64,000 nt of DNA from an uncultured Alphaproteobacteria bacterium (lineage in GTDB: Bacteria > Pseudomonadota > Alphaproteobacteria > HIMB59 > GCA-002718135). The notes under the pieces were generated by a model. That model saw only the letters and a list, made by a program, of their open reading frames with translations. It was not told the DNA's origin and made no database searches. How positions within the stretch are numbered: position 1 is the stretch's first letter; each line of letters starts with the position of its first letter. This document shows positions 1 through 64,000 of this stretch, one piece after another. A program made the translations under genes and the position numbers. The stretch lies in contig CACNKX010000001.1 of assembly GCA_902621165.1 (NCBI GenBank), positions 213,071 to 277,070 of the forward strand, given 5' to 3'.

Positions 1-971
1 TTTTAGAATTAAATTCAACTATAAAAACTAAAGTTTTAAAATTTGATGAGGAATTATCAAGATTAAGCTTAGGTATTAAACAACTTACAGATAATCCTTG
101 GGATAAAGTAAATGAAAAAATTACAATTAACGAAAAGGTTAATGGTAAAGTGGTAAGTATGAACGACAACAATGTTCATATAATTGTTAATAGTGAATAT
201 GATGGTGTAATTTCATTAAATGAACTTAGCTGGTTAAAAAAACCACCACATCCATCAAAAATTTTAAGCTTAAATGAAGAAGTCGATGTTTTAGTTTTAG
301 AAATAGATGAAGAGAAAAAAAGAATAAATTGTAGTTTGAAACAGATGAAGGAAAATCCTTGGAATAAACTTAAAGAAAACTTTAATGTTAATGATACATT
401 TGAAACAGAAATTGTTAATATTGTAGATTTCGGAATTTTTGTCAAAGTTATAGATGAAATAGACGGTATGGTACATATTTCCGATTTAAGCTGGGATGAA
501 AAAGATTGTGAAACAATGATTAAAAACTTTAAAAAAGGTGAAAAAGTTAAAGTTAAAATACTTGATATTAATGCTGATAAAGAAAGGATAAGTTTGGGTA
601 TCAAACACTTAAAAAATGATCCAGTTCAAGAGTATATAGAAAAAAATCCAATTAATTCCAAAATAACAGGCAAAATAATTGATATTGAGGAAAAAGGTCT
701 TAAAATCGAATTAGATAAAGAAAATCAAGTTTACGGTTATATAAAAAAATCAAACTTATCTAATGATAAAAACGAGAATAAAACTGATAGGTTTGCATTA
801 GAAGAAAATATAGATTCTATAATACTATCAATTGATACGAAAAGCAGAACCTTAAATCTTTCAATAAAAGAGCTCGAAATACGTGACGAGAAAGAAGCCT
901 TGAGTAAATATGGATCAAGTACATCAGGAGCTTCTTTGGGTGATATTTTAGGATCTGTCCTTAAAAAATAG
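1..971 (+). CDS. rpsA: 30S ribosomal protein S1, C-terminal portion (5' end lies upstream of the window)
   Basis: Frame 3 is open from base 3 to the stop at 969-971. Repeated S1/OB modules are present (VDFGIFVKV, MVHISDLSW, ISLGIKHL, LSLGIKQLTDNPW). ihfB follows, as in alphaproteobacteria. Confidence 0.9.
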   Translation, partial: LELNSTIKTKVLKFDEELSRLSLGIKQLTDNPWDKVNEKITINEKVNGKVVSMNDNNVHIIVNSEYDGVISLNELSWLKKPPHPSKILSLNEEVDVLVLEIDEEKKRINCSLKQMKENPWNKLKENFNVNDTFETEIVNIVDFGIFVKVIDEIDGMVHISDLSWDEKDCETMIKNFKKGEKVKVKILDINADKERISLGIKHLKNDPVQEYIEKNPINSKITGKIIDIEEKGLKIELDKENQVYGYIKKSNLSNDKNENKTDRFALEENIDSIILSIDTKSRTLNLSIKELEIRDEKEALSKYGSSTSGASLGDILGSVLKK

Positions 972-976
972 GACTG

Positions 977-1285
977 ATGTTAAAATCACAAATACTTGAA
1001 AAGTTACAAATTAAACACAATAATCTTAAAAGTGAAGATATAGAAACTCTTTTTAATTTGTTTATTAAGAAAATGTCCAATTCTTTAAAAAATGGAAGAA
1101 ATATAGAAATAAGAGGATTTGGTACAATAAGTAGAAAAATTAATAAAGAAAAATTTGTAAGGAATCCAAAAACAAATGAAAAATTATTTAAAAACAAAAG
1201 TTATAAATTACATTTTAAGATTGGTAAAATATTGCATAAAAAAATAAACAATTTAAATATTCCTAAAAAAGAAGATGTCTTCTAA
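977..1285 (+). CDS. ihfB: Integration host factor beta subunit (HU/IHF family)
   Basis: 102 aa with the HU/IHF arm region GRNIEIRGFGTISRKINKEKFVRNPKTNEKL. It sits directly after rpsA. Confidence 0.85.
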   Translation: MLKSQILEKLQIKHNNLKSEDIETLFNLFIKKMSNSLKNGRNIEIRGFGTISRKINKEKFVRNPKTNEKLFKNKSYKLHFKIGKILHKKINNLNIPKKEDVF

Positions 1286-1958
1286 AAGAATCATTGTTGC
1301 TTTAGATAGTAGCAATTTTGATAAAGTAAAAAAATTAGCAGAAACTCTAAAAAAAGAAGTTTATGCTTTTAAGATAGGTTATCAATTTTTTTTTAATTTT
1401 GGAATCAAAGGTTATAAAAAAATTCATTCAATTTGCCCAAATATATTTCTTGATCTAAAATTACACGATATACCAAATACGGTTGAAAAAGGCATGGATG
1501 CTTTACTTAAGATTAAACCAAAATTAACTACAATACATATTTCGGGTGGAGATCAAATGATGAAAGCAGCAATCAAAAACAAAAAAAATACAAAAGTTTT
1601 AGGTGTTTCAATTTTAACAAGTATTGATAATTCTCAAACTAAAAAATTTTATAATCAAAAAGATGTATCAATATTAGTTAGAAAATTTTCTAAATTTGCA
1701 AAAAAAAATAAACTAGACGGCGTTGTTTGTAGTCCTAATGAAATAAAATATGTGAGGAAAGAAGTTGGAAAAAATTTTATAATTGTAACACCAGGAATTA
1801 GAATTAATAATAAAATAAAAAGTGATGATCAAAAAAGAATACAAACTCCTAAAAAAGCTATAGAATTAGGAGCAGATTATTTAGTTATTGGCAGACCTAT
1901 TACTGAGTCAAAAAATCCACTGAAAGTATTAAAAGAAATTAATAAAACTCTTTTATAA
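1275..1958 (+). CDS. pyrF: Orotidine 5'-phosphate decarboxylase
   Basis: 227 aa with the DLKLHDIPNT active-site motif and C-terminal VIGRPIT. Confidence 0.9.
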   Translation: MSSKRIIVALDSSNFDKVKKLAETLKKEVYAFKIGYQFFFNFGIKGYKKIHSICPNIFLDLKLHDIPNTVEKGMDALLKIKPKLTTIHISGGDQMMKAAIKNKKNTKVLGVSILTSIDNSQTKKFYNQKDVSILVRKFSKFAKKNKLDGVVCSPNEIKYVRKEVGKNFIIVTPGIRINNKIKSDDQKRIQTPKKAIELGADYLVIGRPITESKNPLKVLKEINKTLL

Positions 1959-1959
1959 A

Positions 1960-2589
1960 ATGATTATTAAGATTTGTGGAATTCAAAATAAAGAAACATT
2001 AATTTGTTGTGAAAAAAATAGTATAAATTTTTTTGGTATGATATTTTATTCAAAAAGTCCAAGGAATATATCAATTGAAAAAGCAATTGTTCTTCAAAAA
2101 ATTTCAGAAAATTTTAAGATTAATGGTGTTGGTGTATTTGTAGATAGAAATATAGATGAGTTAGAGGAGATTATTAAAAAAATAAAATTGAGATTTGTAC
2201 AACTACATGGATCAGAGGATGATACATATATCAAAAATATAAAAAAAAATGGAGTAAAAATAATTAAGTCGATTTCTATATCTAATAAAAACGATTTAAA
2301 TCAAATTGATAAGTATGAAAATGCTGATTATTTTTTATTTGATTATAAACCACTAAAAGATGAACTGCCTGGAGGAAATGCCAAAAGTTTTGATTGGAAA
2401 ATATTAAGAAAACTAGAAATTGAAACTCCTTGGTTTTTATCTGGAGGCATAAACACAAATAATATTCACCAAATACTTGATGATATAAATCCATTTGGCA
2501 TAGATTTATCTTCTGGAGTTGAAAAAGAGCTTGGCATTAAAGATAATCGGATTATAAATAATTTTATCGAAAAATTAAATCATGCTTAA
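1960..2589 (+). CDS. trpF: Phosphoribosylanthranilate isomerase
   Basis: 209 aa starting KICGI, with FVQLHG and GLSGGI-type motifs. It sits directly upstream of trpB-trpA. Confidence 0.9.
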
Positions 2590-3790
2590 AAATACATTTA
2601 AGAGTTATCCAAATGAAAAAGGGTATTTTGGTCAATTTGGTGGAAGATATGTTTCTGAAACTTTAATGCCATTGATTCTTGAAGTAGAGAAGGAATACGA
2701 AAAAATTAAAAATGATAAAAATTTTATAGATGAATTTAATTATTATTTAAAAACCTATGTTGGAAGACCTAGTCCACTATTTTTTGCTGAAAGAATTACT
2801 AATGATCTTGGTGGTCCAAAAATTTATTTTAAAAGAGATGAACTTAATCACACTGGTGCACATAAAATTAATAATTGTATGGGACAAATTCTATTGGCTA
2901 AAAAAATGGGAAAATCTAGAATTATCGCAGAGACAGGTGCGGGACAACACGGAGTAGCTACAGCAACTGTATGCGCTTTATTTGGTTTACCTTGTATTGT
3001 CTATATGGGTGAGAAAGATATTGAAAGACAATCACCAAATGTATTTAGAATGAAATTACTTGGTGCAGAAATTCGATCTGTTTCAACTGGTTCAAAATCT
3101 CTTAAAGATGCTATGAATGAAGCTTTGCGAGATTGGGTAACTAATGTTCAGGATACTTTTTATATAATTGGAACCGCTGCAGGACCACATCCATATCCTG
3201 CTATGGTTAGAGATTTTCAATCTGTAATTGGCAAAGAAGTTCGTAAACAACTTGAAGAACTGGAAGGAAAGGCACCAGATTTACTAATGGCATGTATTGG
3301 TGGTGGCTCAAATGCTTTAGGGTTGTTTCATGAATTTTTAGATGATTCAAATGTTGAAATGATTGCTGTTGAAGCAGCAGGGCATGGGATAGAAACTGAT
3401 AAGCATGCAGCAAGTTTAACAGGTGGTAAGCCAGGGGTATTGCATGGAAATAAAACATATTTATTACAATCAAAGTCTGGACAAATTCAGGAAGCACATT
3501 CCATTTCAGCGGGGTTAGATTATCCAGGAATTGGACCAGAACATTCATTTTTATTTGAAGAAAAAAGAGTTAAATATATGTCAGCAACAGACAAAGAAGC
3601 ACTGGAAGCTTTTCAATATTGTTGTAAATTAGAAGGCATAATTCCAGCTTTAGAACCAGCACATGCATTAGCTGCATTAAAAAAAATAGCACAAAACTAT
3701 AGTAAAGATAAAATTATTGTCATGAACATGTGTGGCCGAGGAGATAAAGATATTTTTACTATAGCTGATGAATTAAACATAAAGATTTAA
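2582..3790 (+). CDS. trpB: Tryptophan synthase beta chain
   Basis: 402 aa with [11 protein letters not shown] (PLP lysine), GGGSNALG and the [11 protein letters not shown] motif. Confidence 0.97.
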
Positions 3791-4585
3791 ATGACTAATT
3801 TAATTAGTCAGGCATTTAAAGATGATGAAAAAAAACTAGTAACATTTGTTACTGGAGGCGATCCTGATTTCGAAACAAGTTTACAAATTATTAAGACAAT
3901 CATTAATAATGGGGCTGATATTATGGAAATTGGAATGCCCTTTTCTGATCCAATGGCTGATGGTCCAACAATTCAGTTATCAAGTAATAGAGCGATAAGT
4001 AAAGGAATTGATTTAGAAAATATTTTCTCTTTAGCCTCCGAGGCAAAGAAAACAAAAATTGATCTACCTATTATTTTAATGGGTTACTATAATTTGATTT
4101 TACATTTTGGAATTGAGAAGTTTGTAAAAAAATGCAAAGAAAATGGAGTTGATGGTTTAATAATTGTAGATCTACAACCAGAAGAAGATGAAGATTTGAT
4201 TAATGAGCTTAAAAAAAATGAAATTGATTTAATTAGATTAATTACACCTACGACTGACGAAGAAAGACTTAAGTTAATATTAAAAAATGCTAGTGGTTTT
4301 TTATATTATGTAAGTGTTATGGGAATTACTGGACAAAAATCTGCTGATCTTAATGAACTTAAAAAATCAGTCGCTTTTATCAAAAAACATACGAACTTAC
4401 CAGTTGTGCCAGGATTTGGTATTAAAAACTCAACTGATGTTAAAAATATATGCAAAATAGCTGATGGTGCAGTTGTTGGCTCAAGTATAATTAAAATAAT
4501 TGAAGAAAATTTAAATAACAAAAATAAGATGTTGTCAGAAATTAATAAATTTTCAAAAGATTTGAAAGATGGAACTAAAGTATGA
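3791..4585 (+). CDS. trpA: Tryptophan synthase alpha chain
   Basis: 264 aa with EIGMPFSDPMADGPTIQ and the YYVSVMGITG motif. Confidence 0.95.
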   Translation: MTNLISQAFKDDEKKLVTFVTGGDPDFETSLQIIKTIINNGADIMEIGMPFSDPMADGPTIQLSSNRAISKGIDLENIFSLASEAKKTKIDLPIILMGYYNLILHFGIEKFVKKCKENGVDGLIIVDLQPEEDEDLINELKKNEIDLIRLITPTTDEERLKLILKNASGFLYYVSVMGITGQKSADLNELKKSVAFIKKHTNLPVVPGFGIKNSTDVKNICKIADGAVVGSSIIKIIEENLNNKNKMLSEINKFSKDLKDGTKV

Positions 4586-5424
4586 ATTGGTTAACAAATT
4601 TTGTAAAACCTAAACTATCCTCGCTTGTAAAAAGAAGAAGTGTTCCAGAGAAATTATGGAATAATTGTGTGTCATGTGGAAATATGATTCATCATAAAGA
4701 TTTAAAGGAAAATTTATTTGTTTGTGTAAATTGCAATTATCATTTTAGAATGTCTGCAGAAGATAGGATAAAATTGTTTTTCAAAGATGGTGATTATAGT
4801 GAAATTATCCCAGACAAAATCTCAGATGATCCACTGAAATTCACGGATAAGAAAAGATATAAAGATAGATTAAAAGAATACAGAAAAAAAACAAATAGAG
4901 ATGACGCTTTTATTCTTATAAAAGGAAAAATTAAAGATAAAGAAATTATCTCGGGACTAATGAATTTTGAGTTCATGGGTGGTTCTATGGGTAGAGCAGT
5001 TGGTGGAGCAATAGTTAAAGGTGCAAAAATTGCTATAGAAAACAAATTGCCTTACGTAATTGTTACTTCATCTGGTGGGGCAAGAATGCAGGAAGGAATT
5101 GTAAGTTTAATGCAAATGCCTAGAACAATTGCTGCTGTCGATCTGTTAAATGAAAATAATATACCTTACATAGTTGTTCTTACTGAACCTACTACTGGTG
5201 GAGTAACAGCTTCTTTTGCAATGTTAGGTGATATAACAATAGCAGAACAGGGCGCTACAATTGGTTTTGCAGGTAAAAGAGTTATACAAGACACCATCAG
5301 AGAAGAATTACCTGTAGATTTTCAAAAAGCTGAATATCTAAAAGATCATGGGATGGTAGATATTGTTTCTCATAGAAAAGATCTTAAAGAAACTTTATAC
5401 AAAGTATTAGATCACATAAGTTAA
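4582..5424 (+). CDS. accD: Acetyl-CoA carboxylase carboxyltransferase beta subunit
   Basis: 280 aa with an N-terminal Cys4 zinc ribbon (CVSCGN...CVNCNYH) and a carboxyltransferase domain (GGSMG, SGGARMQEG). It overlaps trpA by an ATGA junction. Confidence 0.95.
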   Translation: MNWLTNFVKPKLSSLVKRRSVPEKLWNNCVSCGNMIHHKDLKENLFVCVNCNYHFRMSAEDRIKLFFKDGDYSEIIPDKISDDPLKFTDKKRYKDRLKEYRKKTNRDDAFILIKGKIKDKEIISGLMNFEFMGGSMGRAVGGAIVKGAKIAIENKLPYVIVTSSGGARMQEGIVSLMQMPRTIAAVDLLNENNIPYIVVLTEPTTGGVTASFAMLGDITIAEQGATIGFAGKRVIQDTIREELPVDFQKAEYLKDHGMVDIVSHRKDLKETLYKVLDHIS

Positions 5425-5427
5425 TAA

Positions 5428-6687
5428 GTGAAATCTAAAACAGAAAAGTTGTTAGATGAGCTTGTTAAACTTCATCCTAAATATATTGATCTTTCATTAG
5501 ACAGATTAAAATTATTATTAAAAAAATTAGATAATCCTCAAGATCATCTGCCAAAAACTATCCATATCGCAGGAACAAATGGAAAAGGCTCTGTACAAAG
5601 TTTTATAAGAAATATTTTGTTTAAGAATGGGTATAAATGTGATGCATATATATCACCTCATTTATCTAGATTTAATGAAAGAATAATTCTAAATAATAAA
5701 GAAGTCAGTACAAAGAAGTTGTACGAAACTCTTACATTTGTAAAAAAAATAAATAATAATAAACCAATAACTTTCTTTGAAATAACAACAGCTGCAGCCT
5801 TCATATTATTTAAACAATCAAAATCTGACTTTCTTATTTTAGAGACAGGATTAGGAGGCAGATTGGATGCAACTAATATAATACCAAAAAAAATTTGCAG
5901 TATTTTAACGCCAATTAGTTTTGATCATGAGGAATTTCTAGGAAAAACACTTAAGAAAATTGCTAATGAAAAATTGGGTATAGTGAAAAATTGTGATTTT
6001 GTTTTAGTTGGTAAACAAAAAAAAGAGTTAAAAAATCACATTCAAAAAAAATTAAATAAGTTTGAAAATAAATATTTTTATGGGAAAGAATTTCAAGTAA
6101 CAAAATCATTAAAAAATAAGTTTGAAATGAAAGTAGATGGAAAAAAATTTCTCTATACTCAACCTTCATTGAATGGAAAACATCAAGAAGAAAACGCTTC
6201 AATATCTATATATTTTGCGAAAATCATGAAAAAAATGGGTTATAAATTAAATACAAAAGAAATTAATACAGCGATAAAAAAAACAGTATGGCCAGGAAGA
6301 TTGGAAATTATTAATTATAAGAATAAAAAAATAATTCTTGATGGATCACATAATATTGATGGAGCTGATAAACTAAATGAATTTTTAAAAACTGAAAGAA
6401 TAAAACCCACAGTCTTGTTTGGAATGTTGAATAATAAGAAAGCAAATTTATTTTTGAATAAAATAAAAAAAAGAGTATCAAAAGTTTTAGCTATAGAAAT
6501 TCCAGATGAAAAAAATTCATTTAAAACTAAACAAATAAATGAAATCTGTAACTTTCATTCTATTAAATGTGAGCAAATAAATAATATAAATCATGCTTTA
6601 AATTATTTTAAATCTCATCAACAAAAAATATATTTAATTACTGGTTCTTTGTATTTGATAGGAAAAATTAGAAAAAGACTATTATAA
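5428..6687 (+). CDS. folC: Bifunctional folylpolyglutamate synthase / dihydrofolate synthase
   Basis: 419 aa with a Mur-ligase P-loop (AGTNGKGS), a GTG start, and the conserved accD-folC order. Confidence 0.9.
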   Translation: MKSKTEKLLDELVKLHPKYIDLSLDRLKLLLKKLDNPQDHLPKTIHIAGTNGKGSVQSFIRNILFKNGYKCDAYISPHLSRFNERIILNNKEVSTKKLYETLTFVKKINNNKPITFFEITTAAAFILFKQSKSDFLILETGLGGRLDATNIIPKKICSILTPISFDHEEFLGKTLKKIANEKLGIVKNCDFVLVGKQKKELKNHIQKKLNKFENKYFYGKEFQVTKSLKNKFEMKVDGKKFLYTQPSLNGKHQEENASISIYFAKIMKKMGYKLNTKEINTAIKKTVWPGRLEIINYKNKKIILDGSHNIDGADKLNEFLKTERIKPTVLFGMLNNKKANLFLNKIKKRVSKVLAIEIPDEKNSFKTKQINEICNFHSIKCEQINNINHALNYFKSHQQKIYLITGSLYLIGKIRKRLL

Positions 6688-7002
6688 ATTGGATTGTATC
6701 CAGGTCTCTAATGCTGTTTTAGGAAGACTCCCAACCTTAGTATCGATTAACTCACCATTTTTAAAAATCATTATTGTAGGAATGCCCCTAATACCGTATT
6801 TTTGTGGTGTCATAGGGTTCTCATCAATATTCATTTTATATATTTTAACTTTATCTTTATTCTCAACAGCAATTTCTTCTAAAATTGGGTCAAGTACTTT
6901 ACATGGACCGCACCATTCTGCACCAAAATCAACTACCACTGGAACTTCATTAGTAGATATATCATTGGCAAAAGTTTGATCGTTTGTTTTAAGAGTAGAC
7001 AT
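6682..7002 (-). CDS. trxA: Thioredoxin
   Basis: 106 aa with the WCGPCK active site and GIRGIPT motif. Confidence 0.95.
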   Translation of the reverse strand: MSTLKTNDQTFANDISTNEVPVVVDFGAEWCGPCKVLDPILEEIAVENKDKVKIYKMNIDENPMTPQKYGIRGIPTIMIFKNGELIDTKVGSLPKTALETWIQSNL

Positions 7003-7048
7003 AAATAATATGTAAGAAATATTTATCTATTATCAAGCTAAATTAAAT

Positions 7049-7729
7049 CTAATTTTCTAAAATTGTTTTTTTATCCCCAATATGTCTAATTTTAGATGGA
7101 ATTGTATAACCTTTGATTTGATTGTTTTTTATTAATTTTGTCCAAATTTCATTCATTGGGAATATTTTTTTTCTATTATTAAAGATATTTTTAGATACGA
7201 TTTGAAGACCGGAATAATACAATTTCTCATTTTTATTTTTCCAATTTATAACTATATTTCTTTTTAAATTAAAGTCGCCATTTTCTTTTTTTAAACCTAA
7301 AAAATTAATATCTTTAGACAACAACATTTTACAGTAGGATACATCTTGATAATTACTTAGAAAATTTTTGATATGTGATTTATTTTTTTTTGTCCAAAAA
7401 ATATCAGAATTAACAACACAGATTTTATCTCTTTTTGTATGATTGAAAATGTTTTTTACTCCTCCTCCTGTGCCAAGTATAGTCTTTTCATAGATAATCT
7501 GGATGGGATATTTTTTAAAATTTTTATCCAAATATTTTTTAATTTTATGATGTAAGTAATGTGTATTTATTAAGATTTCATCACATCCAATATTAGTAAA
7601 GAAATCAATTGTGTTCTTTAACAATACTTTATTTTTATATTTTAATAAAGGTTTTGGAGTACTGCGTGTCAAATTTAACATTCTTGTTCCAAAACCTGCA
7701 CATAAAATCATTAATGTAAAATTCTTCAT
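7049..7729 (-). CDS. murU: Sugar-phosphate nucleotidyltransferase, MurU-like
   Basis: 226 aa with N-terminal LCAGFGTRM...TPKPLL, the NTP-transferase signature. It is paired with a kinase-fold gene and tsaE, the arrangement I recall for amgK/murU-like pairs in alphaproteobacteria. The exact substrate is not determinable here. Confidence 0.7.
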   Translation of the reverse strand: MKNFTLMILCAGFGTRMLNLTRSTPKPLLKYKNKVLLKNTIDFFTNIGCDEILINTHYLHHKIKKYLDKNFKKYPIQIIYEKTILGTGGGVKNIFNHTKRDKICVVNSDIFWTKKNKSHIKNFLSNYQDVSYCKMLLSKDINFLGLKKENGDFNLKRNIVINWKNKNEKLYYSGLQIVSKNIFNNRKKIFPMNEIWTKLIKNNQIKGYTIPSKIRHIGDKKTILEN

Positions 7730-7732
7730 AAT

Positions 7733-8650
7733 TTATAAATACTTTTCATAAATTGATTTTAGTTCATAATTTTTAATATTATTCAATGTCTCTAGTGTTC
7801 TAGATTTAGTTATTTTTAAATAATCTAAGTATTGATTATCATTATTTGTGCTAAATATTTTTCTCCATCTACCAAGTAATCGAGTTTGTCGAGCTAAACT
7901 AAAAACATAGTATTGTTCCCGAAAAGAATTGAAATTTTCAATAATTGGCATGTTATTATAAAAATATTCAATTAATTTATTATTGTAATCTCTTGTAAAA
8001 TTAATTCTTGGATTTTCTAATAATGATATTAAATCCGATCCTATAAATCCCATAAAAGCACTTTGAAAATCAATAATTCCACATTGTAAATGTGATTCAT
8101 AATTTTCTAAAAAAAATAAATTAACAAATTCAAAGTCTTTATGAACAAAATTTTTCATATTATTATTTTGAGAATAAAATATACTTTTCCATAATTCATA
8201 AAATTTTGAAGTGGGAAAATTTGAATTTTTGTTGGTAGGAATATAATAAGTAACAAACTCTTTAAGTTCAATTTTTAAATCTTCAAAGGTATACTCTTTT
8301 AAATTTTTTAAATTATTTAAATTTGATTCATTTTGAATAACAATTATATTTTCTACAGCTAGTTTTAAAAGTTTATAAAGATTGCCTTTATTGTATATTT
8401 TATTAAATCTATTTTTTCCAAAATCTTGCATATATATTTTATATTGCTTTCGATTAACTTCATATATCTTGGGAATTGATATATTAATCTTTAGTAATAT
8501 TTCATAAATATTAAGGAAATTTTTAAAATCTTGTTTATCTCTAGAAAAATCAATTATTATTTTGGTATTCTCTTTTTCAGTAACTCTATAAATTAATTTA
8601 CTAGATAATCCGTTCTCGATTTTTTCTAAATCATAATGATTATAATTCAT
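7733..8650 (-). CDS. amgK: Aminoglycoside-phosphotransferase-fold kinase, AmgK-like
   Basis: 305 aa with a kinase-like core (HKDFEFVN...GIIDFQSA, resembling HxDxxxxN...DFQ of APH-fold kinases). It lies between tsaE and the NTase gene. Confidence 0.6.
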   Translation of the reverse strand: MNYNHYDLEKIENGLSSKLIYRVTEKENTKIIIDFSRDKQDFKNFLNIYEILLKINISIPKIYEVNRKQYKIYMQDFGKNRFNKIYNKGNLYKLLKLAVENIIVIQNESNLNNLKNLKEYTFEDLKIELKEFVTYYIPTNKNSNFPTSKFYELWKSIFYSQNNNMKNFVHKDFEFVNLFFLENYESHLQCGIIDFQSAFMGFIGSDLISLLENPRINFTRDYNNKLIEYFYNNMPIIENFNSFREQYYVFSLARQTRLLGRWRKIFSTNNDNQYLDYLKITKSRTLETLNNIKNYELKSIYEKYL

Positions 8651-8654
8651 TAAA

Positions 8655-9101
8655 TTATTGATTAAAACTAATATTAATTTTTCTTTTAGTTTCTGAAATC
8701 ATATCTAAATTTATTAAATAATGATTTTTGTTTAGTGGTAAACCAATTAACATTTCAGGCCATTCTATAAATGTAATATTGTTATTTAAATTTTCGAAGA
8801 AATCTAATTCCTCTAATTCCTTTAGACTCTTTACTCTATAAAGATCATAATGATAAATTTGTGATGAATTCAACTCATATGTTATTAAAATAGGGAATGT
8901 TGGACTAGTAATAGAAGATGGTTTTGGTAAATTATTTAATACAAAAAGATTGTTAATTAATAATCTTACAAATGTTGTTTTACCAGCACCTAGTTCCCCT
9001 TGAAATAAGTAAATATCTCCAACAGATATTTCTTTACACAGATTAGTTGTAATTTCTTCAAGTCCTCGAAGATCTAAAATTTGATTACTTAATTTTTGCA
9101 A
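8655..9101 (-). CDS. tsaE: tRNA t6A37 biosynthesis ATPase TsaE
   Basis: 148 aa with the GELGAGKTTF P-loop and YHYDLYR motif. Confidence 0.9.
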   Translation of the reverse strand: MQKLSNQILDLRGLEEITTNLCKEISVGDIYLFQGELGAGKTTFVRLLINNLFVLNNLPKPSSITSPTFPILITYELNSSQIYHYDLYRVKSLKELEELDFFENLNNNITFIEWPEMLIGLPLNKNHYLINLDMISETKRKINISFNQ

Positions 9102-9107
9102 ATTTTG

Positions 9108-10277
9108 TTATGCAATACCTTTAAGAGCTTCAACTAAATCAGTTTTTTCCCAAGTAAAATGTCCCCTGTCACTTGGCTGTCTGCCAAAATGGCCATAAGC
9201 AGAGGTTGGAACATAGATTGCATTTGTTAGTTTTAAATGTTCTCTTATTCCTCTTGGGCTTAGATCAAATAAATCTTGCACAGATTTTTCAATTTTCTGT
9301 TCATCAACTTTATTTGTTCCATTAGTATTAACATATACCGATAAAGGTTTTGATACTCCTATCGCATAGGATAACTGTATAGTACACTCATCAGCCAAAT
9401 CCGCTGCTACAACATTTTTTGCTAAGTATCTAGCTGCATATGCTGCAGATCTATCAACTTTAGATGGATCCTTTCCTGAAAATGCACCGCCACCATGGGG
9501 CGCTGCACCACCATACGTATCAACTATTATTTTACGGCCAGTCAAACCAGAGTCACCATCAGGGCCTCCGATTACAAAGTTTCCTGTGGGATTGACATAG
9601 AATTCTTCATCCTTAAGACCTTCTAATAAGTTATTAGGTATACACTCATATACGTAAGGTTTGACTATTTCTTTTACATCCGCAGGAGATAAACCCTCTT
9701 TGTGTTGTGAAGAAATTACCAAAGAAGTAACTTTGCTTGGTTTTCCGTTTTCATAAAGCATTGTAACTTGGCTTTTTGAATCAGGTTCTAGACCAGACGC
9801 AGATCCATCTTTACGGGCTTGTGCCATTTTATATAATATTTGATGAGAATAATGTATTGGTGCTGGCATTAATGATTCAGTGTCTTTGCAAGCAAAACCA
9901 AACATGATTCCCTGATCGCCTGCGCCCTCATCTTTATTGCTACCAGAATCAACACCTATAGCAATATCAGCTGACTGCTCATGAAGAAAACTTTCAATAT
10001 CACAATTCTGCCAATGAAAACCATCTTGTTCATAACCAATATCTTTAATACAATCTCTAACTTGAGATATAATCTGATCTTTAGAAACTGATGGACCCCT
10101 TACTTCTCCAGCTAAAACTACTTTATTAGTGGTAGTCAAAGTCTCACAAGCCACGCGTGTTTGTGGGTCACCAGATGATAAATAAGTATCAACAACCATA
10201 TCAGAAATTCTATCACAAACTTTATCTGGATGGCCTTCAGAAACTGATTCACTTGTAAATAAATAAGATCTTTTCAT
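9108..10277 (-). CDS. metK: S-adenosylmethionine synthetase
   Basis: 389 aa with [20 protein letters not shown], and the [19 protein letters not shown] motif. Confidence 0.98.
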
Positions 10278-10285
10278 ATTAACTC

Positions 10286-13279
<2,994 letters not shown>

Positions 13280-13308
<29 letters not shown>

Positions 13309-13993
13309 ATCTTGTTCTTATTTGATCAAAAGAATTATCATAAGATCTGAATTTTTTTCTTAATCTCTTTATATGGCTATCAATAGTCCTGTCATCAACA
13401 TATATTGAATCACCATACATTGCGTCCATTAATTGATTTCTATCTTTTACTACCCCAGGATACTGAGCAAGAGATTTAATTAAATTAAACTCTGCAACCG
13501 TAAGTTCAATTTCTATACCTTTCCAAAAACATAATTGTTTATCTTCATCTAGTATCAAATCACCTTTTATAAAATTTTGTTTTTTAATATTATTATCTTT
13601 TTGTTCTTCATTTCTATTGTTATGAATTCTTAGCACTGTTCTTATGCGCTCATTTAATAATTTTTGTGAAAAAGGTTTTTTTATATAATCTGAAGCTCCC
13701 ATTCTTAATCCAATTATCTCATCTTGTTCATGATCTTTAGACGTTAAAAAGATAATCGGAAGATCTTTTAGATTTTCAATCTTGCTCGAACGTACTTTTG
13801 AAAGAAGTTCATTTCCATCCATTTTTGGCATCTTAATATCAAACAGTCCCAAATCATAAGATTTGCTTTCAAGAGCTTCTAAGGCTTCAACTCCATTAAC
13901 AAATGTATCTACTGTAAATCCCTCACTTTGCAGAGAAAGAGATACTGATGTGAGAATCGACTGTTCGTCATCAACTAATGCTATCTTCGGCAT
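13280..13993 (-). CDS. chvI: OmpR-family response regulator, ChvI/BvrR type
   Basis: 237 aa with IALVDDEQSILTSVS, FDIKMPKMDG, IFLTSKD, KPFSQ and YVDDRTIDSHIKRLRKKF. These closely match my recollection of rhizobial ChvI. Confidence 0.85.
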
Positions 13994-14135
13994 ACTGTAT
14001 TTTATTAATAATTTATGGCAGATTTAAGTTCAAAGAAAAAATGACTCAGTTAACAAAATGTGACTTAAGTTAATAAGTAAATGTAAATATTTCAATAACT
14101 TGTTTGCCTCATAAAAATATGAATTAAGTAAGGGA

Positions 14136-14163
14136 TTGACATGATAAAAAAAATATTTATGTT
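14136..14163 (+). promoter_or_regulatory. Candidate sigma70-type promoter for nrdA (TTGACA-16 nt-TATGTT)
   Basis: TTGACA at 14136-14141 and TATGTT at 14158-14163, about 110 nt upstream of the nrdA ATG. This is sequence pattern only. Confidence 0.3.
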
Positions 14164-14181
14164 CTTATTTTGTTCTTATTG
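14160..14181 (+). repeat. Tandem 11-bp direct repeat TGTTCTTATTT / TGTTCTTATTG
   Basis: Two adjacent 11-bp units, 10/11 identical, overlap the -10-like element. An 11-bp phasing is typical of winged-helix response-regulator sites. Function is unknown. Confidence 0.9.
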
Positions 14182-14218
14182 CGATATTGAGCAAATGTTG
14201 TATTGTCCCTTTTCGGCG

Positions 14219-14234
14219 GCACTACATATTGTGT
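14219..14234 (+). promoter_or_regulatory. Candidate NrdR box
   Basis: GCACTACATATTGTGT matches the published NrdR-box consensus acaCwAtATaTwgtgt, as I recall it, at 14 of 16 positions. It lies 40 nt upstream of nrdA. I could not find a convincing partner box. Confidence 0.35.
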
Positions 14235-14273
14235 TTTTCGACAATAATTTTTTAAAAAATGGATAGAATTTAA

Positions 14274-17027
14274 ATGGCAGACAATCTACAGGTATCAGCA
14301 AAAATCTCAGAAGAAAAAAGTGTAAATATTTTAACATTAAGTGTTGTTCGTCGTGACGGAGCTATTACTCCTTTCAAATCTGATAAAATTTCAAATGCTA
14401 TAAAAAAAGCATTCTTGGCTCAAACAAAAATTAGAAATGATAAAAATAAGGAAAAAGAACAACAAGATGGAATTCATAAAACTGTTGAAGCTTTAACTCA
14501 TAAAGTTGTCTCTGCTCTAACAAGAAGGATTGCCGACGGCGACATGATTCACATTGAGGATATACAAGATCAAGTGGAGTTAGCACTTATGAGAGATGAG
14601 CATCATAAAGTTGCTAGAGCGTATGTTTTATATAGAGAACAAAGAGCGGCTTCAAGATATCACACTAAAAAACTAAAAGAACAAGTTGGAGAAAAAGCTT
14701 CTTCAATGATGGTAACCAAAAGAGATGGAAGTAAAGAGCCAATTTCACTGGATAAAATAACCAATAGAGTCTCTGTGCTATCAACTGGTTTAAATATTGA
14801 TCCAATTGTCGTTGTTCAAAAAGCTGTTCCAGGCTTATATTCTGATATTAGTTCCATTGAAATTGATACTTATCTTGCTGAAACTGCAGCCGCTTTAACA
14901 GTTGAACATCCAGATTATTCTTATCTTGCAGCAAGAATAAAAGTTAATTCACTACATAAAGAAACCCCAGGTTTCATAATTGCAACAAAAAATTTATACG
15001 ATGATGGATTGTTAAGAGAAGATTATTATAAAAAGGTGATGGAGAATGCAGATTTAATAGAGTCCGTAATTGACTATGATAAAGATTATACTTTTGATTA
15101 TTTTGCTCTCACAACACTAATAAGGGCATATTTATTAAAGTTCGATAATAAAACAATTGAAAGACCTCAAGACCTTTGGATGAGAGTGACTTTAACAGTT
15201 ACCGGTAATGAGTTTAATTTAGATAAAATAAAAGAAACCTATAAAAGTTTATCAACTGGTATGTATACACATGCTACTCCAACATTGTTTAATAGTGGAT
15301 TAAAAATGCAGCAATTATCTTCATGCTTTTTGATAGGTATGGAGGATGACTCCATAGAAGGTATTTTTAATACTATAAAAGATTGTGCTCTAATATCTAA
15401 AACCGCTGGTGGTATTGGCATGCACGCTCACAATATTAGAGGTAGTGGAAGTAGAATAAAATCAACAAACGGCAAATCTAATGGCCTTATTCCATTTTTG
15501 AAAATATTTAATGAGACTGCTAAATCAGTTGATCAAGGTGGAGGAAAAAGAAAAGGTTCTTTCGCAGTTTACTTAGAACCTTGGCATGCTGACATTGAGA
15601 AATTTCTAGAACTTAGAAAAAATACAGGTGCCGAAGAATTTAGAGCGAGAGATTTGTTTTATGCTTTATGGATACCTGATTTATTCATGAAAAGAGTAGA
15701 AAATGATGAAGAATGGACACTTATGAGTGAACATGAATGTCCAGGTCTTTCAGATGTATATGGTGACGAGTTTGAAAAACTTTACACTAAGTATGAAAAT
15801 GAAATGAAGCATTTAGAAAAAATTAAAGCAAGAGATCTAATGTCAAAAATTATAGAAGCGCAGATAGAAACAGGACAGCCTTATATGCTCTATAAGGACT
15901 CAATCAATAACAAGTCCAACCAAAAAAATATTGGTGTTATTAAATCTTCAAACCTGTGTGCAGAAATAGTTGAATACTCTGATAAGAATGAAACATCTGT
16001 ATGTAACTTGGCTTCTATAGCTCTGCCAAAATTTGTAAAAAAATCAGATAAAAAATTAATATATGACTATGATGCTCTTTATGAAACAGCAAAATTGGCC
16101 ACAAAAAACTTAGATGAAGTAATTGATATTAATTTTTATCCAACTGATAAAACGGAAAGATCTAATAATAAACACAGACCAATAGGTTTAGGAATACAGG
16201 GTCTTGCAGATGTCTACTTCAAGTTAGGAATAGCTTATGAGTCTGAAGAGGCTAAAGAAATAAATAAATTAATTTTTGAAACAATTTACTTTGGAGCTTT
16301 AGAAGCTTCATGTGAATTAGCAAAAGAAAAGGGAGCATACGAAACATTTAAAAAATCACCAATTTCGGAAGGTAAATTTCAATTTGATCTGTGGAATGTT
16401 AACCCGTCTTCAAAATGGGATTGGGATTCGCTAAGAGCTAAAATTAAAGAGCACGGTGTAAGAAACTCTTTAACCACAGCTTGTATGCCAACTGCGTCAA
16501 CAGGCATTATATTAGGTAACACTGAAACATTCCAAATACAAACCTCTAATATATATAAAAGACAAACACTCTCAGGTGAGTTCCTTCTTGTAAATAGATA
16601 TTTGGTGAATGAACTTTCTCAAAGAGGACTGTGGAATAAAGATATGAGAGACAAAATAATTTTAGAAAATGGATCGGTAGAAAACATAAATGAAATTCCA
16701 GTTGAGCTAAAAGAAATCTATAAAACAGTTTGGGAAGTATCACAAAAAACTGTCATAGATATGTCAGCAGATAGAGCACCATTTATTGATCAAACCCAAT
16801 CAATGAATCTTTGGCTTTCAACGCCTACATTTGGGAAAGTTAATTCAATGCATATGTATGCATGGAAAAAAGGTCTTAAAACAGGAATGTATTATCTCAG
16901 AAGTAGATCAGCAGTTGATGCTGTAAAAGTTACAGTTTCATCAGAAAAAGCAGCAAAAGATGCTTATATAAATACTGCTATTAAACAAAACAATGAACCA
17001 GAAGATTGCGAAACTTGCAGTGCATAA
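14274..17027 (+). CDS. nrdA: Class Ia ribonucleotide reductase alpha subunit, eukaryote-like, with two N-terminal ATP-cones
   Basis: 917 aa. Long blocks are near-identical to my recollection of mammalian R1 (SSCFL..M.DDSIEGI, GGIG, LEPWH.DI..FL.L.KNTG.EE.RARDLF.ALWIPDLFMKRVE, NLC.EIVEY, GLKTGMYYLR). The C-terminal redox tail is CETCSA. There are two VxKRDG/VRRDG ATP-cone starts. Confidence 0.97.
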   Translation: MADNLQVSAKISEEKSVNILTLSVVRRDGAITPFKSDKISNAIKKAFLAQTKIRNDKNKEKEQQDGIHKTVEALTHKVVSALTRRIADGDMIHIEDIQDQVELALMRDEHHKVARAYVLYREQRAASRYHTKKLKEQVGEKASSMMVTKRDGSKEPISLDKITNRVSVLSTGLNIDPIVVVQKAVPGLYSDISSIEIDTYLAETAAALTVEHPDYSYLAARIKVNSLHKETPGFIIATKNLYDDGLLREDYYKKVMENADLIESVIDYDKDYTFDYFALTTLIRAYLLKFDNKTIERPQDLWMRVTLTVTGNEFNLDKIKETYKSLSTGMYTHATPTLFNSGLKMQQLSSCFLIGMEDDSIEGIFNTIKDCALISKTAGGIGMHAHNIRGSGSRIKSTNGKSNGLIPFLKIFNETAKSVDQGGGKRKGSFAVYLEPWHADIEKFLELRKNTGAEEFRARDLFYALWIPDLFMKRVENDEEWTLMSEHECPGLSDVYGDEFEKLYTKYENEMKHLEKIKARDLMSKIIEAQIETGQPYMLYKDSINNKSNQKNIGVIKSSNLCAEIVEYSDKNETSVCNLASIALPKFVKKSDKKLIYDYDALYETAKLATKNLDEVIDINFYPTDKTERSNNKHRPIGLGIQGLADVYFKLGIAYESEEAKEINKLIFETIYFGALEASCELAKEKGAYETFKKSPISEGKFQFDLWNVNPSSKWDWDSLRAKIKEHGVRNSLTTACMPTASTGIILGNTETFQIQTSNIYKRQTLSGEFLLVNRYLVNELSQRGLWNKDMRDKIILENGSVENINEIPVELKEIYKTVWEVSQKTVIDMSADRAPFIDQTQSMNLWLSTPTFGKVNSMHMYAWKKGLKTGMYYLRSRSAVDAVKVTVSSEKAAKDAYINTAIKQNNEPEDCETCSA

Positions 17028-17041
17028 AGAAGGAGTAAAGA

Positions 17042-18031
17042 ATGATATCAAAAGGCGTTAAATCAATATTTCCAATAAAAAACCAAGAAATTTGGGATAG
17101 GTACAAACAACATATTCAAGCCTTTTGGACAACTGAAGAAGTATCTTTGCAAGATGATTTAAGAGATCTTGAAACTTTAAATGATGGTGAAAAGCATTTT
17201 ATTAAGCACGTACTTGCATATTTTGCTAACTCCGAAGCAATGATTAATGAAAACTTAGCAAGTAGGTTCTACAAAGAAATTTTAATTCCTGAAGCAAGAT
17301 GTTTTATATCTATACAAATGTTGAATGAATCAATTCATGCAGAGATGTATGGTCTACAAATTGAAGCTTATGTAAAAGATGCAAAAGAAAAAGACATGCT
17401 TTTTGATGCAATACAAAACGTGCCGTGTATTAACCATAAAGCACAATGGGTATCAAAATGGCTCAATGGTAGTCAAAATTTATTAACAAGACTAATAGGA
17501 TTTGGATTAGTTGAAGGTTTATTTTTTGCTGGCTCTTTCTGTGCAATATATTATTTCAGAAAAAGAGGTTTATTACCTGGTTTAGCATTATCTAACGACT
17601 GGATTGCAAGAGACGAAGGAATGCATTTTAGTTTCTCATCTCTTATGTTTAGAACTTTAAGAGATAAATTTAATAATAAAACATTAACTGATGCAGATAT
17701 TAGTGATTTGTCTTTGATACCCTCAGATGTGCCTCAATCACAATTTGAAGAAATTGTTAGAGAAGCAGTAGCATTTGAAAAAGAATTTGTAAGAGATGCT
17801 TTACCAGTAGATTTAATTGGTATGAATCAAGACTTAATGTGTCAATATATTGAAGCTGTTGCAGACAGAATTGCTGACCTATTTGAATTTGACAGAGTCT
17901 TTAAAACAGAAAATCCTTTTGATTTTATGAGAGCTTTAGATGTACAAAATGTTACTAACTTTTTTGAAAAAAGGGTATCTGAATATCAACGACCTACAGA
18001 TAGAGCTTTAAGTTTTGATGAAGCATTTTGA
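17042..18031 (+). CDS. nrdB: Class I ribonucleotide reductase beta subunit, eukaryote-like
   Basis: 329 aa with FWTTEEV, HVLAYFANSEAMINENL, NESIHAEMY, VEGLFFAGSF, RDEGMH and the ENPFDFM...NFFEKRVSEYQ motif. Confidence 0.97.
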   Translation: MISKGVKSIFPIKNQEIWDRYKQHIQAFWTTEEVSLQDDLRDLETLNDGEKHFIKHVLAYFANSEAMINENLASRFYKEILIPEARCFISIQMLNESIHAEMYGLQIEAYVKDAKEKDMLFDAIQNVPCINHKAQWVSKWLNGSQNLLTRLIGFGLVEGLFFAGSFCAIYYFRKRGLLPGLALSNDWIARDEGMHFSFSSLMFRTLRDKFNNKTLTDADISDLSLIPSDVPQSQFEEIVREAVAFEKEFVRDALPVDLIGMNQDLMCQYIEAVADRIADLFEFDRVFKTENPFDFMRALDVQNVTNFFEKRVSEYQRPTDRALSFDEAF

Positions 18032-18270
18032 TGGAAGCAGAGATATACTCTAAAACTAATTGTGGATACTGTGATAGAGCTAAACTACGGTTAGCTAAAT
18101 TTAATCCAAAGATTTATATGCTTGATACAGATTATACGAGAGAAGATTTTTTTGAAAAGTTTCCGAACGCTAAAACCTTTCCTCAAATAATTTTAAATGG
18201 TGAAAAAATTGGAGGGTATCATGAACTTGAAAAATGGTTTGAAATGAATACCTTTGACGAAGAATTCTAA
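18031..18270 (+). CDS. Glutaredoxin (CGYC active site), RNR-operon associated
   Basis: 79 aa from the ATG at 18031, which overlaps the nrdB TGA as TGATG; the ORF track extends to a TTG at 18028. It has the CGYC motif and TFPQIILNGEKIGGYHEL. Confidence 0.9.
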   Translation: MEAEIYSKTNCGYCDRAKLRLAKFNPKIYMLDTDYTREDFFEKFPNAKTFPQIILNGEKIGGYHELEKWFEMNTFDEEF

Positions 18271-18395
18271 ATAACCTTTTTTTTTCCTTTTCTTGAGTAA
18301 GTTTTTTTATTTCTAACAATTCTTTGTTTATATTTGGGTAGTTTTAAATCTTGAGCAAAGGGATTTCTTTTCTTAATTTTTTTTTTTATTTCCAT
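18267..18395 (-). CDS. Small basic protein (42 aa), candidate ArfA-like alternative ribosome-rescue factor
   Basis: Hand translation gives MEIKKKIKKRNPFAQDLKLPKYKQRIVRNKKTYSRKGKKKVI, ending at a TAG. The ATG lies 10 nt after the polA stop. The core P-x-Y-K-Q-R-I-x-R-N-K-K...T-Y-S-R-K-G-K resembles the E. coli ArfA core [23 protein letters not shown] (recalled from memory). It is below the ORF-track length cutoff. Confidence 0.5.
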   Translation of the reverse strand: MEIKKKIKKRNPFAQDLKLPKYKQRIVRNKKTYSRKGKKKVI

Positions 18396-18405
18396 AAAAT
18401 GTATT

Positions 18406-21147
18406 CTAATGTGCCTGTCCCCAATGATCACCAGCACCAAAATCAACAGTGAGTGGAACTGAAAAGTCTTTGTATTTTAAATGTACAGACTCCATAATCT
18501 TTTTTACATTACTTACTAAATTGTCATATTTTTTAGTTTCGACTTCAAAGATTAGTTCATCATGTACTTGTAAAAGCATTTCAGCCTCAATATTTTTAAG
18601 TTTTATTTCCTTATGAATTTCTATCATTGCTAACTTAATAATGTCTGCTGCACTACCTTGGATTGGTGCATTAATGGCTTGTCTTTCTGCAAAACCTCTA
18701 ACAGCAAAATTCTTATCGGCAATTCCCTTAATATTAATTTTCCTTTTAAAAATTGTTTCAACGTATTGATTTGTTTTTGCGAAATCAATTTGATGCTCCA
18801 TATATTTTTTAATTTTTGGGTATTTAATAAAATACTCATTTATGTAATCTTTTGCTTCAGTATTGGAAATGTCAAGTTGTTTAGCTAAACCGTATGGACT
18901 AATTCCATATAGAATACCAAAATTAATTGCTTTTGCTTTTCTTCTATAATCATTATTTATTTGACTATCGTTTAGATTAAATATCTCTTTAGCAGTTGAT
19001 GCATGAATATCTTCATTGTTTTTAAAAGCTTTAATAAAATTTTTATCACTAGAAATTTCTGCAGCTAATCTAAGCTCTATTTGAGAGTAATCAAAACTGA
19101 CCAATTTTTTTCCTTTTCCACTAACAAAAGCTGTTCTTATTTTTTTTCCATTTTCAGTTCTAATTGGGATATTTTGAAGATTTGGATCCGTAGAGCTTAA
19201 TCGACCTGTTAAAGTATTAGCTAAACCAAATGATGTATGAACTCTACTTTTACTATCTGTTAATCTAAATAAAGCATCTGTATAGGTTGATTTAAGTTTT
19301 GTTAATTCCCGCCAATCAAGAACGAGCTGAGCAATTTCAAATCCATCTAAGGCTAAATTATTTAAAGTTGAAGAATCAGTTGAATATGTTCCTGATTTTG
19401 TTTTTTTACCACCAGGTATTTTAAGATTAACGAATAATATCTCTCCTAATTGTTTAGGCGAGCCAATATTAAACTCTTCTTTTGAAAGTTTATAAATATT
19501 CTTTTCAAGTTTTTTACTTTCATTCTCAAATTCATTACTAAGACTTGTTAAAAAATCTTTATTTACCTCAATACCATTTGCCTCGATTGAAGATAATACC
19601 TCTACAAGTGGTAAATCAATATTTTGATAAACAAAATTAGCTTTTTCTTTTATTAAGCGAGGATAAAGATGATGAAAAAGCCTGAATGTTAATAGAGAAT
19701 CTTCTGCAGCATAATTAATTGCTTTATCAATAGTTACTTTATCGAAAGTAATTTCATTTTTCCCTGTTCCAACAACTTCCTTATACTTAATTGTAGTATG
19801 ATTTAAGTGATTAAATGATAGATCATCTAAATTATGTTTAAAAATTCCATTATCAATTGAATAGGAAATTAACATTGTATCTGCAATTGAATTAAAAGTT
19901 ACTCCATACTTATTTAAAATTCTAATATCATATTTTATATTTTGCCCAATTTTTAAGATAGATTCATTTTCACATATTTTGTTAATATGATTAATCACAT
20001 ATTTTTCCTCTAACTGGTTATCAATTTTTTTAGAACCATCTAAACTGGTATGGTTTATAGGAATATAATAAGAAATATTTTCACTGCTACAAATTGATAT
20101 ACCAACTAATTTAGCTTTTTCTATATCGAGTGAATTAGTTTCAGTATCTATAGCGCAAATACCATTTTTTTTAATTTCACTTAAAACTTTTTCAAAATCA
20201 TTCTTTGAATTAATTAATTGATATTTTGGTTTTATTTCTTTTTTTGGAACTATATGATCATTATCACTAGATATAAAAGAATTAGATTTTAATCTTTCAG
20301 ATGTTGATCTAAAGCCCTGCTCTTTAAGAAAATTAAAGATATTATTATTTTCATTTTTTAATTCATTATAAGTTCTAATTCTATTAATGCTCTCAGGTAT
20401 TTGGACATCGTTTTTAAGTGTTACAAGTTTTAAACTTAATCTAATGTCATTTTCTGATTCTGCTAAAATATTTCTTCTTTTTTCTTGTTTAATTTTATCA
20501 AGATTTTTAATTAAACCATCAATATCATTAAATTCATTTATTAACTGAGAAGCTGTTTTTGGACCAATTCCAGGAGCGCCTGGAATATTATCTACTTTGT
20601 CGCCTGTTAAAGCTTGGATAAAAATAACTTTATTAGGTTTAACTCCAAATTTTTCTTCAACGTCTTTAATTTCTATTTTTTTATTTTTCATTGGATCAAG
20701 CATTGTCACTTTATTACTAACAAGTTGCATTAAATCTTTATCTGAGGAAACTATGATAGTCTCAATTTCATCTTTTTCAGCCAACTTAACATAGGTAGCA
20801 ATTAAATCATCAGCTTCAAATCCTTCTATTTCTAATTGAGGGATATTAAAGCTTTTTACGCATTCTCTAATTAATGGAAACTGTGGAACTAAATCGTCAG
20901 GAGCTTCTCCTCTATTAGCTTTGTATTCTGGGTAAATTTTATTTCTAAAATTTTCTCTTGCAGCATCAAAAATAACAATCATTTTATCATCACTATAATC
21001 TTCAATCAGTTTCACAAGCATGTTAGTAAATCCAAAAACTGCATTAATTGGGGTACCGTCAGCACGACTCATTGGAGGAAGACCGTAATAAGCTCTAAAA
21101 ATATACGCTGAGCCATCAACTAATATTAATCTACTCTTTTTATTCAT
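18406..21147 (-). CDS. polA: DNA polymerase I
   Basis: 913 aa with a 5'-3' exonuclease N-terminus, a 3'-5' exonuclease domain, and pol motifs DYSQIELR, RRKAKAINFG and QVHDEL. Confidence 0.97.
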   Translation of the reverse strand: MNKKSRLILVDGSAYIFRAYYGLPPMSRADGTPINAVFGFTNMLVKLIEDYSDDKMIVIFDAARENFRNKIYPEYKANRGEAPDDLVPQFPLIRECVKSFNIPQLEIEGFEADDLIATYVKLAEKDEIETIIVSSDKDLMQLVSNKVTMLDPMKNKKIEIKDVEEKFGVKPNKVIFIQALTGDKVDNIPGAPGIGPKTASQLINEFNDIDGLIKNLDKIKQEKRRNILAESENDIRLSLKLVTLKNDVQIPESINRIRTYNELKNENNNIFNFLKEQGFRSTSERLKSNSFISSDNDHIVPKKEIKPKYQLINSKNDFEKVLSEIKKNGICAIDTETNSLDIEKAKLVGISICSSENISYYIPINHTSLDGSKKIDNQLEEKYVINHINKICENESILKIGQNIKYDIRILNKYGVTFNSIADTMLISYSIDNGIFKHNLDDLSFNHLNHTTIKYKEVVGTGKNEITFDKVTIDKAINYAAEDSLLTFRLFHHLYPRLIKEKANFVYQNIDLPLVEVLSSIEANGIEVNKDFLTSLSNEFENESKKLEKNIYKLSKEEFNIGSPKQLGEILFVNLKIPGGKKTKSGTYSTDSSTLNNLALDGFEIAQLVLDWRELTKLKSTYTDALFRLTDSKSRVHTSFGLANTLTGRLSSTDPNLQNIPIRTENGKKIRTAFVSGKGKKLVSFDYSQIELRLAAEISSDKNFIKAFKNNEDIHASTAKEIFNLNDSQINNDYRRKAKAINFGILYGISPYGLAKQLDISNTEAKDYINEYFIKYPKIKKYMEHQIDFAKTNQYVETIFKRKINIKGIADKNFAVRGFAERQAINAPIQGSAADIIKLAMIEIHKEIKLKNIEAEMLLQVHDELIFEVETKKYDNLVSNVKKIMESVHLKYKDFSVPLTVDFGAGDHWGQAH

Positions 21148-21178
21148 TGTAAATTTAAATATATAAGATTTTAATAAA

Positions 21179-22105
21179 ATGTCAGATTATAAATATTCAA
21201 TACAAGCTAAAAATGTAAATAAAACATTCTTAAAAAGAACTCAGGAAGTTAAAGCTTTAATAGATTTTAGTATCACAATCAAAAGAGGAACGATTCATGG
21301 CTTATTAGGACCAAATGGAGCTGGAAAATCAACTTTTATTAATGTTCTTGGAGGTCTAGTTAAAAAAAATTCAGGTAACGTTAGTATTTGTGGAATAAAC
21401 ATAGATAAAAATATCAAGTTGAGTAAATTCAAAATTGGTATTGTTCCACAAGAACTTAACATAGATCCGTTTTTTTCACCTGCTGAATTGTTAGAACTAC
21501 AAGCAGGTTTGTATGGTGTACCAAAGAGAAAAAGGAAAACTGAAGAAATTTTAGAAAACTTAAAATTAACCGAACAAAGAAATGCATATGCAAGAACTCT
21601 ATCAGGGGGTATGAGAAGAAGATTATTAATTGGAAAAGCTCTAGTACATAATCCAGAAATTATTATTTTAGACGAACCAACTGCTGGCGTAGATATCGAT
21701 ATTAGAACATCAGTTTGGGATTATATAAAAAGAATAAGCAAACAGGGAAAGACTGTGTGTTTAACTACACATTATCTAGAAGAAGCTGAAAATCTTTGTG
21801 ATAATATCACAATAATAAATCATGGTAGAAAAATTATTGAAGGATCTAAAAATGAATTACTAAGTATAATATCTACTAAAACGGTTTCATTTGTATTAGA
21901 TAAAAATATAATTATTCCCAATCAATTAAATGAATATAAACCCATTCTTACTAATAATATTTTAAAATTAAGTTATGATAAAAATAAAACTAACATAAAA
22001 AAAATTATTGATATTCTGACAGATAATAAAATAAATTTTAAAGAAATAAATACATCGGAAGGAGATTTAGAAGATGTATTTATAAAGGTGATTAAAAATA
22101 AATAG
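21179..22105 (+). CDS. ABC transporter ATP-binding protein (ABC-2/YadG-like), with no adjacent permease gene
   Basis: 308 aa with Walker A GPNGAGKST, signature LSGGMRRR, and Walker B ILDEPT. Confidence 0.85.
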   Translation: MSDYKYSIQAKNVNKTFLKRTQEVKALIDFSITIKRGTIHGLLGPNGAGKSTFINVLGGLVKKNSGNVSICGINIDKNIKLSKFKIGIVPQELNIDPFFSPAELLELQAGLYGVPKRKRKTEEILENLKLTEQRNAYARTLSGGMRRRLLIGKALVHNPEIIILDEPTAGVDIDIRTSVWDYIKRISKQGKTVCLTTHYLEEAENLCDNITIINHGRKIIEGSKNELLSIISTKTVSFVLDKNIIIPNQLNEYKPILTNNILKLSYDKNKTNIKKIIDILTDNKINFKEINTSEGDLEDVFIKVIKNK

Positions 22106-22125
22106 GAAACACAAGAATTAATTGT

Positions 22126-22653
22126 TTATTCTCTAGGAGCGTGCTTATTTAATATTCTCTGTAATGTGCGTCTGTGCATTCTTAATCTTCTAGCAGTTTC
22201 AGAAACATTTCGGTTACATTGTATAAAAACTCTCTGTATATGTTCCCATCTAATTCTGTCAGCTGTCATTGGGTTTTCGGGTGGTGGTGGAAGAACTTCT
22301 TTTGAGTTAGTCAAAGCATCATAAATTTGATCAATTTCTGCTGGCTTTGGTAAGTAATCTATAGCCCCAGATTTAATTGCGGCCACTGCAGTAGCAATGT
22401 TACCGTAACCAGTTAGGAGTAAAGATTTAGTATTTGGACTAATTTTTTGCAATTCTTTTACCAATTCTAATCCAGAACCATCCTCCAATCTCATATCGAC
22501 TACAGCATAGTCAAAATTGCTTTCATTTACTTTATTTAAAGAGTCTTTAAAACCAGGCGAAGACGTAACTTCGAACCCTTTTTTTTCCATGGATCTTGTT
22601 AATCTCTCTCTGAATGGAAGATCGTCATCTACAATAAGTAATCTCATATTCAT
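22126..22653 (-). CDS. regA: Redox response regulator RegA/PrrA/ActR
   Basis: 175 aa with a receiver domain and the near-invariant RegA-type HTH NVSETARRLRMHRRTLQRIL. Confidence 0.9.
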   Translation of the reverse strand: MNMRLLIVDDDLPFRERLTRSMEKKGFEVTSSPGFKDSLNKVNESNFDYAVVDMRLEDGSGLELVKELQKISPNTKSLLLTGYGNIATAVAAIKSGAIDYLPKPAEIDQIYDALTNSKEVLPPPPENPMTADRIRWEHIQRVFIQCNRNVSETARRLRMHRRTLQRILNKHAPRE

Positions 22654-23879
22654 ATACTTAAGATAGAGTTATCAAAATTAATTTCAACAACAGCATTATT
22701 TTCTTTTGAGTTATAAAAATCAAGATTACCTCCCATATTTTCAATCAAGTTTTTTGCTATAAATATGCCAAGTCCCATTCCCTGATTATTTTTTGAAACA
22801 TATGGCTCACCTAGTTTATCAATTATATCTTTAGAAAATCCACTACCATCATCAGAGATTATAATATTAACAATTGATTTTTTATAATTTAATTCGATTT
22901 TTGTTATACTGTCAGAATAAAATATTGAATTTTGGATAATGTTTCCTAAAGCATACATTATTTCATCTTTATAAATTATTTCAGGTTCAGAGTCTGATGG
23001 TCTTATATCTAATATTAATTTTTTATTTTTGTTAAATTTATCAAAGTTTATTTTAATTAAATCAGAAATTTTTACTTTTTCTAAAAATTTATCTTTTAAC
23101 TTTAAAGGATTTTTTGAAAATCTTTGTAATATTTCTTTGCATCTTTCTGCTTGAGATTTTAATAAAATGATATCTTTAACAATATTCTTATCTTCTTTTA
23201 ATTTTTTTTCTTTAAGTAAGTCGTTTAAAATTAAAAAAATTGTGTTTAGTGGAGTCCCTAATTCATGAGCGGCAGCAGCACTAAGAGAACCTACCTCCGT
23301 CATTTTTTTTTGATTCAAAATTTGAAGTTTAGAAATAGATAACGCATTTGAAATTTGCCTTGAAGAACTTGCAAATAAATAAGCATAAATAGCGATAAAA
23401 ATTACTGTAATGATTAAAGCTGAAATTAAACCAAAACTATATATCTCTGGTAAAAAAAATTTTGGACCTAGGTCTAAGGGAATAAAATAGAAATTTAATA
23501 ATATAATAATTATGATTGATATTGTTGAAAGAATAACTGTCATCAATGCTGGCAAATATGAGGCTGAAGTAATAACAGGTGCTAAAATTAGTATTGAGAA
23601 TGGATTAATGATTCCTCCAGTAAGAAAAAGTAAAAAGCCAAGTTGCAATGTATCAAATAGTAAATAAGAAAATGCTTTTTTATTACTAATAGTTTTGTTT
23701 TTTCTTTCTTCATAATAAGAATAAAAATTTACAACAATAGATAATAAAATTATTGATAAAGTTTCAAAAATAGGGATTTGAATTTTTATTACAAATGAAA
23801 CAAAAAATATTGCTAGAACTTGACCAAAGATTGCAATCCATCTAATTTTAATAAGATTTCCAAGTAAAATTGTATTCAT
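22650..23879 (-). CDS. regB: Redox sensor histidine kinase RegB/PrrB/ActS
   Basis: 409 aa with multiple TMs. It has the GGIINPF quinone-site heptapeptide (23598-23618), the H-box AAAHELGTPL, and the redox-box AERCKEIL (Cys codon 23139-23141). Confidence 0.88.
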   Translation of the reverse strand: MNTILLGNLIKIRWIAIFGQVLAIFFVSFVIKIQIPIFETLSIILLSIVVNFYSYYEERKNKTISNKKAFSYLLFDTLQLGFLLFLTGGIINPFSILILAPVITSASYLPALMTVILSTISIIIIILLNFYFIPLDLGPKFFLPEIYSFGLISALIITVIFIAIYAYLFASSSRQISNALSISKLQILNQKKMTEVGSLSAAAAHELGTPLNTIFLILNDLLKEKKLKEDKNIVKDIILLKSQAERCKEILQRFSKNPLKLKDKFLEKVKISDLIKINFDKFNKNKKLILDIRPSDSEPEIIYKDEIMYALGNIIQNSIFYSDSITKIELNYKKSIVNIIISDDGSGFSKDIIDKLGEPYVSKNNQGMGLGIFIAKNLIENMGGNLDFYNSKENNAVVEINFDNSILSI

Positions 23880-23885
23880 TAAAAA

Positions 23886-27430
<3,545 letters not shown>

Positions 27431-27433
27431 ATT

Positions 27434-28549
27434 TTAAACTCTCATTGGCATCAAAACATACACAAGATTAGTATTTGAATTTTCCTGAGCTATAACGGGA
27501 GATGTATTATCCTTTAAATTAATTGATATTTCGTTATCTTCTAAATTATTAACTATATCCATTATATATTTCGAATTAAATCCTATTTCAATTTCATCTC
27601 CTTCATAACTAATGCTTAAATCCTCTGATGCAGTACTACTTTCTGTATTAATGGTATTTAAATTAAGAATATTTTGTAATAATTTAAATTTGATTACTGG
27701 TGATTTTTCGTTTGCTATAGTGCTTACTCTATCAACAGCTGATAGTAATTTATCTCTATTTATTTTTAAAATATTTTTATTATCATTAGGAATTACTCGT
27801 TTATAATCAGGAAAACTGCCATCAATTAATTTTGATATAAATATTATATCACCAACTATAAAAACTATTTTATTTGAACTAATTGATATATTTACATCAT
27901 TATCAAATTCAGATAATAATTTTGACAATTCGTAAATTGTTTTTTTTGGTATAATAACACCGGAGACTTGGTCAATCTTTTCGTTAATTTCGTGACTAAA
28001 CTTTGCTAGCCGATGACCATCAGTTCCAACAAGTGTTACAATATTTTTATTATCATCATTAGTAACATTAAAATATAAACCATTTAAAAAATATCTAGTT
28101 TCTTCATTAGAAATAGCAAATTTAGTTTTGTCTATTAATTTAAAAAGAATTTTTGAGTTTAAGATAATGTTGGTGCCCGAATTATCCTTTTCAATTATTG
28201 GAAAATCTTCTTTTGGAAGGCATGCTAGTGAGAATCTTGATCCTTCTGATCGCAAAGTGACCAATTTACCATTATTTGAAATAATTTCTATCTCACTATT
28301 ATCATCAATCTTTCTTACTATATCATATAAAATCTGTGAGTTAATTGTTGTGGATCCATCTTCAAAAACATCACAACCAATCTTTTCAATAATTGAAATA
28401 TCCATATCGGTAGATGATAGAATTAAATGATTATCTTTAGCTTCTATTAGAATATTTGCTAAAATTGGCAAAGAATTCTTTTTATCAACAATGCCCTGTA
28501 AATGTGATAATGTTTTGAAAAAGTTTGAACGTGATATTTTAAATTTCAT
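27434..28549 (-). CDS. dnaN: DNA polymerase III beta sliding clamp
   Basis: 371 aa with typical three-domain clamp length, ending MPMRV. It lies between dnaA and recF. Confidence 0.93.
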   Translation of the reverse strand: MKFKISRSNFFKTLSHLQGIVDKKNSLPILANILIEAKDNHLILSSTDMDISIIEKIGCDVFEDGSTTINSQILYDIVRKIDDNSEIEIISNNGKLVTLRSEGSRFSLACLPKEDFPIIEKDNSGTNIILNSKILFKLIDKTKFAISNEETRYFLNGLYFNVTNDDNKNIVTLVGTDGHRLAKFSHEINEKIDQVSGVIIPKKTIYELSKLLSEFDNDVNISISSNKIVFIVGDIIFISKLIDGSFPDYKRVIPNDNKNILKINRDKLLSAVDRVSTIANEKSPVIKFKLLQNILNLNTINTESSTASEDLSISYEGDEIEIGFNSKYIMDIVNNLEDNEISINLKDNTSPVIAQENSNTNLVYVLMPMRV

Positions 28550-28572
28550 ACCTAAACATATGATAAAAAAAA

Positions 28573-29967
28573 TTAAGAATCTATAAGTCTTTTTAATAAT
28601 TCTAGATCTTCATTAAAATTTACATCCGATAACTTAAGTTCTTCAATTTTTTTAACAGCATGCATAACAGTTGTATGATCTCTACCACCGAATTTTCTAC
28701 CTATTTCTGGTAAAGATCTTGAAGTAATTGATTTAGCTAAGTACATTGCTATCTGTCTTGGTCTAGCAACAGATCTAGATCTTCTTGGTGAGTGCATATC
28801 TGTAATCCTAATATTAAAATGCTCTGCAACTTTTTTTTGTATTTCCTCTATTGTAATTTTCTTATTTGACGACTTTAGTAAATCCTGGAGAACTAATTGA
28901 GCTGATTCAACAGAAATGGGAGTACCAACTAGTGTAGCATGAGCTACTAGCCTGTTTAAAGCTCCCTCCATTTCTCTCACATTTGAAATAATTCTATGAG
29001 ATAAAAATTCTAATACCTTAGGAGGTATTTCTACTCCTCTTTTCTGAGCTTTTTCAATCAATATGCCAAGTCTCAATTCATAAGTTGTAGGATGGATATC
29101 AGCTACTAATCCACATCCAAGCCTGGATTTCAATCTTTCCTGTACTCCATCAAGATCTGTAGGAGTCTTATCAGCTGAAATTACAATCTGTTTATTTTGT
29201 TCGATAAGTGCATTGAAAGTATGGAAAAATTCTTCTTGGGTGTTATCTTTTCCACTTATAAACTGTACATCATCAATCATTAAAACATCGATTGATCTAA
29301 ATTGTTCTTTAAACGCAGATGTATCTTTATATCTTAAAGCTCTAACAAATTGATACATAAACTTCTCTGCTGAAAGATAAATTACCTTTCTTTCTGGTTG
29401 CTGTTGTTTTATTTTCCAACCAATGGCATGCATCAAGTGAGTTTTTCCTAAACCTACGCCACCACATAAAAAAAGAGGATTGAAACTAATTTTATTTGCC
29501 TCAGATACTCTTTGAGAAGCTGCAAAAGCAAGTTCATTAGGCTTTCCAACAACGAAGTTTTCAAATGTAAACCTTGGATCAAGAGGTGCCCCAAATTCAT
29601 TAGGATAAGTTGAAGATTGGTTCGATCGTAAATCCATAGTAGATTTCCAATGATTATCATTACTCTTTATGGTTCTAGTAGTGCCTGGAACTATTCTACC
29701 TCCAGAAGGTTTGACTACAAATTTTATAACATCAACTTTCTCTACTTGGTTTTTTGCTTCCGTTTTTATCTTATCTGAATAATTATTAACTATCCAATCT
29801 CTTAAAAATTTAGTCGGGACTGAGAATGTAATTGTTGAATCATCAAGTGATACATAGTTCAAGTGCTTTAACCAGTTATTAAAAGCAGAATCACCAACTT
29901 TTTTCTTTAGATTTTTTTTAAAGGATAACCATTTACTTTCGTCAAACATAGTAGATGAATTATCCAT
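28573..29967 (-). CDS. dnaA: Chromosomal replication initiator DnaA
   Basis: 464 aa with AAA+ GGVGLGKTHL, LMIDDVQF, and the domain IV motif GRDHTTVMHA. Confidence 0.98.
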   Translation of the reverse strand: MDNSSTMFDESKWLSFKKNLKKKVGDSAFNNWLKHLNYVSLDDSTITFSVPTKFLRDWIVNNYSDKIKTEAKNQVEKVDVIKFVVKPSGGRIVPGTTRTIKSNDNHWKSTMDLRSNQSSTYPNEFGAPLDPRFTFENFVVGKPNELAFAASQRVSEANKISFNPLFLCGGVGLGKTHLMHAIGWKIKQQQPERKVIYLSAEKFMYQFVRALRYKDTSAFKEQFRSIDVLMIDDVQFISGKDNTQEEFFHTFNALIEQNKQIVISADKTPTDLDGVQERLKSRLGCGLVADIHPTTYELRLGILIEKAQKRGVEIPPKVLEFLSHRIISNVREMEGALNRLVAHATLVGTPISVESAQLVLQDLLKSSNKKITIEEIQKKVAEHFNIRITDMHSPRRSRSVARPRQIAMYLAKSITSRSLPEIGRKFGGRDHTTVMHAVKKIEELKLSDVNFNEDLELLKRLIDS

Positions 29968-30000
29968 TTTCCCCCAACAAGACGATTTTTTACTAAAAAC

Positions 30001-30033
30001 AATTTTACGAAAAAAATCAAAAGTCGTAAAATT
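30001..30033 (-). terminator. Perfect 10-bp inverted repeat (AATTTTACGA-13 nt-TCGTAAAATT); possible weak rpsT terminator or an operator in the dnaA upstream region
   Basis: The arms are at 30001-30010 and 30024-30033. On the minus strand the repeat is followed by GTTTTTAG. The stem is AU-rich and the loop is large, so a terminator role is uncertain. Confidence 0.3.
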
Positions 30034-30114
30034 AAATCACCAAATTAATTTACTTAATCAACACCCTTTAAGTATTTTTAGCAAGAAGAAAAGTGAAAAA
30101 ATTAAAAAAAAAAA

Positions 30115-30375
30115 TTATTTTTTTGAAATTTGTTTTGATAAGGAGGATAACTTTCTGGATATGTATTCTTTTTTAAAAATACCTTTTTTTGATGCCCTGG
30201 CCATGATTGAATTGACATTACTAAAGGATTTTTGGATTTCTTCCTCATTTTTTGTATCCATTGAAGATTTAAATTTATTTAGAGCGTTTCTAAATTTAGA
30301 TAGGTATTGAGAATTAACAGTATTTCTAGTTTTGTTCTGTCTTGATCTTTTTTTTGCTGAAACATGATTAGCCAT
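30115..30375 (-). CDS. rpsT: 30S ribosomal protein S20
   Basis: 86 aa starting MANHVSAKKRSRQ. It lies upstream of dnaA, as in alphaproteobacteria. Confidence 0.95.
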   Translation of the reverse strand: MANHVSAKKRSRQNKTRNTVNSQYLSKFRNALNKFKSSMDTKNEEEIQKSFSNVNSIMARASKKGIFKKEYISRKLSSLSKQISKK

Positions 30376-30427
30376 AAAGGTGCTATAAATTCAAAATAAA
30401 TTAAGTCAATTAATATTTATTCTATAA

Positions 30428-31246
30428 TTACTTATTATTTTGAATTTTTGGACAGTAAAACGTAGATCTACCATATTGGACAATCTTTTTAACTCTGTCA
30501 GTACCAATTTTTTTTCCTTCTTTATTATATACTTTAAAATTAGACTGAAAATTTCCTAATGTGCCGTCAGTAGATCTATAATCTCGTATACTAGAACCTC
30601 CATATTTAATTGCTTTATTTAAAATTTTTCTAATTGACTTAATTAGTTTCATAATGAGACTAATTTCTAAATTTTTACCTAAAATAAGAGGTGAAATTTT
30701 AGAGTCAAATAGAATTTCTGAAGCATAAATATTACCTATACCTGCAATTATTTTTTGATTAAGTAATATCTGCTTAATTGGTACCTCAGATTTTGAAATT
30801 TTTTGAAATATCATTTGTGGTGAAAGATTTGGGCTTAGCGCATCTATACCTAAACTCATAATATACTTTTTTTTTTGTAGATCTTTTGTTTTTACTATAT
30901 CTATAAATCCAAATTTCCTTGGATCATGGTAAATAAGTATCTTTTTACTTAAAAAGTATAAAATAAAATGGTCATGTTTTATTCTTTTGTATGTTGATGA
31001 CACAGTTTTTAATCTTCCTGACATTCCTAAATGCATTACTAGAGAATAATCTTTATCTAAATCTATGATAATGAACTTTGCTATACGTCTTAGGTTGGAT
31101 ATCTTGGAGTTACGTAGTATATTAATTATATTATTAGGAATTTTAAAGCGCAGTTTTGTTGTATGAATTTTGACATTAGATATTTTTTGATTCAATATTA
31201 CTTTGAGTCCTTTAATTGTAGTTTCAACTTCAGGTAGTTCAGGCAT
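30428..31246 (-). CDS. mutM: Formamidopyrimidine-DNA glycosylase
   Basis: 272 aa with the MPELPEVE N-terminus, H2TH region, and a C-terminal zinc-finger-like end (YCPKIQ). Confidence 0.93.
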   Translation of the reverse strand: MPELPEVETTIKGLKVILNQKISNVKIHTTKLRFKIPNNIINILRNSKISNLRRIAKFIIIDLDKDYSLVMHLGMSGRLKTVSSTYKRIKHDHFILYFLSKKILIYHDPRKFGFIDIVKTKDLQKKKYIMSLGIDALSPNLSPQMIFQKISKSEVPIKQILLNQKIIAGIGNIYASEILFDSKISPLILGKNLEISLIMKLIKSIRKILNKAIKYGGSSIRDYRSTDGTLGNFQSNFKVYNKEGKKIGTDRVKKIVQYGRSTFYCPKIQNNK

Positions 31247-31247
31247 A

Positions 31248-31979
31248 ATGAAAAAGGATTATAATTTTGGTTATACAAAAGTAAACTCAAAACAAAAGAC
31301 TAAACTTGTTCAGAATGTATTTTCAAGAGTAGCTCCAAACTACGATATAATGAATGATTTAATGAGTTTAGGCATGCATAGATTATGGAAAAAAAGATTT
31401 GTAGAGACAGTGGATCTGAAAGAAAATGAAATTATCTTGGATGTTGGTTCTGGTTCTGGTGATATTGCCAGCGAAATTTTAAAAGAAAATTTACCAACCA
31501 GTCTTTATCTTTTAGATCTAAATGCAGAAATGTTATCAGAAGGAAGAAAAAGATTAAAAAAAGAAAAAAATATAAAATATTTTATTGGTAATGCTGAAAG
31601 GTTGAATTTTGAAAATAATTTTTTTGATAAATATACTATTTCTTTCTGTTTAAGAAATGTGACGGAGTATTTATTATCTATAAAAGAGGCTTACAGAGTT
31701 CTTAAACCAGGTGGTAAATATTGTTGCTTAGAATTTAGTACACCTAAATCATCTATGATATCAAGTTCATATAAAATTTATAAATCAAAGATTTTACCTC
31801 TGTTAGGAGAAATAGTTGCCAAAGATAAGAATGCTTATAATTATTTGAGTGAAAGTATTGATTTATTTCCATCACAAGAGGAGCTTAGCAAAAATTTACA
31901 TGATTGCGGATTTACTAAAGTTGAGACTATTAATCTATTTAATGGAATTGTAGCAATACACACTGGCTATAAACTGTAA
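31248..31979 (+). CDS. ubiE: Ubiquinone/menaquinone biosynthesis C-methyltransferase UbiE
   Basis: The ATG at 31248 gives MKKDYNFGYTKV...VFSRVAPNYDIMNDLMSLGMHRLWK and the SAM motif LDVGSGSGD. The track's TTG at 31203 would add 15 non-conserved residues. Confidence 0.92.
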   Translation: MKKDYNFGYTKVNSKQKTKLVQNVFSRVAPNYDIMNDLMSLGMHRLWKKRFVETVDLKENEIILDVGSGSGDIASEILKENLPTSLYLLDLNAEMLSEGRKRLKKEKNIKYFIGNAERLNFENNFFDKYTISFCLRNVTEYLLSIKEAYRVLKPGGKYCCLEFSTPKSSMISSSYKIYKSKILPLLGEIVAKDKNAYNYLSESIDLFPSQEELSKNLHDCGFTKVETINLFNGIVAIHTGYKL

Positions 31980-33148
31980 TGAATAAAATTTTATTAATAA
32001 TAACTGGCTCTATTGCTGCATCTCGATGTAAAGAAATTATTACTTTGCTTAATATTAATGAAGTTAAAACTAGCTGTATTCTAACTAAAGAGGCAAAAAA
32101 ATATACGCAGATATCAGATATAAAAAAATTACTTAAAAATAGAATATTTAATGATGAAGATGAGAAAAAAAATAAGATGCTTCATATTAATTTATCAAGA
32201 AATAATGACATAATAGTTGTGTGTCCCGCTACAGCCAATTCTATTTCAAAGTTTGCTAATGGATATGGAGATAATTTAGCTTCCAATACGTTACTTGCTT
32301 CAAATAAAAAAATTTTGTTTGTCCCAGCAATGAATAGCTTTATGTGGCATAATAAAATTAATCAAAAAAATGTTAGATTATTAAAAGATAGTGGTCATGA
32401 GTTTATTGGCCCAAAAGTTGGTAATTTAAAATGTGGAGAATTTGGTTTAGGTAGAATTGATAACTCAAAAAACATAGTAAATAAAATTTTAAGTAGATTA
32501 GAAAATATTAATTTATTAAAAGATAAAAAATGCCTAGTAACTGCAGGTCCAACAATTGAAATGATTGATCCAGTTAGGTTTATTTCAAATCAATCTTCTG
32601 GAAAACAAGGCTATGAAATTGCTGCACAACTTGTTTTATATGGAGCGAATGTAACATTGATATCTGGACCAACAAACTTAGACCCGCCACCAAATTTGAA
32701 ATTTATTCAAATAAAATCAGCAAACGAAATGTATAAAAAAATTAGAAAAATTTCTAAAGTTGATATAGGAATTTTTACTGCTGCAGTATCTGATTTCAAA
32801 AATAAAAAAATCAATAAATTCAAGATTAAAAAAAATGAAAAATTAAATATTAGTCTTGATAAAAATATTGATATTTTAGAAAAAATTGGAAAAAGTAAAA
32901 CTCAAAGACCTAAATTTTTAGTAGGTTTTGCGGCTGAAACAGGGGGCATTAATAATGCCAAAAAAAAATTAGAGGATAAAAATTGTGATATGATTGTTTA
33001 CAATAAAATCGATAGTAAAAATAAAGTTTTTGGTTCAGATTATAATCGAATATCGATAATTACAAAAAACCAGACAAAAAAATTTAAGAAAATGACAAAG
33101 GTAAATTGTGCAAAGCAAATTATAAAACAAATTTATAATACTATATAG
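31979..33148 (+). CDS. coaBC: Bifunctional phosphopantothenoylcysteine decarboxylase / phosphopantothenate-cysteine ligase
   Basis: 389 aa with an N-terminal flavoprotein domain (ITGSIAA, PATANSISKFANG) and a C-terminal CoaB domain (TAGPT...DPVRFISNQSSGKQG). Confidence 0.93.
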   Translation: MNKILLIITGSIAASRCKEIITLLNINEVKTSCILTKEAKKYTQISDIKKLLKNRIFNDEDEKKNKMLHINLSRNNDIIVVCPATANSISKFANGYGDNLASNTLLASNKKILFVPAMNSFMWHNKINQKNVRLLKDSGHEFIGPKVGNLKCGEFGLGRIDNSKNIVNKILSRLENINLLKDKKCLVTAGPTIEMIDPVRFISNQSSGKQGYEIAAQLVLYGANVTLISGPTNLDPPPNLKFIQIKSANEMYKKIRKISKVDIGIFTAAVSDFKNKKINKFKIKKNEKLNISLDKNIDILEKIGKSKTQRPKFLVGFAAETGGINNAKKKLEDKNCDMIVYNKIDSKNKVFGSDYNRISIITKNQTKKFKKMTKVNCAKQIIKQIYNTI

Positions 33149-33152
33149 AGTT

Positions 33153-33905
33153 ATGAATAATTACTCTGAAGAAGAATATGAAATTTTCAGCAGGTTATTT
33201 ATTTTAAAAGAATTTTCTGAAGAAAATCTAAAAAAATTATCTAAGATTAAAATTGGTATTGTAGGTATGGGAGGTATAGGATGTCCTTTAAGTCAATATT
33301 TAGTAAACTCTGGTATTAAAGAATTGTTAATAGTAGATGGAGACATCGTTGAAAAAAGTAATCTTAATAGACAAATTTTGTTTAATTTAAATGATATTGG
33401 CAAAAAAAAGGTTGATGTAGCAAAATATAAATTAAAATTAATCAATACTGAATGTAAAATTAATACTATTGATAAAAATATTAATTCTTATAATTTAAAT
33501 TCATTAAAAGAATGTTCTATAATAGTTGATGCTACTGATGATTGGTTCAGTTCTAAATTATTAAATGAATATTGTCTTAAAAACTCAATCGATTTTTTAT
33601 ATTCCTCTGCTTTAAGATACGATTTACAAATAATTCTTTTCAATAATTCAAATAAAAATAATCATCTGTGCTTAAATTGTATATTTCCTAACAAAGATGA
33701 TATTGATCTTCCCAGATGTAGCGTAGTAGGTATTTCAGGCATTTCTTCAGGGTTAGCAGGTTTGATTGCTGCTCAAAAAATAATTAATTATTATTTAAAT
33801 TTAAAGGATGAAACTAATATAATGACAATTTCTGATGGAAAAAAATTAAGCATTGATAATATTCTTATTAAAAGTAAACATGATTGTTATTTAAAATCAG
33901 TTTAA
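33153..33905 (+). CDS. ThiF/MoeB/HesA-family E1-like adenylyltransferase
   Basis: 250 aa with the nucleotide loop GMGGIGCP, VDGDIVEKSNLNRQ, and Cys pairs CLNC...PRC. I cannot decide between ThiF and MoeB roles. Confidence 0.8.
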   Translation: MNNYSEEEYEIFSRLFILKEFSEENLKKLSKIKIGIVGMGGIGCPLSQYLVNSGIKELLIVDGDIVEKSNLNRQILFNLNDIGKKKVDVAKYKLKLINTECKINTIDKNINSYNLNSLKECSIIVDATDDWFSSKLLNEYCLKNSIDFLYSSALRYDLQIILFNNSNKNNHLCLNCIFPNKDDIDLPRCSVVGISGISSGLAGLIAAQKIINYYLNLKDETNIMTISDGKKLSIDNILIKSKHDCYLKSV

Positions 33906-33944
33906 GTTAATTGATAAATACATAAAAAAAGTTTAATTAAAATT

Positions 33945-34451
33945 ATGAAACAAAATTCATTTACCTACGATCAATTAATCGATTGTGCAAAAGGTGTTCT
34001 TTTTGGAAAAGGGAATGCTCAACTTCCAATGCCTCCTATGTTAATGTTTGATAGAATTACCGCAATCAATGAGACTGGTGGGGTATTTTCTAAGGGTGAG
34101 GTTATTGCAGAATTAGATATTAAAGAAGACTTATGGTTTTTTGAATGTCATTTTAAAGACGATCCGGTAATGCCAGGTTGTTTAGGTTTAGATGCTATGT
34201 GGCAATTACTTGGTTTTTATTTAGGATGGCTTGGCCAACCAGGAAAAGGTAGAGCTTTAGGAGTTGGTGAAGTTAAGTTTACCGGTCAGGTATTACAAAA
34301 AGTCAAAAAAGTAACTTACCATATATCTCTTAAAAGACTTATACTAAGAAAATTGATTTTAGGAGTTGGAGATGGTGTTTTAAAAGCTGACGGTGAAACA
34401 ATTTATGAAGCTAAAGATATGAAAGTTGGTTTATTCTCACCTGAGAAATAA
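33945..34451 (+). CDS. fabA: 3-hydroxydecanoyl-ACP dehydratase/isomerase
   Basis: 168 aa with [29 protein letters not shown]. Confidence 0.95.
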
Positions 34452-34454
34452 GTA

Positions 34455-35672
34455 ATGAATAGAGTAGTAGTAACAGGTTTAGGTATAGTATCATGTATTG
34501 GTAATAACCAATCGGATGTTATAGACAGTCTTAAAAACTTGAAATCTGGGATAACAAGTGCAGAAGAGTATGAGGAGTTTTCTTTTAGAAGTCTTGTACA
34601 CGGTAAACCAAATATAGATATTAGTAACGAAATTGATAGAAGATTACTAAGGTTTATGGGTGACGGAGCTGCCTACAACTATATTGCGATGAAAGATGCT
34701 ATAGATGACTCAGGGCTAGAGGATAGTGATATTTCAAATGAAATGACTGGTATAATTGTTGGTTCAGGTGGTCCATCTACACAAAATTTATTTAAGTCTT
34801 CTGAAATTGGAAAGAGTTCGGGTTCAAAAAAAATTGGGCCATTTATGGTGCCAAGAGCAATGTCTAGTACAAATTCTGCAACTCTTGCGACTCCTTTTAA
34901 AATTAAAGGAGTTAACTATTCAATTACTTCAGCATGTTCTACAAGTTCACATTGTATTGGTAATGCGTACGAACTAATTCAGATGGGAAAACAAAATATT
35001 GTTTTTGCTGGAGGAGGTGAAGAGCTCCATTGGACTTTATCAATTTTATTTGATGCAATGGGTGCTTTATCATCAAAATATAACTCTACTCCAAACAAAT
35101 CTTCAAGGGCATATGATGCAAATAGAGATGGATTTGTAATTGCTGGTGGGGGTGGAACTTTAGTACTTGAAGAATTAGAGCATGCAAAAGCTAGAGGTGC
35201 TAAAATATATGGTGAAATAACAGGATATGGAGCAACCTCAGATGGATACGATATGGTACAGCCTTCTGGAGAAGGAGCAGAAAGATGCATGAAGCAAGCA
35301 TTAAAAAATATTGATGGTAAAATTGATTATATAAATACACATGGAACAAGCACTCCAATAGGAGATGTAAAAGAATTGGAAGCAATCAAAAATGTTTTTG
35401 GTTCAAATATTCCTAAAATGAGCTCAACAAAATCTTTGACTGGTCATTCTTTAGGGGCAACTGGTGTGCATGAAGCCATTTATAGTTTATTAATGATGAA
35501 AAATAATTTTATTAGTGGTTCTGCTAATATTGAAAATCTCGATGATAGTGCCAAAGGTTGTAATATTCTTTTAAAAACAGAAAATGAAGTTGAAATTGAG
35601 CATGTTATGTCAAATAGTTTTGGTTTTGGTGGTACAAATGCAACATTAGTATTTTCAAAATATCATGCTTAA
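34455..35672 (+). CDS. fabB: 3-oxoacyl-ACP synthase I
   Basis: 405 aa with the active-site Cys in [22 protein letters not shown], and SFGFGGTNA. Confidence 0.95.
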
Positions 35673-36438
35673 AAATAAAAAAGGTTTAATATTTGGTATT
35701 GCAAATAATCATTCAATTGCATGGGGAATAGCAAAACAACTAGCTGAAAATGGTGCTGAAATAGCCATTGGTTATCAAAATGAAATATTATTGAAGAGGG
35801 TGAAGCCACTTTCTGAAGAAATTAATTCAAAAATATTAATAGAATGTGATTTTAATAATAATGATTCAGTAAAGAAATCTGTAGAAATTATAAAAAAAGA
35901 ATGGGGCACAATTGATTTTATGATTCATGCTGTTGCATTTGCAGATAAGTCAGAGTTAAATGGTAGATATGTTGATACTACGAAGGATAATTTTATTAAT
36001 TGTTTGGAAATATCATGTTTTTCTTTAACTAGTCTTGCAAGAAATTTTGAACCTATAATGAATGATGGAGGAAGTATTCTCACACTTACTTTTTACGGGT
36101 CAAATAAAGTAATACCAAATTACAATTTAATGGGAATTGCAAAAGCCGCTTTAGAAACAAGTGTAAAATACTTGAGCGTGGATTTAGGGACAAAAAATAT
36201 TCGTGTTAATGCAATCTCAGCAGGACCTATGAGAACAATTGCTGGTGCAGCAATAAATAATGCTAGGGAGGTGTTTAAATTTACAGAAGAACATTCAGCA
36301 TTGAAACGAAACGCAAAACTAGATGAAATTGGTAAATCTGCCTTATACTTTGTTAGTGATTTATCTTCTGCAGTTACTGGTGAAGTACATTATGTTGACT
36401 GTGGTTACAATATTATTGGAATGCCCAATAAGTTCTAA
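35665..36438 (+). CDS. fabI: Enoyl-ACP reductase (NADH)
   Basis: 257 aa SDR with [13 protein letters not shown], the Y...MGIAKAALE motif, and VNAISAGP. Confidence 0.93.
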
Positions 36439-37190
36439 AATTTTCCCAATAAATCTAAAGGATTATCAATAAAGATACTGTCAACACCTATGGAGAAAAT
36501 ATCATTAGCGCTAGATAAATTTATATTTTTATCTGAATAAACAGTTATTGCTATATTGGATTCTTTAATTTTTTTTATAATATCAGCAGTAACAAGATCT
36601 ATATTTAATCCACAAATTTTTAAATCATAATTAATAGATATGCTAATCAAATCATCAATATTATATTCTTTAAAATCGTCTAATAGAAAACTACGTATAG
36701 ATTGAGGGTAAAGTTTTGAAATTTCTAAAATAGAAATCATATCAAATGAGGAGAAAAAAATATCTATTTGATTAATATTTTTTACAATTTTATATATTTG
36801 ATAAACATTTTCTTTCTCAAAATTTTTATTGGGTTTTAATTCGATATTTAAATTACCATTATTATTAGTACACAAACTAAGAATATCTTCTAACTTTGGA
36901 ACAAAAATATTTGTATTTTCTTTATAAAAAAATTTTCCCGCATCAAGTTTTTTTATGTTCTCATAATCATAATCAATTGCGAGCCCACTTCCATTAGTAG
37001 TTCTATCAAGAGTGTCATCATGTAATAAAATTGGAACTCTGTCTTTAGAAATCTTAACATCTATTTCTACAAAACTTAAACCTAAGTTGAATGCCTTTAA
37101 GATAGATTCTAAAGTATTTTCTGGACACAGATCTTTTACACCTCTGTGCCCAATTAATTTAGGTAATTTAAGTGTTTTCTTCTGCGTCAA
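36435..37190 (-). CDS. ugpQ: Glycerophosphodiester phosphodiesterase
   Basis: 251 aa with GHRG...PENT and EIDV...[12 protein letters not shown], the GDPD signature. It has a TTG start inside the pnp 3' end, so the start is uncertain. Confidence 0.85.
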
Positions 37191-39261
37191 CTGCTTTCAT
37201 AGAAAGTTTTATTTTTCCTCTTGAGTCGATATCCAATACTTTTACTTTAACGATATCTCCTTCACTAATAACATCTTCAACTTTCTCTACTCTTTCATTT
37301 TTTAATTGACTAATATGAACAAGACCATCTGTAGATCCCATGAAATTAACAAAAGCGCCGAAGTCCATTATCTTTATAACTTTACCATCATAAATTTTAC
37401 CAATCTCTGGCTCTTCGACAATATCTTTGATCCATTCTAATGCATCATTTCCAGATTTTTGATCTACAGCTGCAATACTCACTAAACCTTCATCATTAAT
37501 TTCAATTTTAGCTCCAGTTGTTTCAGATATTTCTCTAATAACTGCTCCTCCTTTACCAATAACTTCTCTAATTTTATCTTTGTTTATTTGTAGATTAGTT
37601 ATTGTTGGCGCATATTGAGAAATCGATTGATTAGGTTTATCAATTGCTTTAGCCATTTCACCAAGTATATGGAAGCGTCCATCTTTAGCTTGCGCTAATG
37701 CTTCTTCCATAATTTCAGCTGTTATACTAGTTATTTTAATATCCATTTGTAATGAAGTTATTCCTTTAGAAGTTCCTGCAACTTTAAAATCCATATCACC
37801 AAGATGATCTTCATCACCAAGTATGTCTGATAATATCACATATTTATCATTCTCTTTAATTAAGCCCATCGCGATACCTGCTACAGGTCTTTCTAAAGGC
37901 ACTCCTGCATCCATTAAAGACATTGAGGTACCACAAACAGTTGCCATAGAGCTAGATCCATTAGATTCTGTAATTTCAGATACTACTCTATAAGTGTAAG
38001 GAAACTTTTCTTTTGAAGGTAACATTGGGTGAATAGCTCTCCAAGCTAATTTTCCATGTCCTATTTCTCTTCTACTGGTAGAACCTATTCTTCCAACTTC
38101 TCCAACAGAGTAAGGTGGAAAATTGTAATGAAGCATAAAATTCTCTGTATATTCACCATCAATTGCATCTATTCTTTGCTCATCTTGTCCAGTTCCCAAA
38201 GTTGAAACTACAAGAGCTTGTGTTTCTCCTCTTGTAAATAATGCAGACCCGTGAGTTCTTTCTAAAACTCCAGTTTCACACACAATTGGACGGACTGTTT
38301 TTGTGTCTCTTCCATCAATTCTATTACCAGTATTGATTAATTCTCCTCTAACTATATCTTTTTCTACATTTTTTGTTGCATCTGAAACTAATACTGGTGA
38401 GAGTGTTTCAGTTACAAATTTTTCAGAAATTTCATTTCGTAACAAAGATAATTTTTCTGATCTTTTTTGTTTTTCAGTTATTTTATAAGCATCTATAAAA
38501 TCTTTACCAAAGTCTTCGTTGATCTTAGATGGTAAATTTTTAATTTCTTCATCTTTTTCTTTAAGTTCCCAAGGTTCTTTTGCTGCTTTTTTTGCTAAGG
38601 AAATTATTGCTTCAATCACTTTTTTATAATTTTCTTGACCAAGAACTACTGCATCTAGCATTTGTTTTTCTGAAAGCTCATGAGCTTCAGACTCGATCAT
38701 TAGTACACCTTCCTTAGTCCCTGCTAATACTAATTCTAGTTTAGAATTTGATAATTGACTCTTACTCGGGTTAACAACAAACTCATCGTCTATAAAACCA
38801 ATCTTAATTGCTCCAAGTGGGCCTAAAAATGGCAAACCAGATAAAGTTAATGCAGCACTTGCTGCTACCATTGCTACAACATCTGAGTCATTTTCTTGAT
38901 CATGTGATAATACAGTACAAGTAACTTGAGTCTCATTTTTAAAATCTTTATGAAATAGAGGTCGAACTGGCCTATCAATTAATCGAGAAACTAATGTTTC
39001 TTTTTCAGTTGGTCTAGCCTCTCTTTTAAAAAAACCACCAGGTATTTTTCCTACAGAATAATATTTTTCTTGATAATTTACTGTTAAGGGGAAAAAATCC
39101 ATATCTGGATTTGCTTCTTTTGCAGCTACCACATTACACATAACGGTTGTTCCGCCATAAGTGGCTATAACTGTTGAGTCAGCTTGTCTCGCTATTTTTC
39201 CTGTTTCTAATTTAAGTTTTCTTCCAGCCCATTCAATTTCTACATTTTTTACATCAAACAT
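37168..39261 (-). CDS. pnp: Polyribonucleotide nucleotidyltransferase (PNPase)
   Basis: 697 aa with two RNase PH domains, [11 protein letters not shown], and KH and S1 domains at the C-terminus. Confidence 0.98.
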
Positions 39262-39282
39262 AATTTTTATTTATCCTCTTTT

Positions 39283-39552
39283 TTAACCTCTAATATTTAA
39301 TTTTTTTATTAAATCTGAATATTCAGATTTATTTTTTCTAAATAAGTAATTTAATAATTTTTTTCTTTTATTTACTAGCGATACTAATCCTCTTTTTGAA
39401 TGATTATCTTTTTTATGAGTTTTAAAATGTTCAGTTAAATTTTTAATTCTTTCTGTTAAAACTGCTATCTGAACACTTGTTGATCCAGTATCTTTATCAC
39501 TTTTAGCAAATTCATTAATAAGATTTTTTTTATTTTCTTTAGTTATCGACAT
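39283..39552 (-). CDS. rpsO: 30S ribosomal protein S15
   Basis: 89 aa with [29 protein letters not shown]. Confidence 0.96.
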
Positions 39553-39560
39553 CGATTCTC

Positions 39561-40466
39561 CTATATTAATATTTTATTTGGTTTAAACAAATTACCATCT
39601 AATTTGCCTATTGAGACTACGTCTCCTTTCTTAAATAAAAAAATATTTTTTTTATTTAAGTTAGCTGATGAAAAATTTATAATTTTTTTTTCATCAATTT
39701 TAATCGATCTCCCAAAAAATAAATTTTCTATATCTCTTTGTTCTTCAATTTCATAAGCCGAGATGTCGTCCAGCATTGAAATTGTTGGGGAAATACAATT
39801 AATTTCTTTGTGCCTTTGTCCTATTTTAAGTAGATCGTCCAGTAAAATCGATGTTTTTTCAGTAAATTTACCAACTTTTGACCTTTTTAATGATGAAATA
39901 TGACCATATGTTTTAAGGTCTAAAGCAAAATCACGAGCAAAACTTCTTACATAAAAGCCTTTGCCACATATAATTTTAAATGATGTTTTATTTGTAGTAT
40001 GATTAGTAATAATCAAATTTTCAATAAAAACTTTTTTTGGTTTAATTTCAAATATTTCATTATTTCTAAATAATTCATAAGCTCTTCTTCCATTGATTTT
40101 AACTGCTGAAACTTTAGGTGGTATTTGATCAATATAACCTAGATAATTATTAATTTTTTTTTCAATTTCTTTTTTTTTAGGAAAATAATTTGATGTAAAT
40201 AAAATTTTACCTTCAGCATCATCTGTTGTTGTTTGGCTTCCCCATGTAATTGTAAACTCATATTCTTTATTAATAATGCTAATGTATGGGATTAGTTTTG
40301 TAGCTTTTCCTACAGCGATAGGTAACACACCTTCTGCCATAGGATCTAAGGTGCCAGCGTGACCAATTTTATCAATTGAAAATTTTTTTTTTATAGAATT
40401 AATTGCTTTGAAGGATGTAATATTTTTAGGTTTATATAAATTTATCCAACCTTGTTTTGAAATCAT
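39561..40466 (-). CDS. truB: tRNA pseudouridine-55 synthase
   Basis: 301 aa with the [12 protein letters not shown] catalytic motif. Confidence 0.93.
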
Positions 40467-40831
40467 TACTTAATATCTCTAAGAACATTTTTATTTAACA
40501 ATAAATTTTCAATCTTTTCTGCCTCATCGAAGGTATCATCTAAATAAAAATATAACTTTGGAGTAAATTTTGAATTAATTTTTGCTTTTGATAAAAATTT
40601 TTGAAAAATATATTTTCTATCTTTTAAAACTTCCAAAATCTGTATTTTGTCCTTACCGCCAAGAGGCATAAAATAAACATTAGCTATTTTTAAATCCTTG
40701 GTCATTCTAACAAATGATATTGTAATTGATGAGGAGTTGATATTATCGTCAAAAAAATCTTCTTTTAGTAAACAATCACTTAATAATGATCTTATAAGTT
40801 CACCAAATCTAATTTGCCTCTGAGTATCCAT
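40466..40831 (-). CDS. rbfA: Ribosome-binding factor A
   Basis: 121 aa, located between infB and truB, with an RbfA-like N-terminus (QRQIRFGELIR). Confidence 0.85.
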   Translation of the reverse strand: MDTQRQIRFGELIRSLLSDCLLKEDFFDDNINSSSITISFVRMTKDLKIANVYFMPLGGKDKIQILEVLKDRKYIFQKFLSKAKINSKFTPKLYFYLDDTFDEAEKIENLLLNKNVLRDIK

Positions 40832-40843
40832 TGTTAAAAAACA

Positions 40844-43084
40844 TTATAACTTTCTACTAGTAGAAATCTCTTCAAATGTTTCTATAATATCACCTACTTT
40901 AATATCACTGTAATTATCTAGCATTACACCACACTCAAATCCTGACTTAACTTCTGATACCTCTTCTTTGAATCTTTTCAGACTACTAATTTGTCCTTTA
41001 TGAATCACAATATTATCTCTTAAAATTCTAATCTGAGATTTTCTAGAAATAAGACCATCTTTAACCATACAACCTGCAATATTGCCAACTTTAGATATAT
41101 TGAATACCTCTCTAATTTCTACATTACCTGTAATGTTTTCAGAGATATCAGGTTTTAATAAACCGGTTAATAGATTTTTTACATCATCAATAAGTTCATA
41201 AATAATTGAATAGTATTTTATATCTACACCATCTCTTTTTGCTATATCTCTTGCGTGAGGCAATGCTCTTACATTAAATCCAACTATAAAACCTTTTCCT
41301 GAGCCAGCTAGAGTGACATCACTCTCAGTAATAGCACCTACTCCTTTATAAATAACATTTACTTTAACTTCATCAGTAGAGAGTTTGATTATTGAATTTT
41401 CAATTGCTTCTGCAGAACCTTGAACATCAGTTTTAATTACTACTGGTAGACTTGTTGCTTCACCTTTATTAATTTGAGCAAACATTTCTTCAACATTAGA
41501 TTTTGCTACTGTATTTTTTTGAATTTGTATTTTACTAGATCTAAATTCAGCAACTTTACGAGCAATACTTTCATTTTCAACTACGATAAAATCATCACCT
41601 GCAAGTGGATTAGAATCAAATCCTAGAACCTCAACAGGTACTGATGGTTCTGCTTGCTTTATGTTTTTACCTTTATCATCAATTAGAGCTTTGACTTTCC
41701 CCCACTCAGCACCAGATACAAAAATATCACTAACTTTTAATGTTCCTTTTTGGACTAATACTGTAGCAACTGAACCACGACCTTTTTCTAGTTTTGATTC
41801 AATCACTGATCCTCGAGCTTTTCTGTCAGGATTGGCTTTAAGATTAAGAAGATCTGCTTGTAAATGAATTGCTTCCTCTAATTTATCTAAATTTATTCTT
41901 TTAGTTGCAGATACTTCGATATCTAAAACTTCACCACTTAATTTTTCAACAATTACTTCATGATTAAGTAATTCGTTTCTGACTTTATCTGGATCAGCAC
42001 CTGGTAGATCAATTTTATTAATAGCAACTATTATTGGAACTTCAGCGGATTTCGCATGAGCAATTGATTCAATAGTCTGAGGCTTAATACCGTCATCAGC
42101 TGCAACAACGAGTATAATTATATCAGTGGTTTTAGATCCTCTAGCTCTCATATTTGAAAAAGCTGCATGACCTGGCGTATCAATAAATGTAATTTTTTTG
42201 TTGTTATTATTAATTTGATAAGCACCAATATGCTGTGTGATACCACCAGCTTCACCAGATACTACATTACTCTCTCTAAAAGCATCAAGTAAAGAAGTTT
42301 TCCCGTGATCAACATGACCCATAATTGTTACTACAGGAGCTCTTTTTATAAGAGTATCCTCTTGATCTTCAAAATCTTCGATATCATTTAAAACATCATC
42401 ATCTTTAATTACAGTAACTTTATGACCTAGTTCTTCAGCAACTAATTGAGCTGTATCAGACTCTAAAGATTGTGTAGCATTTGCCATAACTCCCATTTTC
42501 ATAAGAACCTTAACTACATCAGCAGTTTTTTCTGCCATTCTATTAGCTAAATCTTGAACAGTAATAAAATCAGGAATAGAAATTTCTCTAGAGATTTTGC
42601 TCTCATCTTCATCATTTACTGACTTAAGTCTTTCTTTTTCTCTAGCTCTTTTTAATTTAGCTAAACTTGGAAATTTATCAAATTCTTGTTCTTCTTGTTC
42701 TAATATTTTTTTTGCATCTGATTTACTAAAATCATCTTCAAGTGGTCTTAATGTTGATTTTTTTTGTTGGGTTTTTTTATCTATGTTTTTCTTATTTTTA
42801 CTTTCAAAATTTCTAGTCTTACTAGGAGAGGAAAAATTTGGTTGTAGTGAAGAGTTTATACCTGGTCTAGGTGTTCTTAAACTAGATGACCCTCTAAAAT
42901 TAGATTGAGTTGTTGATGAACTTTTTTGTTGGTTGTTTTTATTTTTAAATACAATTTGAATTGTTTTCTTATTACCACTACTTCTTGCTTTATCACCTGC
43001 TGGGCCTAGATTTTTTCTTATTTGTAATCTTCCTGATGAAGATAATTTTAGTGGCTTTTTCTTATTACCTTTATCTTTATCCAA
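40844..43084 (-). CDS. infB: Translation initiation factor IF-2
   Basis: 746 aa with a low-complexity basic N-terminus and the G-domain GHVDHGKTSLLD, DTPGH, NKID. Confidence 0.98.
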   Translation of the reverse strand: MDKDKGNKKKPLKLSSSGRLQIRKNLGPAGDKARSSGNKKTIQIVFKNKNNQQKSSSTTQSNFRGSSSLRTPRPGINSSLQPNFSSPSKTRNFESKNKKNIDKKTQQKKSTLRPLEDDFSKSDAKKILEQEEQEFDKFPSLAKLKRAREKERLKSVNDEDESKISREISIPDFITVQDLANRMAEKTADVVKVLMKMGVMANATQSLESDTAQLVAEELGHKVTVIKDDDVLNDIEDFEDQEDTLIKRAPVVTIMGHVDHGKTSLLDAFRESNVVSGEAGGITQHIGAYQINNNNKKITFIDTPGHAAFSNMRARGSKTTDIIILVVAADDGIKPQTIESIAHAKSAEVPIIVAINKIDLPGADPDKVRNELLNHEVIVEKLSGEVLDIEVSATKRINLDKLEEAIHLQADLLNLKANPDRKARGSVIESKLEKGRGSVATVLVQKGTLKVSDIFVSGAEWGKVKALIDDKGKNIKQAEPSVPVEVLGFDSNPLAGDDFIVVENESIARKVAEFRSSKIQIQKNTVAKSNVEEMFAQINKGEATSLPVVIKTDVQGSAEAIENSIIKLSTDEVKVNVIYKGVGAITESDVTLAGSGKGFIVGFNVRALPHARDIAKRDGVDIKYYSIIYELIDDVKNLLTGLLKPDISENITGNVEIREVFNISKVGNIAGCMVKDGLISRKSQIRILRDNIVIHKGQISSLKRFKEEVSEVKSGFECGVMLDNYSDIKVGDIIETFEEISTSRKL

Positions 43085-43086
43085 TT

Positions 43087-44625
43087 TTAATCCTTGTTTT
43101 GTTCTTCAGACCAGAAACTTCTTGCTTCCATTATCATACTATTAGCTATGTCCTCATCTAAATCTAGCTCCTTTAAAATGCCCTCTTCCTTGTCTATAAG
43201 TTCAAATGTTGCTAAATCGGCAAAATCATTAATATTGAGAATATTTGATTTTGCAAGTTTTGCCAAAATACTATTGTTCATACCCTTTAAATTTATTAAT
43301 TTTTCATCATTAATATTTTCTTCTATAAGTTTTTTTTCAGATTCTTCTTTATCTTGCACAAAGCTTTTAGATCTATCAATTATTTCTTGAGCCAAAGAAG
43401 AGTCAAAACCTTCTATTTTTTCTAAATTTTCTAAAGACTCAGATGCTATTGATTCAACAGTTGTATATCCATCAGTAACAAGTAACTGTGCAATAACATC
43501 TTCAACATCTAGAGTCTCGGCTAATAATAAACTTTTATCTTTAAACTCTTGTTGTCTTCTTTCTGATTCTTCATCCTCAGTTAATATGTCTATTTCTAAG
43601 CTAGTTAAATTAGAAGCTAGTTTTACATTTTGACCTTTTCTTCCAATTGCCAGACTTAATTGATCATCAGGTATTACTACCTCAACTTTATTTTTTTCTT
43701 CATACAAGAAAATCTTACTGACTTCAGCAGGAGCTAGTGCATTTGCTAAGAATGTGGCTTGGTTATCGGACCAAGTAACAATATCTATTTTTTCTCCTTG
43801 CAATTCATTTACAACAGCTTGCACTCTTGATCCTCTCATTCCAACACATGCACCAACTGGATCTATAGTAGAGTCTTCAGTAAATACGCTAATTTTTGCT
43901 CTTGATCCTGGGTCTCTTGCGACACTCTTAACGACAATAATACCTTCAAATATTTCTGGAACTTCTTGGAAAAACAGTTTTGATAAAAATTGAGGATGCG
44001 TTCTTGATAAGAAAACTTGATATCCTTTAACATCATTTTTTACTTCATAAATGTAAGCCCTGACTCTGTCACCATTCTTAAATGTTTCTCTTGGAATAAG
44101 CTCTTCTCTTTTAATAATCGCTTCGCTTTTACCCAAGTCTATAATTAGATTTCCAAATTCTGTTCTTTTAACAATACCAACTGCTATTTCACCAACCTTA
44201 TCTTTATATTCTTCATATTGGTTTGATTTATCGGCCTCTCTTACTTTTTGTATTATTACCCCTTTTGCATTTTGTGCTGCAACTCTTCCTAATTCAATAG
44301 GTGGAAGTTCTTTAGTAATGAATTCTCCTAAACTAATATCTGGATTAGTTTTTTTTGCATCTTCTAAAAGAATTTGTCTAGATTGAAATTCTTCTTCAAT
44401 ATTTTCAACAACTTCCAAAAAAGAATTGAGTTTAATATCCCCTGTGCTTCTATCAATAGATATTCTTATATCAATCTCTTGACCATATTTTACTCTTGCG
44501 GCTTTTTCTAATGCTTGTTCCATTGCGGAAAAAACAGAATCTTGATCAATATTCTTTTCTTGCGCTACATTCGATGCAACTTGAAGCATCTCTTCTCTAA
44601 TTACATTATATTTTTTTTTAGCCAT
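43087..44625 (-). CDS. nusA: Transcription termination/antitermination factor NusA
   Basis: 512 aa with an N-terminal domain, S1, two KH domains (PVGACVGMRGSRVQ, AIGRKGQNVKLA) and C-terminal acidic HhH repeats. Confidence 0.97.
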   Translation of the reverse strand: MAKKKYNVIREEMLQVASNVAQEKNIDQDSVFSAMEQALEKAARVKYGQEIDIRISIDRSTGDIKLNSFLEVVENIEEEFQSRQILLEDAKKTNPDISLGEFITKELPPIELGRVAAQNAKGVIIQKVREADKSNQYEEYKDKVGEIAVGIVKRTEFGNLIIDLGKSEAIIKREELIPRETFKNGDRVRAYIYEVKNDVKGYQVFLSRTHPQFLSKLFFQEVPEIFEGIIVVKSVARDPGSRAKISVFTEDSTIDPVGACVGMRGSRVQAVVNELQGEKIDIVTWSDNQATFLANALAPAEVSKIFLYEEKNKVEVVIPDDQLSLAIGRKGQNVKLASNLTSLEIDILTEDEESERRQQEFKDKSLLLAETLDVEDVIAQLLVTDGYTTVESIASESLENLEKIEGFDSSLAQEIIDRSKSFVQDKEESEKKLIEENINDEKLINLKGMNNSILAKLAKSNILNINDFADLATFELIDKEEGILKELDLDEDIANSMIMEARSFWSEEQNKD

Positions 44626-44630
44626 AGTTA

Positions 44631-44657
44631 TAAAAAAAAGGTGGGATAACCCACCTT
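44631..44657 (-). terminator. Rho-independent terminator (8-bp GC-rich stem, 4-nt loop, U-run) ending 6 nt before the nusA ATG
   Basis: Minus-strand RNA reads AAGGUGGG-UUAU-CCCACCUU followed by UUUUUU. The plus-strand arms are at 44638-44645 and 44650-44657, and the A-run is at 44632-44639. Confidence 0.8.
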
Positions 44658-44697
44658 AATAATATTGCGTATATTAATATTTTGCAGAATTTCAAGT

Positions 44698-45354
44698 CTA
44701 TAATTTTCTCAAAATGAATAAAGATGGTTTTCTTTGAGAATTGATTGCTTTTTTATAATATTTTGTCTCAATATCGAAATAATCTTTTATATGTAGATTC
44801 ATTTCAGATTGGTTCAGCCAGGCAAAATAGTCCTTACAATTATAAATTGAGTTTAAAATAAATCTTACATATATTGTTGAATCTGTAGCAATATATATCT
44901 CACTGCTCTCTTTTAATGTATTATGAAGTTTTATTAAAAAATTACTAGTTATCAACCTGCGCTTTGCGTGTCTATTTTTTGGCCATGGATCAGGAAAAAA
45001 TATCCACACAAGGTCAAAACATTCTCTTTCTATAGAATCTAAAACATCACATACATTTCCATTATGCAATCGAATATTTTTTATTTTATTCTTTTCAATA
45101 TTTTTAAGTAAAATTATATTTCCATCAATATATTTTTCACAAGATATAACAACTTTATCTAAAAATCTATTTGCGAGAAATATACTAGTTTCACCATAAC
45201 CAGTACCAATATCTAAAATATAATTTTTTTTTTTATCACAATTTTTAAACTGATATTTGGCAACTGTTTCATGATATTTTTTTAAATCAATTTTTTTCTT
45301 GCTTCTTCCTCTTGTCCTTCCAAATAAACGATTACTATAATTGTTACTAAGCAT
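44698..45354 (-). CDS. trmB: tRNA (guanine46-N7)-methyltransferase
   Basis: 218 aa with DIGTGYGE (SAM motif) and FFPDPWPK..H.KRRL. Confidence 0.92.
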   Translation of the reverse strand: MLSNNYSNRLFGRTRGRSKKKIDLKKYHETVAKYQFKNCDKKKNYILDIGTGYGETSIFLANRFLDKVVISCEKYIDGNIILLKNIEKNKIKNIRLHNGNVCDVLDSIERECFDLVWIFFPDPWPKNRHAKRRLITSNFLIKLHNTLKESSEIYIATDSTIYVRFILNSIYNCKDYFAWLNQSEMNLHIKDYFDIETKYYKKAINSQRKPSLFILRKL

Positions 45355-46798
45355 TTTTTCTTAAATAATAGAAAATACTAAATGTGAAAATAATAAATAA
45401 ATATATTTTAAATATTAAATGAAAATTAACAAAATTATTATTTTCATTAAATAACAATTTGTGTTTAAAATTTTCAGTTTTATTAAATTGGGTTTTAATT
45501 AGCACAGCGCCATTGTTGTCTATAACTGCAGATATTCCATTATTTGAAACACGAATAATTGGCTTATTAAACTCTGCAGCTCTGATTTTGGTGAGATAGA
45601 AATGTTGATAAGGACCTAAATAATCACCAAACCAAAAATCATTCGTGATATTTACAATAAAATTACTTTTGTTATTTAATTTATTTAAAAGCTTCCAATA
45701 AAATACAATTTCATAACAAATGACAGGAATAAAACTTATATTGTTGGATAAATTAATTTTTCTTTCAATTTTTCCTCTTGAATAATCATTTTGACCAACA
45801 ATAGTTTCTAAAAAGGTTAGTGAATCTCTCAAGGGTAGAAACTCTCCAAAAGGAACAAGAATTTTTTTATCAAAGTAAGTTACATTTAAAGAATTAATAT
45901 TTATTAAACTATTATAGTAATTATTATCTTCAAATCTTGTAGCCCCAATAATTAAAGTTTGATTTTCTTTTAGAGATTCCTTTATAATTTTTAGTTCAAG
46001 ATCATCTAAAAGATAAGGAAAGTTATTTTCACCGAAGATAAGTAAATCAGCAGTACTTTCATCTATATGTTTAATTATTCTTTGAAGTTTTTTTTCAGGT
46101 GTCAAAGATTGGTCATTATTTTTAAAATTTAATTGGAAAATTTCTATGTTAATTGTTTTAATTTTAAAATTATTTTTTTCTATGTTAAAATTCGTGGTTA
46201 ATAAACTAAGGATTGGAAGTGCAATAAATAGTGACAGATATCTCAATTCTTTTTTAGAGCTTTCTTTAGTTAAAAAAATAAAGGGAATGCATAATATCTG
46301 AATAATTAAGTAACTTGAAAATAATGTTCCAAATGATTTTAGTGAGAATAATAAATACTCATTACTAGAGAGTAATAATGAAAATGTAAACCAAGGAAAT
46401 CCATAAAAAAATATGGATATTATATATTCACTAGATGTGAACATAAATGGAATAAGAAAAATTATTGGAATTTTTTTTCCTAATTTAAAAATTATTGTAA
46501 AGATTAAACCAAAAATTATAGATAATAATATTATTAGTAATAAAAAAACGAGGAAAAAATTTTTAGTTTCTTCAAAAACAAAAAAAGGGTTCTTGATCCA
46601 AAATAAATAACTAATAAAAAAACCAAATCCAAATATTGAAAATTTTTTAAAAATATCTTTATCACTAGAATTTTCTTTATTTGAATCTAATATAAAACAA
46701 AGATATGGAAATATAATGAAACCTAGTGGTAAAAAAAAATATGGAGGGAATAAAAGTGAGGTTAAAAGTCCTAAAATTAAATAAATTAAAATACTCAA
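45347..46798 (-). CDS. lnt: Apolipoprotein N-acyltransferase
   Basis: 483 aa with a polytopic N-terminus and a C-terminal CN-hydrolase domain (ICYE, NDFWFG). It sits in the conserved corC-lnt order. Confidence 0.88.
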   Translation of the reverse strand: MSILIYLILGLLTSLLFPPYFFLPLGFIIFPYLCFILDSNKENSSDKDIFKKFSIFGFGFFISYLFWIKNPFFVFEETKNFFLVFLLLIILLSIIFGLIFTIIFKLGKKIPIIFLIPFMFTSSEYIISIFFYGFPWFTFSLLLSSNEYLLFSLKSFGTLFSSYLIIQILCIPFIFLTKESSKKELRYLSLFIALPILSLLTTNFNIEKNNFKIKTINIEIFQLNFKNNDQSLTPEKKLQRIIKHIDESTADLLIFGENNFPYLLDDLELKIIKESLKENQTLIIGATRFEDNNYYNSLININSLNVTYFDKKILVPFGEFLPLRDSLTFLETIVGQNDYSRGKIERKINLSNNISFIPVICYEIVFYWKLLNKLNNKSNFIVNITNDFWFGDYLGPYQHFYLTKIRAAEFNKPIIRVSNNGISAVIDNNGAVLIKTQFNKTENFKHKLLFNENNNFVNFHLIFKIYLFIIFTFSIFYYLRKNA

Positions 46799-47643
46799 TT
46801 ATTTTTATTTACTTCAACTATTTCAATTTTTCTATTATTTGATTTAACAATCTTGATCCTAAGATCATTATTAAAATCTATAACCTCATTATTTTTTGGT
46901 ATCCTGTTTATTTTTTCGTATACAAGTCCACCTACAGAAGATGTTTCATCATCTTCACTTCTTGGAATATTAATTGAAAAAAATTCTTCCAAATCTTCTA
47001 CTCTATAACTAGCATCCACAGTTATTGAATTATCTGATTTTTTATAAACTAATTCTTCATCATCTTCTGCGTCATGTTCATCTTCAATCTCACCAACAAT
47101 TTCTTCAACTAAGTCTTCTATCGTTACCAATCCATCAACACCTCCAACTCCATCAACAACTAACCCTATATGAATCCTAGATGATCTCATGGTTTTCAGT
47201 AAATCTAAAATCGGAGATTTGGGAGCAACATATAATACGTCTCTTATTATTTCACTCATCTGAAATGTATCCTGTGAAGATTTAATAAAATCTTTTATGT
47301 GAAAAAAACCAATTACATTATCAATATTTTTTTTAAATACTGGAATTCTCGAATGTCCCTCTTCCTTAATAACTTCTAAAATTTCGTTGTAAGATTTATC
47401 ATGGTCTAAGGCTACTATTTCGCTTCTAGGTATCATTAAATCTTCAACACTTTTTTCATTCAAATTTACGATGTTTTTAATTAGATTTTTCTCATTATTA
47501 TCATTTAGATCGTCAATATTTTTATTATCTTCATCATTAGCTATAAAATTTAAAATGTCTTCTTTTGTTGAATCATTGGATAATAATTTTTTAATTATCC
47601 AATTTTTCCAGCTCGATGATTTATCAGCGTTATTTGTGTTCAT
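46795..47643 (-). CDS. corC: CBS-domain / CorC_HlyC transporter-associated protein
   Basis: 282 aa with a CBS pair (MIPRSEIVAL, HSRIPVF) and the CorC_HlyC C-terminal domain. It sits in the ybeY-corC order. Confidence 0.88.
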   Translation of the reverse strand: MNTNNADKSSSWKNWIIKKLLSNDSTKEDILNFIANDEDNKNIDDLNDNNEKNLIKNIVNLNEKSVEDLMIPRSEIVALDHDKSYNEILEVIKEEGHSRIPVFKKNIDNVIGFFHIKDFIKSSQDTFQMSEIIRDVLYVAPKSPILDLLKTMRSSRIHIGLVVDGVGGVDGLVTIEDLVEEIVGEIEDEHDAEDDEELVYKKSDNSITVDASYRVEDLEEFFSINIPRSEDDETSSVGGLVYEKINRIPKNNEVIDFNNDLRIKIVKSNNRKIEIVEVNKNN

Positions 47644-48122
47644 TAAATTGTGTAAGGATTGTTAATTCCAAATAATCCTAAAATTTTTATCTCCTCTCTT
47701 TTCATTTTTTTAAATTCTAAATTTTTTTTATGATTATATCCGTTAATATGCAATAAACTATGGATTAATAGATGGTTAAAATGATCATATATGCTAATTT
47801 TATTCCTACGTATATATTTTTCAATAGTATCAATTGAGAAAAAAATATCACAATATAAAATTTTTCCAACATTTTTATTTGAGTTCTTTGTAATAAAAGT
47901 AAGAACATCAGTATCTGTTTGTTTATTTTTATAGGTTTTATTAAGTTTAATCATTTTTGATTTATCTGTTAAAATTATATTCAGTTCAAATTTATGATCT
48001 CTTTTAAAATAAGAGCTCATTTTATTTATAGTCTTTTTTGTAATAGTCTTAATTTTAGGTATTCGCCTTGGCCATTTTTTTGATTCAGAAAAAAAATCAA
48101 CTTTTATGTTTTTCATATGCAT
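47643..48122 (-). CDS. ybeY: Endoribonuclease YbeY (rRNA maturation)
   Basis: 159 aa with the zinc motif HSLLHINGYNH. Confidence 0.9.
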   Translation of the reverse strand: MHMKNIKVDFFSESKKWPRRIPKIKTITKKTINKMSSYFKRDHKFELNIILTDKSKMIKLNKTYKNKQTDTDVLTFITKNSNKNVGKILYCDIFFSIDTIEKYIRRNKISIYDHFNHLLIHSLLHINGYNHKKNLEFKKMKREEIKILGLFGINNPYTI

Positions 48123-49056
48123 TAATAATTTTTTTGACTAAATCATGTCTAACGACATCCTTTTCTGATAATTCGATAAAACCTATATCGTTAACTTTAT
48201 TTAATTTTTTTAATGCATCCTTAAGCCCGGAATCTTTTTCACTTACAAGATCGATTTGTGTAATATCTCCTACAACCACCATTTGACTATTTTTACCTAA
48301 TCTAGTTAAAAACATTTTCATTTGTGTTTTTGTGGTATTTTGAGCTTCATCCAAAATTATAAAACAATCTTCAAGAGTTCTTCCTCTCATAAAGGCAATT
48401 GGTGCTATTTCTATTGTGTTGTTAAGTAATTTTTTTTCAACCTGTTCATAAGGTAGCATTGAATATAAAGCATCATAGATAGGTCTCAAAAAAGGATCTA
48501 CTTTTTCTTTTAAATCTCCAGGAAGAAAACCTAATTTTTCTCCAGCTTCAACAGCTGGTCTGGATAAAATAATTTTATTTACTTTGCCATCTTGAAGGGC
48601 TGAAACTGCTTTAGCAACAGCAAGATAAGTCTTTCCCGTCCCAGCAGGACCAATAGCAAATGTAATATTTTTGGTATTTAGTAATTGAAGATATTTATTT
48701 TGTATTTCAGTTCTAGGTATAATTTTTCTTTTTTTAGTTTGAATAAATAAATCCATCTGTTTGTCTGACTTAATATTCATAGATATTAAACTTTTATTAT
48801 CTCTAATTCTATCCTCATCTATTTCAGCACCATTTTGTGCTTCTTTAAATAAATTAAGAATAGTTTTCTTAGTTTCAAAAATTGATTTTTTATTACCTGA
48901 TATTTTAATTTTGTTTCCACGGTATTGGATTTTAACTTGATTAATTTCTTCTATAAGAGATAAGTTTCTATCATTGATACCAAATAAGTTACTTAAAATT
49001 GTATTATCTTCTAATTCTAATTCTAAATTTTCGTTTTTATTTACTATATCTGACAT
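48097..49056 (-). CDS. phoH: PhoH-like ATPase (YbeZ)
   Basis: 319 aa with the P-loop GPAGTGKTYLAV, ILDEAQN, and the VVVGDITQIDL motif. Confidence 0.93.
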   Translation of the reverse strand: MSDIVNKNENLELELEDNTILSNLFGINDRNLSLIEEINQVKIQYRGNKIKISGNKKSIFETKKTILNLFKEAQNGAEIDEDRIRDNKSLISMNIKSDKQMDLFIQTKKRKIIPRTEIQNKYLQLLNTKNITFAIGPAGTGKTYLAVAKAVSALQDGKVNKIILSRPAVEAGEKLGFLPGDLKEKVDPFLRPIYDALYSMLPYEQVEKKLLNNTIEIAPIAFMRGRTLEDCFIILDEAQNTTKTQMKMFLTRLGKNSQMVVVGDITQIDLVSEKDSGLKDALKKLNKVNDIGFIELSEKDVVRHDLVKKIINAYEKHKS

Positions 49057-50345
49057 TCAAGTGCAAAGTTAGTTGAGTTTGTAATTTTCACATTCATAAT
49101 TTGATTTAAGAGATCTTTTTTAGAGTTAATAAATGTACTTTGATTGTAGATTGTACGACCTATAAATTGATCTTTATGCCTGCCTACCTTTTCAAATAAT
49201 ACTTCCATCCCTTTATTAACAAATGATTTATTAAAATTTATTTGTTGTTGTGTAAGTAAAGATTGCAAAGCGCTTAACCGTGCTTTTTTATCTAACAAAC
49301 TAATATTATCTTTGTTTTGAGCAGGTGTTCCTGGTCTTGGACTATAAATAAATGAATAAGCAATAACAAAATTTACTTTTTCAATAAATTTCATTGTATC
49401 TTCAAAATCATTATCTGTTTCTTCCGGGAAACCGACAATAAAATCTGATGAAAGAGCAATGTCAGGGCGAACATTTCTTATTTTTTCAACTATTCTTAAA
49501 TAATCATCAACTGAGTGTTTTCTGTTCATTTTTTTTAAAATTTTATCTGAGCCAGATTGAATGGGTAGATGAAGAAAAGGCATAAGTTTTGAATTATCAG
49601 CATGGGCATTTATGAGGGAATCTTTCATATCTATAGGGTGGGATGTCATATATCTAATCCTTTTTATTTCTTCGATTTCACTGATTTTATTAATTAAGTA
49701 AGCTAGATCTTTTGATTTTCCATCTGATGCTACACCGTGGTAAGCATTAACATTTTGACCTAGCAAAATTATTTCTTTTATACCATTTGATACATATTTT
49801 TTTGTTTCTTCTACTATATCATCAACTGGTCTAGAAAATTCAGGTCCTCTTGTATATGGCACTACACAAAAAGAACAAAACTTATCACACCCTTCTTGAA
49901 TAGATAAAAATTCAGAAGATAAATTAGAAGAATTGAAAATTAAGTTTTTAAATTTTTCATTTTGTAAAAACTCACTATTTTCGATTGCATCGACTTTATC
50001 AATCATATCAGGTAATTTGTGATAAGATTGAGGTCCAACGACATAATCAACTGAAGGAGATCTTTTTTTTATTTCAAGACCTTCAGCTTGAGCTACACAA
50101 CCGGCAACTACTAATTTCATATTTTGTTTTTTGTCTTTAATTTTTTTTACTCTACCAATATCAGAATAAACTTTTTCAACTGCCTTTTCTCTAATATGAC
50201 AAGTATTTAAGACAGTTAAATCTGCTTTAGAAATATCTTTTGTTATTTTATATCCCTTATTTGAGAACAAATCTTTAATACGATTACTATCATATACATT
50301 CATCTGACAGCCATAAGATTTTATATAAATATATTTATCACTCAT
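49044..50345 (-). CDS. miaB: tRNA-i6A37 methylthiotransferase
   Basis: 433 aa with the UPF0004 N-terminus (YGCQMN), the radical-SAM [11 protein letters not shown], and a TRAM C-terminus. Confidence 0.95.
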
Positions 50346-50817
50346 TATTAATATTTTTTATGAAGCATTTAGCATGAATATTTTTGTCATTATACCTATA
50401 ATAGTTATGTCTAAAATTTAAAAAGACAAAGTTGTTTTTTTGATAAAAATTTATTGCTTCTACATTATCTTCAGCAACTTCAATGAAAATCTTTGAAAAA
50501 TTAAGATTATTTGTTTCAATATAATTTAATAATTTTGTTGCAATTTTTTTTCTTCTTTGATGTTTTGATACAAATAAAATATGTAATTCTAAATTATATT
50601 CTTTATCATTTTTAATTGTATCACCAATTAAGACTCCTACAAGATTATTATCCTTAAAATATCCAAGAGAGTAATTATTATTTTTGCTAAAATGACTTTC
50701 AATATTTTTTATATTCCATCCTATGTTTTTAAAATAATTAAATTCATCACTATTATCATTTATAAAATTGATTATTGATAATAAGTGTTCTTTATTTATT
50801 AAGCTAATTCTATTCAA
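50338..50817 (-). CDS. rimI: GNAT acetyltransferase, RimI-like
   Basis: 159 aa with the GNAT motif [12 protein letters not shown]. It sits in the tsaB-rimI order typical of bacteria. Confidence 0.75.
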
Positions 50818-51425
50818 TTTAGTAATTGATTATTTGATATATATATTGGTTCAATAATAATATTTTTTTTAAACGTAAAATTATTGTAATTGCTGTAAAA
50901 TTCTTCAAAAAAAGAAAACTTCATTTGTTCTAATTCATTTTTTTCATTTATTTTACTTTTATTAAAAAGAATCAAATCGATATTTTTTGGAATTGAATAT
51001 TTATTATTTTCAACTTTATAGTATTTCATGTTGTTATCTTTAATTTTATAACAAAAAAATTTCTGATTATTAGAAGAGGTTATAAAAACTCCCAAATTTT
51101 TTTTGGAATGTTTTATTGCGCTAAAGTTTAAGATATCCTCAATAGTTAGTGGGTAATATGGAATATTACGGGAAATCATAAGACCAGAAATAAATGCTGA
51201 ACCAACCCTTAAACTTGTGTAAGAACCAGGACCAATAGTTGTAGAAATTTTTTTGAGATTTTTAGTTAAATTTAATCGTTTATCTATTTCTAGATAGGCT
51301 TGTATTATATTATCACTTAACTTATCTTTTTCAGATTTAGTAATTTTCTGTTGTAATATTATTTTGTTGTCATCAATTACACAAAATTCTGGTATTGATG
51401 ATATAATATCTAGAAATAACAACAT
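50814..51425 (-). CDS. tsaB: tRNA t6A37 biosynthesis protein TsaB (YeaZ)
   Basis: 203 aa with [11 protein letters not shown], the TsaB signature. Confidence 0.85.
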
Positions 51426-52454
51426 ATGAAATTACATAACTACATTCTATTGCTATTTTTAAAAAGTATTTCTTTAATTTTTTTATTAGTAAGTAGTGCT
51501 TTTGCTAATGAAGTAAAAAACTCAGCAACTGTATTTATGTATCATAAATTTGGAGTTTCTAAATATCCCTCAACAAGTGTAACCATTGACCAACTTAATA
51601 GTCATATTGAAGAATTAACTAAAGAAAAATATACTATTAAATCATTAGATTTTATTATTGATACAATTATTAATGATGGTGATCTTCCAGCAAATACTAT
51701 TGGCATAAGTGTAGATGATGCTGATAAGTCTTTTTTAGAAGTGGGATGGCCTTTATTTAAAGAAAATAATATTCCTGTTACCTTATTTGTAACAACAGGG
51801 ACGATTTCAAATAATAAAAAATATATTAACTGGGATCAAATAAGAAAACTGAAAGAAGAAGGCGTAGTAATTGGTGCACACTCTCATACACATGCCCACA
51901 TGCCAGATATTAGTATTGAAGAAGTAAGAGATGAAATAGAAACATCTAATAGAATCTTCTTAAAAGAGCTTGGGGAGATACCAACTTTATTTGCATTTCC
52001 TTATGGTGAGACAACAGATGAAATAATTGAATTAGTAAAAGAATTTAAATTTAAGGTTGCTTTTGGACAGCATTCCGGAATAATTAATGAAACTTCTAAC
52101 ATGTATTATTTACCGAGATTTTCATTAAATGAAAGGTATGGTGAAATAGATAGAGTAAAATTTGCTGCTTCTTCTAAAGGATTAGGAGTTTATGACTTTA
52201 TACCTCAAAATCCAACTATTAAACAAAACCCACCATTCATAGGTTTCTCTCTTCTAGATGATAAAAAAGTTAAATCTCTAGATTGTTTTATATTTGATAG
52301 CAAAGGTCAGGTTGATAGAGAAATTTATAAATTTAACGAAAGAATTGAAATAAGACTTTCACGAGAATTGTCACCTGGAAGATCTAGAATGAATTGTACT
52401 GTTAAAGATGGTGAAGGAAATTGGAGATGGTTTGGTCACCAATTTTATTTTTAA
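51426..52454 (+). CDS. Secreted polysaccharide deacetylase family protein
   Basis: 342 aa with a signal-peptide-like N-terminus. NodB-type motifs are present: SVDDADKS (the DD metal/catalytic pair) and HSHTHAHM. Confidence 0.8.
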   Translation: MKLHNYILLLFLKSISLIFLLVSSAFANEVKNSATVFMYHKFGVSKYPSTSVTIDQLNSHIEELTKEKYTIKSLDFIIDTIINDGDLPANTIGISVDDADKSFLEVGWPLFKENNIPVTLFVTTGTISNNKKYINWDQIRKLKEEGVVIGAHSHTHAHMPDISIEEVRDEIETSNRIFLKELGEIPTLFAFPYGETTDEIIELVKEFKFKVAFGQHSGIINETSNMYYLPRFSLNERYGEIDRVKFAASSKGLGVYDFIPQNPTIKQNPPFIGFSLLDDKKVKSLDCFIFDSKGQVDREIYKFNERIEIRLSRELSPGRSRMNCTVKDGEGNWRWFGHQFYF

Positions 52455-53438
52455 TTAATAAGAAATAGTTTTTTGATCAAAGATACCAAAGTTATTAGTT
52501 TTAATAACTTGTCTTATTGTTTTAATATAATTTTCATCTTCTGCGTAAGTGCTTAATTTATTAACAAGTAAGTTAACATTGGAAAAATTATTTCGTTTTC
52601 TCATTATATTTCGGATATCACGAAAATCTTTATATGCATAATGAGAGTTAATATTGTCAAAATATGATTCAACACTATTACTATATGAGCTAAATGCTTT
52701 TATTAGATGAGTATCACCATTTTCTCTTTCAAGTGGGATAACACCTTCCGAGTCATCATAAGTGTATTCCCCAAAAAGTGCATTGTATTCTTTTGCAAAT
52801 CTAGACTTACCCCATCCGCTTTCAATTGCTGCTTGGGCTAATACTATTGAATTAGGTATTACATCAACGTTTGAAAGTATTTCGTTAACTAAATCTAATT
52901 TGTGTATATTTTGATACTTAATATTATACTTTTGGGCAATTTCATTAAGTTTTCTTATTTCATTATTATTGAGGGTTCTAAAAGTTTCTAACTTACCTTT
53001 GAGCTCATTAACGAAACTTCTAATCATTAAAATATTTTGATTTTCATTAATAATTATCGGTAAAACCGTTTTTACAAATTCTTTTTTATTTGAATCAAGG
53101 TAATCAAAATCTTTATCTGATAATGTTAGCTGCAAACTAGGATTAATTTGTTCTTCAATTTTTGATGTGATTATAGGATTAATAGGCTTTATTCTTACTT
53201 TAATAATTAATTTTTCATTCACTATTTCTGTAATAGGAGGGCCCTTAAGGGTAATTTCCTTTTCAGATGGTGTAATTTCTTTTTCAAAATATAATTTGTT
53301 TATTTGATTTGCGGTTTGAATGTTATTCTTATTATTGACAGTGTTATTTTCTACAAAGCCAACAAAGCCATTGCTTATAAAAATTAATCCAAGAAGTAAT
53401 AGAGGAAAGCAAAAAAAATTATACAGTCTATCCATCAA
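52455..53438 (-). CDS. Glucosaminidase-domain (Bax/FlgJ-C-like) peptidoglycan hydrolase
   Basis: 327 aa with an N-terminal membrane anchor and a C-terminal AQAAIESGWGKSRFAKEYNALFG motif of GH73-type N-acetylglucosaminidases. Confidence 0.8.
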   Translation of the reverse strand: MMDRLYNFFCFPLLLLGLIFISNGFVGFVENNTVNNKNNIQTANQINKLYFEKEITPSEKEITLKGPPITEIVNEKLIIKVRIKPINPIITSKIEEQINPSLQLTLSDKDFDYLDSNKKEFVKTVLPIIINENQNILMIRSFVNELKGKLETFRTLNNNEIRKLNEIAQKYNIKYQNIHKLDLVNEILSNVDVIPNSIVLAQAAIESGWGKSRFAKEYNALFGEYTYDDSEGVIPLERENGDTHLIKAFSSYSNSVESYFDNINSHYAYKDFRDIRNIMRKRNNFSNVNLLVNKLSTYAEDENYIKTIRQVIKTNNFGIFDQKTISY

Positions 53439-53997
53439 TAGGCCTTACTTCTTGTACTTCTGGAACATAGTGCTTTAACATATTTTCGATACCCATTTTT
53501 AAAGTAGCAGTTGAACTTGGACAACCTGAACAAGCACCTTGCATGTGGAGATATACGACACCATCCTTAAAACTATCATAAATAATATCACCGCCATCCA
53601 TAGCAACAGCTGGTCTTACTCGTGTATCCAGTAATTCTTTAATTTGTTTTACAATATCGGTATCGTTTTCATCAATCTCTAATGATTTATCTTCACCTTT
53701 TTTAGTAATATTAATTGTTGCATCTCCAGAATTATAATGATCCATTATTGAACCTAAGATTAACGGCTTCATAACTTGCCAATCTAAAGATTGATTTTTT
53801 GTAATAGTAATAAAATCACTTCCAAAAAACACTCCTTCAACTCCATCGACATCAAATAAGCGTTTTGCAAATGGTGAGTCAGCTGCTTCATCAATATTTT
53901 GGAAAAAGGCCGTGCCATCATCCATAACAACCTTACCGGGTAGAAATTTTAATGTTTGTGGATTGGGAGTTTGTTCAGTTTGTATAAACATATGCAC
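53428..53997 (-). CDS. NifU/Nfu-type Fe-S cluster scaffold/carrier
   Basis: 189 aa with the Nfu_N domain (FIQTEQTPNPQTLKFLPG) and a NifU C-terminal domain with CSGCPSS. Confidence 0.88.
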   Translation of the reverse strand: MHMFIQTEQTPNPQTLKFLPGKVVMDDGTAFFQNIDEAADSPFAKRLFDVDGVEGVFFGSDFITITKNQSLDWQVMKPLILGSIMDHYNSGDATINITKKGEDKSLEIDENDTDIVKQIKELLDTRVRPAVAMDGGDIIYDSFKDGVVYLHMQGACSGCPSSTATLKMGIENMLKHYVPEVQEVRPIDG

Positions 53998-54064
53998 TAT
54001 ATATAGTTATTAATATGTCTTTAGTATGAATTTTCTAAAAAAAAATTTAATATTTGGGGAATTT

Positions 54065-55072
54065 TTAGGATAAAAAACCAATAATTTCTTTAGTTTTTTG
54101 CAAAACAGGTTCTGCTACTGCTATAGCATTCTCTTTGCCCTGATTTAAAATAGAATCGATGTAAGAAACATCACTCATAAGTTTATTCATCTCAGTTGTA
54201 ATTGGTTCTAACTTAGATACGGATAAATCTGCCAAATCTTTTTTAAAGGTGGAGAATTCTTTCCCTGCATAATCTTTAATAACACTTTCAATGGTTGTAT
54301 CTTGCAAAGAAGCGAATATCGAGATTAGGTTTTCTGCTTCTGGTCTTTTTTCTAAATCAGTTTTATCTTGAGGTAGTGGTTCAGGATCTGTTTTTGCTTT
54401 TTTAATCTTTTGTGTAATATTTTCAGCTGTATCAGTTAACATTATTCTCGAATAATCAGAAGGATCTGATTTACTCATTTTTTTTGACCCATCACGCAGA
54501 CTCATAACCCTTGTAGCCTCCCCTAAAATTAACGGTTCAGGAATAGGAAAAAAATCTGTCTTAAAATCATTATTAAATTTTTGTGCTATATCTCTTGTTA
54601 ATTCCAAATGTTGTTTTTGATCATCACCTACAGGAACGTGCGTTGCCAAATAAATTAATATATCTGCTGCCATTAACGTTGGATAAGAAAATAAACCAAC
54701 AGATACATTCTCACTATTTTTACCAGCCTTATCTTTAAATTGTGTCATCCGGTTTAACCACCCCATTCGGGCAACACAATTGAATAACCATCCAAGCTGT
54801 GCATGTTGAGGAACTTGTGATTGAACAAAAATATTATTTTTCTTTGGATCAATACCAGAAGCAATAAATGCAGCTGTTACTTCTCGTGTTTTATTTGCTA
54901 AAACTTTTGGATCTTGCCAAACGGTAATCGCATGCAAATCAACAACACAAAAAAAGCATTCGTATTCTTTTTGAAGAGAAACAAAATTTTTTATGGCTCC
55001 AAGATAATTTCCTAAATGAAGATCACCAGATGGTTGGACACCGGACAGTATTCTTTTTGTTGGCTTTTCCAT
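54065..55072 (-). CDS. trpS: Tryptophanyl-tRNA synthetase
   Basis: 335 aa with [16 protein letters not shown] and KMSKS. Confidence 0.96.
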
Positions 55073-55073
55073 A

Positions 55074-56621
55074 TTATTTTTTTAAATATTCTCTTAGCTG
55101 ATTTACCGATAGGACTTTTAACACAATTACTAATCCAAAATAAATAATTATAGCTAAAAAGATCATCAGAAGTAAAAGTGTTGAATTTAATAACACTGAA
55201 TTACCACTAATATTTGTAAAGAATAGTCCATTTAATTCGTAGATTCCTACAAATAATAGAAATGAACTTAGTAAAATTTTAATGGAATTCCTTACTAATA
55301 GATCATCAAATTTCATATGATTCCTAATAGCTAAAAAGAGGTACAGTAATAATGCATTTACCCATGCACTAATTGCTGTTGCAACAGCAATTCCCATTTC
55401 TCTCATTGATCCAATTAAAAGAAGCGATAACACAACATTAGTAATCACACTGACAATAGATATATAGAGAGGTGTTTTGGTATCTTCTCTTGCAAAGAAA
55501 CAGGAAACTAGAACTTTAATTATAATGTATGCAGGTAGACCTAAAGCAAAGTAACTTAATACTTTAGCAGTATAAAAAGTATCTTCTGTTACAAAGGCAC
55601 CTCGTTCAAATAAAATTTGAATAATGGGTTCTGCTAAAATAAATAATCCTATGGCTGATGGTAAAGAAATTAGTAATGAAAATTCAATAGATCTATTTTG
55701 AATATTATTTGTTGTTTCTTGATCTGATTGTTTAATTGCTTTTGATAAACTTGGTAAAAGAACAATGCCAAGTGCTATCCCAAAGATGGCAAGTGGTAAT
55801 TGGTTAAGACGATCTGCGTAATAAATATGACTGATAGCACCAACTGGTAAAAAGGAAGCGATGATAGTTCCAATAACAATATTTAATTGAATGACTCCTG
55901 AACCAACAACACCCGGTAAAAATAATATAAAAAACTTTTTTAATTTTTCATTTAAAACTGGAATGCGAATTCGTGGTCGGTAAAAATTTAGAACTGCTCT
56001 GTATAAATATAGAAATTGTAATATGCCGCCTATCAACACACCGTAAGATAATGCGTGACCTGCAGTTGTCACAAAAGGTGTAAGAAAGAATAATGATAGA
56101 ATAAAACTTATATTCAAAATGGCAGGAGCAAATGCACCAGCAGCGAAACGTTCATGAACATTATTAATTGAAGCAAAGTGAGCAGCTAAGGAAATAAAAA
56201 TAATATAGGGGAAAATTATTTTTCCAAAGTGCACGGCAAGTTCATAGGCCTCTTTATTATTGGTAAAACCTGGTGCCAAAACTTGAATGATATAAGGCAT
56301 CCCAAAAAAGAAAATGATTGTTAAAACGGCCGTAGCAAATAGTAACATTGAGGTCGTGTTTTCAACAAAGTCAGAAGCCTCGCGTTCATCTTTTGGATTG
56401 AGAACAACACCTGAGAAAACAGGGATTAATGCAGCACTGTATGCTCCTTCTGCTAGGACACGGCGAAAGAAATTAGGAATACGAAATGCTACGAAGAATG
56501 CATCAGCAATGACTGTCGATCCAAGATATCTTGCTATTAATATGTCACGAATAAAACCTAATACTCGACTTAAAAATGTATAGAAGCTGACAGTAAAGAA
56601 TGATCTAAAAAGACTCTTCAT
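55074..56621 (-). CDS. murJ: Lipid II flippase MurJ (MviN)
   Basis: 515 aa polytopic protein. The N-terminus [17 protein letters not shown]...[16 protein letters not shown] is typical of MurJ. Confidence 0.93.
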
Positions 56622-56675
56622 ATGGTGGTTTTATAGTTTGAATGGTGATTTGTATAAGTGAAATTTATGGCTTAA

Positions 56676-57359
56676 TTACGAGCCAAAACAATATCCTGCT
56701 GATCTTACGGTTCTTATAAAATCTTCTTTTACGTCATTATTAATGGCCTTTCGCAGTCTTCTTATATGAACATCAACTGTTCGAGGTTCTACATGAGCCT
56801 CATTTTTCCAAACATGATTAAGTAATTGTTCACGGCTAAAGACACGACCAATATTTTCCATGAAGAAAGCTAATAAATTAAATTCTGTTGGACCAAGATG
56901 AAGAGTTTCACCATCTCGTGATGCCGAGTGAGATACAAGGTCAACTACTATTCCTTTATAAGTTAAAACTTCATCTACAAACATTGGTCTTATTCGTCGA
57001 AGAACAGCTTTTACTCTTGCCACTAATTCGTTAACCGAAAAGGGTTTTGTTATGTAATCATCTGCTCCAGTTTCTAAGCCGCGAAGTTTATCTTCTTCTT
57101 CACCTTTTGCTGTTAACATTATGATAGGAATATTCTTATGTTCTTTATGTTTTCTAATTCTACGACAAAGTTCAATTCCTGATAACTCTGGTAGCATCCA
57201 ATCAAGAATAATTATGTCAGGTGGTTTATATAAGATTTTTTCTAAAGCAGTTTCACCATCCGTTGCAGTATCTATTTTATATCCTTCTTTATTAAAATTA
57301 AATTTTAAAAGATCTAATAATGCTTCTTCATCTTCAACGATAAGCATTTTTAGTTTCAT
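56676..57359 (-). CDS. phoB: Phosphate regulon response regulator PhoB
   Basis: 227 aa OmpR-family protein (LDWMLPELSG, the VDVHIRRLRK motif), located at the end of pstSCAB-phoU. Confidence 0.93.
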   Translation of the reverse strand: MKLKMLIVEDEEALLDLLKFNFNKEGYKIDTATDGETALEKILYKPPDIIILDWMLPELSGIELCRRIRKHKEHKNIPIIMLTAKGEEEDKLRGLETGADDYITKPFSVNELVARVKAVLRRIRPMFVDEVLTYKGIVVDLVSHSASRDGETLHLGPTEFNLLAFFMENIGRVFSREQLLNHVWKNEAHVEPRTVDVHIRRLRKAINNDVKEDFIRTVRSAGYCFGS

Positions 57360-57381
57360 GAATCTTTACTATTAAAATTTT

Positions 57382-57399
57382 GTTACAATAATATTACAA
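57382..57399 (-). promoter_or_regulatory. Candidate Pho box upstream of phoB (TTGTAAT-ATTA-TTGTAAC)
   Basis: Two 7-bp direct repeats with an 11-bp period lie in the 41-bp phoU-phoB spacer. They resemble the E. coli consensus CTGTCAT-N4-CTGTCAT and the candidate upstream of pstS. Confidence 0.35.
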
Positions 57400-57400
57400 T

Positions 57401-58111
57401 TTATTTCTTCTTTGGAAGAATTGCTTCCCAGGTTGGGTCTGGATTACCATCAAATAGGGGCTCACCAGAAACTGCATAATAAATATCTTCAGCTATATTT
57501 TGTACATAGTCACCTATTCGCTCTAGGTCTTTAACCATATATAAAAGACTTGTACATGCTGTGATTCTTTTTGGTTCTTCCATCATGTAGGTTAATAATT
57601 GTCTTAATATTCCAAGATATTCTTCATCAATTTGTCTATCCATTAACCAAACTTTTTTTGCGGCTTGATCTGAAAATTCTAAAAAAGCTTTTATTACTTC
57701 ACTGATCATAATATTAACTTGTGCACCCATATTAATAATATCTCTCGAAGGTTTTTCTGGCAAAACTATTTCTGCTACTGCTACTCTTTTGGCAATATTT
57801 GTTGCATGATCTCCTATTCTTTCTAGATCTTTATTGATTTTAATTGCTGAAAAAATTGTTCGTAAGTCTGCAGCCATCGGTTGTCTTTTGCCAAGTATTT
57901 CAACTAAGCTTTGATCAAGAGTATTATATGCTTTATCAATTACATCATCGTTTTCTATAATTTTTTCGGCAAATTCTGTATCTTTATCCTTTAAACATTG
58001 AAGTGAGTCTTTTAGTTGATTTTCAACTAAACTGCCCATATCAACAATATTATTTTTAATGTCTCTAATTTCTTCATCATATGATTTTACAATATGTCCT
58101 TCTTGTTTCAT
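57401..58111 (-). CDS. phoU: Phosphate signalling accessory protein PhoU
   Basis: 236 aa with two PhoU repeats (ERIGDHATNIA and ERIGDYVQNIA). Confidence 0.95.
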   Translation of the reverse strand: MKQEGHIVKSYDEEIRDIKNNIVDMGSLVENQLKDSLQCLKDKDTEFAEKIIENDDVIDKAYNTLDQSLVEILGKRQPMAADLRTIFSAIKINKDLERIGDHATNIAKRVAVAEIVLPEKPSRDIINMGAQVNIMISEVIKAFLEFSDQAAKKVWLMDRQIDEEYLGILRQLLTYMMEEPKRITACTSLLYMVKDLERIGDYVQNIAEDIYYAVSGEPLFDGNPDPTWEAILPKKK

Positions 58112-58872
58112 TAACCAAATCTCCCTGTAATGTAATCCTGTGTTTTTGTATTATCAGGATTTGTAAAAATTTTGTTTGTCTCACCCGTTTCTATTAATTC
58201 TCCTAAATGGAAGAAACATGTTTTCTGCGAAACCCTGGCTGCCTGTTGCATAGAATGAGTTACTATAATAATTGTATAGTTTAATCTTAACTCATCAATT
58301 AATTCTTCTATAATAGCAGTTGCTATTGGATCTAAAGCAGAGCAAGGTTCATCCATTAGGATTATTTCAGGATTAACAGCAATTGCTCTTGCAATACATA
58401 ATCGTTGTTGTTGACCGCCTGATAAACTTGTTCCAGGTTCATTTAATCGATCTTTTACTTCATCAAATAGACCTGCCTTTTTTAATGATGAATGTACAAT
58501 TTCTTCTAATTCATTTTTTGAGTCAACTAAACCATGTATAGTTGGGCCATAAGCAACATTATCAAAAATAGATTTAGGAAAAGGATTTGGTTTTTGAAAT
58601 ACCATTCCAATTTTAGATCTTAGACTTACAACATCGGTTTTTTCACTAATAATTTCTTGGTTATCTACTTTTATTGATCCCGATACTTTACATATTTCAA
58701 TTAAATCATTCATTCTGTTTATACATCTTAAGAAAGTTGATTTACCACATCCTGAAGGACCGATTAATGCCGTAACTTCTTTCTCCTTGATATCCATTGA
58801 GATTCCAAAAAGAGCTTGTTTGGATCCATAATATACATCTACACCATTTGCCAATATTTTAGAGTTACTCAT
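58111..58872 (-). CDS. pstB: Phosphate ABC transporter ATP-binding protein
   Basis: 253 aa with [22 protein letters not shown] and [11 protein letters not shown]. Confidence 0.97.
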
Positions 58873-58875
58873 GTT

Positions 58876-60156
58876 TTACCACTTCCTTTCAAATCTATTT
58901 CTTAAGAACACTGCAATGGCATTCATCATAAACAAAAATATTAAAATTATCATTATTGCTGCGGCTGATTTTTCTTGAAAACCTCTTTCTGCACTTTCCA
59001 CCCAAAGATATATTTGAACAGGTAGTGCTGCTGAAGGTTCTGTTAAACCAGTTGGAATATTAGGAATAAATGCAATCATGCCAATCATTATTAGTGGTGC
59101 TGTTTCTCCTAATGCTTGTGCTAATCCAATAATAGTCCCTGTTAAAGTCCCTGGTAGTGCAAGGGGTACGACATGATGAAATACCGCTTGTGTTTTTGTT
59201 GCTCCAACTGCAAGTGCTCCTTCTTTAATTGAAGGAGGAACAGCTTTCAATGAAGCTCGACAGGCAATGATAATGGTTGGTAACGTCATTAAGGCTAATA
59301 CGGACCCTCCAACTAACGGTGTACTCCTTGGAAGACCAAAAACATTAAGCAATACCCCCAACCCAAGTAGTCCAAAAACTATTGATGGGACTGCTGCTAG
59401 ATTTGAAATATTTACTTCTATTAATTCAGTTATTCTATTTTTTGGAGCAAATTCCTCAAGATAAACAGACGCTCCTATAGCAATTGGAAAAGATAAAATA
59501 AAAACAGTAAAAAGAGTAAATAATGATCCCATAAATGAACCAGCTACACCAGCAATTTCAGGATGCCTTGAATCTGCTTTAGTAAAAAAGAAATTATTAA
59601 AAACTTGTTTAACTCTATTTTCTTCAACTAATTGATCAACATAACTTAATTGAATATCATTTAATTTTCTTCTATCTTCTGGCACATCCCTTCTTGAATT
59701 ACCTTTTAATAGTTGATCCACATCACTATGGGCGGTTACCCAAATTTGTTGCTTAGTGTTAATAACTTCAGGATTTTCTAAGAAGTAGTCTTTAATTTCC
59801 TTATCTACATTTATAGAAAATAATTTTTTTACTAATTTAATATCTGATTTTGAGAGATCAGGGAAAAAATTTTCAATAGCCTGTTTTTTAACTCTAAAAA
59901 ATTTTCCTTTTTCCATATCTTCATCTGAAGAGTCAGGTGTTAGTTTTAAAACCTCTTGATTATAATCAACTTCTAGGAGAACAATTGTTTTTTGGAAAGC
60001 AGTGTATCCTTTAGAAAATATTGTATACAAAAGAAAAACTAAAACTGCTAAAGATAAACACATAGCTGTAAAGCCATAATACTTAAATCGCATATCTTCT
60101 AAACTTCTCTTTTTTCTCAAAGAAACAATTTTTTCTTTAGCAACAGAATTATTCAT
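58876..60156 (-). CDS. pstA: Phosphate ABC transporter permease PstA (long form)
   Basis: 426 aa with an extended N-terminal/periplasmic region and then the PstA permease core (EGALAVGATKTQ). Confidence 0.92.
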   Translation of the reverse strand: MNNSVAKEKIVSLRKKRSLEDMRFKYYGFTAMCLSLAVLVFLLYTIFSKGYTAFQKTIVLLEVDYNQEVLKLTPDSSDEDMEKGKFFRVKKQAIENFFPDLSKSDIKLVKKLFSINVDKEIKDYFLENPEVINTKQQIWVTAHSDVDQLLKGNSRRDVPEDRRKLNDIQLSYVDQLVEENRVKQVFNNFFFTKADSRHPEIAGVAGSFMGSLFTLFTVFILSFPIAIGASVYLEEFAPKNRITELIEVNISNLAAVPSIVFGLLGLGVLLNVFGLPRSTPLVGGSVLALMTLPTIIIACRASLKAVPPSIKEGALAVGATKTQAVFHHVVPLALPGTLTGTIIGLAQALGETAPLIMIGMIAFIPNIPTGLTEPSAALPVQIYLWVESAERGFQEKSAAAIMIILIFLFMMNAIAVFLRNRFERKW

Positions 60157-61522
60157 AACGCTCCCTGTATCTCTTTACTATTTGTAGAGCTATAATGTTA
60201 AGAAATAATGTAATAACAAATAAAACTAATCCTAAAGCAAATGCTGATAATGTTCTTGGGTTATCAAATTCTTGATCACCTATTAAGGCCACAACAATTT
60301 GCACTGTAACTGTTGTTACATTTTCAAAAGGATTGCCCGTAAGATTGGGAGCCGTACCTGCTGCAACTACAACAATCATGGTCTCCCCTATCGCTCTGGA
60401 TATTGCTAATAAAAATGCTCCTACAATTCCAGGTAAAGCTGCTGGTAAAATTACTTTTTTAATTGTTTCTGCTTTATTAGCGCCAATACCAAGCGATGCT
60501 TCCCTTAGACTTTGCGGGACAGAGTTTATTACATCATCAGATAGGGAAGAAATAAAAGGAATAATCATAACTCCCATTACCATACCAGCTGCAAGGGCGC
60601 TTGTTGGTGAAGCATCAATTCCAATTGATTGTCCAAATGCTTTAACGAAAGGAGCAACACTAACAAAAGCAAAGAACCCATAAACTATTGTTGGTATCCC
60701 TGCTAAAATTTCAAGAAGAGGTTTAACAGTTTTTCTAACTCTTTGACTTGCGTATTCTGCTAAATAAATTGCAGTTAATAATCCAAGAGGTACTGCAACA
60801 CACATAGCTACTACCATAACTAAAAATGTTCCAGCAAATATTGGTACTGCACCAAAGGATCCCTCTGCAGCTGTTTGACCTTCTCTAATTGGAATAAAAG
60901 GGTACCACTCGGTACTGAATAAAAATTCAAATATTGATACTTCTGCAAAAAAGCGAAGGCTTTCAAATATTAGTGAAAAAACTATTCCTATTGTAGTAAA
61001 AATAGCAACAGATGAACAAAATATAAGTATATATTGTATATATCTTTCAATTGTATGTTGAGCATGAAATTCAGGTTTTAATTTTTGTGAAGCGTATAAG
61101 GCTCCAAGTAACATTATAATGATTATTGAGGTATAAAAAGATATTTGACTTATTTGTCTTAAGGAAGAATAATGAGATGCAGCATTAATTATTTCTATAG
61201 ATTTACCATCAGCAAAAGAAGGGTTATTAGCAACATTTCTAATCTCTGCTAACAATAATCCTTCATTGTAGACCGCACCCTCAATAAATTCAAAGTTACT
61301 AATAACTATGTTTTGAATAATCTGCTCTTGAAAAATAGCCCATGAAAAATAAACAATTAGTGCAGGAAACAAACACCACATTAAAACGTATTGTGCGTAA
61401 TAAGTGGGAAGAGATTTGCTTTTCGTACCTTGTTTTTTAGAGTTTAATTTAATTCTTGATCTACCGTATATAAAGGACGAAAAAATTCCGACTGCAATTA
61501 AAACTAAAGACCAAAAAAACAT
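60149..61522 (-). CDS. pstC: Phosphate ABC transporter permease PstC (long form)
   Basis: 457 aa with the permease core containing EASLGIGANKAETI. Confidence 0.92.
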   Translation of the reverse strand: MFFWSLVLIAVGIFSSFIYGRSRIKLNSKKQGTKSKSLPTYYAQYVLMWCLFPALIVYFSWAIFQEQIIQNIVISNFEFIEGAVYNEGLLLAEIRNVANNPSFADGKSIEIINAASHYSSLRQISQISFYTSIIIIMLLGALYASQKLKPEFHAQHTIERYIQYILIFCSSVAIFTTIGIVFSLIFESLRFFAEVSIFEFLFSTEWYPFIPIREGQTAAEGSFGAVPIFAGTFLVMVVAMCVAVPLGLLTAIYLAEYASQRVRKTVKPLLEILAGIPTIVYGFFAFVSVAPFVKAFGQSIGIDASPTSALAAGMVMGVMIIPFISSLSDDVINSVPQSLREASLGIGANKAETIKKVILPAALPGIVGAFLLAISRAIGETMIVVVAAGTAPNLTGNPFENVTTVTVQIVVALIGDQEFDNPRTLSAFALGLVLFVITLFLNIIALQIVKRYRERYE

Positions 61523-61537
61523 TTATAACTTAGTATT

Positions 61538-61563
61538 AAAAAAAAGGGGGCTTGTATGCCCCC
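61538..61563 (-). terminator. Rho-independent terminator/attenuator between pstS and pstC
   Basis: Minus-strand RNA reads GGGGGC-AUACAA-GCCCCC followed by eight U. It starts 22 nt after the pstS stop. This is an all-GC stem in an AT-rich genome. Confidence 0.8.
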
Positions 61564-61585
61564 ATTTTATAAAAATTAAAGATTT

Positions 61586-62593
61586 TTATTTATAATTTGT
61601 TTGATTAGAAATAGCATCAAGAACTGCTGCTCTATCCGCAGGACTTAGTTGAACAAGTCCGGCATCTAGTAAGTAACCTTCTGTTGCTTCTTCACTTACA
61701 AACTCATTAACATAATCCATTAAACCAGGAATAACGCCAATGTGTGCTTTTTTAATGTAGAAGAATAAAGGTCTTGCTATTGGATATGAATAATCTTGGA
61801 TACCTTCCATTGAGATTTCAACACCATTAATCATTGATGCTTTTACTTTATCAGAGTTATTAGATACAAAACTGTAACCAAAAATACCAAATGCGCCTTG
61901 TTCTTTGGTTATATGCTCAACATAAAGTTCATCATTTTCACCACCTTCGATAACGTGGCCATCTTCACGATATGCTTGACAATCACCATCAGCAACTAAC
62001 ATATCTTTAACACAACCCTTTTTCATTACAAGTGAGTCAAATGCATCTCTTGTTCCAGAAGTTGGAGGAGGTGCCATAATAGAAATTTCAACTTTTGGTA
62101 ATCTTTTATCTATTTCATACCAAGTTGTTGGAGCGTTTGCATTATCTCTAGCCATTGCCTGCCAGATTTCTTCTTTACTTAAATCAATGCCACCTTTCAT
62201 TGTAGCACCGTTAGTATATTTCCATTCATAATCTGCAGCGTATGCAAAAGCTATACCATCATTACCAACTCTAACTTCAATGATATCGGTTACACCACCA
62301 TCTTGACAAAGTTTGAATTCTTTATCTTTTTGTGCTCTTGAAGAGTTAGTGATATCTGGATGTTCAACTCCAACACCTGCACAAAATAATTTGTGTCCTC
62401 CACCAGAACCAGTTGATTCAATTACGGGTGCTTTCATTCCTTCTGATGCCATTTTTTCAGCAACTAAAGTAGCGAAAGGATAAACTGTAGAAGATCCTAC
62501 AATTGAAATATAGTCTCTTGCTGAAACTGAAGTAGTTCCAAATAAAGCAAGGACAGCAATTAATTTGATTACATTTTTCATATTAAGCCTCAT
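61586..62593 (-). CDS. pstS: Periplasmic phosphate-binding protein
   Basis: 335 aa with a signal peptide (MKNVIKLIAVLALFGTTSVSA) and the PBP-like motifs GSSTVYPF and SGTRD. It is the first gene of the pst operon. Confidence 0.92.
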   Translation of the reverse strand: MRLNMKNVIKLIAVLALFGTTSVSARDYISIVGSSTVYPFATLVAEKMASEGMKAPVIESTGSGGGHKLFCAGVGVEHPDITNSSRAQKDKEFKLCQDGGVTDIIEVRVGNDGIAFAYAADYEWKYTNGATMKGGIDLSKEEIWQAMARDNANAPTTWYEIDKRLPKVEISIMAPPPTSGTRDAFDSLVMKKGCVKDMLVADGDCQAYREDGHVIEGGENDELYVEHITKEQGAFGIFGYSFVSNNSDKVKASMINGVEISMEGIQDYSYPIARPLFFYIKKAHIGVIPGLMDYVNEFVSEEATEGYLLDAGLVQLSPADRAAVLDAISNQTNYK

Positions 62594-62622
62594 TTAAAAT
62601 AAGGTTGTCCTACAGAATATAT

Positions 62623-62640
62623 ATTAAGGATTTATTACAG
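62623..62640 (-). promoter_or_regulatory. Candidate Pho box upstream of pstS (CTGTAAT-AAAT-CCTTAAT)
   Basis: The first repeat matches the CTGTCAT consensus at 6/7, and the second repeat comes one helical turn later. The site overlaps the phoR stop codon and lies 29 nt upstream of the pstS ATG. Confidence 0.3.
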
Positions 62641-63676
62641 TTTGCTGAAATACTGGTAAAGAAATAGTAAATGTTGAACCCTTATCCACCTTGCTTTTTA
62701 TCGATAATTTACCATTATGCCTATTAGTTATATGTTTAACAATAGATAAACCCAAACCCGTACCGCCTTGATTTCGAGATCTATTTTTATCTACTCTATA
62801 AAATCTTTCAGTAAGTCTAGTTAAATGCTCTTTCGATATGCCTTCTCCCTTATCTATAAAACTTATTTGGCAAAAGGTGGTATTGTCATCAATTACACTC
62901 TCAAGCTCAATTTCAATAGTAGAATTTTCTTTGCTATATTTGATTGCATTATCAGTTAGATTTAAAAAAACTTGGATCAAAGCATCTTTGTTTGCTGATA
63001 TTGTAGACTTATCAAAATCATCCTTGATTTGAACTTCAATTTTTTTTGCCATTAACTTGTTTTGTAAATTATCTACTACGCCATCAATTAATTGCCTTAT
63101 ATTCGCTTCTTGAAATTCTATCGGCTTATCTTCAGTCTCATATTTACTTAGTAATAATAAATCTTCGACTAATCTAGTCATACGCCAAGCCTGATCTTCC
63201 ATTGTGTCTAAAAATTTACCAACCGTTTTGTCTTTGTTCTTATCTTCATTGAGTGAATTTTTAATTGTTTCAACATAGCCTAGAATTGAGGAAAGAGGAG
63301 TTCTCAATTCATGACTTACATTAGCCACAAAATCTGTTCGCATTTGTTCGTAGTTTTTAAGAAGACTTTGATCGTTTAGTGATATTAATAATTCTTCATA
63401 ATCTTTTTCAACAAATATTAAGTCAGCAATAAAATACATATCACTAAAATTAGATGGGGTGAATTCAAACCTAAAATCTTCTTTCTCCCTAAAGGCTTTA
63501 TCAATAAAAGTATTTAACTCTGTTGATCTAATAATATTATTGAGATCTCTTCCTTCATCTATAAATAAAAATTTTTGTTTAGCTGCATTATTGTAAAAAA
63601 TTATTTCCTTATTTGTATCAATTGCAATAATAATCGAAGGTATCTTACTTAGACTTAGTCTTAGTTTTTTTTTCAT
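62624..63676 (-). CDS. phoR: Phosphate regulon sensor kinase PhoR, short form without transmembrane segments
   Basis: 350 aa with a PAS-like N-terminus, the H-box FVANVSHELRTPL, and HATPase (GGTGLGLSIV). There is no hydrophobic N-terminal helix in the longest possible ORF. Confidence 0.88.
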   Translation of the reverse strand: MKKKLRLSLSKIPSIIIAIDTNKEIIFYNNAAKQKFLFIDEGRDLNNIIRSTELNTFIDKAFREKEDFRFEFTPSNFSDMYFIADLIFVEKDYEELLISLNDQSLLKNYEQMRTDFVANVSHELRTPLSSILGYVETIKNSLNEDKNKDKTVGKFLDTMEDQAWRMTRLVEDLLLLSKYETEDKPIEFQEANIRQLIDGVVDNLQNKLMAKKIEVQIKDDFDKSTISANKDALIQVFLNLTDNAIKYSKENSTIEIELESVIDDNTTFCQISFIDKGEGISKEHLTRLTERFYRVDKNRSRNQGGTGLGLSIVKHITNRHNGKLSIKSKVDKGSTFTISLPVFQQTVINP

Positions 63677-64000
63677 ATTTTTTTAATTTTGGCCAATCAT
63701 TGTCACTTAAAATATAACCTACACAATTTCTAGAACCACACTTACAAATGTGATCCACAAAATCTGTATCAAAAGGATAACCATAGTTATAGAAAAGTTC
63801 GTCTCCTTTTTTTATTCGTTTAATAGAAGAAATCCAAATCTCATTATCTATGATGTCTACTTCACAATTCGGATTACATGAGTGATTAATAAATTTTGCA
63901 AAGTTATAATCAACATCACCGTCTATGTCGTATCGCTTGTTTAGTTCAAAAACATAGACCATGCCGTTATTTTTATCTTTTTTTGCTTTGCGGATTTGTT
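63645..64000 (-). CDS. SET-domain protein (putative lysine methyltransferase); the N-terminus lies beyond the window end
   Basis: The frame is open to base 64000. It has the SET core FINHSCNPNC, GDELFYNYG, and the post-SET Cys cluster CKCGSRNC. Confidence 0.8.
   Translation of the reverse strand, partial: QIRKAKKDKNNGMVYVFELNKRYDIDGDVDYNFAKFINHSCNPNCEVDIIDNEIWISSIKRIKKGDELFYNYGYPFDTDFVDHICKCGSRNCVGYILSDNDWPKLKKYEKKTKTKSK

What the first reader, a model, noticed from the sequence alone, without database searches (positions are those of the whole stretch)
18011..18270. The RNR-operon glutaredoxin ends in a near-copy of the NrdB C-terminal docking peptide
NrdB ends ...RALSFDEAF-COOH (codons 18011-18028). 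The CGYC glutaredoxin, translationally coupled to it by a TGATG junction, ends ...EMNTFDEEF-COOH (codons 18247-18267). Both share [S/T]-F-D-E-x-F at the extreme C-terminus. In class Ia RNRs the last residues of beta are the peptide that docks beta onto alpha; the mammalian R2 tail FTLDADF is the classic competitive inhibitor. The codons differ between the two tails (gat/gac, ttt/ttc), so this is not a recent DNA duplication, and the similarity is maintained at protein level. By inference, the Grx may tether itself to NrdA through the beta-tail pocket. That would let it reduce the NrdA CETCSA shuttle cysteines, or compete with or regulate beta binding.
Basis: partly seen in the sequence, partly recalled or inferred. 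Interest (0 to 1): 0.6.

Follow-up and report, generated by a model that had tools for sequence, protein, structure and literature searches.

The report
Glutaredoxin carrying the RNR beta-subunit docking tail
A small glutaredoxin encoded right after the ribonucleotide reductase genes of this SAR11 bacterium ends in a free peptide copying the tail that anchors the reductase's small subunit to its large subunit; the same mimicry recurs, matched to each local tail sequence, in other bacteria and many marine phages, which suggests an undescribed way of delivering the electron donor to this enzyme.

Summary
nrdA (14274-17027), nrdB (17042-18031, ends LSFDEAF) and a CGYC glutaredoxin (18031-18270, ends NTFDEEF) form one operon with a TGATG junction in a Pelagibacteraceae genome. 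Of 158 ORFs in the window, only these two end in [DE]x-F.

The tail is conserved. In 109 SAR11 cluster representatives the terminal Phe is kept in 107, with both Phe codons in use. An AlphaFold2 model leaves the tail disordered beyond the last helix.

SAR11 NrdA is about 60% identical to yeast and human R1. It keeps 8 of 8 residues of the yeast pocket that holds the R2 terminal Phe, carboxylate and acidic residue.

The pattern generalises. Three other bacterial operons pair NrdB ...DF with Grx ...DF. In E. coli-type phage operons with NrdB ending x-G-[FLMI]-[ST]-L, 18 of 65 linked glutaredoxins end the same way, against 13 of 1509 control ORFs. Position -3 follows NrdB (M/M, L/L, I/I).

Best reading, confidence 0.55: the tail docks the reductant in the beta-tail cleft of alpha. 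This would be a non-covalent counterpart of the known Grx::NrdB fusions. Binding is inferred, not shown. No prior description was found.

The parts
14136..14163 (+). promoter-like site (TTGACA-16-TATGTT) upstream of nrdA; probable operon promoter
   Evidence: best + strand consensus match (10 of 12). No terminator-like site on the + strand between nrdA, nrdB and grx. This is a consensus match only.
14274..17027 (+). nrdA, class Ia RNR alpha subunit (917 aa, two ATP-cone stretches), eukaryote-like
   Evidence: About 60% identity to human and yeast R1 over the barrel region, E about 1e-174.
16740..16859 (+). NrdA segment holding the residues equivalent to yeast Rnr1 peptide subsite 2 (S823, Q824, K825, I828, K855, S858, M859, Y862); proposed receptor for the terminal Phe-COO- and acidic residues of both tails
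   Evidence: The ungapped alignment to yeast Rnr1 residues 669-769 puts these on yeast S691, Q692, K693, I696, K723, S726, M727, Y730, listed as subsite 2 in PMC3483043. All 8 are identical. Coordinates.
17007..17024 (+). NrdA C-terminal CETCSA, the CxxC shuttle cysteines that a redoxin must re-reduce
   Evidence: Conserved as C[EL]TC[ST]A in all SAR11 loci.
17042..18031 (+). nrdB, class Ia RNR beta subunit (329 aa)
18008..18028 (+). NrdB C-terminal docking peptide LSFDEAF
   Evidence: Nearly invariant as L-[SA]-F-D-[ED]-[ATS]-F in 88 SAR11 loci.
18029..18033 (+). TGATG stop/start overlap of nrdB and grx (translational coupling)
   Evidence: Other SAR11 loci have TAATG or TAAATG at the same place.
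18031..18270 (+). grx, 79-aa dithiol glutaredoxin
   Evidence: Pfam PF00462, 35.5 bits against a cut-off of 22.9. AF2 model pLDDT 86; nearest PDB folds are E. coli Grx3, Grx1 and Francisella Grx1. The exact sequence is named 'glutaredoxin [Pelagibacteraceae bacterium]'.
18061..18072 (+). CGYC redox-active site of the Grx
   Evidence: C11 and C14 are invariant in alignment A1.
18247..18267 (+). Grx C-terminal tail NTFDEEF, the beta-tail-like peptide
   Evidence: It lies beyond the last helix (residues 63-73), and residues 76-79 have pLDDT below 50. F79 is invariant and N73 at least 90% conserved.

Best explanation
The last six or seven residues of the operon-encoded glutaredoxin form a flexible short linear motif. 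The motif imitates the C-terminal docking peptide of the RNR beta subunit and binds the same cleft on the alpha subunit (NrdA). Docking holds the CGYC active site close to the mobile C-terminal CETCSA cysteines of alpha. The disulfide left after each turnover can then be re-reduced efficiently even at low protein concentrations. In effect this is a non-covalent version of the natural Grx::NrdB fusion proteins. Because beta uses the same cleft, Grx and beta probably alternate on alpha, or Grx uses the cleft of the alpha protomer that is not engaged in radical transfer.

Shown here: the sequence mimicry, its conservation, its lineage-specific co-variation with NrdB, the predicted disorder of the tail, and conservation of the receptor subsite in NrdA.

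Inferred: physical binding to the cleft, and a gain in reduction efficiency.
For: 1. Mimicry beyond chance.
2. Protein-level selection. The terminal F is kept in 107 of 109 SAR11 representatives, N at -7 in 107 of 109, and acidic residues or Asn at -2 to -4. The terminal Phe uses TTC 26 times and TTT 16 times among 42 distinct DNA tails.
3. The tail is free. The AF2 model ends its last helix at residue 73, and residues 76-79 have pLDDT below 50.
4. The receptor is conserved. All 8 yeast Rnr1 subsite-2 residues, which bind the terminal carboxylate, Phe7 and Asp6 of R2 peptides, are identical in the SAR11 NrdA. The less specific subsite 1 keeps 3 of 9, which matches the variable -5 to -8 part of the Grx tails. 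Only the last 6-7 residues of R2 peptides are seen bound to yeast R1, and that is the length of the Grx tail.
5. Co-variation across lineages (NrdB tail / Grx tail):
   - SAR11: LSF-DEAF / N[ST]F-DEEF, and LAF-DE[ATS]F / LAF-NxP-DExF.
   - Other bacteria: VFSDEIDF / MCFDEDF, SFNEDEDF / LHFDNDDF, MKFEEDF / FNTDFQDDF.
   - Phages: FAGMTL / LSGMSL, LKGMSL / LEGMSL, MKGLSL / IKGLTL, FSGLSL / LDGLSL, AGIKL / GDIQL, KGFSL / TG[YHWF][TS]L.
   - Position -3 class matches in 22 of 36 pairs against 8.1 expected. M-to-L switches inside one NrdB clade are mostly followed by the Grx.
6. Matching tails persist when grx is not adjacent to nrdB: L207 at 429 nt, L214 at 2489 nt, L269 at 1.6 kb with two inserted genes.
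7. A SAR11-like Grx captured by a virus with a different RNR type has lost the tail (L081/L082).
8. Precedent. Grx fused to NrdB is an efficient RNR reductant (PMC6187632). [quoted passage not shown]
Against: - There are no binding or activity data, and no complex model could be run with these tools.
- Most SAR11 Grx have Pro, not Phe, at -5, and Asn, not a hydrophobic residue, at -7. The subsite-1 part of the mimicry is therefore loose.
- Only 18 of 65 phage RNR-linked Grx carry the matching end. Many are tail-less or end differently (…TLKG, …VDATK, …LWHLYS).
- Some class-B tails have 1-3 residues after the Leu (GYTLS, GHSLG, GYSVGT, GESTG). These should spoil a fit that depends on the terminal carboxylate.
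- In B. subtilis RNR, beta tails occupy both alpha clefts during turnover. A Grx tail would therefore have to compete with beta.
- The co-variation statistics are not corrected for phylogeny; the independent switches number perhaps 4-6.
- In a few phages the tail codons of the two genes are nearly identical (L177 12 of 12 nt, L190 14 of 15). Short-patch copying cannot be excluded there.
- An unrelated ORF inserted at the nrdB 3' end in L114 also ends KGFNL. Such tails can therefore be acquired passively.
Confidence: 0.55

Rival explanations
1. The tail does bind the beta-tail cleft of NrdA, but its main role is regulatory. The Grx would act as a competitive antagonist of beta binding, as the Ac-FTLDADF peptide does, damping or gating RNR activity. 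This could depend on redox state or on the Grx:NrdB ratio.
For: R2 C-terminal heptapeptides are classic competitive inhibitors with IC50 of 9-31 uM. Beta tails occupy both clefts of alpha2 during turnover in B. subtilis RNR, so any binder of the cleft must displace beta. All the mimicry and co-variation evidence fits this reading equally well.
Against: The protein keeps an intact CxxC, TFP and GG glutaredoxin core under strong conservation. It is translationally coupled to nrdB, which is an odd arrangement for an inhibitor of an essential enzyme in a streamlined genome. Natural Grx::NrdB fusions are activating reductants. A monovalent 7-residue tail should compete poorly with bivalent beta2.
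Confidence: 0.15
2. The shared tail is an evolutionary by-product without function. The 3' end of nrdB was captured when grx (or a cassette) was inserted at the end of nrdB, or it is homogenised by short-patch gene conversion between the two neighbouring 3' ends.
For: In L114 an unrelated 134-aa ORF, inserted with a GIY-YIG endonuclease between nrdB and grx, ends KYKKGFNL like NrdB, and only 2 of 13 relatives share that end. Homing-endonuclease genes sit next to grx in several phage loci. Codon identity at shared tail residues is somewhat above a pooled expectation (67 of 101 against 45.8), with 12 of 12 nt identical in L177.
Against: The SAR11 tails differ at synonymous and non-synonymous sites yet keep the terminal Phe in 107 of 109 representatives, with both Phe codons used. 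A neutral relic of 6 codons should decay over the 35% divergence of the Grx core. Matching tails are kept when grx lies 0.4-2.5 kb from nrdB. There is no flanking homology to seed conversion. The conserved positions are those that the R1 subsite 2 reads. The pooled codon expectation ignores each genome's own bias and the ATGA overlap constraint on the last codon.
Confidence: 0.1
3. Both tails are recognised by some third partner rather than by NrdA. One example is a C-terminal degron read by a protease or adaptor, giving NrdB and Grx a common turnover signal. Another is a scaffold of a dNTP-synthesis complex.
For: C-terminal hydrophobic or aromatic ends are typical degrons (general knowledge, not tested here). 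The data show only that the two ends resemble each other and co-vary, not what binds them.
Against: The partner of the NrdB tail is known to be the alpha cleft. Two unrelated tail chemistries (acidic ...DExF and ...G-x-S-L) are each copied in their own RNR lineage, across bacteria and phages of different hosts. That fits a receptor travelling with the operon (NrdA) better than a host factor. No other ORF in the window or loci shares the ends.
Confidence: 0.08
4. Chance resemblance of two short acidic or aromatic C-termini.
For: The motif is only 6 residues long and the genome is compositionally biased.
Against: In the window, NrdB and Grx are the only two of 158 ORFs with such an end. A score of at least 12 is reached by 34 of 107 Grx pairs against 1 of 734 controls. 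The end G-PHI-[ST]-[LI] is found in 18 of 65 Grx against 13 of 1509 controls. The pattern recurs in a second, chemically different tail class.
Confidence: 0.02

Closest known systems
Grx::NrdB fusion proteins (Facklamia ignava NrdB; also Francisella spp. and vibriophages), PMC6187632
   Same: A dithiol glutaredoxin dedicated to a class I RNR is delivered to alpha by way of the NrdB C-terminal docking peptide. The fused Grx is an efficient RNR reductant.
   Different: There the Grx domain is covalently joined to the N-terminus of NrdB and relies on NrdB's own tail. Here grx is a separate ORF after a TGA stop and carries its own copy of the tail. It can therefore dock independently of beta and would occupy, not share, a cleft.
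R2/NrdB C-terminal docking peptide and its peptide inhibitors (Ac-FTLDADF 'P7'; yeast Rnr2 and Rnr4 peptides on Rnr1), PMC3483043
   Same: Extreme C-terminal position, terminal Phe with free carboxylate, acidic residues at -2 and -4, a hydrophobic residue at -5, and only the last 6-7 residues needed. The receptor subsite 2 is identical 8 of 8 in the SAR11 NrdA.
   Different: The peptide is attached to a redoxin instead of a radical-generating subunit. The residue at -7 is Asn rather than Phe, Leu or Ile. Most SAR11 relatives replace the -5 hydrophobic residue by Pro and carry a Phe at -8.
Thioredoxin docking on B. subtilis class Ib RNR (TrxA on the alpha' side through the W623-F624-F625 patch), PMC11903788
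   Same: A specific redoxin-alpha docking interaction that organises the re-reduction half-cycle.
   Different: That contact uses the globular surface of TrxA and an aromatic patch of alpha. It is confined to a subset of class I RNRs and leaves both beta-tail clefts occupied by beta. Here a linear tail would use the beta cleft itself.
Operon-encoded dedicated RNR redoxins: NrdH (class Ib) and phage T4 NrdC
   Same: Small Grx-fold proteins encoded with or for an RNR and serving as its hydrogen donor (general knowledge; for NrdH).
   Different: From memory, NrdH has CVQC and WSGFRP motifs and is reduced by thioredoxin reductase. Neither motif is present here. No beta-like tail is described for NrdH or T4 NrdC. 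Cultured-phage NrdC homologues are under 60% identical to the class-B Grx P0180 and to P0186, and most alignments end before the tail.

Membership tests
Dithiol (class I) glutaredoxin, Pfam PF00462 | Significant match to the Glutaredoxin profile | tested here: met
   PF00462, 35.5 bits against a gathering cut-off of 22.9.
Dithiol (class I) glutaredoxin, Pfam PF00462 | CxxC active site at the start of helix 1, cis-Pro T[VF]P motif, GG motif of the glutathione site | tested here: met
   C11-G-Y-C14, T49-F-P51 and G61-G62. All are invariant in 30 homologues.
Dithiol (class I) glutaredoxin, Pfam PF00462 | Thioredoxin/glutaredoxin fold | tested here: met
   AF2 pLDDT 86.4. Best PDB matches are E. 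coli Grx3 (3grx), Francisella Grx1 (3msz) and E. coli Grx1 (1ego), TM 0.7-0.77.
Dithiol (class I) glutaredoxin, Pfam PF00462 | Reduced by glutathione; reduces the RNR alpha C-terminal disulfide | not testable with these tools
   Needs an enzyme assay.
NCBIfam equivalogs GrxC (TIGR02181) / GrxA (NF008401, TIGR02183) | Score above the curated equivalog cut-off | tested here: not met
   44.2 against 90, 36 against 84, and 23.2 against 106.5. It is a distinct Grx subfamily, not GrxA or GrxC.
NrdH-redoxin | CVQC active site and C-terminal WSGFRP motif (from memory of the family) | tested here: not met
   The sequence has CGYC and no WSGFRP. No NrdH model is among the NCBIfam hits.
Eukaryote-type (NrdBe-like) R2 C-terminal docking peptide | Located at the extreme C-terminus and ending in Phe with a free carboxylate | tested here: met
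   ...NTFDEEF followed by the stop. The terminal F is kept in 107 of 109 homologues.
Eukaryote-type (NrdBe-like) R2 C-terminal docking peptide | Acidic residues at -2 and -4 (partners of K693 and K723 in yeast R1) | tested here: met
   E at -2 and D at -4. Family-wide, D/N/E at -2 in 105 of 109 and D/N/E at -4 in 98 of 109.
Eukaryote-type (NrdBe-like) R2 C-terminal docking peptide | Hydrophobic anchors at -5 and -7 for subsite 1 | tested here: inconclusive
   F at -5 is present in the window's clade, but Pro in 68 of 109 relatives. Position -7 is Asn. Subsite 1 of the SAR11 NrdA is itself diverged, with 3 of 9 residues identical.
Eukaryote-type (NrdBe-like) R2 C-terminal docking peptide | Flexible and not part of the folded domain | tested here: met
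   The last helix ends at residue 73, and pLDDT is below 50 for residues 76-79.
Eukaryote-type (NrdBe-like) R2 C-terminal docking peptide | Binds the cleft of the cognate alpha subunit | not testable with these tools
   No multimer prediction or binding assay is available. Indirect support comes from subsite 2 being 8 of 8 conserved and from co-variation.
Grx::NrdB fusion proteins | Grx domain and NrdB in one polypeptide | tested here: not met
   There are separate ORFs in different frames, with the TGA stop of nrdB overlapping the ATG of grx. The Grx scores 20.7 bits against a 649-bit cut-off for the bifunctional model NF009398.

The most novel reading that the evidence does not exclude
The beta-subunit C-terminal peptide is a portable 'address label' for the alpha subunit, used by proteins other than beta. 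Dedicated glutaredoxins of at least two class I RNR lineages (eukaryote-like in SAR11 and relatives, E. coli-like in marine phages) carry it and time-share the cleft with beta. Catalysis (beta tail bound) and re-reduction (Grx tail bound) would then alternate on each alpha protomer. This would be the missing docking mechanism for the reductant in RNRs that lack the B. subtilis-type thioredoxin patch.
Probability: 0.35. Interest if true: 0.85.

Novelty: new variant of a known kind. Interest (0 to 1): 0.72.

Why it matters
How the external reductant finds the mobile C-terminal cysteines of class I RNR alpha is still largely open. The one docking mode seen by cryo-EM, B. subtilis TrxA, is confined to a subset of enzymes. 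Eukaryote-type alphas are thought to use 'alternative mechanisms' (PMC11903788).

A free-standing glutaredoxin that carries the beta docking peptide offers a concrete mechanism for the RNR of SAR11, a very widespread marine bacterial group (this exact Grx sequence was seen on at least 1000 contigs), and for many marine phages. It can be tested with simple experiments: tail deletion, peptide competition, and swapping M-type and L-type tails. It links the known Grx::NrdB fusions to a wider recruitment principle. It also implies that reductant and radical subunit compete or alternate for one site, which bears on how the two half-cycles of RNR turnover are coordinated.

It is a clean natural case of short-linear-motif mimicry inside one operon. 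The tail gives a sequence signature for recognising RNR-dedicated redoxins in genomes and viromes.

Tried and rejected
1. The genome-contig scan with the Grx alignment returned 80 loci, but 64 were near-identical SAR11 Ia genomes. It gave little tail variation.

2. Single-protein viral scans with P0221 and P0186 gave only 6 loci. The metagenome scan with the P0146 family gave 14 loci, mostly unrelated or tail-less Grx.

3. I looked for a cultured phage with the feature.
   - The closest NrdB relatives, the jumbo phage 121Q group, have no grx after nrdB.
   - The Grx of the one cyanomyovirus examined (S-SCSM2R) is not next to the RNR genes, and cultured-phage NrdC homologues are under 60% identical to P0180 and P0186.
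   - No tractable cultured phage example was found.

4. P0259 (...NYGQGDF) sits after phoH, with an RNR large-subunit gene ending CAVCEA and no NrdB in the fetched locus, so no test was possible. P0263 (...FGLSL) is on a 3-kb contig without RNR genes.

5. I tested whether Grx tails mimic the NrdA tail (CETCSA, or C-E-S-C-K-I in phages) and rejected it. There is no similarity, and the Cys at -3 is absent.

6. I tested whether the 134-aa ORF of L114 marks a wider family of beta-tail bearers and rejected it. Only 2 of 13 relatives have the tail.

7. Mutual information between NrdA columns and NrdB position -3 gave one pocket-helix column (about yeast F729) ranked 2nd of 464. The overall enrichment is weak (Mann-Whitney p = 0.03). 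The alignment there is gapped and the test is not corrected for phylogeny. I treat it as a hint only.

8. A complex prediction (NrdA plus Grx) could not be run. The structure tool takes single chains from the window only.

9. Eight full-text literature searches found no prior description of the tail mimicry. The library lacks most subscription journals, so absence is not proof.
Full report
**What is in the window.** The + strand carries nrdA (14274-17027; 917 aa; two ATP-cone stretches plus the RNR barrel) and nrdB (17042-18031; 329 aa). A 79-aa glutaredoxin follows at 18031-18270, whose ATG shares its A with the nrdB stop (TGATG). A promoter-like site lies upstream of nrdA, and no terminator-like site separates the three genes. 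The exact Grx sequence is on record as 'glutaredoxin [Pelagibacteraceae bacterium]' on at least 1000 contigs, so this is a SAR11 genome. NrdB ends ...RALSFDEAF, the Grx ends ...EMNTFDEEF, and NrdA ends in the shuttle motif CETCSA.

**Is it more than chance?**
- In the window, the Grx has the C-terminal hexapeptide most similar to NrdB's among 158 six-frame ORFs.
- NrdB and Grx are the only two of those ORFs ending [DE][DENAT]F.
- Over 107 distinct Grx/NrdB tail pairs from related loci, 34 reach a BLOSUM62 score of at least 12 over the last six residues. Only 1 of 734 C-termini of other ORFs in the same loci does so.

**Conservation within SAR11.** The protein search found 172 homologues, all SAR11-like at 65-99% identity. 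I took the 109 cluster representatives with an intact end.
- The C-terminal residue is Phe in 107, and Asn at -7 occurs in 107.
- Glu at -3 occurs in 92, D/N/E at -2 in 105, and D/N/E at -4 in 98.
- Among 42 distinct DNA versions of the tail, the terminal Phe is TTC 26 times and TTT 16 times. The residue is therefore held at protein level.
Most SAR11 end L-A-F-N-x-P-D-E-[ND]-F.
- The NrdB tail is almost invariant as L-[SA]-F-D-[ED]-[ATS]-F.
- There is a small co-variation. Genomes whose NrdB reads LSF-DExF have Grx N-[ST]-F-DExF. The five distinct genomes found with LAF-DExF (L077, L080, L258, L264, L271) have Grx LAF-NxP-DExF, that is, the NrdB tail with a three-residue insertion.

**The tail is free, and the receptor is there.** An AlphaFold2 model (pLDDT 86) gives a canonical glutaredoxin fold. 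Its nearest solved structures are E. coli Grx3 and Grx1 and Francisella Grx1. The last helix ends at residue 73, and residues 76-79 have pLDDT below 50.

The SAR11 NrdA is about 60% identical to human and yeast R1. In yeast Rnr1 the R2-derived peptides bind through two subsites (PMC3483043).
- Subsite 1 is broad and hydrophobic.
- Subsite 2 is narrow and highly specific. It comprises S691, Q692, K693, I696, K723, S726, M727 and Y730, and it holds the terminal carboxylate, Phe7 and Asp6.
- Only the last 6-7 residues of the peptides are seen bound.

The ungapped alignments show all eight subsite-2 residues identical in the SAR11 NrdA (S823, Q824, K825, I828, K855, S858, M859, Y862). Only 3 of 9 subsite-1 residues are kept. 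The invariant part of the Grx tails (acidic residues plus Phe-COO-) is what subsite 2 reads. The variable part (-5 to -8) faces the diverged, less specific subsite 1.

**Generalisation outside SAR11.**
- A profile search of 1.84 billion representatives, followed by context look-ups, found three non-SAR11 bacterial operons. Their contigs reach 2.6-3.0 Mb and their NrdB is 73-81% identical to the window's. Both proteins end ...DF: NrdB VFSDEIDF with Grx MCFDEDF (L161), SFNEDEDF with LHFDNDDF (L269, grx 1.6 kb downstream behind two inserted genes), and MKFEEDF with FNTDFQDDF (L270).
- Marine viral contigs carry E. coli/T4-type RNR, whose NrdB ends quite differently, in ...[FLM]-x-G-[FLMI]-[ST]-L. 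The glutaredoxin immediately downstream often ends in that motif instead.
- Examples, NrdB tail then Grx tail: FAGMTL and LSGMSL (L168), LKGMSL and LEGMSL (L177), FDGMSL and LGGMTL (L176), MKGLSL and IKGLTL (L190), FSGLSL and LDGLSL (L207), QGLSL and TELSL (L163), AGIKL and GDIQL (L222). A large clade pairs KGFSL with NGTG[YHWF][TS]L.
- I also seeded a sample with NrdB, which is blind to Grx tails. In it, 65 of 80 loci have a Grx, and 50 of these start within -10 to +50 nt of the nrdB stop.
- In that sample 18 of 65 Grx end G-PHI-[ST]-[LI], against 13 of 1509 other ORFs.
- The class of residue -3 agrees between Grx and NrdB in 22 of 36 pairs, against 8.1 expected on permutation. For non-aromatic Grx it is 11 of 24 against 2.2.
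- In the NrdB tree, one clade switches between Met and Leu at -3 several times. The Grx follows in all but one case, L178.
- These statistics ignore shared ancestry. I estimate four to six independent co-switches and two or three exceptions.

**Limits and counter-examples.**
- Many RNR-linked Grx have no extension or an unrelated one.
- Some class-B tails carry extra residues after the Leu.
- A few phage pairs have almost identical tail codons.
- In L114 an unrelated ORF, inserted with a GIY-YIG endonuclease at the nrdB 3' end, also ends KGFNL, although only 2 of its 13 relatives do. A beta-like end can therefore be captured passively. That may be how the Grx tails arose.
- Their retention across deep divergence, at a distance from nrdB, with synonymous turnover, and in two chemically different versions argues that they are then kept by selection.
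- Conversely, a SAR11-like Grx (86% identity) sitting in a viral contig with a different RNR type has lost the tail (L081/L082).

**Mechanism.**
- The most economical reading is that the tail docks the Grx in the beta-tail cleft of alpha, next to the mobile CxxC tail it must reduce.
- This is the logic of the natural Grx::NrdB fusions, which are efficient reductants (PMC6187632), achieved here without covalent linkage.
- It would also fill a gap. The thioredoxin-alpha contact seen by cryo-EM in B. subtilis RNR is limited to a subset of class I enzymes, and eukaryote-type alphas 'likely use alternative mechanisms' (PMC11903788).
- In that enzyme beta tails fill both clefts during turnover. A tail-bearing Grx must therefore alternate or compete with beta.
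- Whether the net effect is recruitment (my preference, 0.55) or regulation by competition (0.15) cannot be decided from sequence.
- The other readings are less likely: a functionless relic or gene conversion (0.10), a third partner such as a protease (0.08), and chance (0.02).

**Comparison with what is known, and novelty.**
- The Grx is a bona fide PF00462 dithiol glutaredoxin. It belongs to no curated GrxA or GrxC equivalog, and it is not an NrdH.
- It is not a Grx::NrdB fusion, since the ORFs are separate. It appears to work like one.
- Its tail meets the testable features of a eukaryote-type R2 docking peptide, except for the hydrophobic -7 anchor.
- Eight full-text searches found no description of redoxins carrying beta-like tails. 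[quoted passage not shown]
- I therefore rate it a new variant of a known kind: a dedicated RNR redoxin combined with the beta docking motif. It rests on comparative evidence and awaits a binding test.

Noticed in passing
window 18267-18395 (- strand): A 42-aa, very basic ORF (MEIKKKIKKRNPFAQDLKLPKYKQRIVRNKKTYSRKGKKKVI) lies just downstream of polA (18406-21147, -). Its stop overlaps the grx stop. It is called as a gene at the same place in other SAR11 contigs (L258, L260, L264). It has no Pfam match. From memory it loosely recalls ArfA-type ribosome-rescue peptides, but this is not confirmed.
   Followed up: partly
L114 1806-2884: A GIY-YIG homing-endonuclease ORF and an unknown 134-aa ORF are inserted between phage nrdB and grx. 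The 134-aa protein ends KYKKGFNL, like the NrdB tail (LKGFSL), using different codons. Only 2 of 13 family members have this end. It probably captured the nrdB 3' end, which shows a passive route to beta-like tails.
   Followed up: yes
L215, L231, L235, L241, L243, L249 (Grx C-termini): A clade of phage RNR-linked glutaredoxins ends ...FF[QED][TSQ]L[KR]G. This looks like the NrdB ...T[FL]KG-FSL tail cut three residues short. It is not explained by the docking model.
   Followed up: no
L081 and L082, 4950-5267: Two viral contigs carry a SAR11-like glutaredoxin (86% identity to the window's) whose tail is replaced by ...KQENNNEGHTTRSG. It lies 626 nt downstream of a distantly related NrdB ending TWDDAF. 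This looks like host-gene capture with loss of the tail.
   Followed up: partly
L196, L206, L208, L211 (Grx C-termini): Class-B phage glutaredoxins whose NrdB has switched from ...GFSL to ...GMSL have degraded tails (GTGYTIGN, GTGESTG). This possibly reflects decay after the mimic stopped matching.
   Followed up: no
L269 2870-4490: In a 2.97-Mb bacterial contig, an N6/N4 DNA methyltransferase gene and an unknown gene are inserted between nrdB and grx. The Grx still keeps a beta-like ...HFDNDDF end.
   Followed up: partly
L163 1236-1589, L165 877-1287, L168 5387-5797: SegE-type GIY-YIG homing-endonuclease genes recur in phage RNR/grx loci: shortly after grx in L163 and L168, and shortly after the RNR large-subunit gene (about 3.7 kb upstream of grx) in L165. 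In L163 a small zinc-ribbon ORF overlaps the grx stop.
   Followed up: no
window 14274-14700 (NrdA N-terminus): The SAR11 NrdA has two ATP-cone stretches (Pfam), which gives it an N-terminal extension relative to the human and yeast R1 that it otherwise resembles closely.
   Followed up: no
L177 and L190 (tail codons of nrdB and grx): The tail codons of the two genes are nearly identical at DNA level (GGAATGAGCTTA 12 of 12 nt; AAAGGACTA[A/T]CCCTA 14 of 15 nt). This could reflect codon bias plus the ATGA overlap constraint, or short-patch copying between the two 3' ends.
   Followed up: partly

What the first reader, a model, noticed from the sequence alone, without database searches (positions are those of the whole stretch)
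17234..17350. The eukaryote-like NrdB has Glu instead of the canonical Asp at the first metal ligand but keeps the radical Tyr
The motif HVLAYFANSEAMINENL aligns without gaps to the mammalian R2 motif HVLAFFAASDGIVNENL (recalled). The conserved Asp ligand (E. coli D84 equivalent) is therefore Glu65 here (gaa, 17234-17236). The remaining ligands are present (NESIH, VEGLFF, RDEGMH), as is the tyrosyl-radical position (EMY, Tyr103, tat 17348-17350). Glu at this site is the hallmark of the Mn/Fe class Ic protein of Chlamydia trachomatis, where the Tyr is also lost. I also recall it in di-Mn class Id proteins, but I am not certain of that. A Glu-plus-Tyr combination in a eukaryote-type beta suggests a non-canonical metallocofactor. 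Such a cofactor might be Mn-containing, which would make sense for an iron-limited ocean organism; this is inference only.
Basis: partly seen in the sequence, partly recalled or inferred. Interest (0 to 1): 0.55.

Follow-up and report, generated by a model that had tools for sequence, protein, structure and literature searches.

The report
Ribonucleotide reductase with glutamate metal ligand
The DNA-precursor enzyme of this SAR11-type ocean bacterium has glutamate where nearly all its relatives have aspartate at the metal site; the change defines a branch of the enzyme family I could not find described, and in Vibrio relatives that branch appears to be switched on by iron starvation, which hints at a manganese-using or iron-sparing cofactor that only biochemistry can confirm.

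Summary
In nrdB (17042-18031, +), Glu65 (gaa 17234-17236) aligns without gaps to mouse R2 Asp139. Tyr103, the other five ligands, the radical pocket and the electron-transfer residues are all present.

The Glu is not a one-off. About 300 relatives have it with no exception, using both Glu codons. These are SAR11-type proteins at 74-100% identity, plus Vibrio harveyi, V. tapetis, Photobacterium damselae and Ichthyobacterium seriolicida at about 60-65%. Together they form a monophyletic branch (NJ bootstrap 100/100) of the eukaryote-like beta family. Outside it, 146 of the 148 nearest 50%-identity clusters have Asp.

Glu65 always comes with Asn95, the residue before ligand 2. The resulting 8-residue pattern E-E-H-E-E-H/N/D matches no published RNRdb group.

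The protein is not class Id: it has no Lys at +4, no Thr, no Trp, and its alpha subunit has ATP-cones. It is not class Ic either, because Tyr is kept.

In three Vibrionaceae lineages the orthologous nrdA-nrdB-grx operon has a 14/15 Fur box about 60-75 nt upstream of nrdA. In two of them it lies next to suf. This suggests an iron-starvation isozyme.

The cofactor metal cannot be read from sequence. I lean towards Mn-containing (about 0.5) over ordinary diferric-tyrosyl (about 0.35).

The parts
14219..14234 (+). NrdR-box-like palindrome (gCACTACATATTGTGT) upstream of nrdA. It lies within a block (about 14176-14245) conserved among SAR11-type loci.
   Evidence: Read. The block is conserved in 8 of 9 related loci whose upstream region was aligned. 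Calling it an NrdR box rests on my recollection of the consensus; it was not tested.
14274..17027 (+). nrdA, class I RNR alpha subunit, 917 aa. Residues 145-896 are eukaryote-like.
   Evidence: Pfam Ribonuc_red_lgC, Ribonuc_red_lgN and ATP-cone x2. Human R1 5d1y E=1.5e-278 over residues 139-896. 61% identical to the V. harveyi partner alpha.
14340..14648 (+). Extra N-terminal ATP-cone (residues 23-125), lying in front of the eukaryote-type ATP-cone (residues about 145-237).
   Evidence: Pfam ATP-cone with two stretches, the best at 23-125. Only P. aeruginosa NrdA 5im3 aligns from residue 21. It is absent from the 752-aa Vibrio alpha.
17007..17018 (+). C-terminal Cys-x-x-Cys of NrdA (C912, C915), the expected acceptor of electrons from the redoxin.
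   Evidence: Sequence EDCETCSA. Conserved as EDCLNCGA in V. harveyi. The role is inferred from established class I RNR knowledge.
17042..18031 (+). nrdB, class I RNR beta (radical-generating) subunit, 329 aa, a member of the 'E/N branch' of the eukaryote-like beta family.
17126..17128 (+). Trp29 codon (tgg), equivalent to mouse W103 / E. coli W48 on the radical-transfer path.
   Evidence: Invariant column in alignment A2. Aligned to 'sfwtaeev' of mouse R2.
17234..17236 (+). Glu65 codon (gaa): metal ligand 1, which is Asp in all other class Ia/Ib groups.
17324..17326 (+). Asn95 codon (aat): second-sphere position 7, the residue before Glu ligand 2. It is Met/Ile/Val in ordinary eukaryote-like betas.
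   Evidence: The position is defined in PMC6370689 Tables 3-4.
17327..17338 (+). Glu96 ... His99 (E-S-I-H): metal ligands 2 and 3.
   Evidence: Invariant columns. Alignment to mouse E170/H173.
17348..17350 (+). Tyr103 codon (tat): the tyrosyl-radical position (mouse Y177).
   Evidence: Invariant in all sets examined.
17513..17515 (+). Glu158 codon: metal ligand 4. It is followed by F162 and F166 of the hydrophobic radical pocket.
   Evidence: Pocket residues are as named in PMC3824934 section 17.
17612..17626 (+). Asp191-Glu192-Gly-Met-His195: second-sphere Asp (position 8) and metal ligands 5 and 6.
17666..17722 (+). Insertion of about 19 residues (about 209-227) between two core helices. It is absent from mouse R2 and from the Vibrio proteins but present in the Flavobacteriales-type members.
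   Evidence: Gaps. The 328-aa relatives are shown.
17984..17986 (+). Tyr315 codon: the C-terminal radical-transfer Tyr (mouse Y370 / E. coli Y356). It is followed by the alpha-binding tail ...LSFDEAF.
   Evidence: Nearly invariant column in A2.
18028..18270 (+). Glutaredoxin (active site CGYC). The likely start is ATG 18031, which overlaps the nrdB stop (TGATG) and gives a 79-aa product.
   Evidence: Pfam Glutaredoxin and NCBIfam GRX hits. 79-aa 'glutaredoxin 3' entries are listed in the cluster look-up. The same gene order occurs in Vibrio loci.

Best explanation
Shown: nrdB encodes the radical-generating beta subunit of an aerobic class I ribonucleotide reductase. It is expressed from an nrdA-nrdB-glutaredoxin operon. 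It belongs to a distinct, monophyletic bacterial branch of the eukaryote-like beta family, which I call the 'E/N branch'. Members are SAR11-type marine Alphaproteobacteria, Vibrio harveyi, V. tapetis, Photobacterium damselae, Ichthyobacterium seriolicida and relatives. In this branch metal ligand 1 is Glu (E65) instead of Asp, and the residue before ligand 2 is Asn (N95) instead of Met/Ile. About a dozen further substitutions cluster on the four ligand-bearing helices. The following are unchanged: Tyr103, its Phe/Phe/Ile pocket, the Trp29-Asp191-Tyr315 radical-transfer route and the alpha-binding tail. The protein is not a member of class Id or class Ic.

Inferred: the four-Glu/two-His site assembles a cofactor that differs from the canonical diferric centre. 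Most likely it contains manganese (Mn/Fe or Mn2) and is made without an NrdI-type activase. The oxidising equivalent is held on, or passed through, Tyr103 and then travels via Trp29 and Tyr315 to the alpha subunit. The alpha subunit is re-reduced by the co-encoded glutaredoxin through its C-terminal CxxC. The biological point would be iron sparing. In SAR11-type cells this would be the housekeeping enzyme. In Vibrionaceae it would be an iron-starvation isozyme, analogous to E. coli NrdEF.
For: Identity and ligand assignment. Fixation of Glu with both codons, and of Asn95. Rarity elsewhere: Asp in 146/148 nearest cluster representatives, in 73/73 D-type sequences of the tree set, and in all 67 viral relatives that could be read. 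Monophyly of the E/N set is supported 100/100 in NJ bootstrap with columns 65 and 95 removed; the sister sequence is Asp+Asn. Branch signature on the ligand helices: M67, I68, N95, Q106, G155, L160, A163, Y171, D186, F196, S197, S199. The published tables give NrdBe = D...M/I/V, Ic = E...E, Id = E...C/S, so E...N is a new pattern. The Tyr/Glu pairing was the diagnostic for Mn2 class Id. Alpha and beta subunits co-vary at 61% each with V. harveyi, and the gene order alpha-beta-redoxin is the same. No NrdI gene occurs in any of the loci. Fur boxes matching 14/15 lie 60-75 nt upstream of nrdA in three Vibrionaceae lineages, within a conserved footprint; chance expectation is 0.04-0.07 per locus at up to 2 mismatches. 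The suf operon is adjacent in two of these lineages, one of which has a perfect Fur box before sufA. In a Vibrionaceae fur mutant the ordinary nrdA is down 3.8-fold. The E. coli precedent is the Mn-dependent NrdEF, which serves during iron starvation (Martin and Imlay 2011, title as listed).
Against: The scaffold is class Ia: about 50% identity and 1.8 A rmsd to mammalian R2. The radical pocket and second-sphere Asp191 are intact, as expected for a tyrosyl-radical enzyme. By my recollection (unverified here, papers not held) E. coli R2-D84E still forms the iron-tyrosyl cofactor, so Glu alone does not exclude iron. No known route for oxidising a Mn2 site is visible: there is no NrdI and no Id-type Lys at +4 (N69). 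The Fur boxes are consensus matches, not experiments. I did not verify that those Vibrio genomes also carry ordinary nrdAB. The SAR11-type operon has no Fur box. Metal preference in ferritin-like proteins is not predictable from sequence. The tree is neighbour-joining only.
Confidence: 0.5

Rival explanations
1. This is an ordinary class Ia enzyme. The beta subunit assembles a diferric-tyrosyl radical cofactor from Fe(II) and O2 like mammalian R2. Glu65 and Asn95 only tune assembly kinetics or stability (for example a longer-lived peroxo intermediate) without changing the metal.
For: The closest sequences and structures are mammalian, yeast and Plasmodium R2. Tyr103, F162, F166, I188, W29, D191 and Y315 are all conserved. 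The alpha subunit has ATP-cones like class Ia. No activase gene is present. The engineered E. coli R2-D84E retains tyrosyl-radical formation with iron (own knowledge). Several E. coli R2 variant entries appear among the PDB hits, but I did not check which carry D84E.
Against: Asp is otherwise almost universal in Ia/Ib, so the site is not free to drift. Yet Glu is fixed here with coupled second-sphere changes. Every natural beta with Glu at this position that has been characterised uses Mn. A second, Fur-box-bearing, suf-adjacent class I operon in Vibrio is hard to explain if it needs the same iron cofactor as the housekeeping enzyme.
Confidence: 0.35
2. This is a convergent class Id-like enzyme. 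A Mn2(IV,III) cluster made from Mn(II) and superoxide is itself the oxidant, and Tyr103 is only a relay and never a stable radical.
For: The Tyr/Glu pairing is the feature that first defined class Id. Within NrdBi the Asp-to-Glu change came before the Lys, which is conserved only in a subgroup. No NrdI gene is nearby, as in class Id.
Against: The features that hold Tyr away from the metal and admit superoxide in class Id are absent: Thr before ligand 5 is D191 here, Lys at +4 is N69, and Trp at +7 is L72. The AF2 model shows an unbroken helix through residue 65. The alpha subunit has ATP-cones, unlike all class Id alphas. No class Id structure appears among the 60 best sequence matches shown (E <= 0.0035) or the 50 structural matches listed.
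Confidence: 0.1
3. The substitution is neutral drift or compositional bias, or the gene is a decaying or inactive paralogue.
For: Asp to Glu is chemically conservative. The genome is AT-rich (28.5% GC).
Against: GAT (Asp) is as AT-rich as GAA. About 300 sequences spanning 59-100% identity never revert, while the codon alternates between GAA and GAG. All catalytic residues are intact, and 1783 member sequences fall in one 90% cluster of ocean metagenomes. The operon is translationally coupled.
Confidence: 0.02

Closest known systems
Eukaryotic class Ia R2 (mouse/human RRM2, yeast Rnr2; RNRdb group NrdBe)
   Same: Best sequence match (E=1.5e-90, about 50% identity) and best structural match (rmsd 1.7-1.9 A). 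It shares the radical Tyr, the Phe/Phe/Ile pocket, the Trp/Asp/C-terminal Tyr pathway and a '...F-x-x-D-x-x-F'-type tail. The partner alpha subunit is eukaryote-like.
   Different: Ligand 1 is Glu, not Asp. Second-sphere position 7 is Asn, not Met/Ile/Val. About a dozen branch-specific changes lie on the ligand helices. There is no eukaryotic N-terminal extension. The gene is bacterial, in an operon with a glutaredoxin, and the alpha subunit has a second ATP-cone.
Class Id beta (NrdBi; Flavobacterium johnsoniae, Leeuwenhoekiella blandensis, Facklamia ignava), Mn2(IV,III) cofactor
   Same: Four Glu and two His as first-sphere ligands. The Tyr is retained (Tyr/Glu pairing). No NrdI is present.
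   Different: It belongs to a different phylogenetic group. It lacks Lys at +4, the Thr partner for Tyr and the Trp at +7. Its alpha subunit carries ATP-cones, whereas class Id alphas lack them.
Class Ic beta (NrdBzc; Chlamydia trachomatis), Mn(IV)/Fe(III) cofactor
   Same: Glu at ligand 1. A polar H-bonding residue sits at second-sphere position 7 (Glu in Ic, Asn here). The alpha subunit has multiple ATP-cones. It is the next-best structural match after eukaryotic R2.
   Different: Class Ic has Phe, Leu or Val at the radical position, whereas Tyr is strictly kept here. Identity is only 22-24%.
Engineered E. coli R2-D84E (own knowledge; literature not held in the library)
   Same: The same Asp-to-Glu change next to a retained radical Tyr on a class Ia scaffold.
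   Different: It is a laboratory point mutant without the accompanying second-sphere changes. It uses iron.
E. coli/Salmonella NrdEF (class Ib) as a regulatory analogue
   Same: A second aerobic RNR encoded with its own redoxin. It is Fur-repressed and used during iron starvation.
   Different: NrdEF needs NrdI, has Asp at ligand 1 and belongs to a different clade. Fur control of the Vibrio E/N operon is only predicted.

Membership tests
Class I RNR beta subunit (Pfam PF00268 Ribonuc_red_sm) | Full-length match to the family profile | tested here: met
   298 bits against a cut-off of 33.6, covering residues 8-292.
Class I RNR beta subunit (Pfam PF00268 Ribonuc_red_sm) | Two E/D...ExxH motifs providing six metal ligands | tested here: met
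   E65, E96, H99, E158, E192 and H195.
Class I RNR beta subunit (Pfam PF00268 Ribonuc_red_sm) | Radical-transfer residues (Trp, second-sphere Asp, C-terminal Tyr) and an adjacent alpha subunit gene | tested here: met
   W29, D191 and Y315. nrdA ends 15 nt upstream.
Class Ia, eukaryote-like group NrdBe | Closest sequence and fold relatives are eukaryotic R2 | tested here: met
Class Ia, eukaryote-like group NrdBe | Asp at metal ligand 1 | tested here: not met
   Glu65. The published group pattern has D. 146/148 nearest clusters have D.
Class Ia, eukaryote-like group NrdBe | Met/Ile/Val at second-sphere position 7 | tested here: not met
   Asn95.
Class Ia, eukaryote-like group NrdBe | Diferric-tyrosyl radical cofactor | not testable with these tools
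   This needs metal analysis and EPR.
Class Id (NrdBi) | Tyr/Glu pairing | tested here: met
   E65 and Y103.
Class Id (NrdBi) | Conserved Lys four residues after Glu ligand 1 (F. johnsoniae K71) | tested here: not met
   N69, invariant in the branch.
Class Id (NrdBi) | Thr before Glu ligand 5 that H-bonds the Tyr (F. johnsoniae T191); strictly conserved Trp at +7 from ligand 1 | tested here: not met
   D191 and L72. The features are described.
Class Id (NrdBi) | Alpha subunit lacks an ATP-cone | tested here: not met
   Two ATP-cones here and one in the Vibrio and Flavobacteriales partners.
Class Id (NrdBi) | Phylogenetic placement in NrdBi | tested here: not met
   No class Id structure among the 60 best sequence matches shown (E <= 0.0035) or the 50 structural matches listed. 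The nearest relatives are NrdBe-like.
Class Id (NrdBi) | Mn2(IV,III) cofactor assembled with superoxide | not testable with these tools
   Biochemistry is required.
Class Ic (NrdBzc) | Glu at ligand 1 | tested here: met
   E65.
Class Ic (NrdBzc) | Phe/Leu/Val instead of the radical Tyr | tested here: not met
   Tyr103 is invariant.
Class Ic (NrdBzc) | Glu at second-sphere position 7; placement in NrdBz | tested here: not met
   Asn95. Identity to C. trachomatis R2 is 22-24%.
Class Ib (NrdF) | NrdI flavodoxin (and NrdH) encoded with the operon; Asp ligand | tested here: not met
   The operon is nrdA-nrdB-grx with no NrdI in any of the loci examined. The TIGR04171 score is 61 bits against a cut-off of 355.

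The most novel reading that the evidence does not exclude
The E/N branch is a new biochemical subclass of class I ribonucleotide reductase. It would have a manganese-containing cofactor (Mn/Fe or Mn2) assembled without NrdI on a eukaryote-type scaffold that still uses the tyrosyl-radical site. It would have arisen by an Asp-to-Glu switch independent of those in classes Ic and Id. It would mean that SAR11-type bacteria, among the most abundant cells in the ocean, make DNA precursors with little or no iron, and that some Vibrio pathogens keep the enzyme as a Fur-controlled iron-starvation backup.
Probability: 0.35. Interest if true: 0.8.

Novelty: new variant of a known kind. Interest (0 to 1): 0.6.

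Why it matters
Class I RNR subclasses are defined by their metal cofactor. Each new one (Ic, Id, Ie) was first spotted through exactly this kind of ligand or Tyr signature. If the E/N branch uses Mn, this would be a third independent Asp-to-Glu switch. That would give a natural test of whether the single ligand change, together with the Asn second-sphere change, drives metal choice. It would also remove or halve the iron cost of DNA synthesis in a dominant ocean heterotroph, which matters for iron-quota models. For fish and shellfish pathogens it would identify an iron-starvation RNR. The question is directly testable, because V. harveyi is cultivable and the proteins are small and soluble-type. 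If the enzyme turns out to be diferric, it would instead be the first natural class Ia enzyme with Glu at this site. That would be a useful counter-example to the rule that a Tyr/Glu pairing means class Id.

Tried and rejected
- An AF2 run on a shallow alignment (87-93% identity) gave pLDDT 52 and was discarded. A deeper alignment was needed.
- Literature searches for 'D84E' returned only MC1R genetics. 'F127Y' returned nothing relevant.
- Rose et al. 2018 (PMC6488936) is not held in the library.
- The P. ubique iron-limitation paper does not mention RNR.
- No paper linking SAR11 or Vibrio to this RNR variant was found.
- A 19-mer Fur consensus search with up to 3 mismatches missed the site. 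The 7-1-7 core pattern found it.
- No virus-borne copy of the E/N type was found. The best viral relatives are 48% identical or less, and all that could be read have Asp.
- Rfam and tRNA scans of the window found nothing.
- I considered that the Glu might be specific to SAR11. This was rejected once Vibrio and Ichthyobacterium members were found.
- I considered that P0254 and P0266 share the origin of the Glu. P0254 joins the branch in only 42/100 bootstraps, and P0266 is independent (Glu with Val at position 95; nearest to eukaryotic sequences).
- I could not establish whether cultured 'Candidatus Pelagibacter ubique' strains carry this exact type. Only MAG and SAG labels (Pelagibacteraceae, Pelagibacterales, HIMB59, MarineAlpha5) were seen.
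Full report
**The gene and the observation.** The window (28.5% GC) carries three co-oriented genes: nrdA (14274-17027, 917 aa), nrdB (17042-18031, 329 aa) and a glutaredoxin. The likely glutaredoxin start, ATG 18031, overlaps the nrdB stop. An identical NrdB is deposited as MDC3187166.1 '[Pelagibacteraceae bacterium]' and is seen on 96 contigs. Codon 65 is gaa (17234-17236) and codon 103 is tat (17348-17350). phmmer aligns residues 9-207 to mouse R2 (E=1.5e-90) with no gap between residues 9 and 145, so Glu65 lies on Asp139 and Tyr103 on Tyr177. The motifs NESIH, VEGLFF and RDEGMH supply the other ligands.

**The Glu is selected, not chance.** All 120 closest database clusters (87-93% identity) have the pattern E-E-H-Y-E-E-H. 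All 80 species-representative genomes recovered have Glu, encoded by GAA in 46 and GAG in 34. So synonymous change is tolerated but reversion to Asp is not, although GAT suits an AT-rich genome equally well. In an exhaustive search of 1.84 billion 50%-identity representatives, 146 of the 148 nearest full-length relatives have Asp. Seventy-five giant-virus-type relatives were recovered; all 67 whose motif could be read have Asp. Published surveys agree. Munro et al. report Asp in all standard class Ia clades and Glu only in R2c and R2lox (PMC3824934). Harrison et al. tabulate NrdBe as D-E-H-E-E-H (PMC6370689 Table 4).

**The Glu is a clade character and is coupled to a second change.** I searched from an orphan Glu-bearing relative (P0254) and then from the Ichthyobacterium protein. 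This uncovered Glu-bearing NrdBs in Vibrio harveyi, Vibrio sp. B172a, V. tapetis, Photobacterium damselae subsp. piscicida, Ichthyobacterium seriolicida and several uncultured bacteria. It also uncovered 87 more alphaproteobacterial proteins, 85 of them 329 aa long and 74-87% identical to ours. Every one has Glu65, Tyr103 and also Asn95, the residue just before Glu ligand 2. Ordinary relatives have Met, Ile or Val there. This is 'second-sphere position 7' in Harrison et al. (E. coli S115 in their numbering). The 8-residue pattern E-E-H-E-E-H/N/D matches none of their RNRdb groups: Ic has Glu and Id has Cys or Ser at position 7. From memory, the E. coli residue at this position H-bonds the site-2 His ligand; if so, Asn95 could do the same to His195. 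That is an inference. A neighbour-joining tree built without columns 65 and 95 recovers the E/N set as one clade in 100/100 bootstraps. The orphan P0254 joins it in 42/100. The sister sequence has Asp with Asn, which suggests that Asn came first. The query is 61% identical to V. harveyi NrdB over the full length, and the alpha subunits are also 61% identical. The branch has its own signature on the ligand helices: M67, I68, N95, Q106, G155, L160, A163, Y171, D186, F196, S197, S199 and others.

**What stays the same.** Tyr103 is invariant. So are its hydrophobic pocket (F162, F166, I188; pocket as defined; columns), Trp29, Asp191, Tyr315 and the acidic, aromatic C-terminal tail. NrdA residues 145-896 match human R1 at E=1.5e-278. 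NrdA ends in a CxxC pair that is shared with the Vibrio alpha.

**Comparison with known subclasses.** The Tyr/Glu pairing is the feature by which class Id was first distinguished (PMC8463856 section 7). Class Id is further defined by several features: a Lys four residues after the Glu, a Thr that holds the Tyr about 7 A from Mn1, a strictly conserved Trp at +7, alpha subunits without ATP-cones, and membership of NrdBi. Here those positions are N69, D191 and L72, and the alpha subunit has two ATP-cones. No class Id structure appears among the 60 best sequence matches shown (E <= 0.0035) or the 50 structural matches listed. Class Ic requires loss of the Tyr, which is not the case here. Class Ib requires NrdI, which is absent from every locus examined. 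No NCBIfam equivalog reaches its cut-off for this beta; the best scores 160 bits against 309. So the protein works like a class I beta and sits in the eukaryote-like lineage, but it fails one defining feature of each described subclass.

**Regulatory and contextual evidence from orthologues.** In V. harveyi the operon is nrdA (752 aa, one ATP-cone), nrdB and grx. About 60-75 nt upstream of nrdA lies TGATAACTATTATCA, a 14/15 match to the 7-1-7 Fur core. It is the only match in 17 kb, with 0.06 expected at up to 2 mismatches. The same sequence sits at the same position in a V. tapetis-type locus with a different upstream neighbourhood. A third Vibrionaceae-type locus has TGATAATGATTTTCA there. 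An alignment of these upstream regions shows a conserved footprint that begins at this box. In the second and third loci the suf Fe-S assembly operon is immediately adjacent, and in the V. tapetis-type locus a perfect Fur box precedes sufA. In Aliivibrio salmonicida, a fur-null mutant lowers ordinary nrdA 3.8-fold (PMC5511505). The pattern parallels E. coli NrdEF, the Mn-dependent RNR used during iron starvation (Martin and Imlay 2011, cited). In the SAR11-type window there is no Fur box near nrdA. Instead a conserved NrdR-box-like palindrome lies at 14219-14234, which fits a housekeeping role.

**Mechanistic reading.**
- Shown: this is a functional-looking class I beta with a four-Glu/two-His site, a retained radical Tyr and a dedicated redoxin.
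- Inferred: the cofactor differs from the canonical diferric centre and probably contains Mn.
- Reasons for the inference: every characterised natural beta with Glu at ligand 1 uses Mn; the site is otherwise strongly constrained to Asp; and the Vibrio regulation points to an iron-starvation isozyme.
- Tyr radical: because the Tyr pocket is of class Ia type, I expect the Tyr still to be oxidised or at least used as a relay.
- Counter-arguments: the class Ia scaffold; my recollection that E. coli R2-D84E still makes the iron-tyrosyl cofactor; and the lack of any visible way to oxidise a Mn2 site (no NrdI, no Lys channel). A Mn/Fe site would not need one.
- Probabilities: about 0.5 for a Mn-containing, iron-sparing cofactor; 0.35 for an ordinary diferric-tyrosyl cofactor; 0.1 for an Id-like metal-centred oxidant.

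**Novelty and limits.** I found no paper describing a Glu/Tyr variant within the eukaryote-like group or in SAR11 or Vibrio. The tree is neighbour-joining only. The Fur boxes are predictions. I did not verify the full RNR complement of any genome. The taxon labels are those of MAG and SAG depositors.

Noticed in passing
window 14340-14648 (NrdA residues 23-125): The otherwise eukaryote-like alpha subunit has an extra N-terminal ATP-cone in front of the eukaryote-type one. The Vibrio and Flavobacteriales partners of the same branch have only one cone. Published phylogenies describe NrdAe as mostly single-cone.
   Followed up: partly
window 18028-18033: The nrdB stop codon and the glutaredoxin ATG overlap (TGATG), which suggests translational coupling. 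The glutaredoxin active site is CGYC. In Flavobacteriales-type members the downstream gene is a thioredoxin instead.
   Followed up: partly
window about 14176-14245: A strongly conserved upstream block in SAR11-type loci. It contains an NrdR-box-like palindrome (gCACTACATATTGTGT, 14219-14234) and a second conserved element (TTGCGATATTGAGCAAATGTTGTATTGT).
   Followed up: partly
L157 5616-5630; L162 2646-2660 and 6305-6319; L165 2571-2585: Near-consensus Fur boxes upstream of the E/N-type nrdA in three Vibrionaceae lineages. In L161/L162 and L165 the suf operon is adjacent, and in L162 a perfect Fur box precedes sufA.
   Followed up: yes
L163/L164 (Photobacterium damselae subsp. piscicida): An IS-type transposase fragment lies just upstream of the operon, the Fur-box half-site is degraded, and no nrdA gene was called in the 2.4 kb before nrdB. 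The alpha gene may be a pseudogene in this host-adapted pathogen.
   Followed up: no
L081 (protein P0254): An orphan Glu65/Asn95 beta (302 aa, at most 45% identical to anything else). It is next to a 697-aa alpha without an ATP-cone, a thymidylate kinase and an IS66 fragment. The organism is unknown, and its attachment to the E/N branch is weak.
   Followed up: partly
protein P0266 (493 aa, on a 202-kb JGI contig): An independent Glu-plus-Tyr case with Val at position 95. Its nearest relatives are eukaryotic R2 sequences and it has a long unrelated N-terminal extension. It may be a eukaryotic gene model.
   Followed up: no
window 17666-17722 (NrdB residues about 209-227): An insertion of about 19 residues, absent from mammalian R2 and from the 310-aa Vibrio proteins but present in the 328-aa Flavobacteriales-type members.
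   Followed up: no
window 1-64000: No tRNA, tmRNA or Rfam family at gathering threshold anywhere in the 64 kb.
   Followed up: no
L169 173-1456: In one uncultured Flavobacteriales-type member the RNR operon is divergently adjacent to NifU-like and Mrp/ParA-type Fe-S carrier genes. This is another Fe-S-related neighbourhood, but it could be coincidence.
   Followed up: no

Follow-up and report, generated by a model that had tools for sequence, protein, structure and literature searches.

A 42-codon gene downstream of polA in Pelagibacterales and the relationship of its product to the ribosome-rescue factor ArfA

We have examined a short open reading frame (ORF) that lies between polA and grx in a 64,000-nt stretch of DNA from an uncultured alphaproteobacterium (the whole of this stretch is referred to below as the window), and observed that the ORF is a genuine Pelagibacterales gene under purifying selection. 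Sequence and profile comparisons give good support to the view that its product is homologous to ArfA, and we consider it probable (about 0.65) that this product is a minimal, divergent ArfA homologue that serves as an alternative ribosome-rescue factor. Its most likely function would be the release-factor-dependent rescue of non-stop ribosomes.

The freeing of non-stop ribosomes is considered essential to bacterial life, and a back-up to trans-translation is present in most species. A survey of 15,259 genomes published in 2024 reported arfA in none of 2,376 Alphaproteobacteria, and arfB in 2,022 of these (PMC11633108). In the same survey, Ca. Pelagibacter ubique HTCC1040 was scored as possessing smpB and ssrA and as lacking arfB and arfA, the arfB-negative call for SAR11 having been made with nhmmer, which divergent AT-rich genes may escape (PMC11633108).

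Layout and conservation of the locus

The features of the locus are listed in Table 1. A preliminary description of this DNA had placed the 42-aa ORF on the minus strand, 10 nt after the polA stop and with a 4-nt overlap of the grx stop, and we found each of these particulars to be correct; the overlap consists of the sequence CTAA. The same description had called the 135-bp gap between grx and polA unusually long, which holds for convergent gene pairs because the gaps of the other four such pairs in the window span only -6 to 20 bp; the median intergenic gap in the window, from a crude gene call, is 4 bp. Also, the ORF had been described as unlisted and likely to be missed by gene callers that apply a length threshold. 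It was indeed absent from the gene list that accompanied the description, but the exact peptide is already annotated as a hypothetical protein on 431 public contigs.

Table 1. Positions in the window of the ORF, its neighbours and its sequence elements
Feature	Position	Strand	Remarks
ArfA-like ORF	18267..18395	-	42 codons plus TAG, ATG start; product MEIKKKIKKRNPFAQDLKLPKYKQRIVRNKKTYSRKGKKKVI
polA (DNA polymerase I, 913 aa)	18406..21147	-	co-oriented with the ORF and upstream of it; stop TAG at 18406-18408
Spacer, polA stop to ORF ATG	18396..18405	-	10 nt
grx (glutaredoxin)	18028..18270	+	convergent with the ORF; probable ATG at 18031; nrdB and nrdA upstream
Codons N11-L17 (NPFAQDL)	18345..18365	-	align to ArfA N14-L20, part of the N-terminal minidomain
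Codons P20-I26 (PKYKQRI)	18318..18338	-	align to ArfA P23-V29 (PLFRQRV), A-site segment
Codons R28-K40 (RNKKTYSRKGKKK)	18276..18314	-	predicted mRNA-tunnel tail; aligns to ArfA K31-G46 minus G35-K36-G37
A9 homopolymer	18277..18285	-	codons K38-K40; site of +1/-1 length variants in related genomes

We observed that the genomes of 29 SAR11 species, as well as more deeply branching Pelagibacterales, keep the position and length of the ORF. The gene order polA, ORF, and then, convergently, grx, nrdB and nrdA was uniform in those SAR11 species genomes whose flanks were inspected, and the distance from the polA stop to the ORF was 7-10 nt in 31/31 loci examined. This gene order was also retained at a locus (L044) whose polA orthologue, in which the Pfam domains were detected, is only 64% identical to that of the window. 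The ORF is conserved across 66 protein clusters, most of them exactly 42 aa in length and mostly 79-93% identical; the 42-codon length is fixed among orthologues that are 79-100% identical, and the reading frame is retained in orthologues of ~50% identity. Variable sites numbered 16, 10 and 31 at the first, second and third codon positions, respectively, and pN/pS, which came to 0.82 and 1.36 when the alternative frames were used, was 0.19 in the frame of the ORF. The ORF is not flanked by phage genes.

These observations bear directly on the simplest alternative, namely that the ORF arose by chance in an A-rich spacer and has been conserved merely as DNA at the 3' ends of polA and grx. The sequence is very A-rich, with runs of A11 and A9, and it is subject to homopolymer-run indels at 5/28 SAR11-type genome loci (the A9 run, for example, is A8 in L014, L018 and L021, and A10 in L016); moreover, the peptide has no match to the curated bacterial protein families of Pfam and NCBIfam. 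Yet the substitutions cluster at third codon positions, the low pN/pS is confined to the frame of the ORF, and length and frame persist in the divergent orthologues, while no RNA structure or terminator that might have been conserved in place of a protein was found in the region. We disfavour a chance ORF primarily on account of the codon-position pattern, and consider this explanation very improbable indeed.

Relationship of the peptide to ArfA

The 42-residue peptide, of which 18 residues are K or R, matched E. coli ArfA by BLASTP with 14/33 identities and a pairwise E of 4e-5. When a profile built from SAR11 sequences only was compared with an enterobacterial ArfA profile by hhalign, columns 11-39 of the former matched ArfA residues 14-45 with an E of 2e-5, a probability of 77%, and 45% identity at the profile level. 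In controls that preserve composition, the real score was reached by 2/20,000 shuffled versions of ArfA(1-55) searched with the SAR11-only HMM (P ~1e-4) and by 6/20,000 shuffled versions of the window peptide searched with the enterobacterial ArfA HMM (P ~3e-4), and the similarity to ArfA therefore exceeds what chance or composition would produce. The E. coli ArfA sequence given in the preliminary description is correct, being identical to PDB 5H5U chain 3; the alignment drawn from it stands as to similarity, but the gap in it amounts to 3 residues (GKG) rather than 2.

The window peptide had no match to the ArfA family of Pfam at E<=10, none in NCBIfam, and none by phmmer among PDB sequences; likewise, hmmsearch of PDB sequences with the SAR11-only HMM found nothing. 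Among 47 SAR11 orthologues, one matched the Pfam ArfA model and 46 did not. The preliminary description had named the lack of a significant ArfA HMM hit as a result that would count against it and, at face value, this is what the Pfam search with the peptide alone returned. Homology to ArfA was detectable only with hhalign and with the profile of a wider family described below.

The homology to ArfA is also supported by 2 orthologues. In one (P0064), a positional orthologue that lies directly after a polA stop, the first 27 residues are nearly identical to those of the window peptide; this protein carries the sequence KKGKGSF and scores 29.4 bits against PF03889, above the gathering cut-off of 25.5 bits, the match being mainly to its lysine-rich half (residues 22-40). 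The other (P0361), which adjoins a grx that is 76% identical to that of the window, is a tandem fusion in which a KGKGS-type copy is followed by a copy of the short type, and it scores 27.4 bits against the same model.

At the level of individual residues, the peptide keeps the equivalents of ArfA N14, L20, P23, F25 (as Y), Q27, R28 and V29 (as I), and, in the tail, those of K33, K34, Y39, R41, K42, G43 and K44. By alignment, then, the A-site segment of ArfA (P23, the aromatic residue F25, and the strand 25-29) is preserved. In ArfA, P23 stacks on A1492/A1493, F25 enters a pocket formed by RF2 V198/F217, and residues 25-29 pair through their backbone with RF2 213-217. Among SAR11 orthologues, Y22 is invariant, and conservation reaches at least 90% at P20 and Q24 as well as at N11, P12, A14, D16 and L17 of the preceding segment.

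In contrast, the N-terminal hydrophobic minidomain of ArfA (I11, A18, L19, L24), which activates RF2 by way of Trp319, is not reproduced. ArfA A18, L19 and L24 correspond to Q15, D16 and K21 of the window peptide, in an alignment that is uncertain over so short a stretch, and hydrophobic character is retained only at F13 (I16), L17 (L20) and Y22 (F25). A role in the N-terminal minidomain has been described for A18 and L19, and, together with L24, these residues build the minidomain and contact RF2 Trp319 (PMC5378476). The activation of RF2 by the peptide, if any, therefore cannot match that by ArfA exactly.

The KGKGS motif, which both P0064 and the leading copy in P0361 have intact, is broken in the window peptide (KK-TYSRKGK) by deletion of the equivalents of G35-K36-G37, and the tunnel tail is therefore 3 residues shorter. 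ArfA residues 31-48 lie in the mRNA tunnel, where truncation at N47 leaves the protein active and truncation after M40 does not; no single residue of the KGKGS motif is essential (PMC6299226). The last residue of the window peptide corresponds to R48, just past the shortest active truncation, so that the basic tail reaches the N47 equivalent even though it is 3 residues less in absolute length. K and R account for 8/13 residues of this tail, as compared with 8/18 in ArfA aa 31-48. Thus the earlier suggestion of a minimal ArfA-like factor in a streamlined alphaproteobacterium finds support, in its core, from profile and transitive evidence, with the reservation that the KGKGS motif is broken and the A18, L19 and L24 equivalents are lost. 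A GGQ catalytic domain, as in ArfB or class-I release factors, is absent, and 42 aa leave no room for one.

An exhaustive search with the SAR11 profile yielded 327 cluster representatives that share the motif RNPIAkDLRTPKYrqRVVkSKKxYsRK. When 109 of these relatives were tested, 107 matched phrog_20887 (best E 6.4e-12), 60 matched DUF7230 (E<=1) and 15 matched ArfA; one family member has been named ArfA by JGI. A profile of the 109 relatives (A3) matched only ArfA chains among PDB sequences, with an E of 1.3e-6 over ArfA residues 3-52, and nothing meaningful emerged from an NCBIfam search of the wider family. The window peptide itself matched phrog_20887 over residues 8-37 (E 3e-5, 24.9 bits), whereas its score against DUF7230 (PF23876) was 8.1 bits (E 3.9), below the gathering score of 27 bits. 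Members of DUF7230/phrog_20887 are of similar length to the window peptide (36-60 aa) and share with it the pattern RNP-x-A-x-DL-x-x-PKY-x-x-R-[VI]-V-x-x-KK-x-Y-x-RK, which is without the GKG insert; both families are uncharacterised, and our literature search found no paper mentioning DUF7230 and none reporting a chromosomal arfA in SAR11. The best-conserved block of the family is the segment P-x-[FY]-[RK]-x-R-[VI], which corresponds to the A-site and RF2-pairing segment of ArfA.

Expression, proposed action and alternatives

The expression of the ORF does not appear to follow the ArfA pattern, in which non-stop mRNA is made by way of an RNase III hairpin or a terminator inside the reading frame, an arrangement that ties the amount of ArfA to tmRNA activity. 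An in-frame stop directly follows codon 42, and a terminator scan detected no terminator-like sites in the region. The RNA fold of the ORF, taken as a single sequence, was no better than that of shuffled sequences (z = +2.16); across 11 orthologues there was no conserved RNA structure (alifold -2.6 kcal/mol, no covariation). An Rfam scan of the whole window detected neither an ArfA-type RNA element nor a tmRNA. In the 10-nt spacer, inspection of the sequence and a terminator/promoter scan revealed no Shine-Dalgarno-like sequence or promoter-like site. The ORF may be co-transcribed and translationally coupled with polA; with its own stop and no hairpin or terminator, its synthesis is therefore probably constitutive, at a low level, and coupled to that of polA.

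We infer ribosome binding, a release-factor partner, rescue activity and this mode of expression for the peptide, whose action might be pictured as follows. The K/R-rich tail (R28-K40) would enter the mRNA tunnel of the 30S subunit only where no message fills it downstream of the A site, as happens when a ribosome has run to the 3' end of a truncated mRNA and stalled there. The decoding centre would then be occupied by the P-K-Y-K-Q-R-I segment, and a release factor, probably RF2 and possibly RF1, would hydrolyse the peptidyl-tRNA although no stop codon is present. (We sought prfB in the 64-kb window, and it is absent from it.) In contrast to E. coli ArfA, the peptide is specified together with a stop codon of its own, has roughly the length of active truncated ArfA, and has lost the GKG of the tunnel motif.

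The most serious alternative to rescue is that the gene encodes a conserved small basic protein of the DUF7230/phrog_20887 type whose job is other than release-factor-dependent rescue; we regard this as unlikely, with roughly the standing of a minority opinion. Such a protein might bind ribosomes or RNA in a modulating role, for example as a translation inhibitor, a hibernation-like factor or an RNA chaperone, and have no more than its ancestry and its tunnel-binding tail in common with ArfA; a phage may have been its source. That the family as a whole is a phage family of unknown function, as judged from its matches to phrog_20887, is consistent with this idea, as are the location of a typical member (P0373; 27.1 bits on DUF7230, 16.8 bits on ArfA) among small unannotated phage-like genes, the loss of the RF2-contacting residues L19 and L24 and of the critical A18, the failure to find ArfA-type regulation, and the fact that Pfam keeps DUF7230 and ArfA separate. 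However, the block that the family conserves best is exactly the segment with which ArfA occupies the A site and pairs with RF2, and the locus of the gene in Pelagibacterales also carries orthologues of the KGKGS type. In addition, the gene in SAR11 belongs to the chromosome, where it has been conserved by vertical descent at one constant position among housekeeping genes, and its nearest viral relatives are only 45-53% identical to it.

A related idea is that the ORF is a recently domesticated phage gene, without host function, that came to rest in the polA-grx spacer. In its favour, viral contigs and the phages of Alphaproteobacteria and Acinetobacter contain relatives, and the pelagiphage HTVC027P encodes an ArfA-domain protein (PMC12753301). 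But the position of the gene is constant across Pelagibacterales lineages whose polA identity falls to 64%, the gene is under purifying selection, its flanks carry no phage genes, and no near-identical viral copy was found. (A tblastn search of phage genomes with P0064 gave no match, probably owing to the low-complexity filter.) We reject a recent phage insertion because the synteny extends across deeply diverged Pelagibacterales and no viral copy comes close to the gene, and consider phage cargo improbable.

Comparison with known rescue factors and implications

ArfA is disordered off the ribosome, and the window peptide covers the part of it that becomes ordered on the ribosome. E. coli ArfA (YhdL; PF03889; PDB 5H5U, 5MDV, 5U4I, 5MGP) is, like the window product, a small basic peptide, but it is encoded as 72 aa and matures to ~52-55 aa, as compared with 42 aa here. 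The window gene also differs from arfA in having its own stop codon, no RNase III hairpin and no internal terminator, in lying 3' of polA in an alphaproteobacterium, and in encoding a product that falls short of the Pfam cut-off.

ArfT of Francisella tularensis (40 aa), with which we can compare the peptide by published properties only, is likewise very short and has a basic C-terminal tail, an imperfect KGKGS-like stretch, its own stop codon and no regulation through non-stop mRNA; it has been reported from Francisella only (PMC6299226). ArfT shows low similarity to ArfA and has no aromatic residue where ArfA has F25, whereas the SAR11 peptide keeps both the aromatic residue and an FRQRV-like strand. 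BrfA of Bacillus subtilis is a small rescue factor that depends on RF2 and occupies the mRNA channel (PMC6881298); it turned up in none of our searches, and no sequence similarity to the SAR11 peptide was detected in these. Finally, gp30 of HTVC027P is an ArfA-family protein from a SAR11 virus-host system (PMC12753301). Unlike the SAR11 host gene, it is phage-encoded and matches PF03889 directly. Searches by tblastn, in which the SAR11 peptide and its orthologues served as queries, did not recover gp30, so that the phage protein does not closely copy that of the host. Typical members of DUF7230/phrog_20887 differ from the SAR11 gene in that they lie in strings of phage-like genes, in contrast to its fixed chromosomal position among housekeeping genes.

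Beyond the preferred reading of the SAR11 gene as a divergent arfA, we tentatively raise a broader one, to which we give somewhat less than even odds: the SAR11 peptide and the ~330 clusters of DUF7230/phrog_20887 might together form an unrecognised and widespread "mini-ArfA" class of rescue factors, which are encoded with their own stop and are maybe capable of acting with RF1 in addition to RF2. Coding at active length with an own stop would, on that reading, mean that there is no autoregulation through non-stop mRNA. If this were so, the most abundant marine bacterium would possess a back-up to tmRNA, and many phages of Alphaproteobacteria and Acinetobacter would have a means of keeping ribosomes free during degradation of host mRNA. 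Possibly, the slippery A9 run near the end of the SAR11 gene could then serve as a switch that yields either the 42-aa form or a read-through product of 74 aa.

For the SAR11 gene itself, a conserved ArfA-like function in Pelagibacterales would close a gap in the rescue-factor inventory of one of the most abundant organisms on Earth, and would mean that ArfA-type factors reach well past the beta- and gammaproteobacteria. It would also offer an initial clue to the function of Pfam DUF7230 and PHROG 20887, both of them common in phages. Moreover, the peptide would constitute a natural minimal ArfA, in which the GKG loop is deleted and which has neither the N-terminal hydrophobic patch nor the non-stop regulation, and the features required for release-factor recruitment would thereby become directly testable.

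The reading frame between polA and grx

As the preliminary description claimed, the window carries a 42-codon open reading frame (ORF) on its minus strand between polA (DNA polymerase I) and grx (glutaredoxin). Its ATG lies 10 nt after the polA stop and its stop overlaps that of grx, so that the ORF fills the 135-bp polA-grx gap. That gap is indeed unusual: by a crude gene call, the median intergenic gap in the window is 4 bp, and in the remaining four convergent pairs the distance ranges from -6 to 20 bp. Coordinates are collected in the table.

Features of the ArfA-like ORF, its locus and its relatives
Feature	Location	Remarks
ArfA-like ORF, ATG to TAG	window 18267-18395, minus	product MEIKKKIKKRNPFAQDLKLPKYKQRIVRNKKTYSRKGKKKVI
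polA stop TAG	window 18406-18408	
grx, convergent	window, ends 18270	
ORF-grx stop overlap	window 18267-18270	read as CTAA
A9 run	window 18277-18285	codons K38-K40
A11 run	window 18377-18387	codons 3-7, near ORF start
L020 relative	L020 2983-3120	…NTFYGNKKKIKK…
P0361 fusion, 70 aa	L048 1206-1418	Pelagibacterales relative, convergent to grx
P0103 homologues, GC-rich alphaproteobacterial MAGs	L030 2995-3141; L032 2977-3123	C-terminus …RPFAFAA
Family-like frame, no ATG	L035 2501-2620	Acinetobacter phage 133; overlaps end of Acj133p022, different frame
Family-like frame, no ATG	L034 2492-2632	Roseobacter phage CRP-13; inside CRP13_gp52, different frame
SmphiM12_363, 46 aa, 'hypothetical protein'	L036 2504-2644	Sinorhizobium phage phiM12

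Three agreeing lines of evidence, namely database conservation, synteny and selection, show that this ORF is a gene. Among 5.8 billion predicted proteins, the window peptide matched 66 clusters from marine metagenomes and Pelagibacteraceae genomes, with a length of precisely 42 aa in most cases and identities mainly of 79-93%, and the identical peptide is annotated 'hypothetical protein' on 431 public contigs. When one genome was scanned for each species, the ORF was detected in at least 28 SAR11-type genomes (single-cell or metagenome), together with at least 4 more distant alphaproteobacterial homologues. In the SAR11 genomes whose flanks we inspected, polA and the ORF converge on grx, nrdB and nrdA, in that order; deeper Pelagibacterales exhibit the same arrangement, with a 7-10 nt spacer and an ORF stop that overlaps or directly abuts the grx stop. 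At locus L044, polA is just 64% identical and the ORF product is MIKKINKLKKSNPIAKDLRTPKYKQRQLKNKKFYNRKKEKI. Variable sites in the 24 distinct DNA sequences of orthologues were distributed 16/10/31 by codon position, and pN/pS was 0.19 in the annotated frame versus 0.82 and 1.36 in the two others.

A promoter scan found no promoter-like site upstream of the ORF, and the spacer from polA is constant at 7-10 nt across the loci examined; the simplest inference from these observations is that the ORF is co-transcribed and translationally coupled with polA. TAA is the dominant stop in AT-rich genomes. The TAG stop is retained in 23 of 24 SAR11 orthologues, and is likely explained by the CTAA overlap, which constrains both stops.

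The A9 run is A8 at three related loci (L014, L018 and L021) and A10 at L016. In its A8 form, the ORF runs on into grx antisense to give a 74-aa product (…KGKKRLFRILHQRYSFQTIFQ…), and this form recurs in the metagenome protein clusters P0006 (40 members), P0051, P0066 and P0404. Such length variation could be sequencing error or real slippage polymorphism. E. coli ArfA has an inactive long form, which the 74-aa form, if real, would recall. Runs as long as the A11 run promote both polymerase and ribosome slippage; in the L020 relative, an indel close to the start codon puts the ATG out of frame.

Relation to ArfA

The simple test of a relation to ArfA failed: a Pfam scan of the window peptide gave no match to ArfA (PF03889) at E<=10, the sole Pfam match being DUF7230 (PF23876; E 3.9). 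The peptide had no match in NCBIfam or among PDB sequences, nor did an HMM of SAR11 orthologues match PDB. Because it falls short of the cut-off of each curated Pfam model, ArfA and DUF7230 alike, we do not count it as a PF03889 member in the formal sense. Despite this, four independent lines (direct comparison, same-locus orthologues, the wider family and conserved positions) point to a relation with ArfA, and we place the probability of homology at about 0.9.

By BLASTP, the window peptide and E. coli ArfA share 14/33 identities (pairwise E 4e-5). The E. coli ArfA sequence given in the preliminary description is correct, being identical to PDB 5H5U chain 3; the alignment takes a gap of 3 residues and not 2. 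With hhalign, columns 11-39 of the SAR11-only profile aligned to residues 14-45 of an enterobacterial ArfA profile (E 2e-5, probability 77%). Composition-preserving shuffles reached the real HMM scores in 2/20,000 and 6/20,000 cases; lysine richness alone is therefore insufficient to explain the match.

At the same locus, the 43-aa orthologue P0064, which begins 9 nt downstream of a polA stop, hardly differs from the window peptide in residues 1-27, ends in ...KPKKGKGSFKRKKLKV and scores 29.4 bits on Pfam ArfA, above the gathering score of 25.5. P0361 joins two copies in a tandem fusion, the first of the KGKGS type (KKGKGSF) and the second of the short type, and adjoins a grx 76% identical to that of the window. 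Retention of the motif in both proteins therefore argues that the window form is an ArfA-type gene differing by a three-codon indel. Upstream of P0361, a response-regulator-like gene lies in place of polA.

When the SAR11 profile was used in an exhaustive HMM search, it yielded 327 cluster representatives at E<=1e-3, of about 36-90 aa and with the motif RNPIAkDLRTPKYrqRVVkSKKxYsRK. When 109 relatives were tested, 60 matched DUF7230, 15 Pfam ArfA and 107 PHROG 20887, to which the window peptide itself has E 3e-5. Among 177,635 PDB sequences, a profile built from the 109 matched ArfA chains only (E 1.3e-6, ArfA residues 3-52). P0373, named ArfA by JGI, scores 27.1 bits on DUF7230 and 16.8 on ArfA.

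Relatives in phages and other Alphaproteobacteria

Relatives occur in phages of Sinorhizobium, Agrobacterium, Roseobacter-group bacteria and Acinetobacter, and in other alphaproteobacterial MAGs (L030-L033), where their contexts appear to be ordinary chromosomal ones. P0373, the family's sole JGI-named ArfA (L047, JGI Ga0310811_10000939, 37 kb), lies among more than 20 small same-strand genes, a run with no Pfam matches and typical of a phage early region. SmphiM12_363 has a CCA-adding-enzyme-like gene and a member of the RelA/SpoT family a few genes away, in a translation/stress-related neighbourhood. The two phage frames lacking an ATG may represent genes that start at another codon and escaped annotation, or else products of frameshifting. 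The terminus of the P0103 homologues is similar to ssrA-tag-type (…AA) degrons and might give them a built-in short half-life. DUF7230 is mentioned in no paper that we found, and the sole ArfA mention found in the searchable SAR11 literature is gp30 of pelagiphage HTVC027P (PMC12753301).

Conserved positions and predicted function

In cryo-EM structures, ArfA P23 stacks on A1492/A1493, F25 inserts in the V198/F217 pocket of RF2, and the beta-sheet of RF2 is extended by the ArfA backbone at residues 25-29. The mRNA tunnel is filled by residues 31-48; ArfA tolerates truncation at N47 but not after M40 (PMC5378476, PMC6299226). The SAR11 peptide keeps, at matching positions, P20, Y22 (invariant among SAR11 orthologues), Q24, R25, I26, K30, K31, Y33, R35, K36, G37 and K38, and the positions shared with ArfA are, judging from the alignment, the functional ones. 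In contrast, A18, L19 and L24, which contribute to the ArfA minidomain core and Trp319 contact (PMC5378476), align with Q, D and K, in the fragile N-terminal part of this 30-40-residue alignment. The peptide terminates at the equivalent of ArfA R48, and residues G35-K36-G37 of the KGKGS motif are missing from its tail.

Proteobacterial arfA mRNAs are made non-stop by a hairpin or terminator. The SAR11 gene, in contrast, ends in a stop codon of its own at the 'active' ArfA length and shows no sign of either element: the ORF RNA folded no better than shuffles (z = +2.16), a terminator scan found no terminator-like sites at the ORF, and no conserved structure or covariation was seen across 11 orthologues. 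Francisella ArfT, which uses RF1 or RF2, is also roughly 40 aa with its own stop codon (PMC6299226).

When a ribosome has stalled at the 3' end of an mRNA, the basic tail R28-K40 (K or R at 8/13 residues) would enter its vacant mRNA tunnel. The PKYKQRI segment would then occupy the decoding centre and pair with a class-I release factor at domain 2 of that factor, and the release factor would hydrolyse the peptidyl-tRNA. RF2 specificity is not assured, because the N-terminal hydrophobic patch is changed; prfB was not found within the 64-kb window.

Such an ArfA-like rescue function is, from the sequence comparisons, the probable one. The main rival, in which the peptide binds ribosomes or RNA for some purpose other than rescue, draws on the uncharacterised and largely phage-borne nature of the family, and we consider it rather unlikely. 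Recent acquisition of the ORF from a phage is much harder to reconcile with synteny across deep divergence, and close viral copies were not found, the best viral relatives being 45-53% identical; we give it very little weight. Least credible of all is a chance ORF, against which the codon-position pattern of variable sites speaks directly.

A survey of 15,259 genomes recorded arfA in 0 of 2,376 Alphaproteobacteria, and Ca. P. ubique HTCC1040 as smpB+ ssrA+ arfB- arfA-, with the arfB- call made by nhmmer (PMC11633108). The proposal of an ArfA-like factor in a streamlined alphaproteobacterium is supported by the profile, shuffle and orthologue evidence, although not by a direct Pfam ArfA match. 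On these comparisons, the window ORF very probably encodes a homologue of ArfA whose tail is shortened and whose N-terminus is altered, with no sign of non-stop regulation, and as such would be new for this lineage, in which none had been recognised before.
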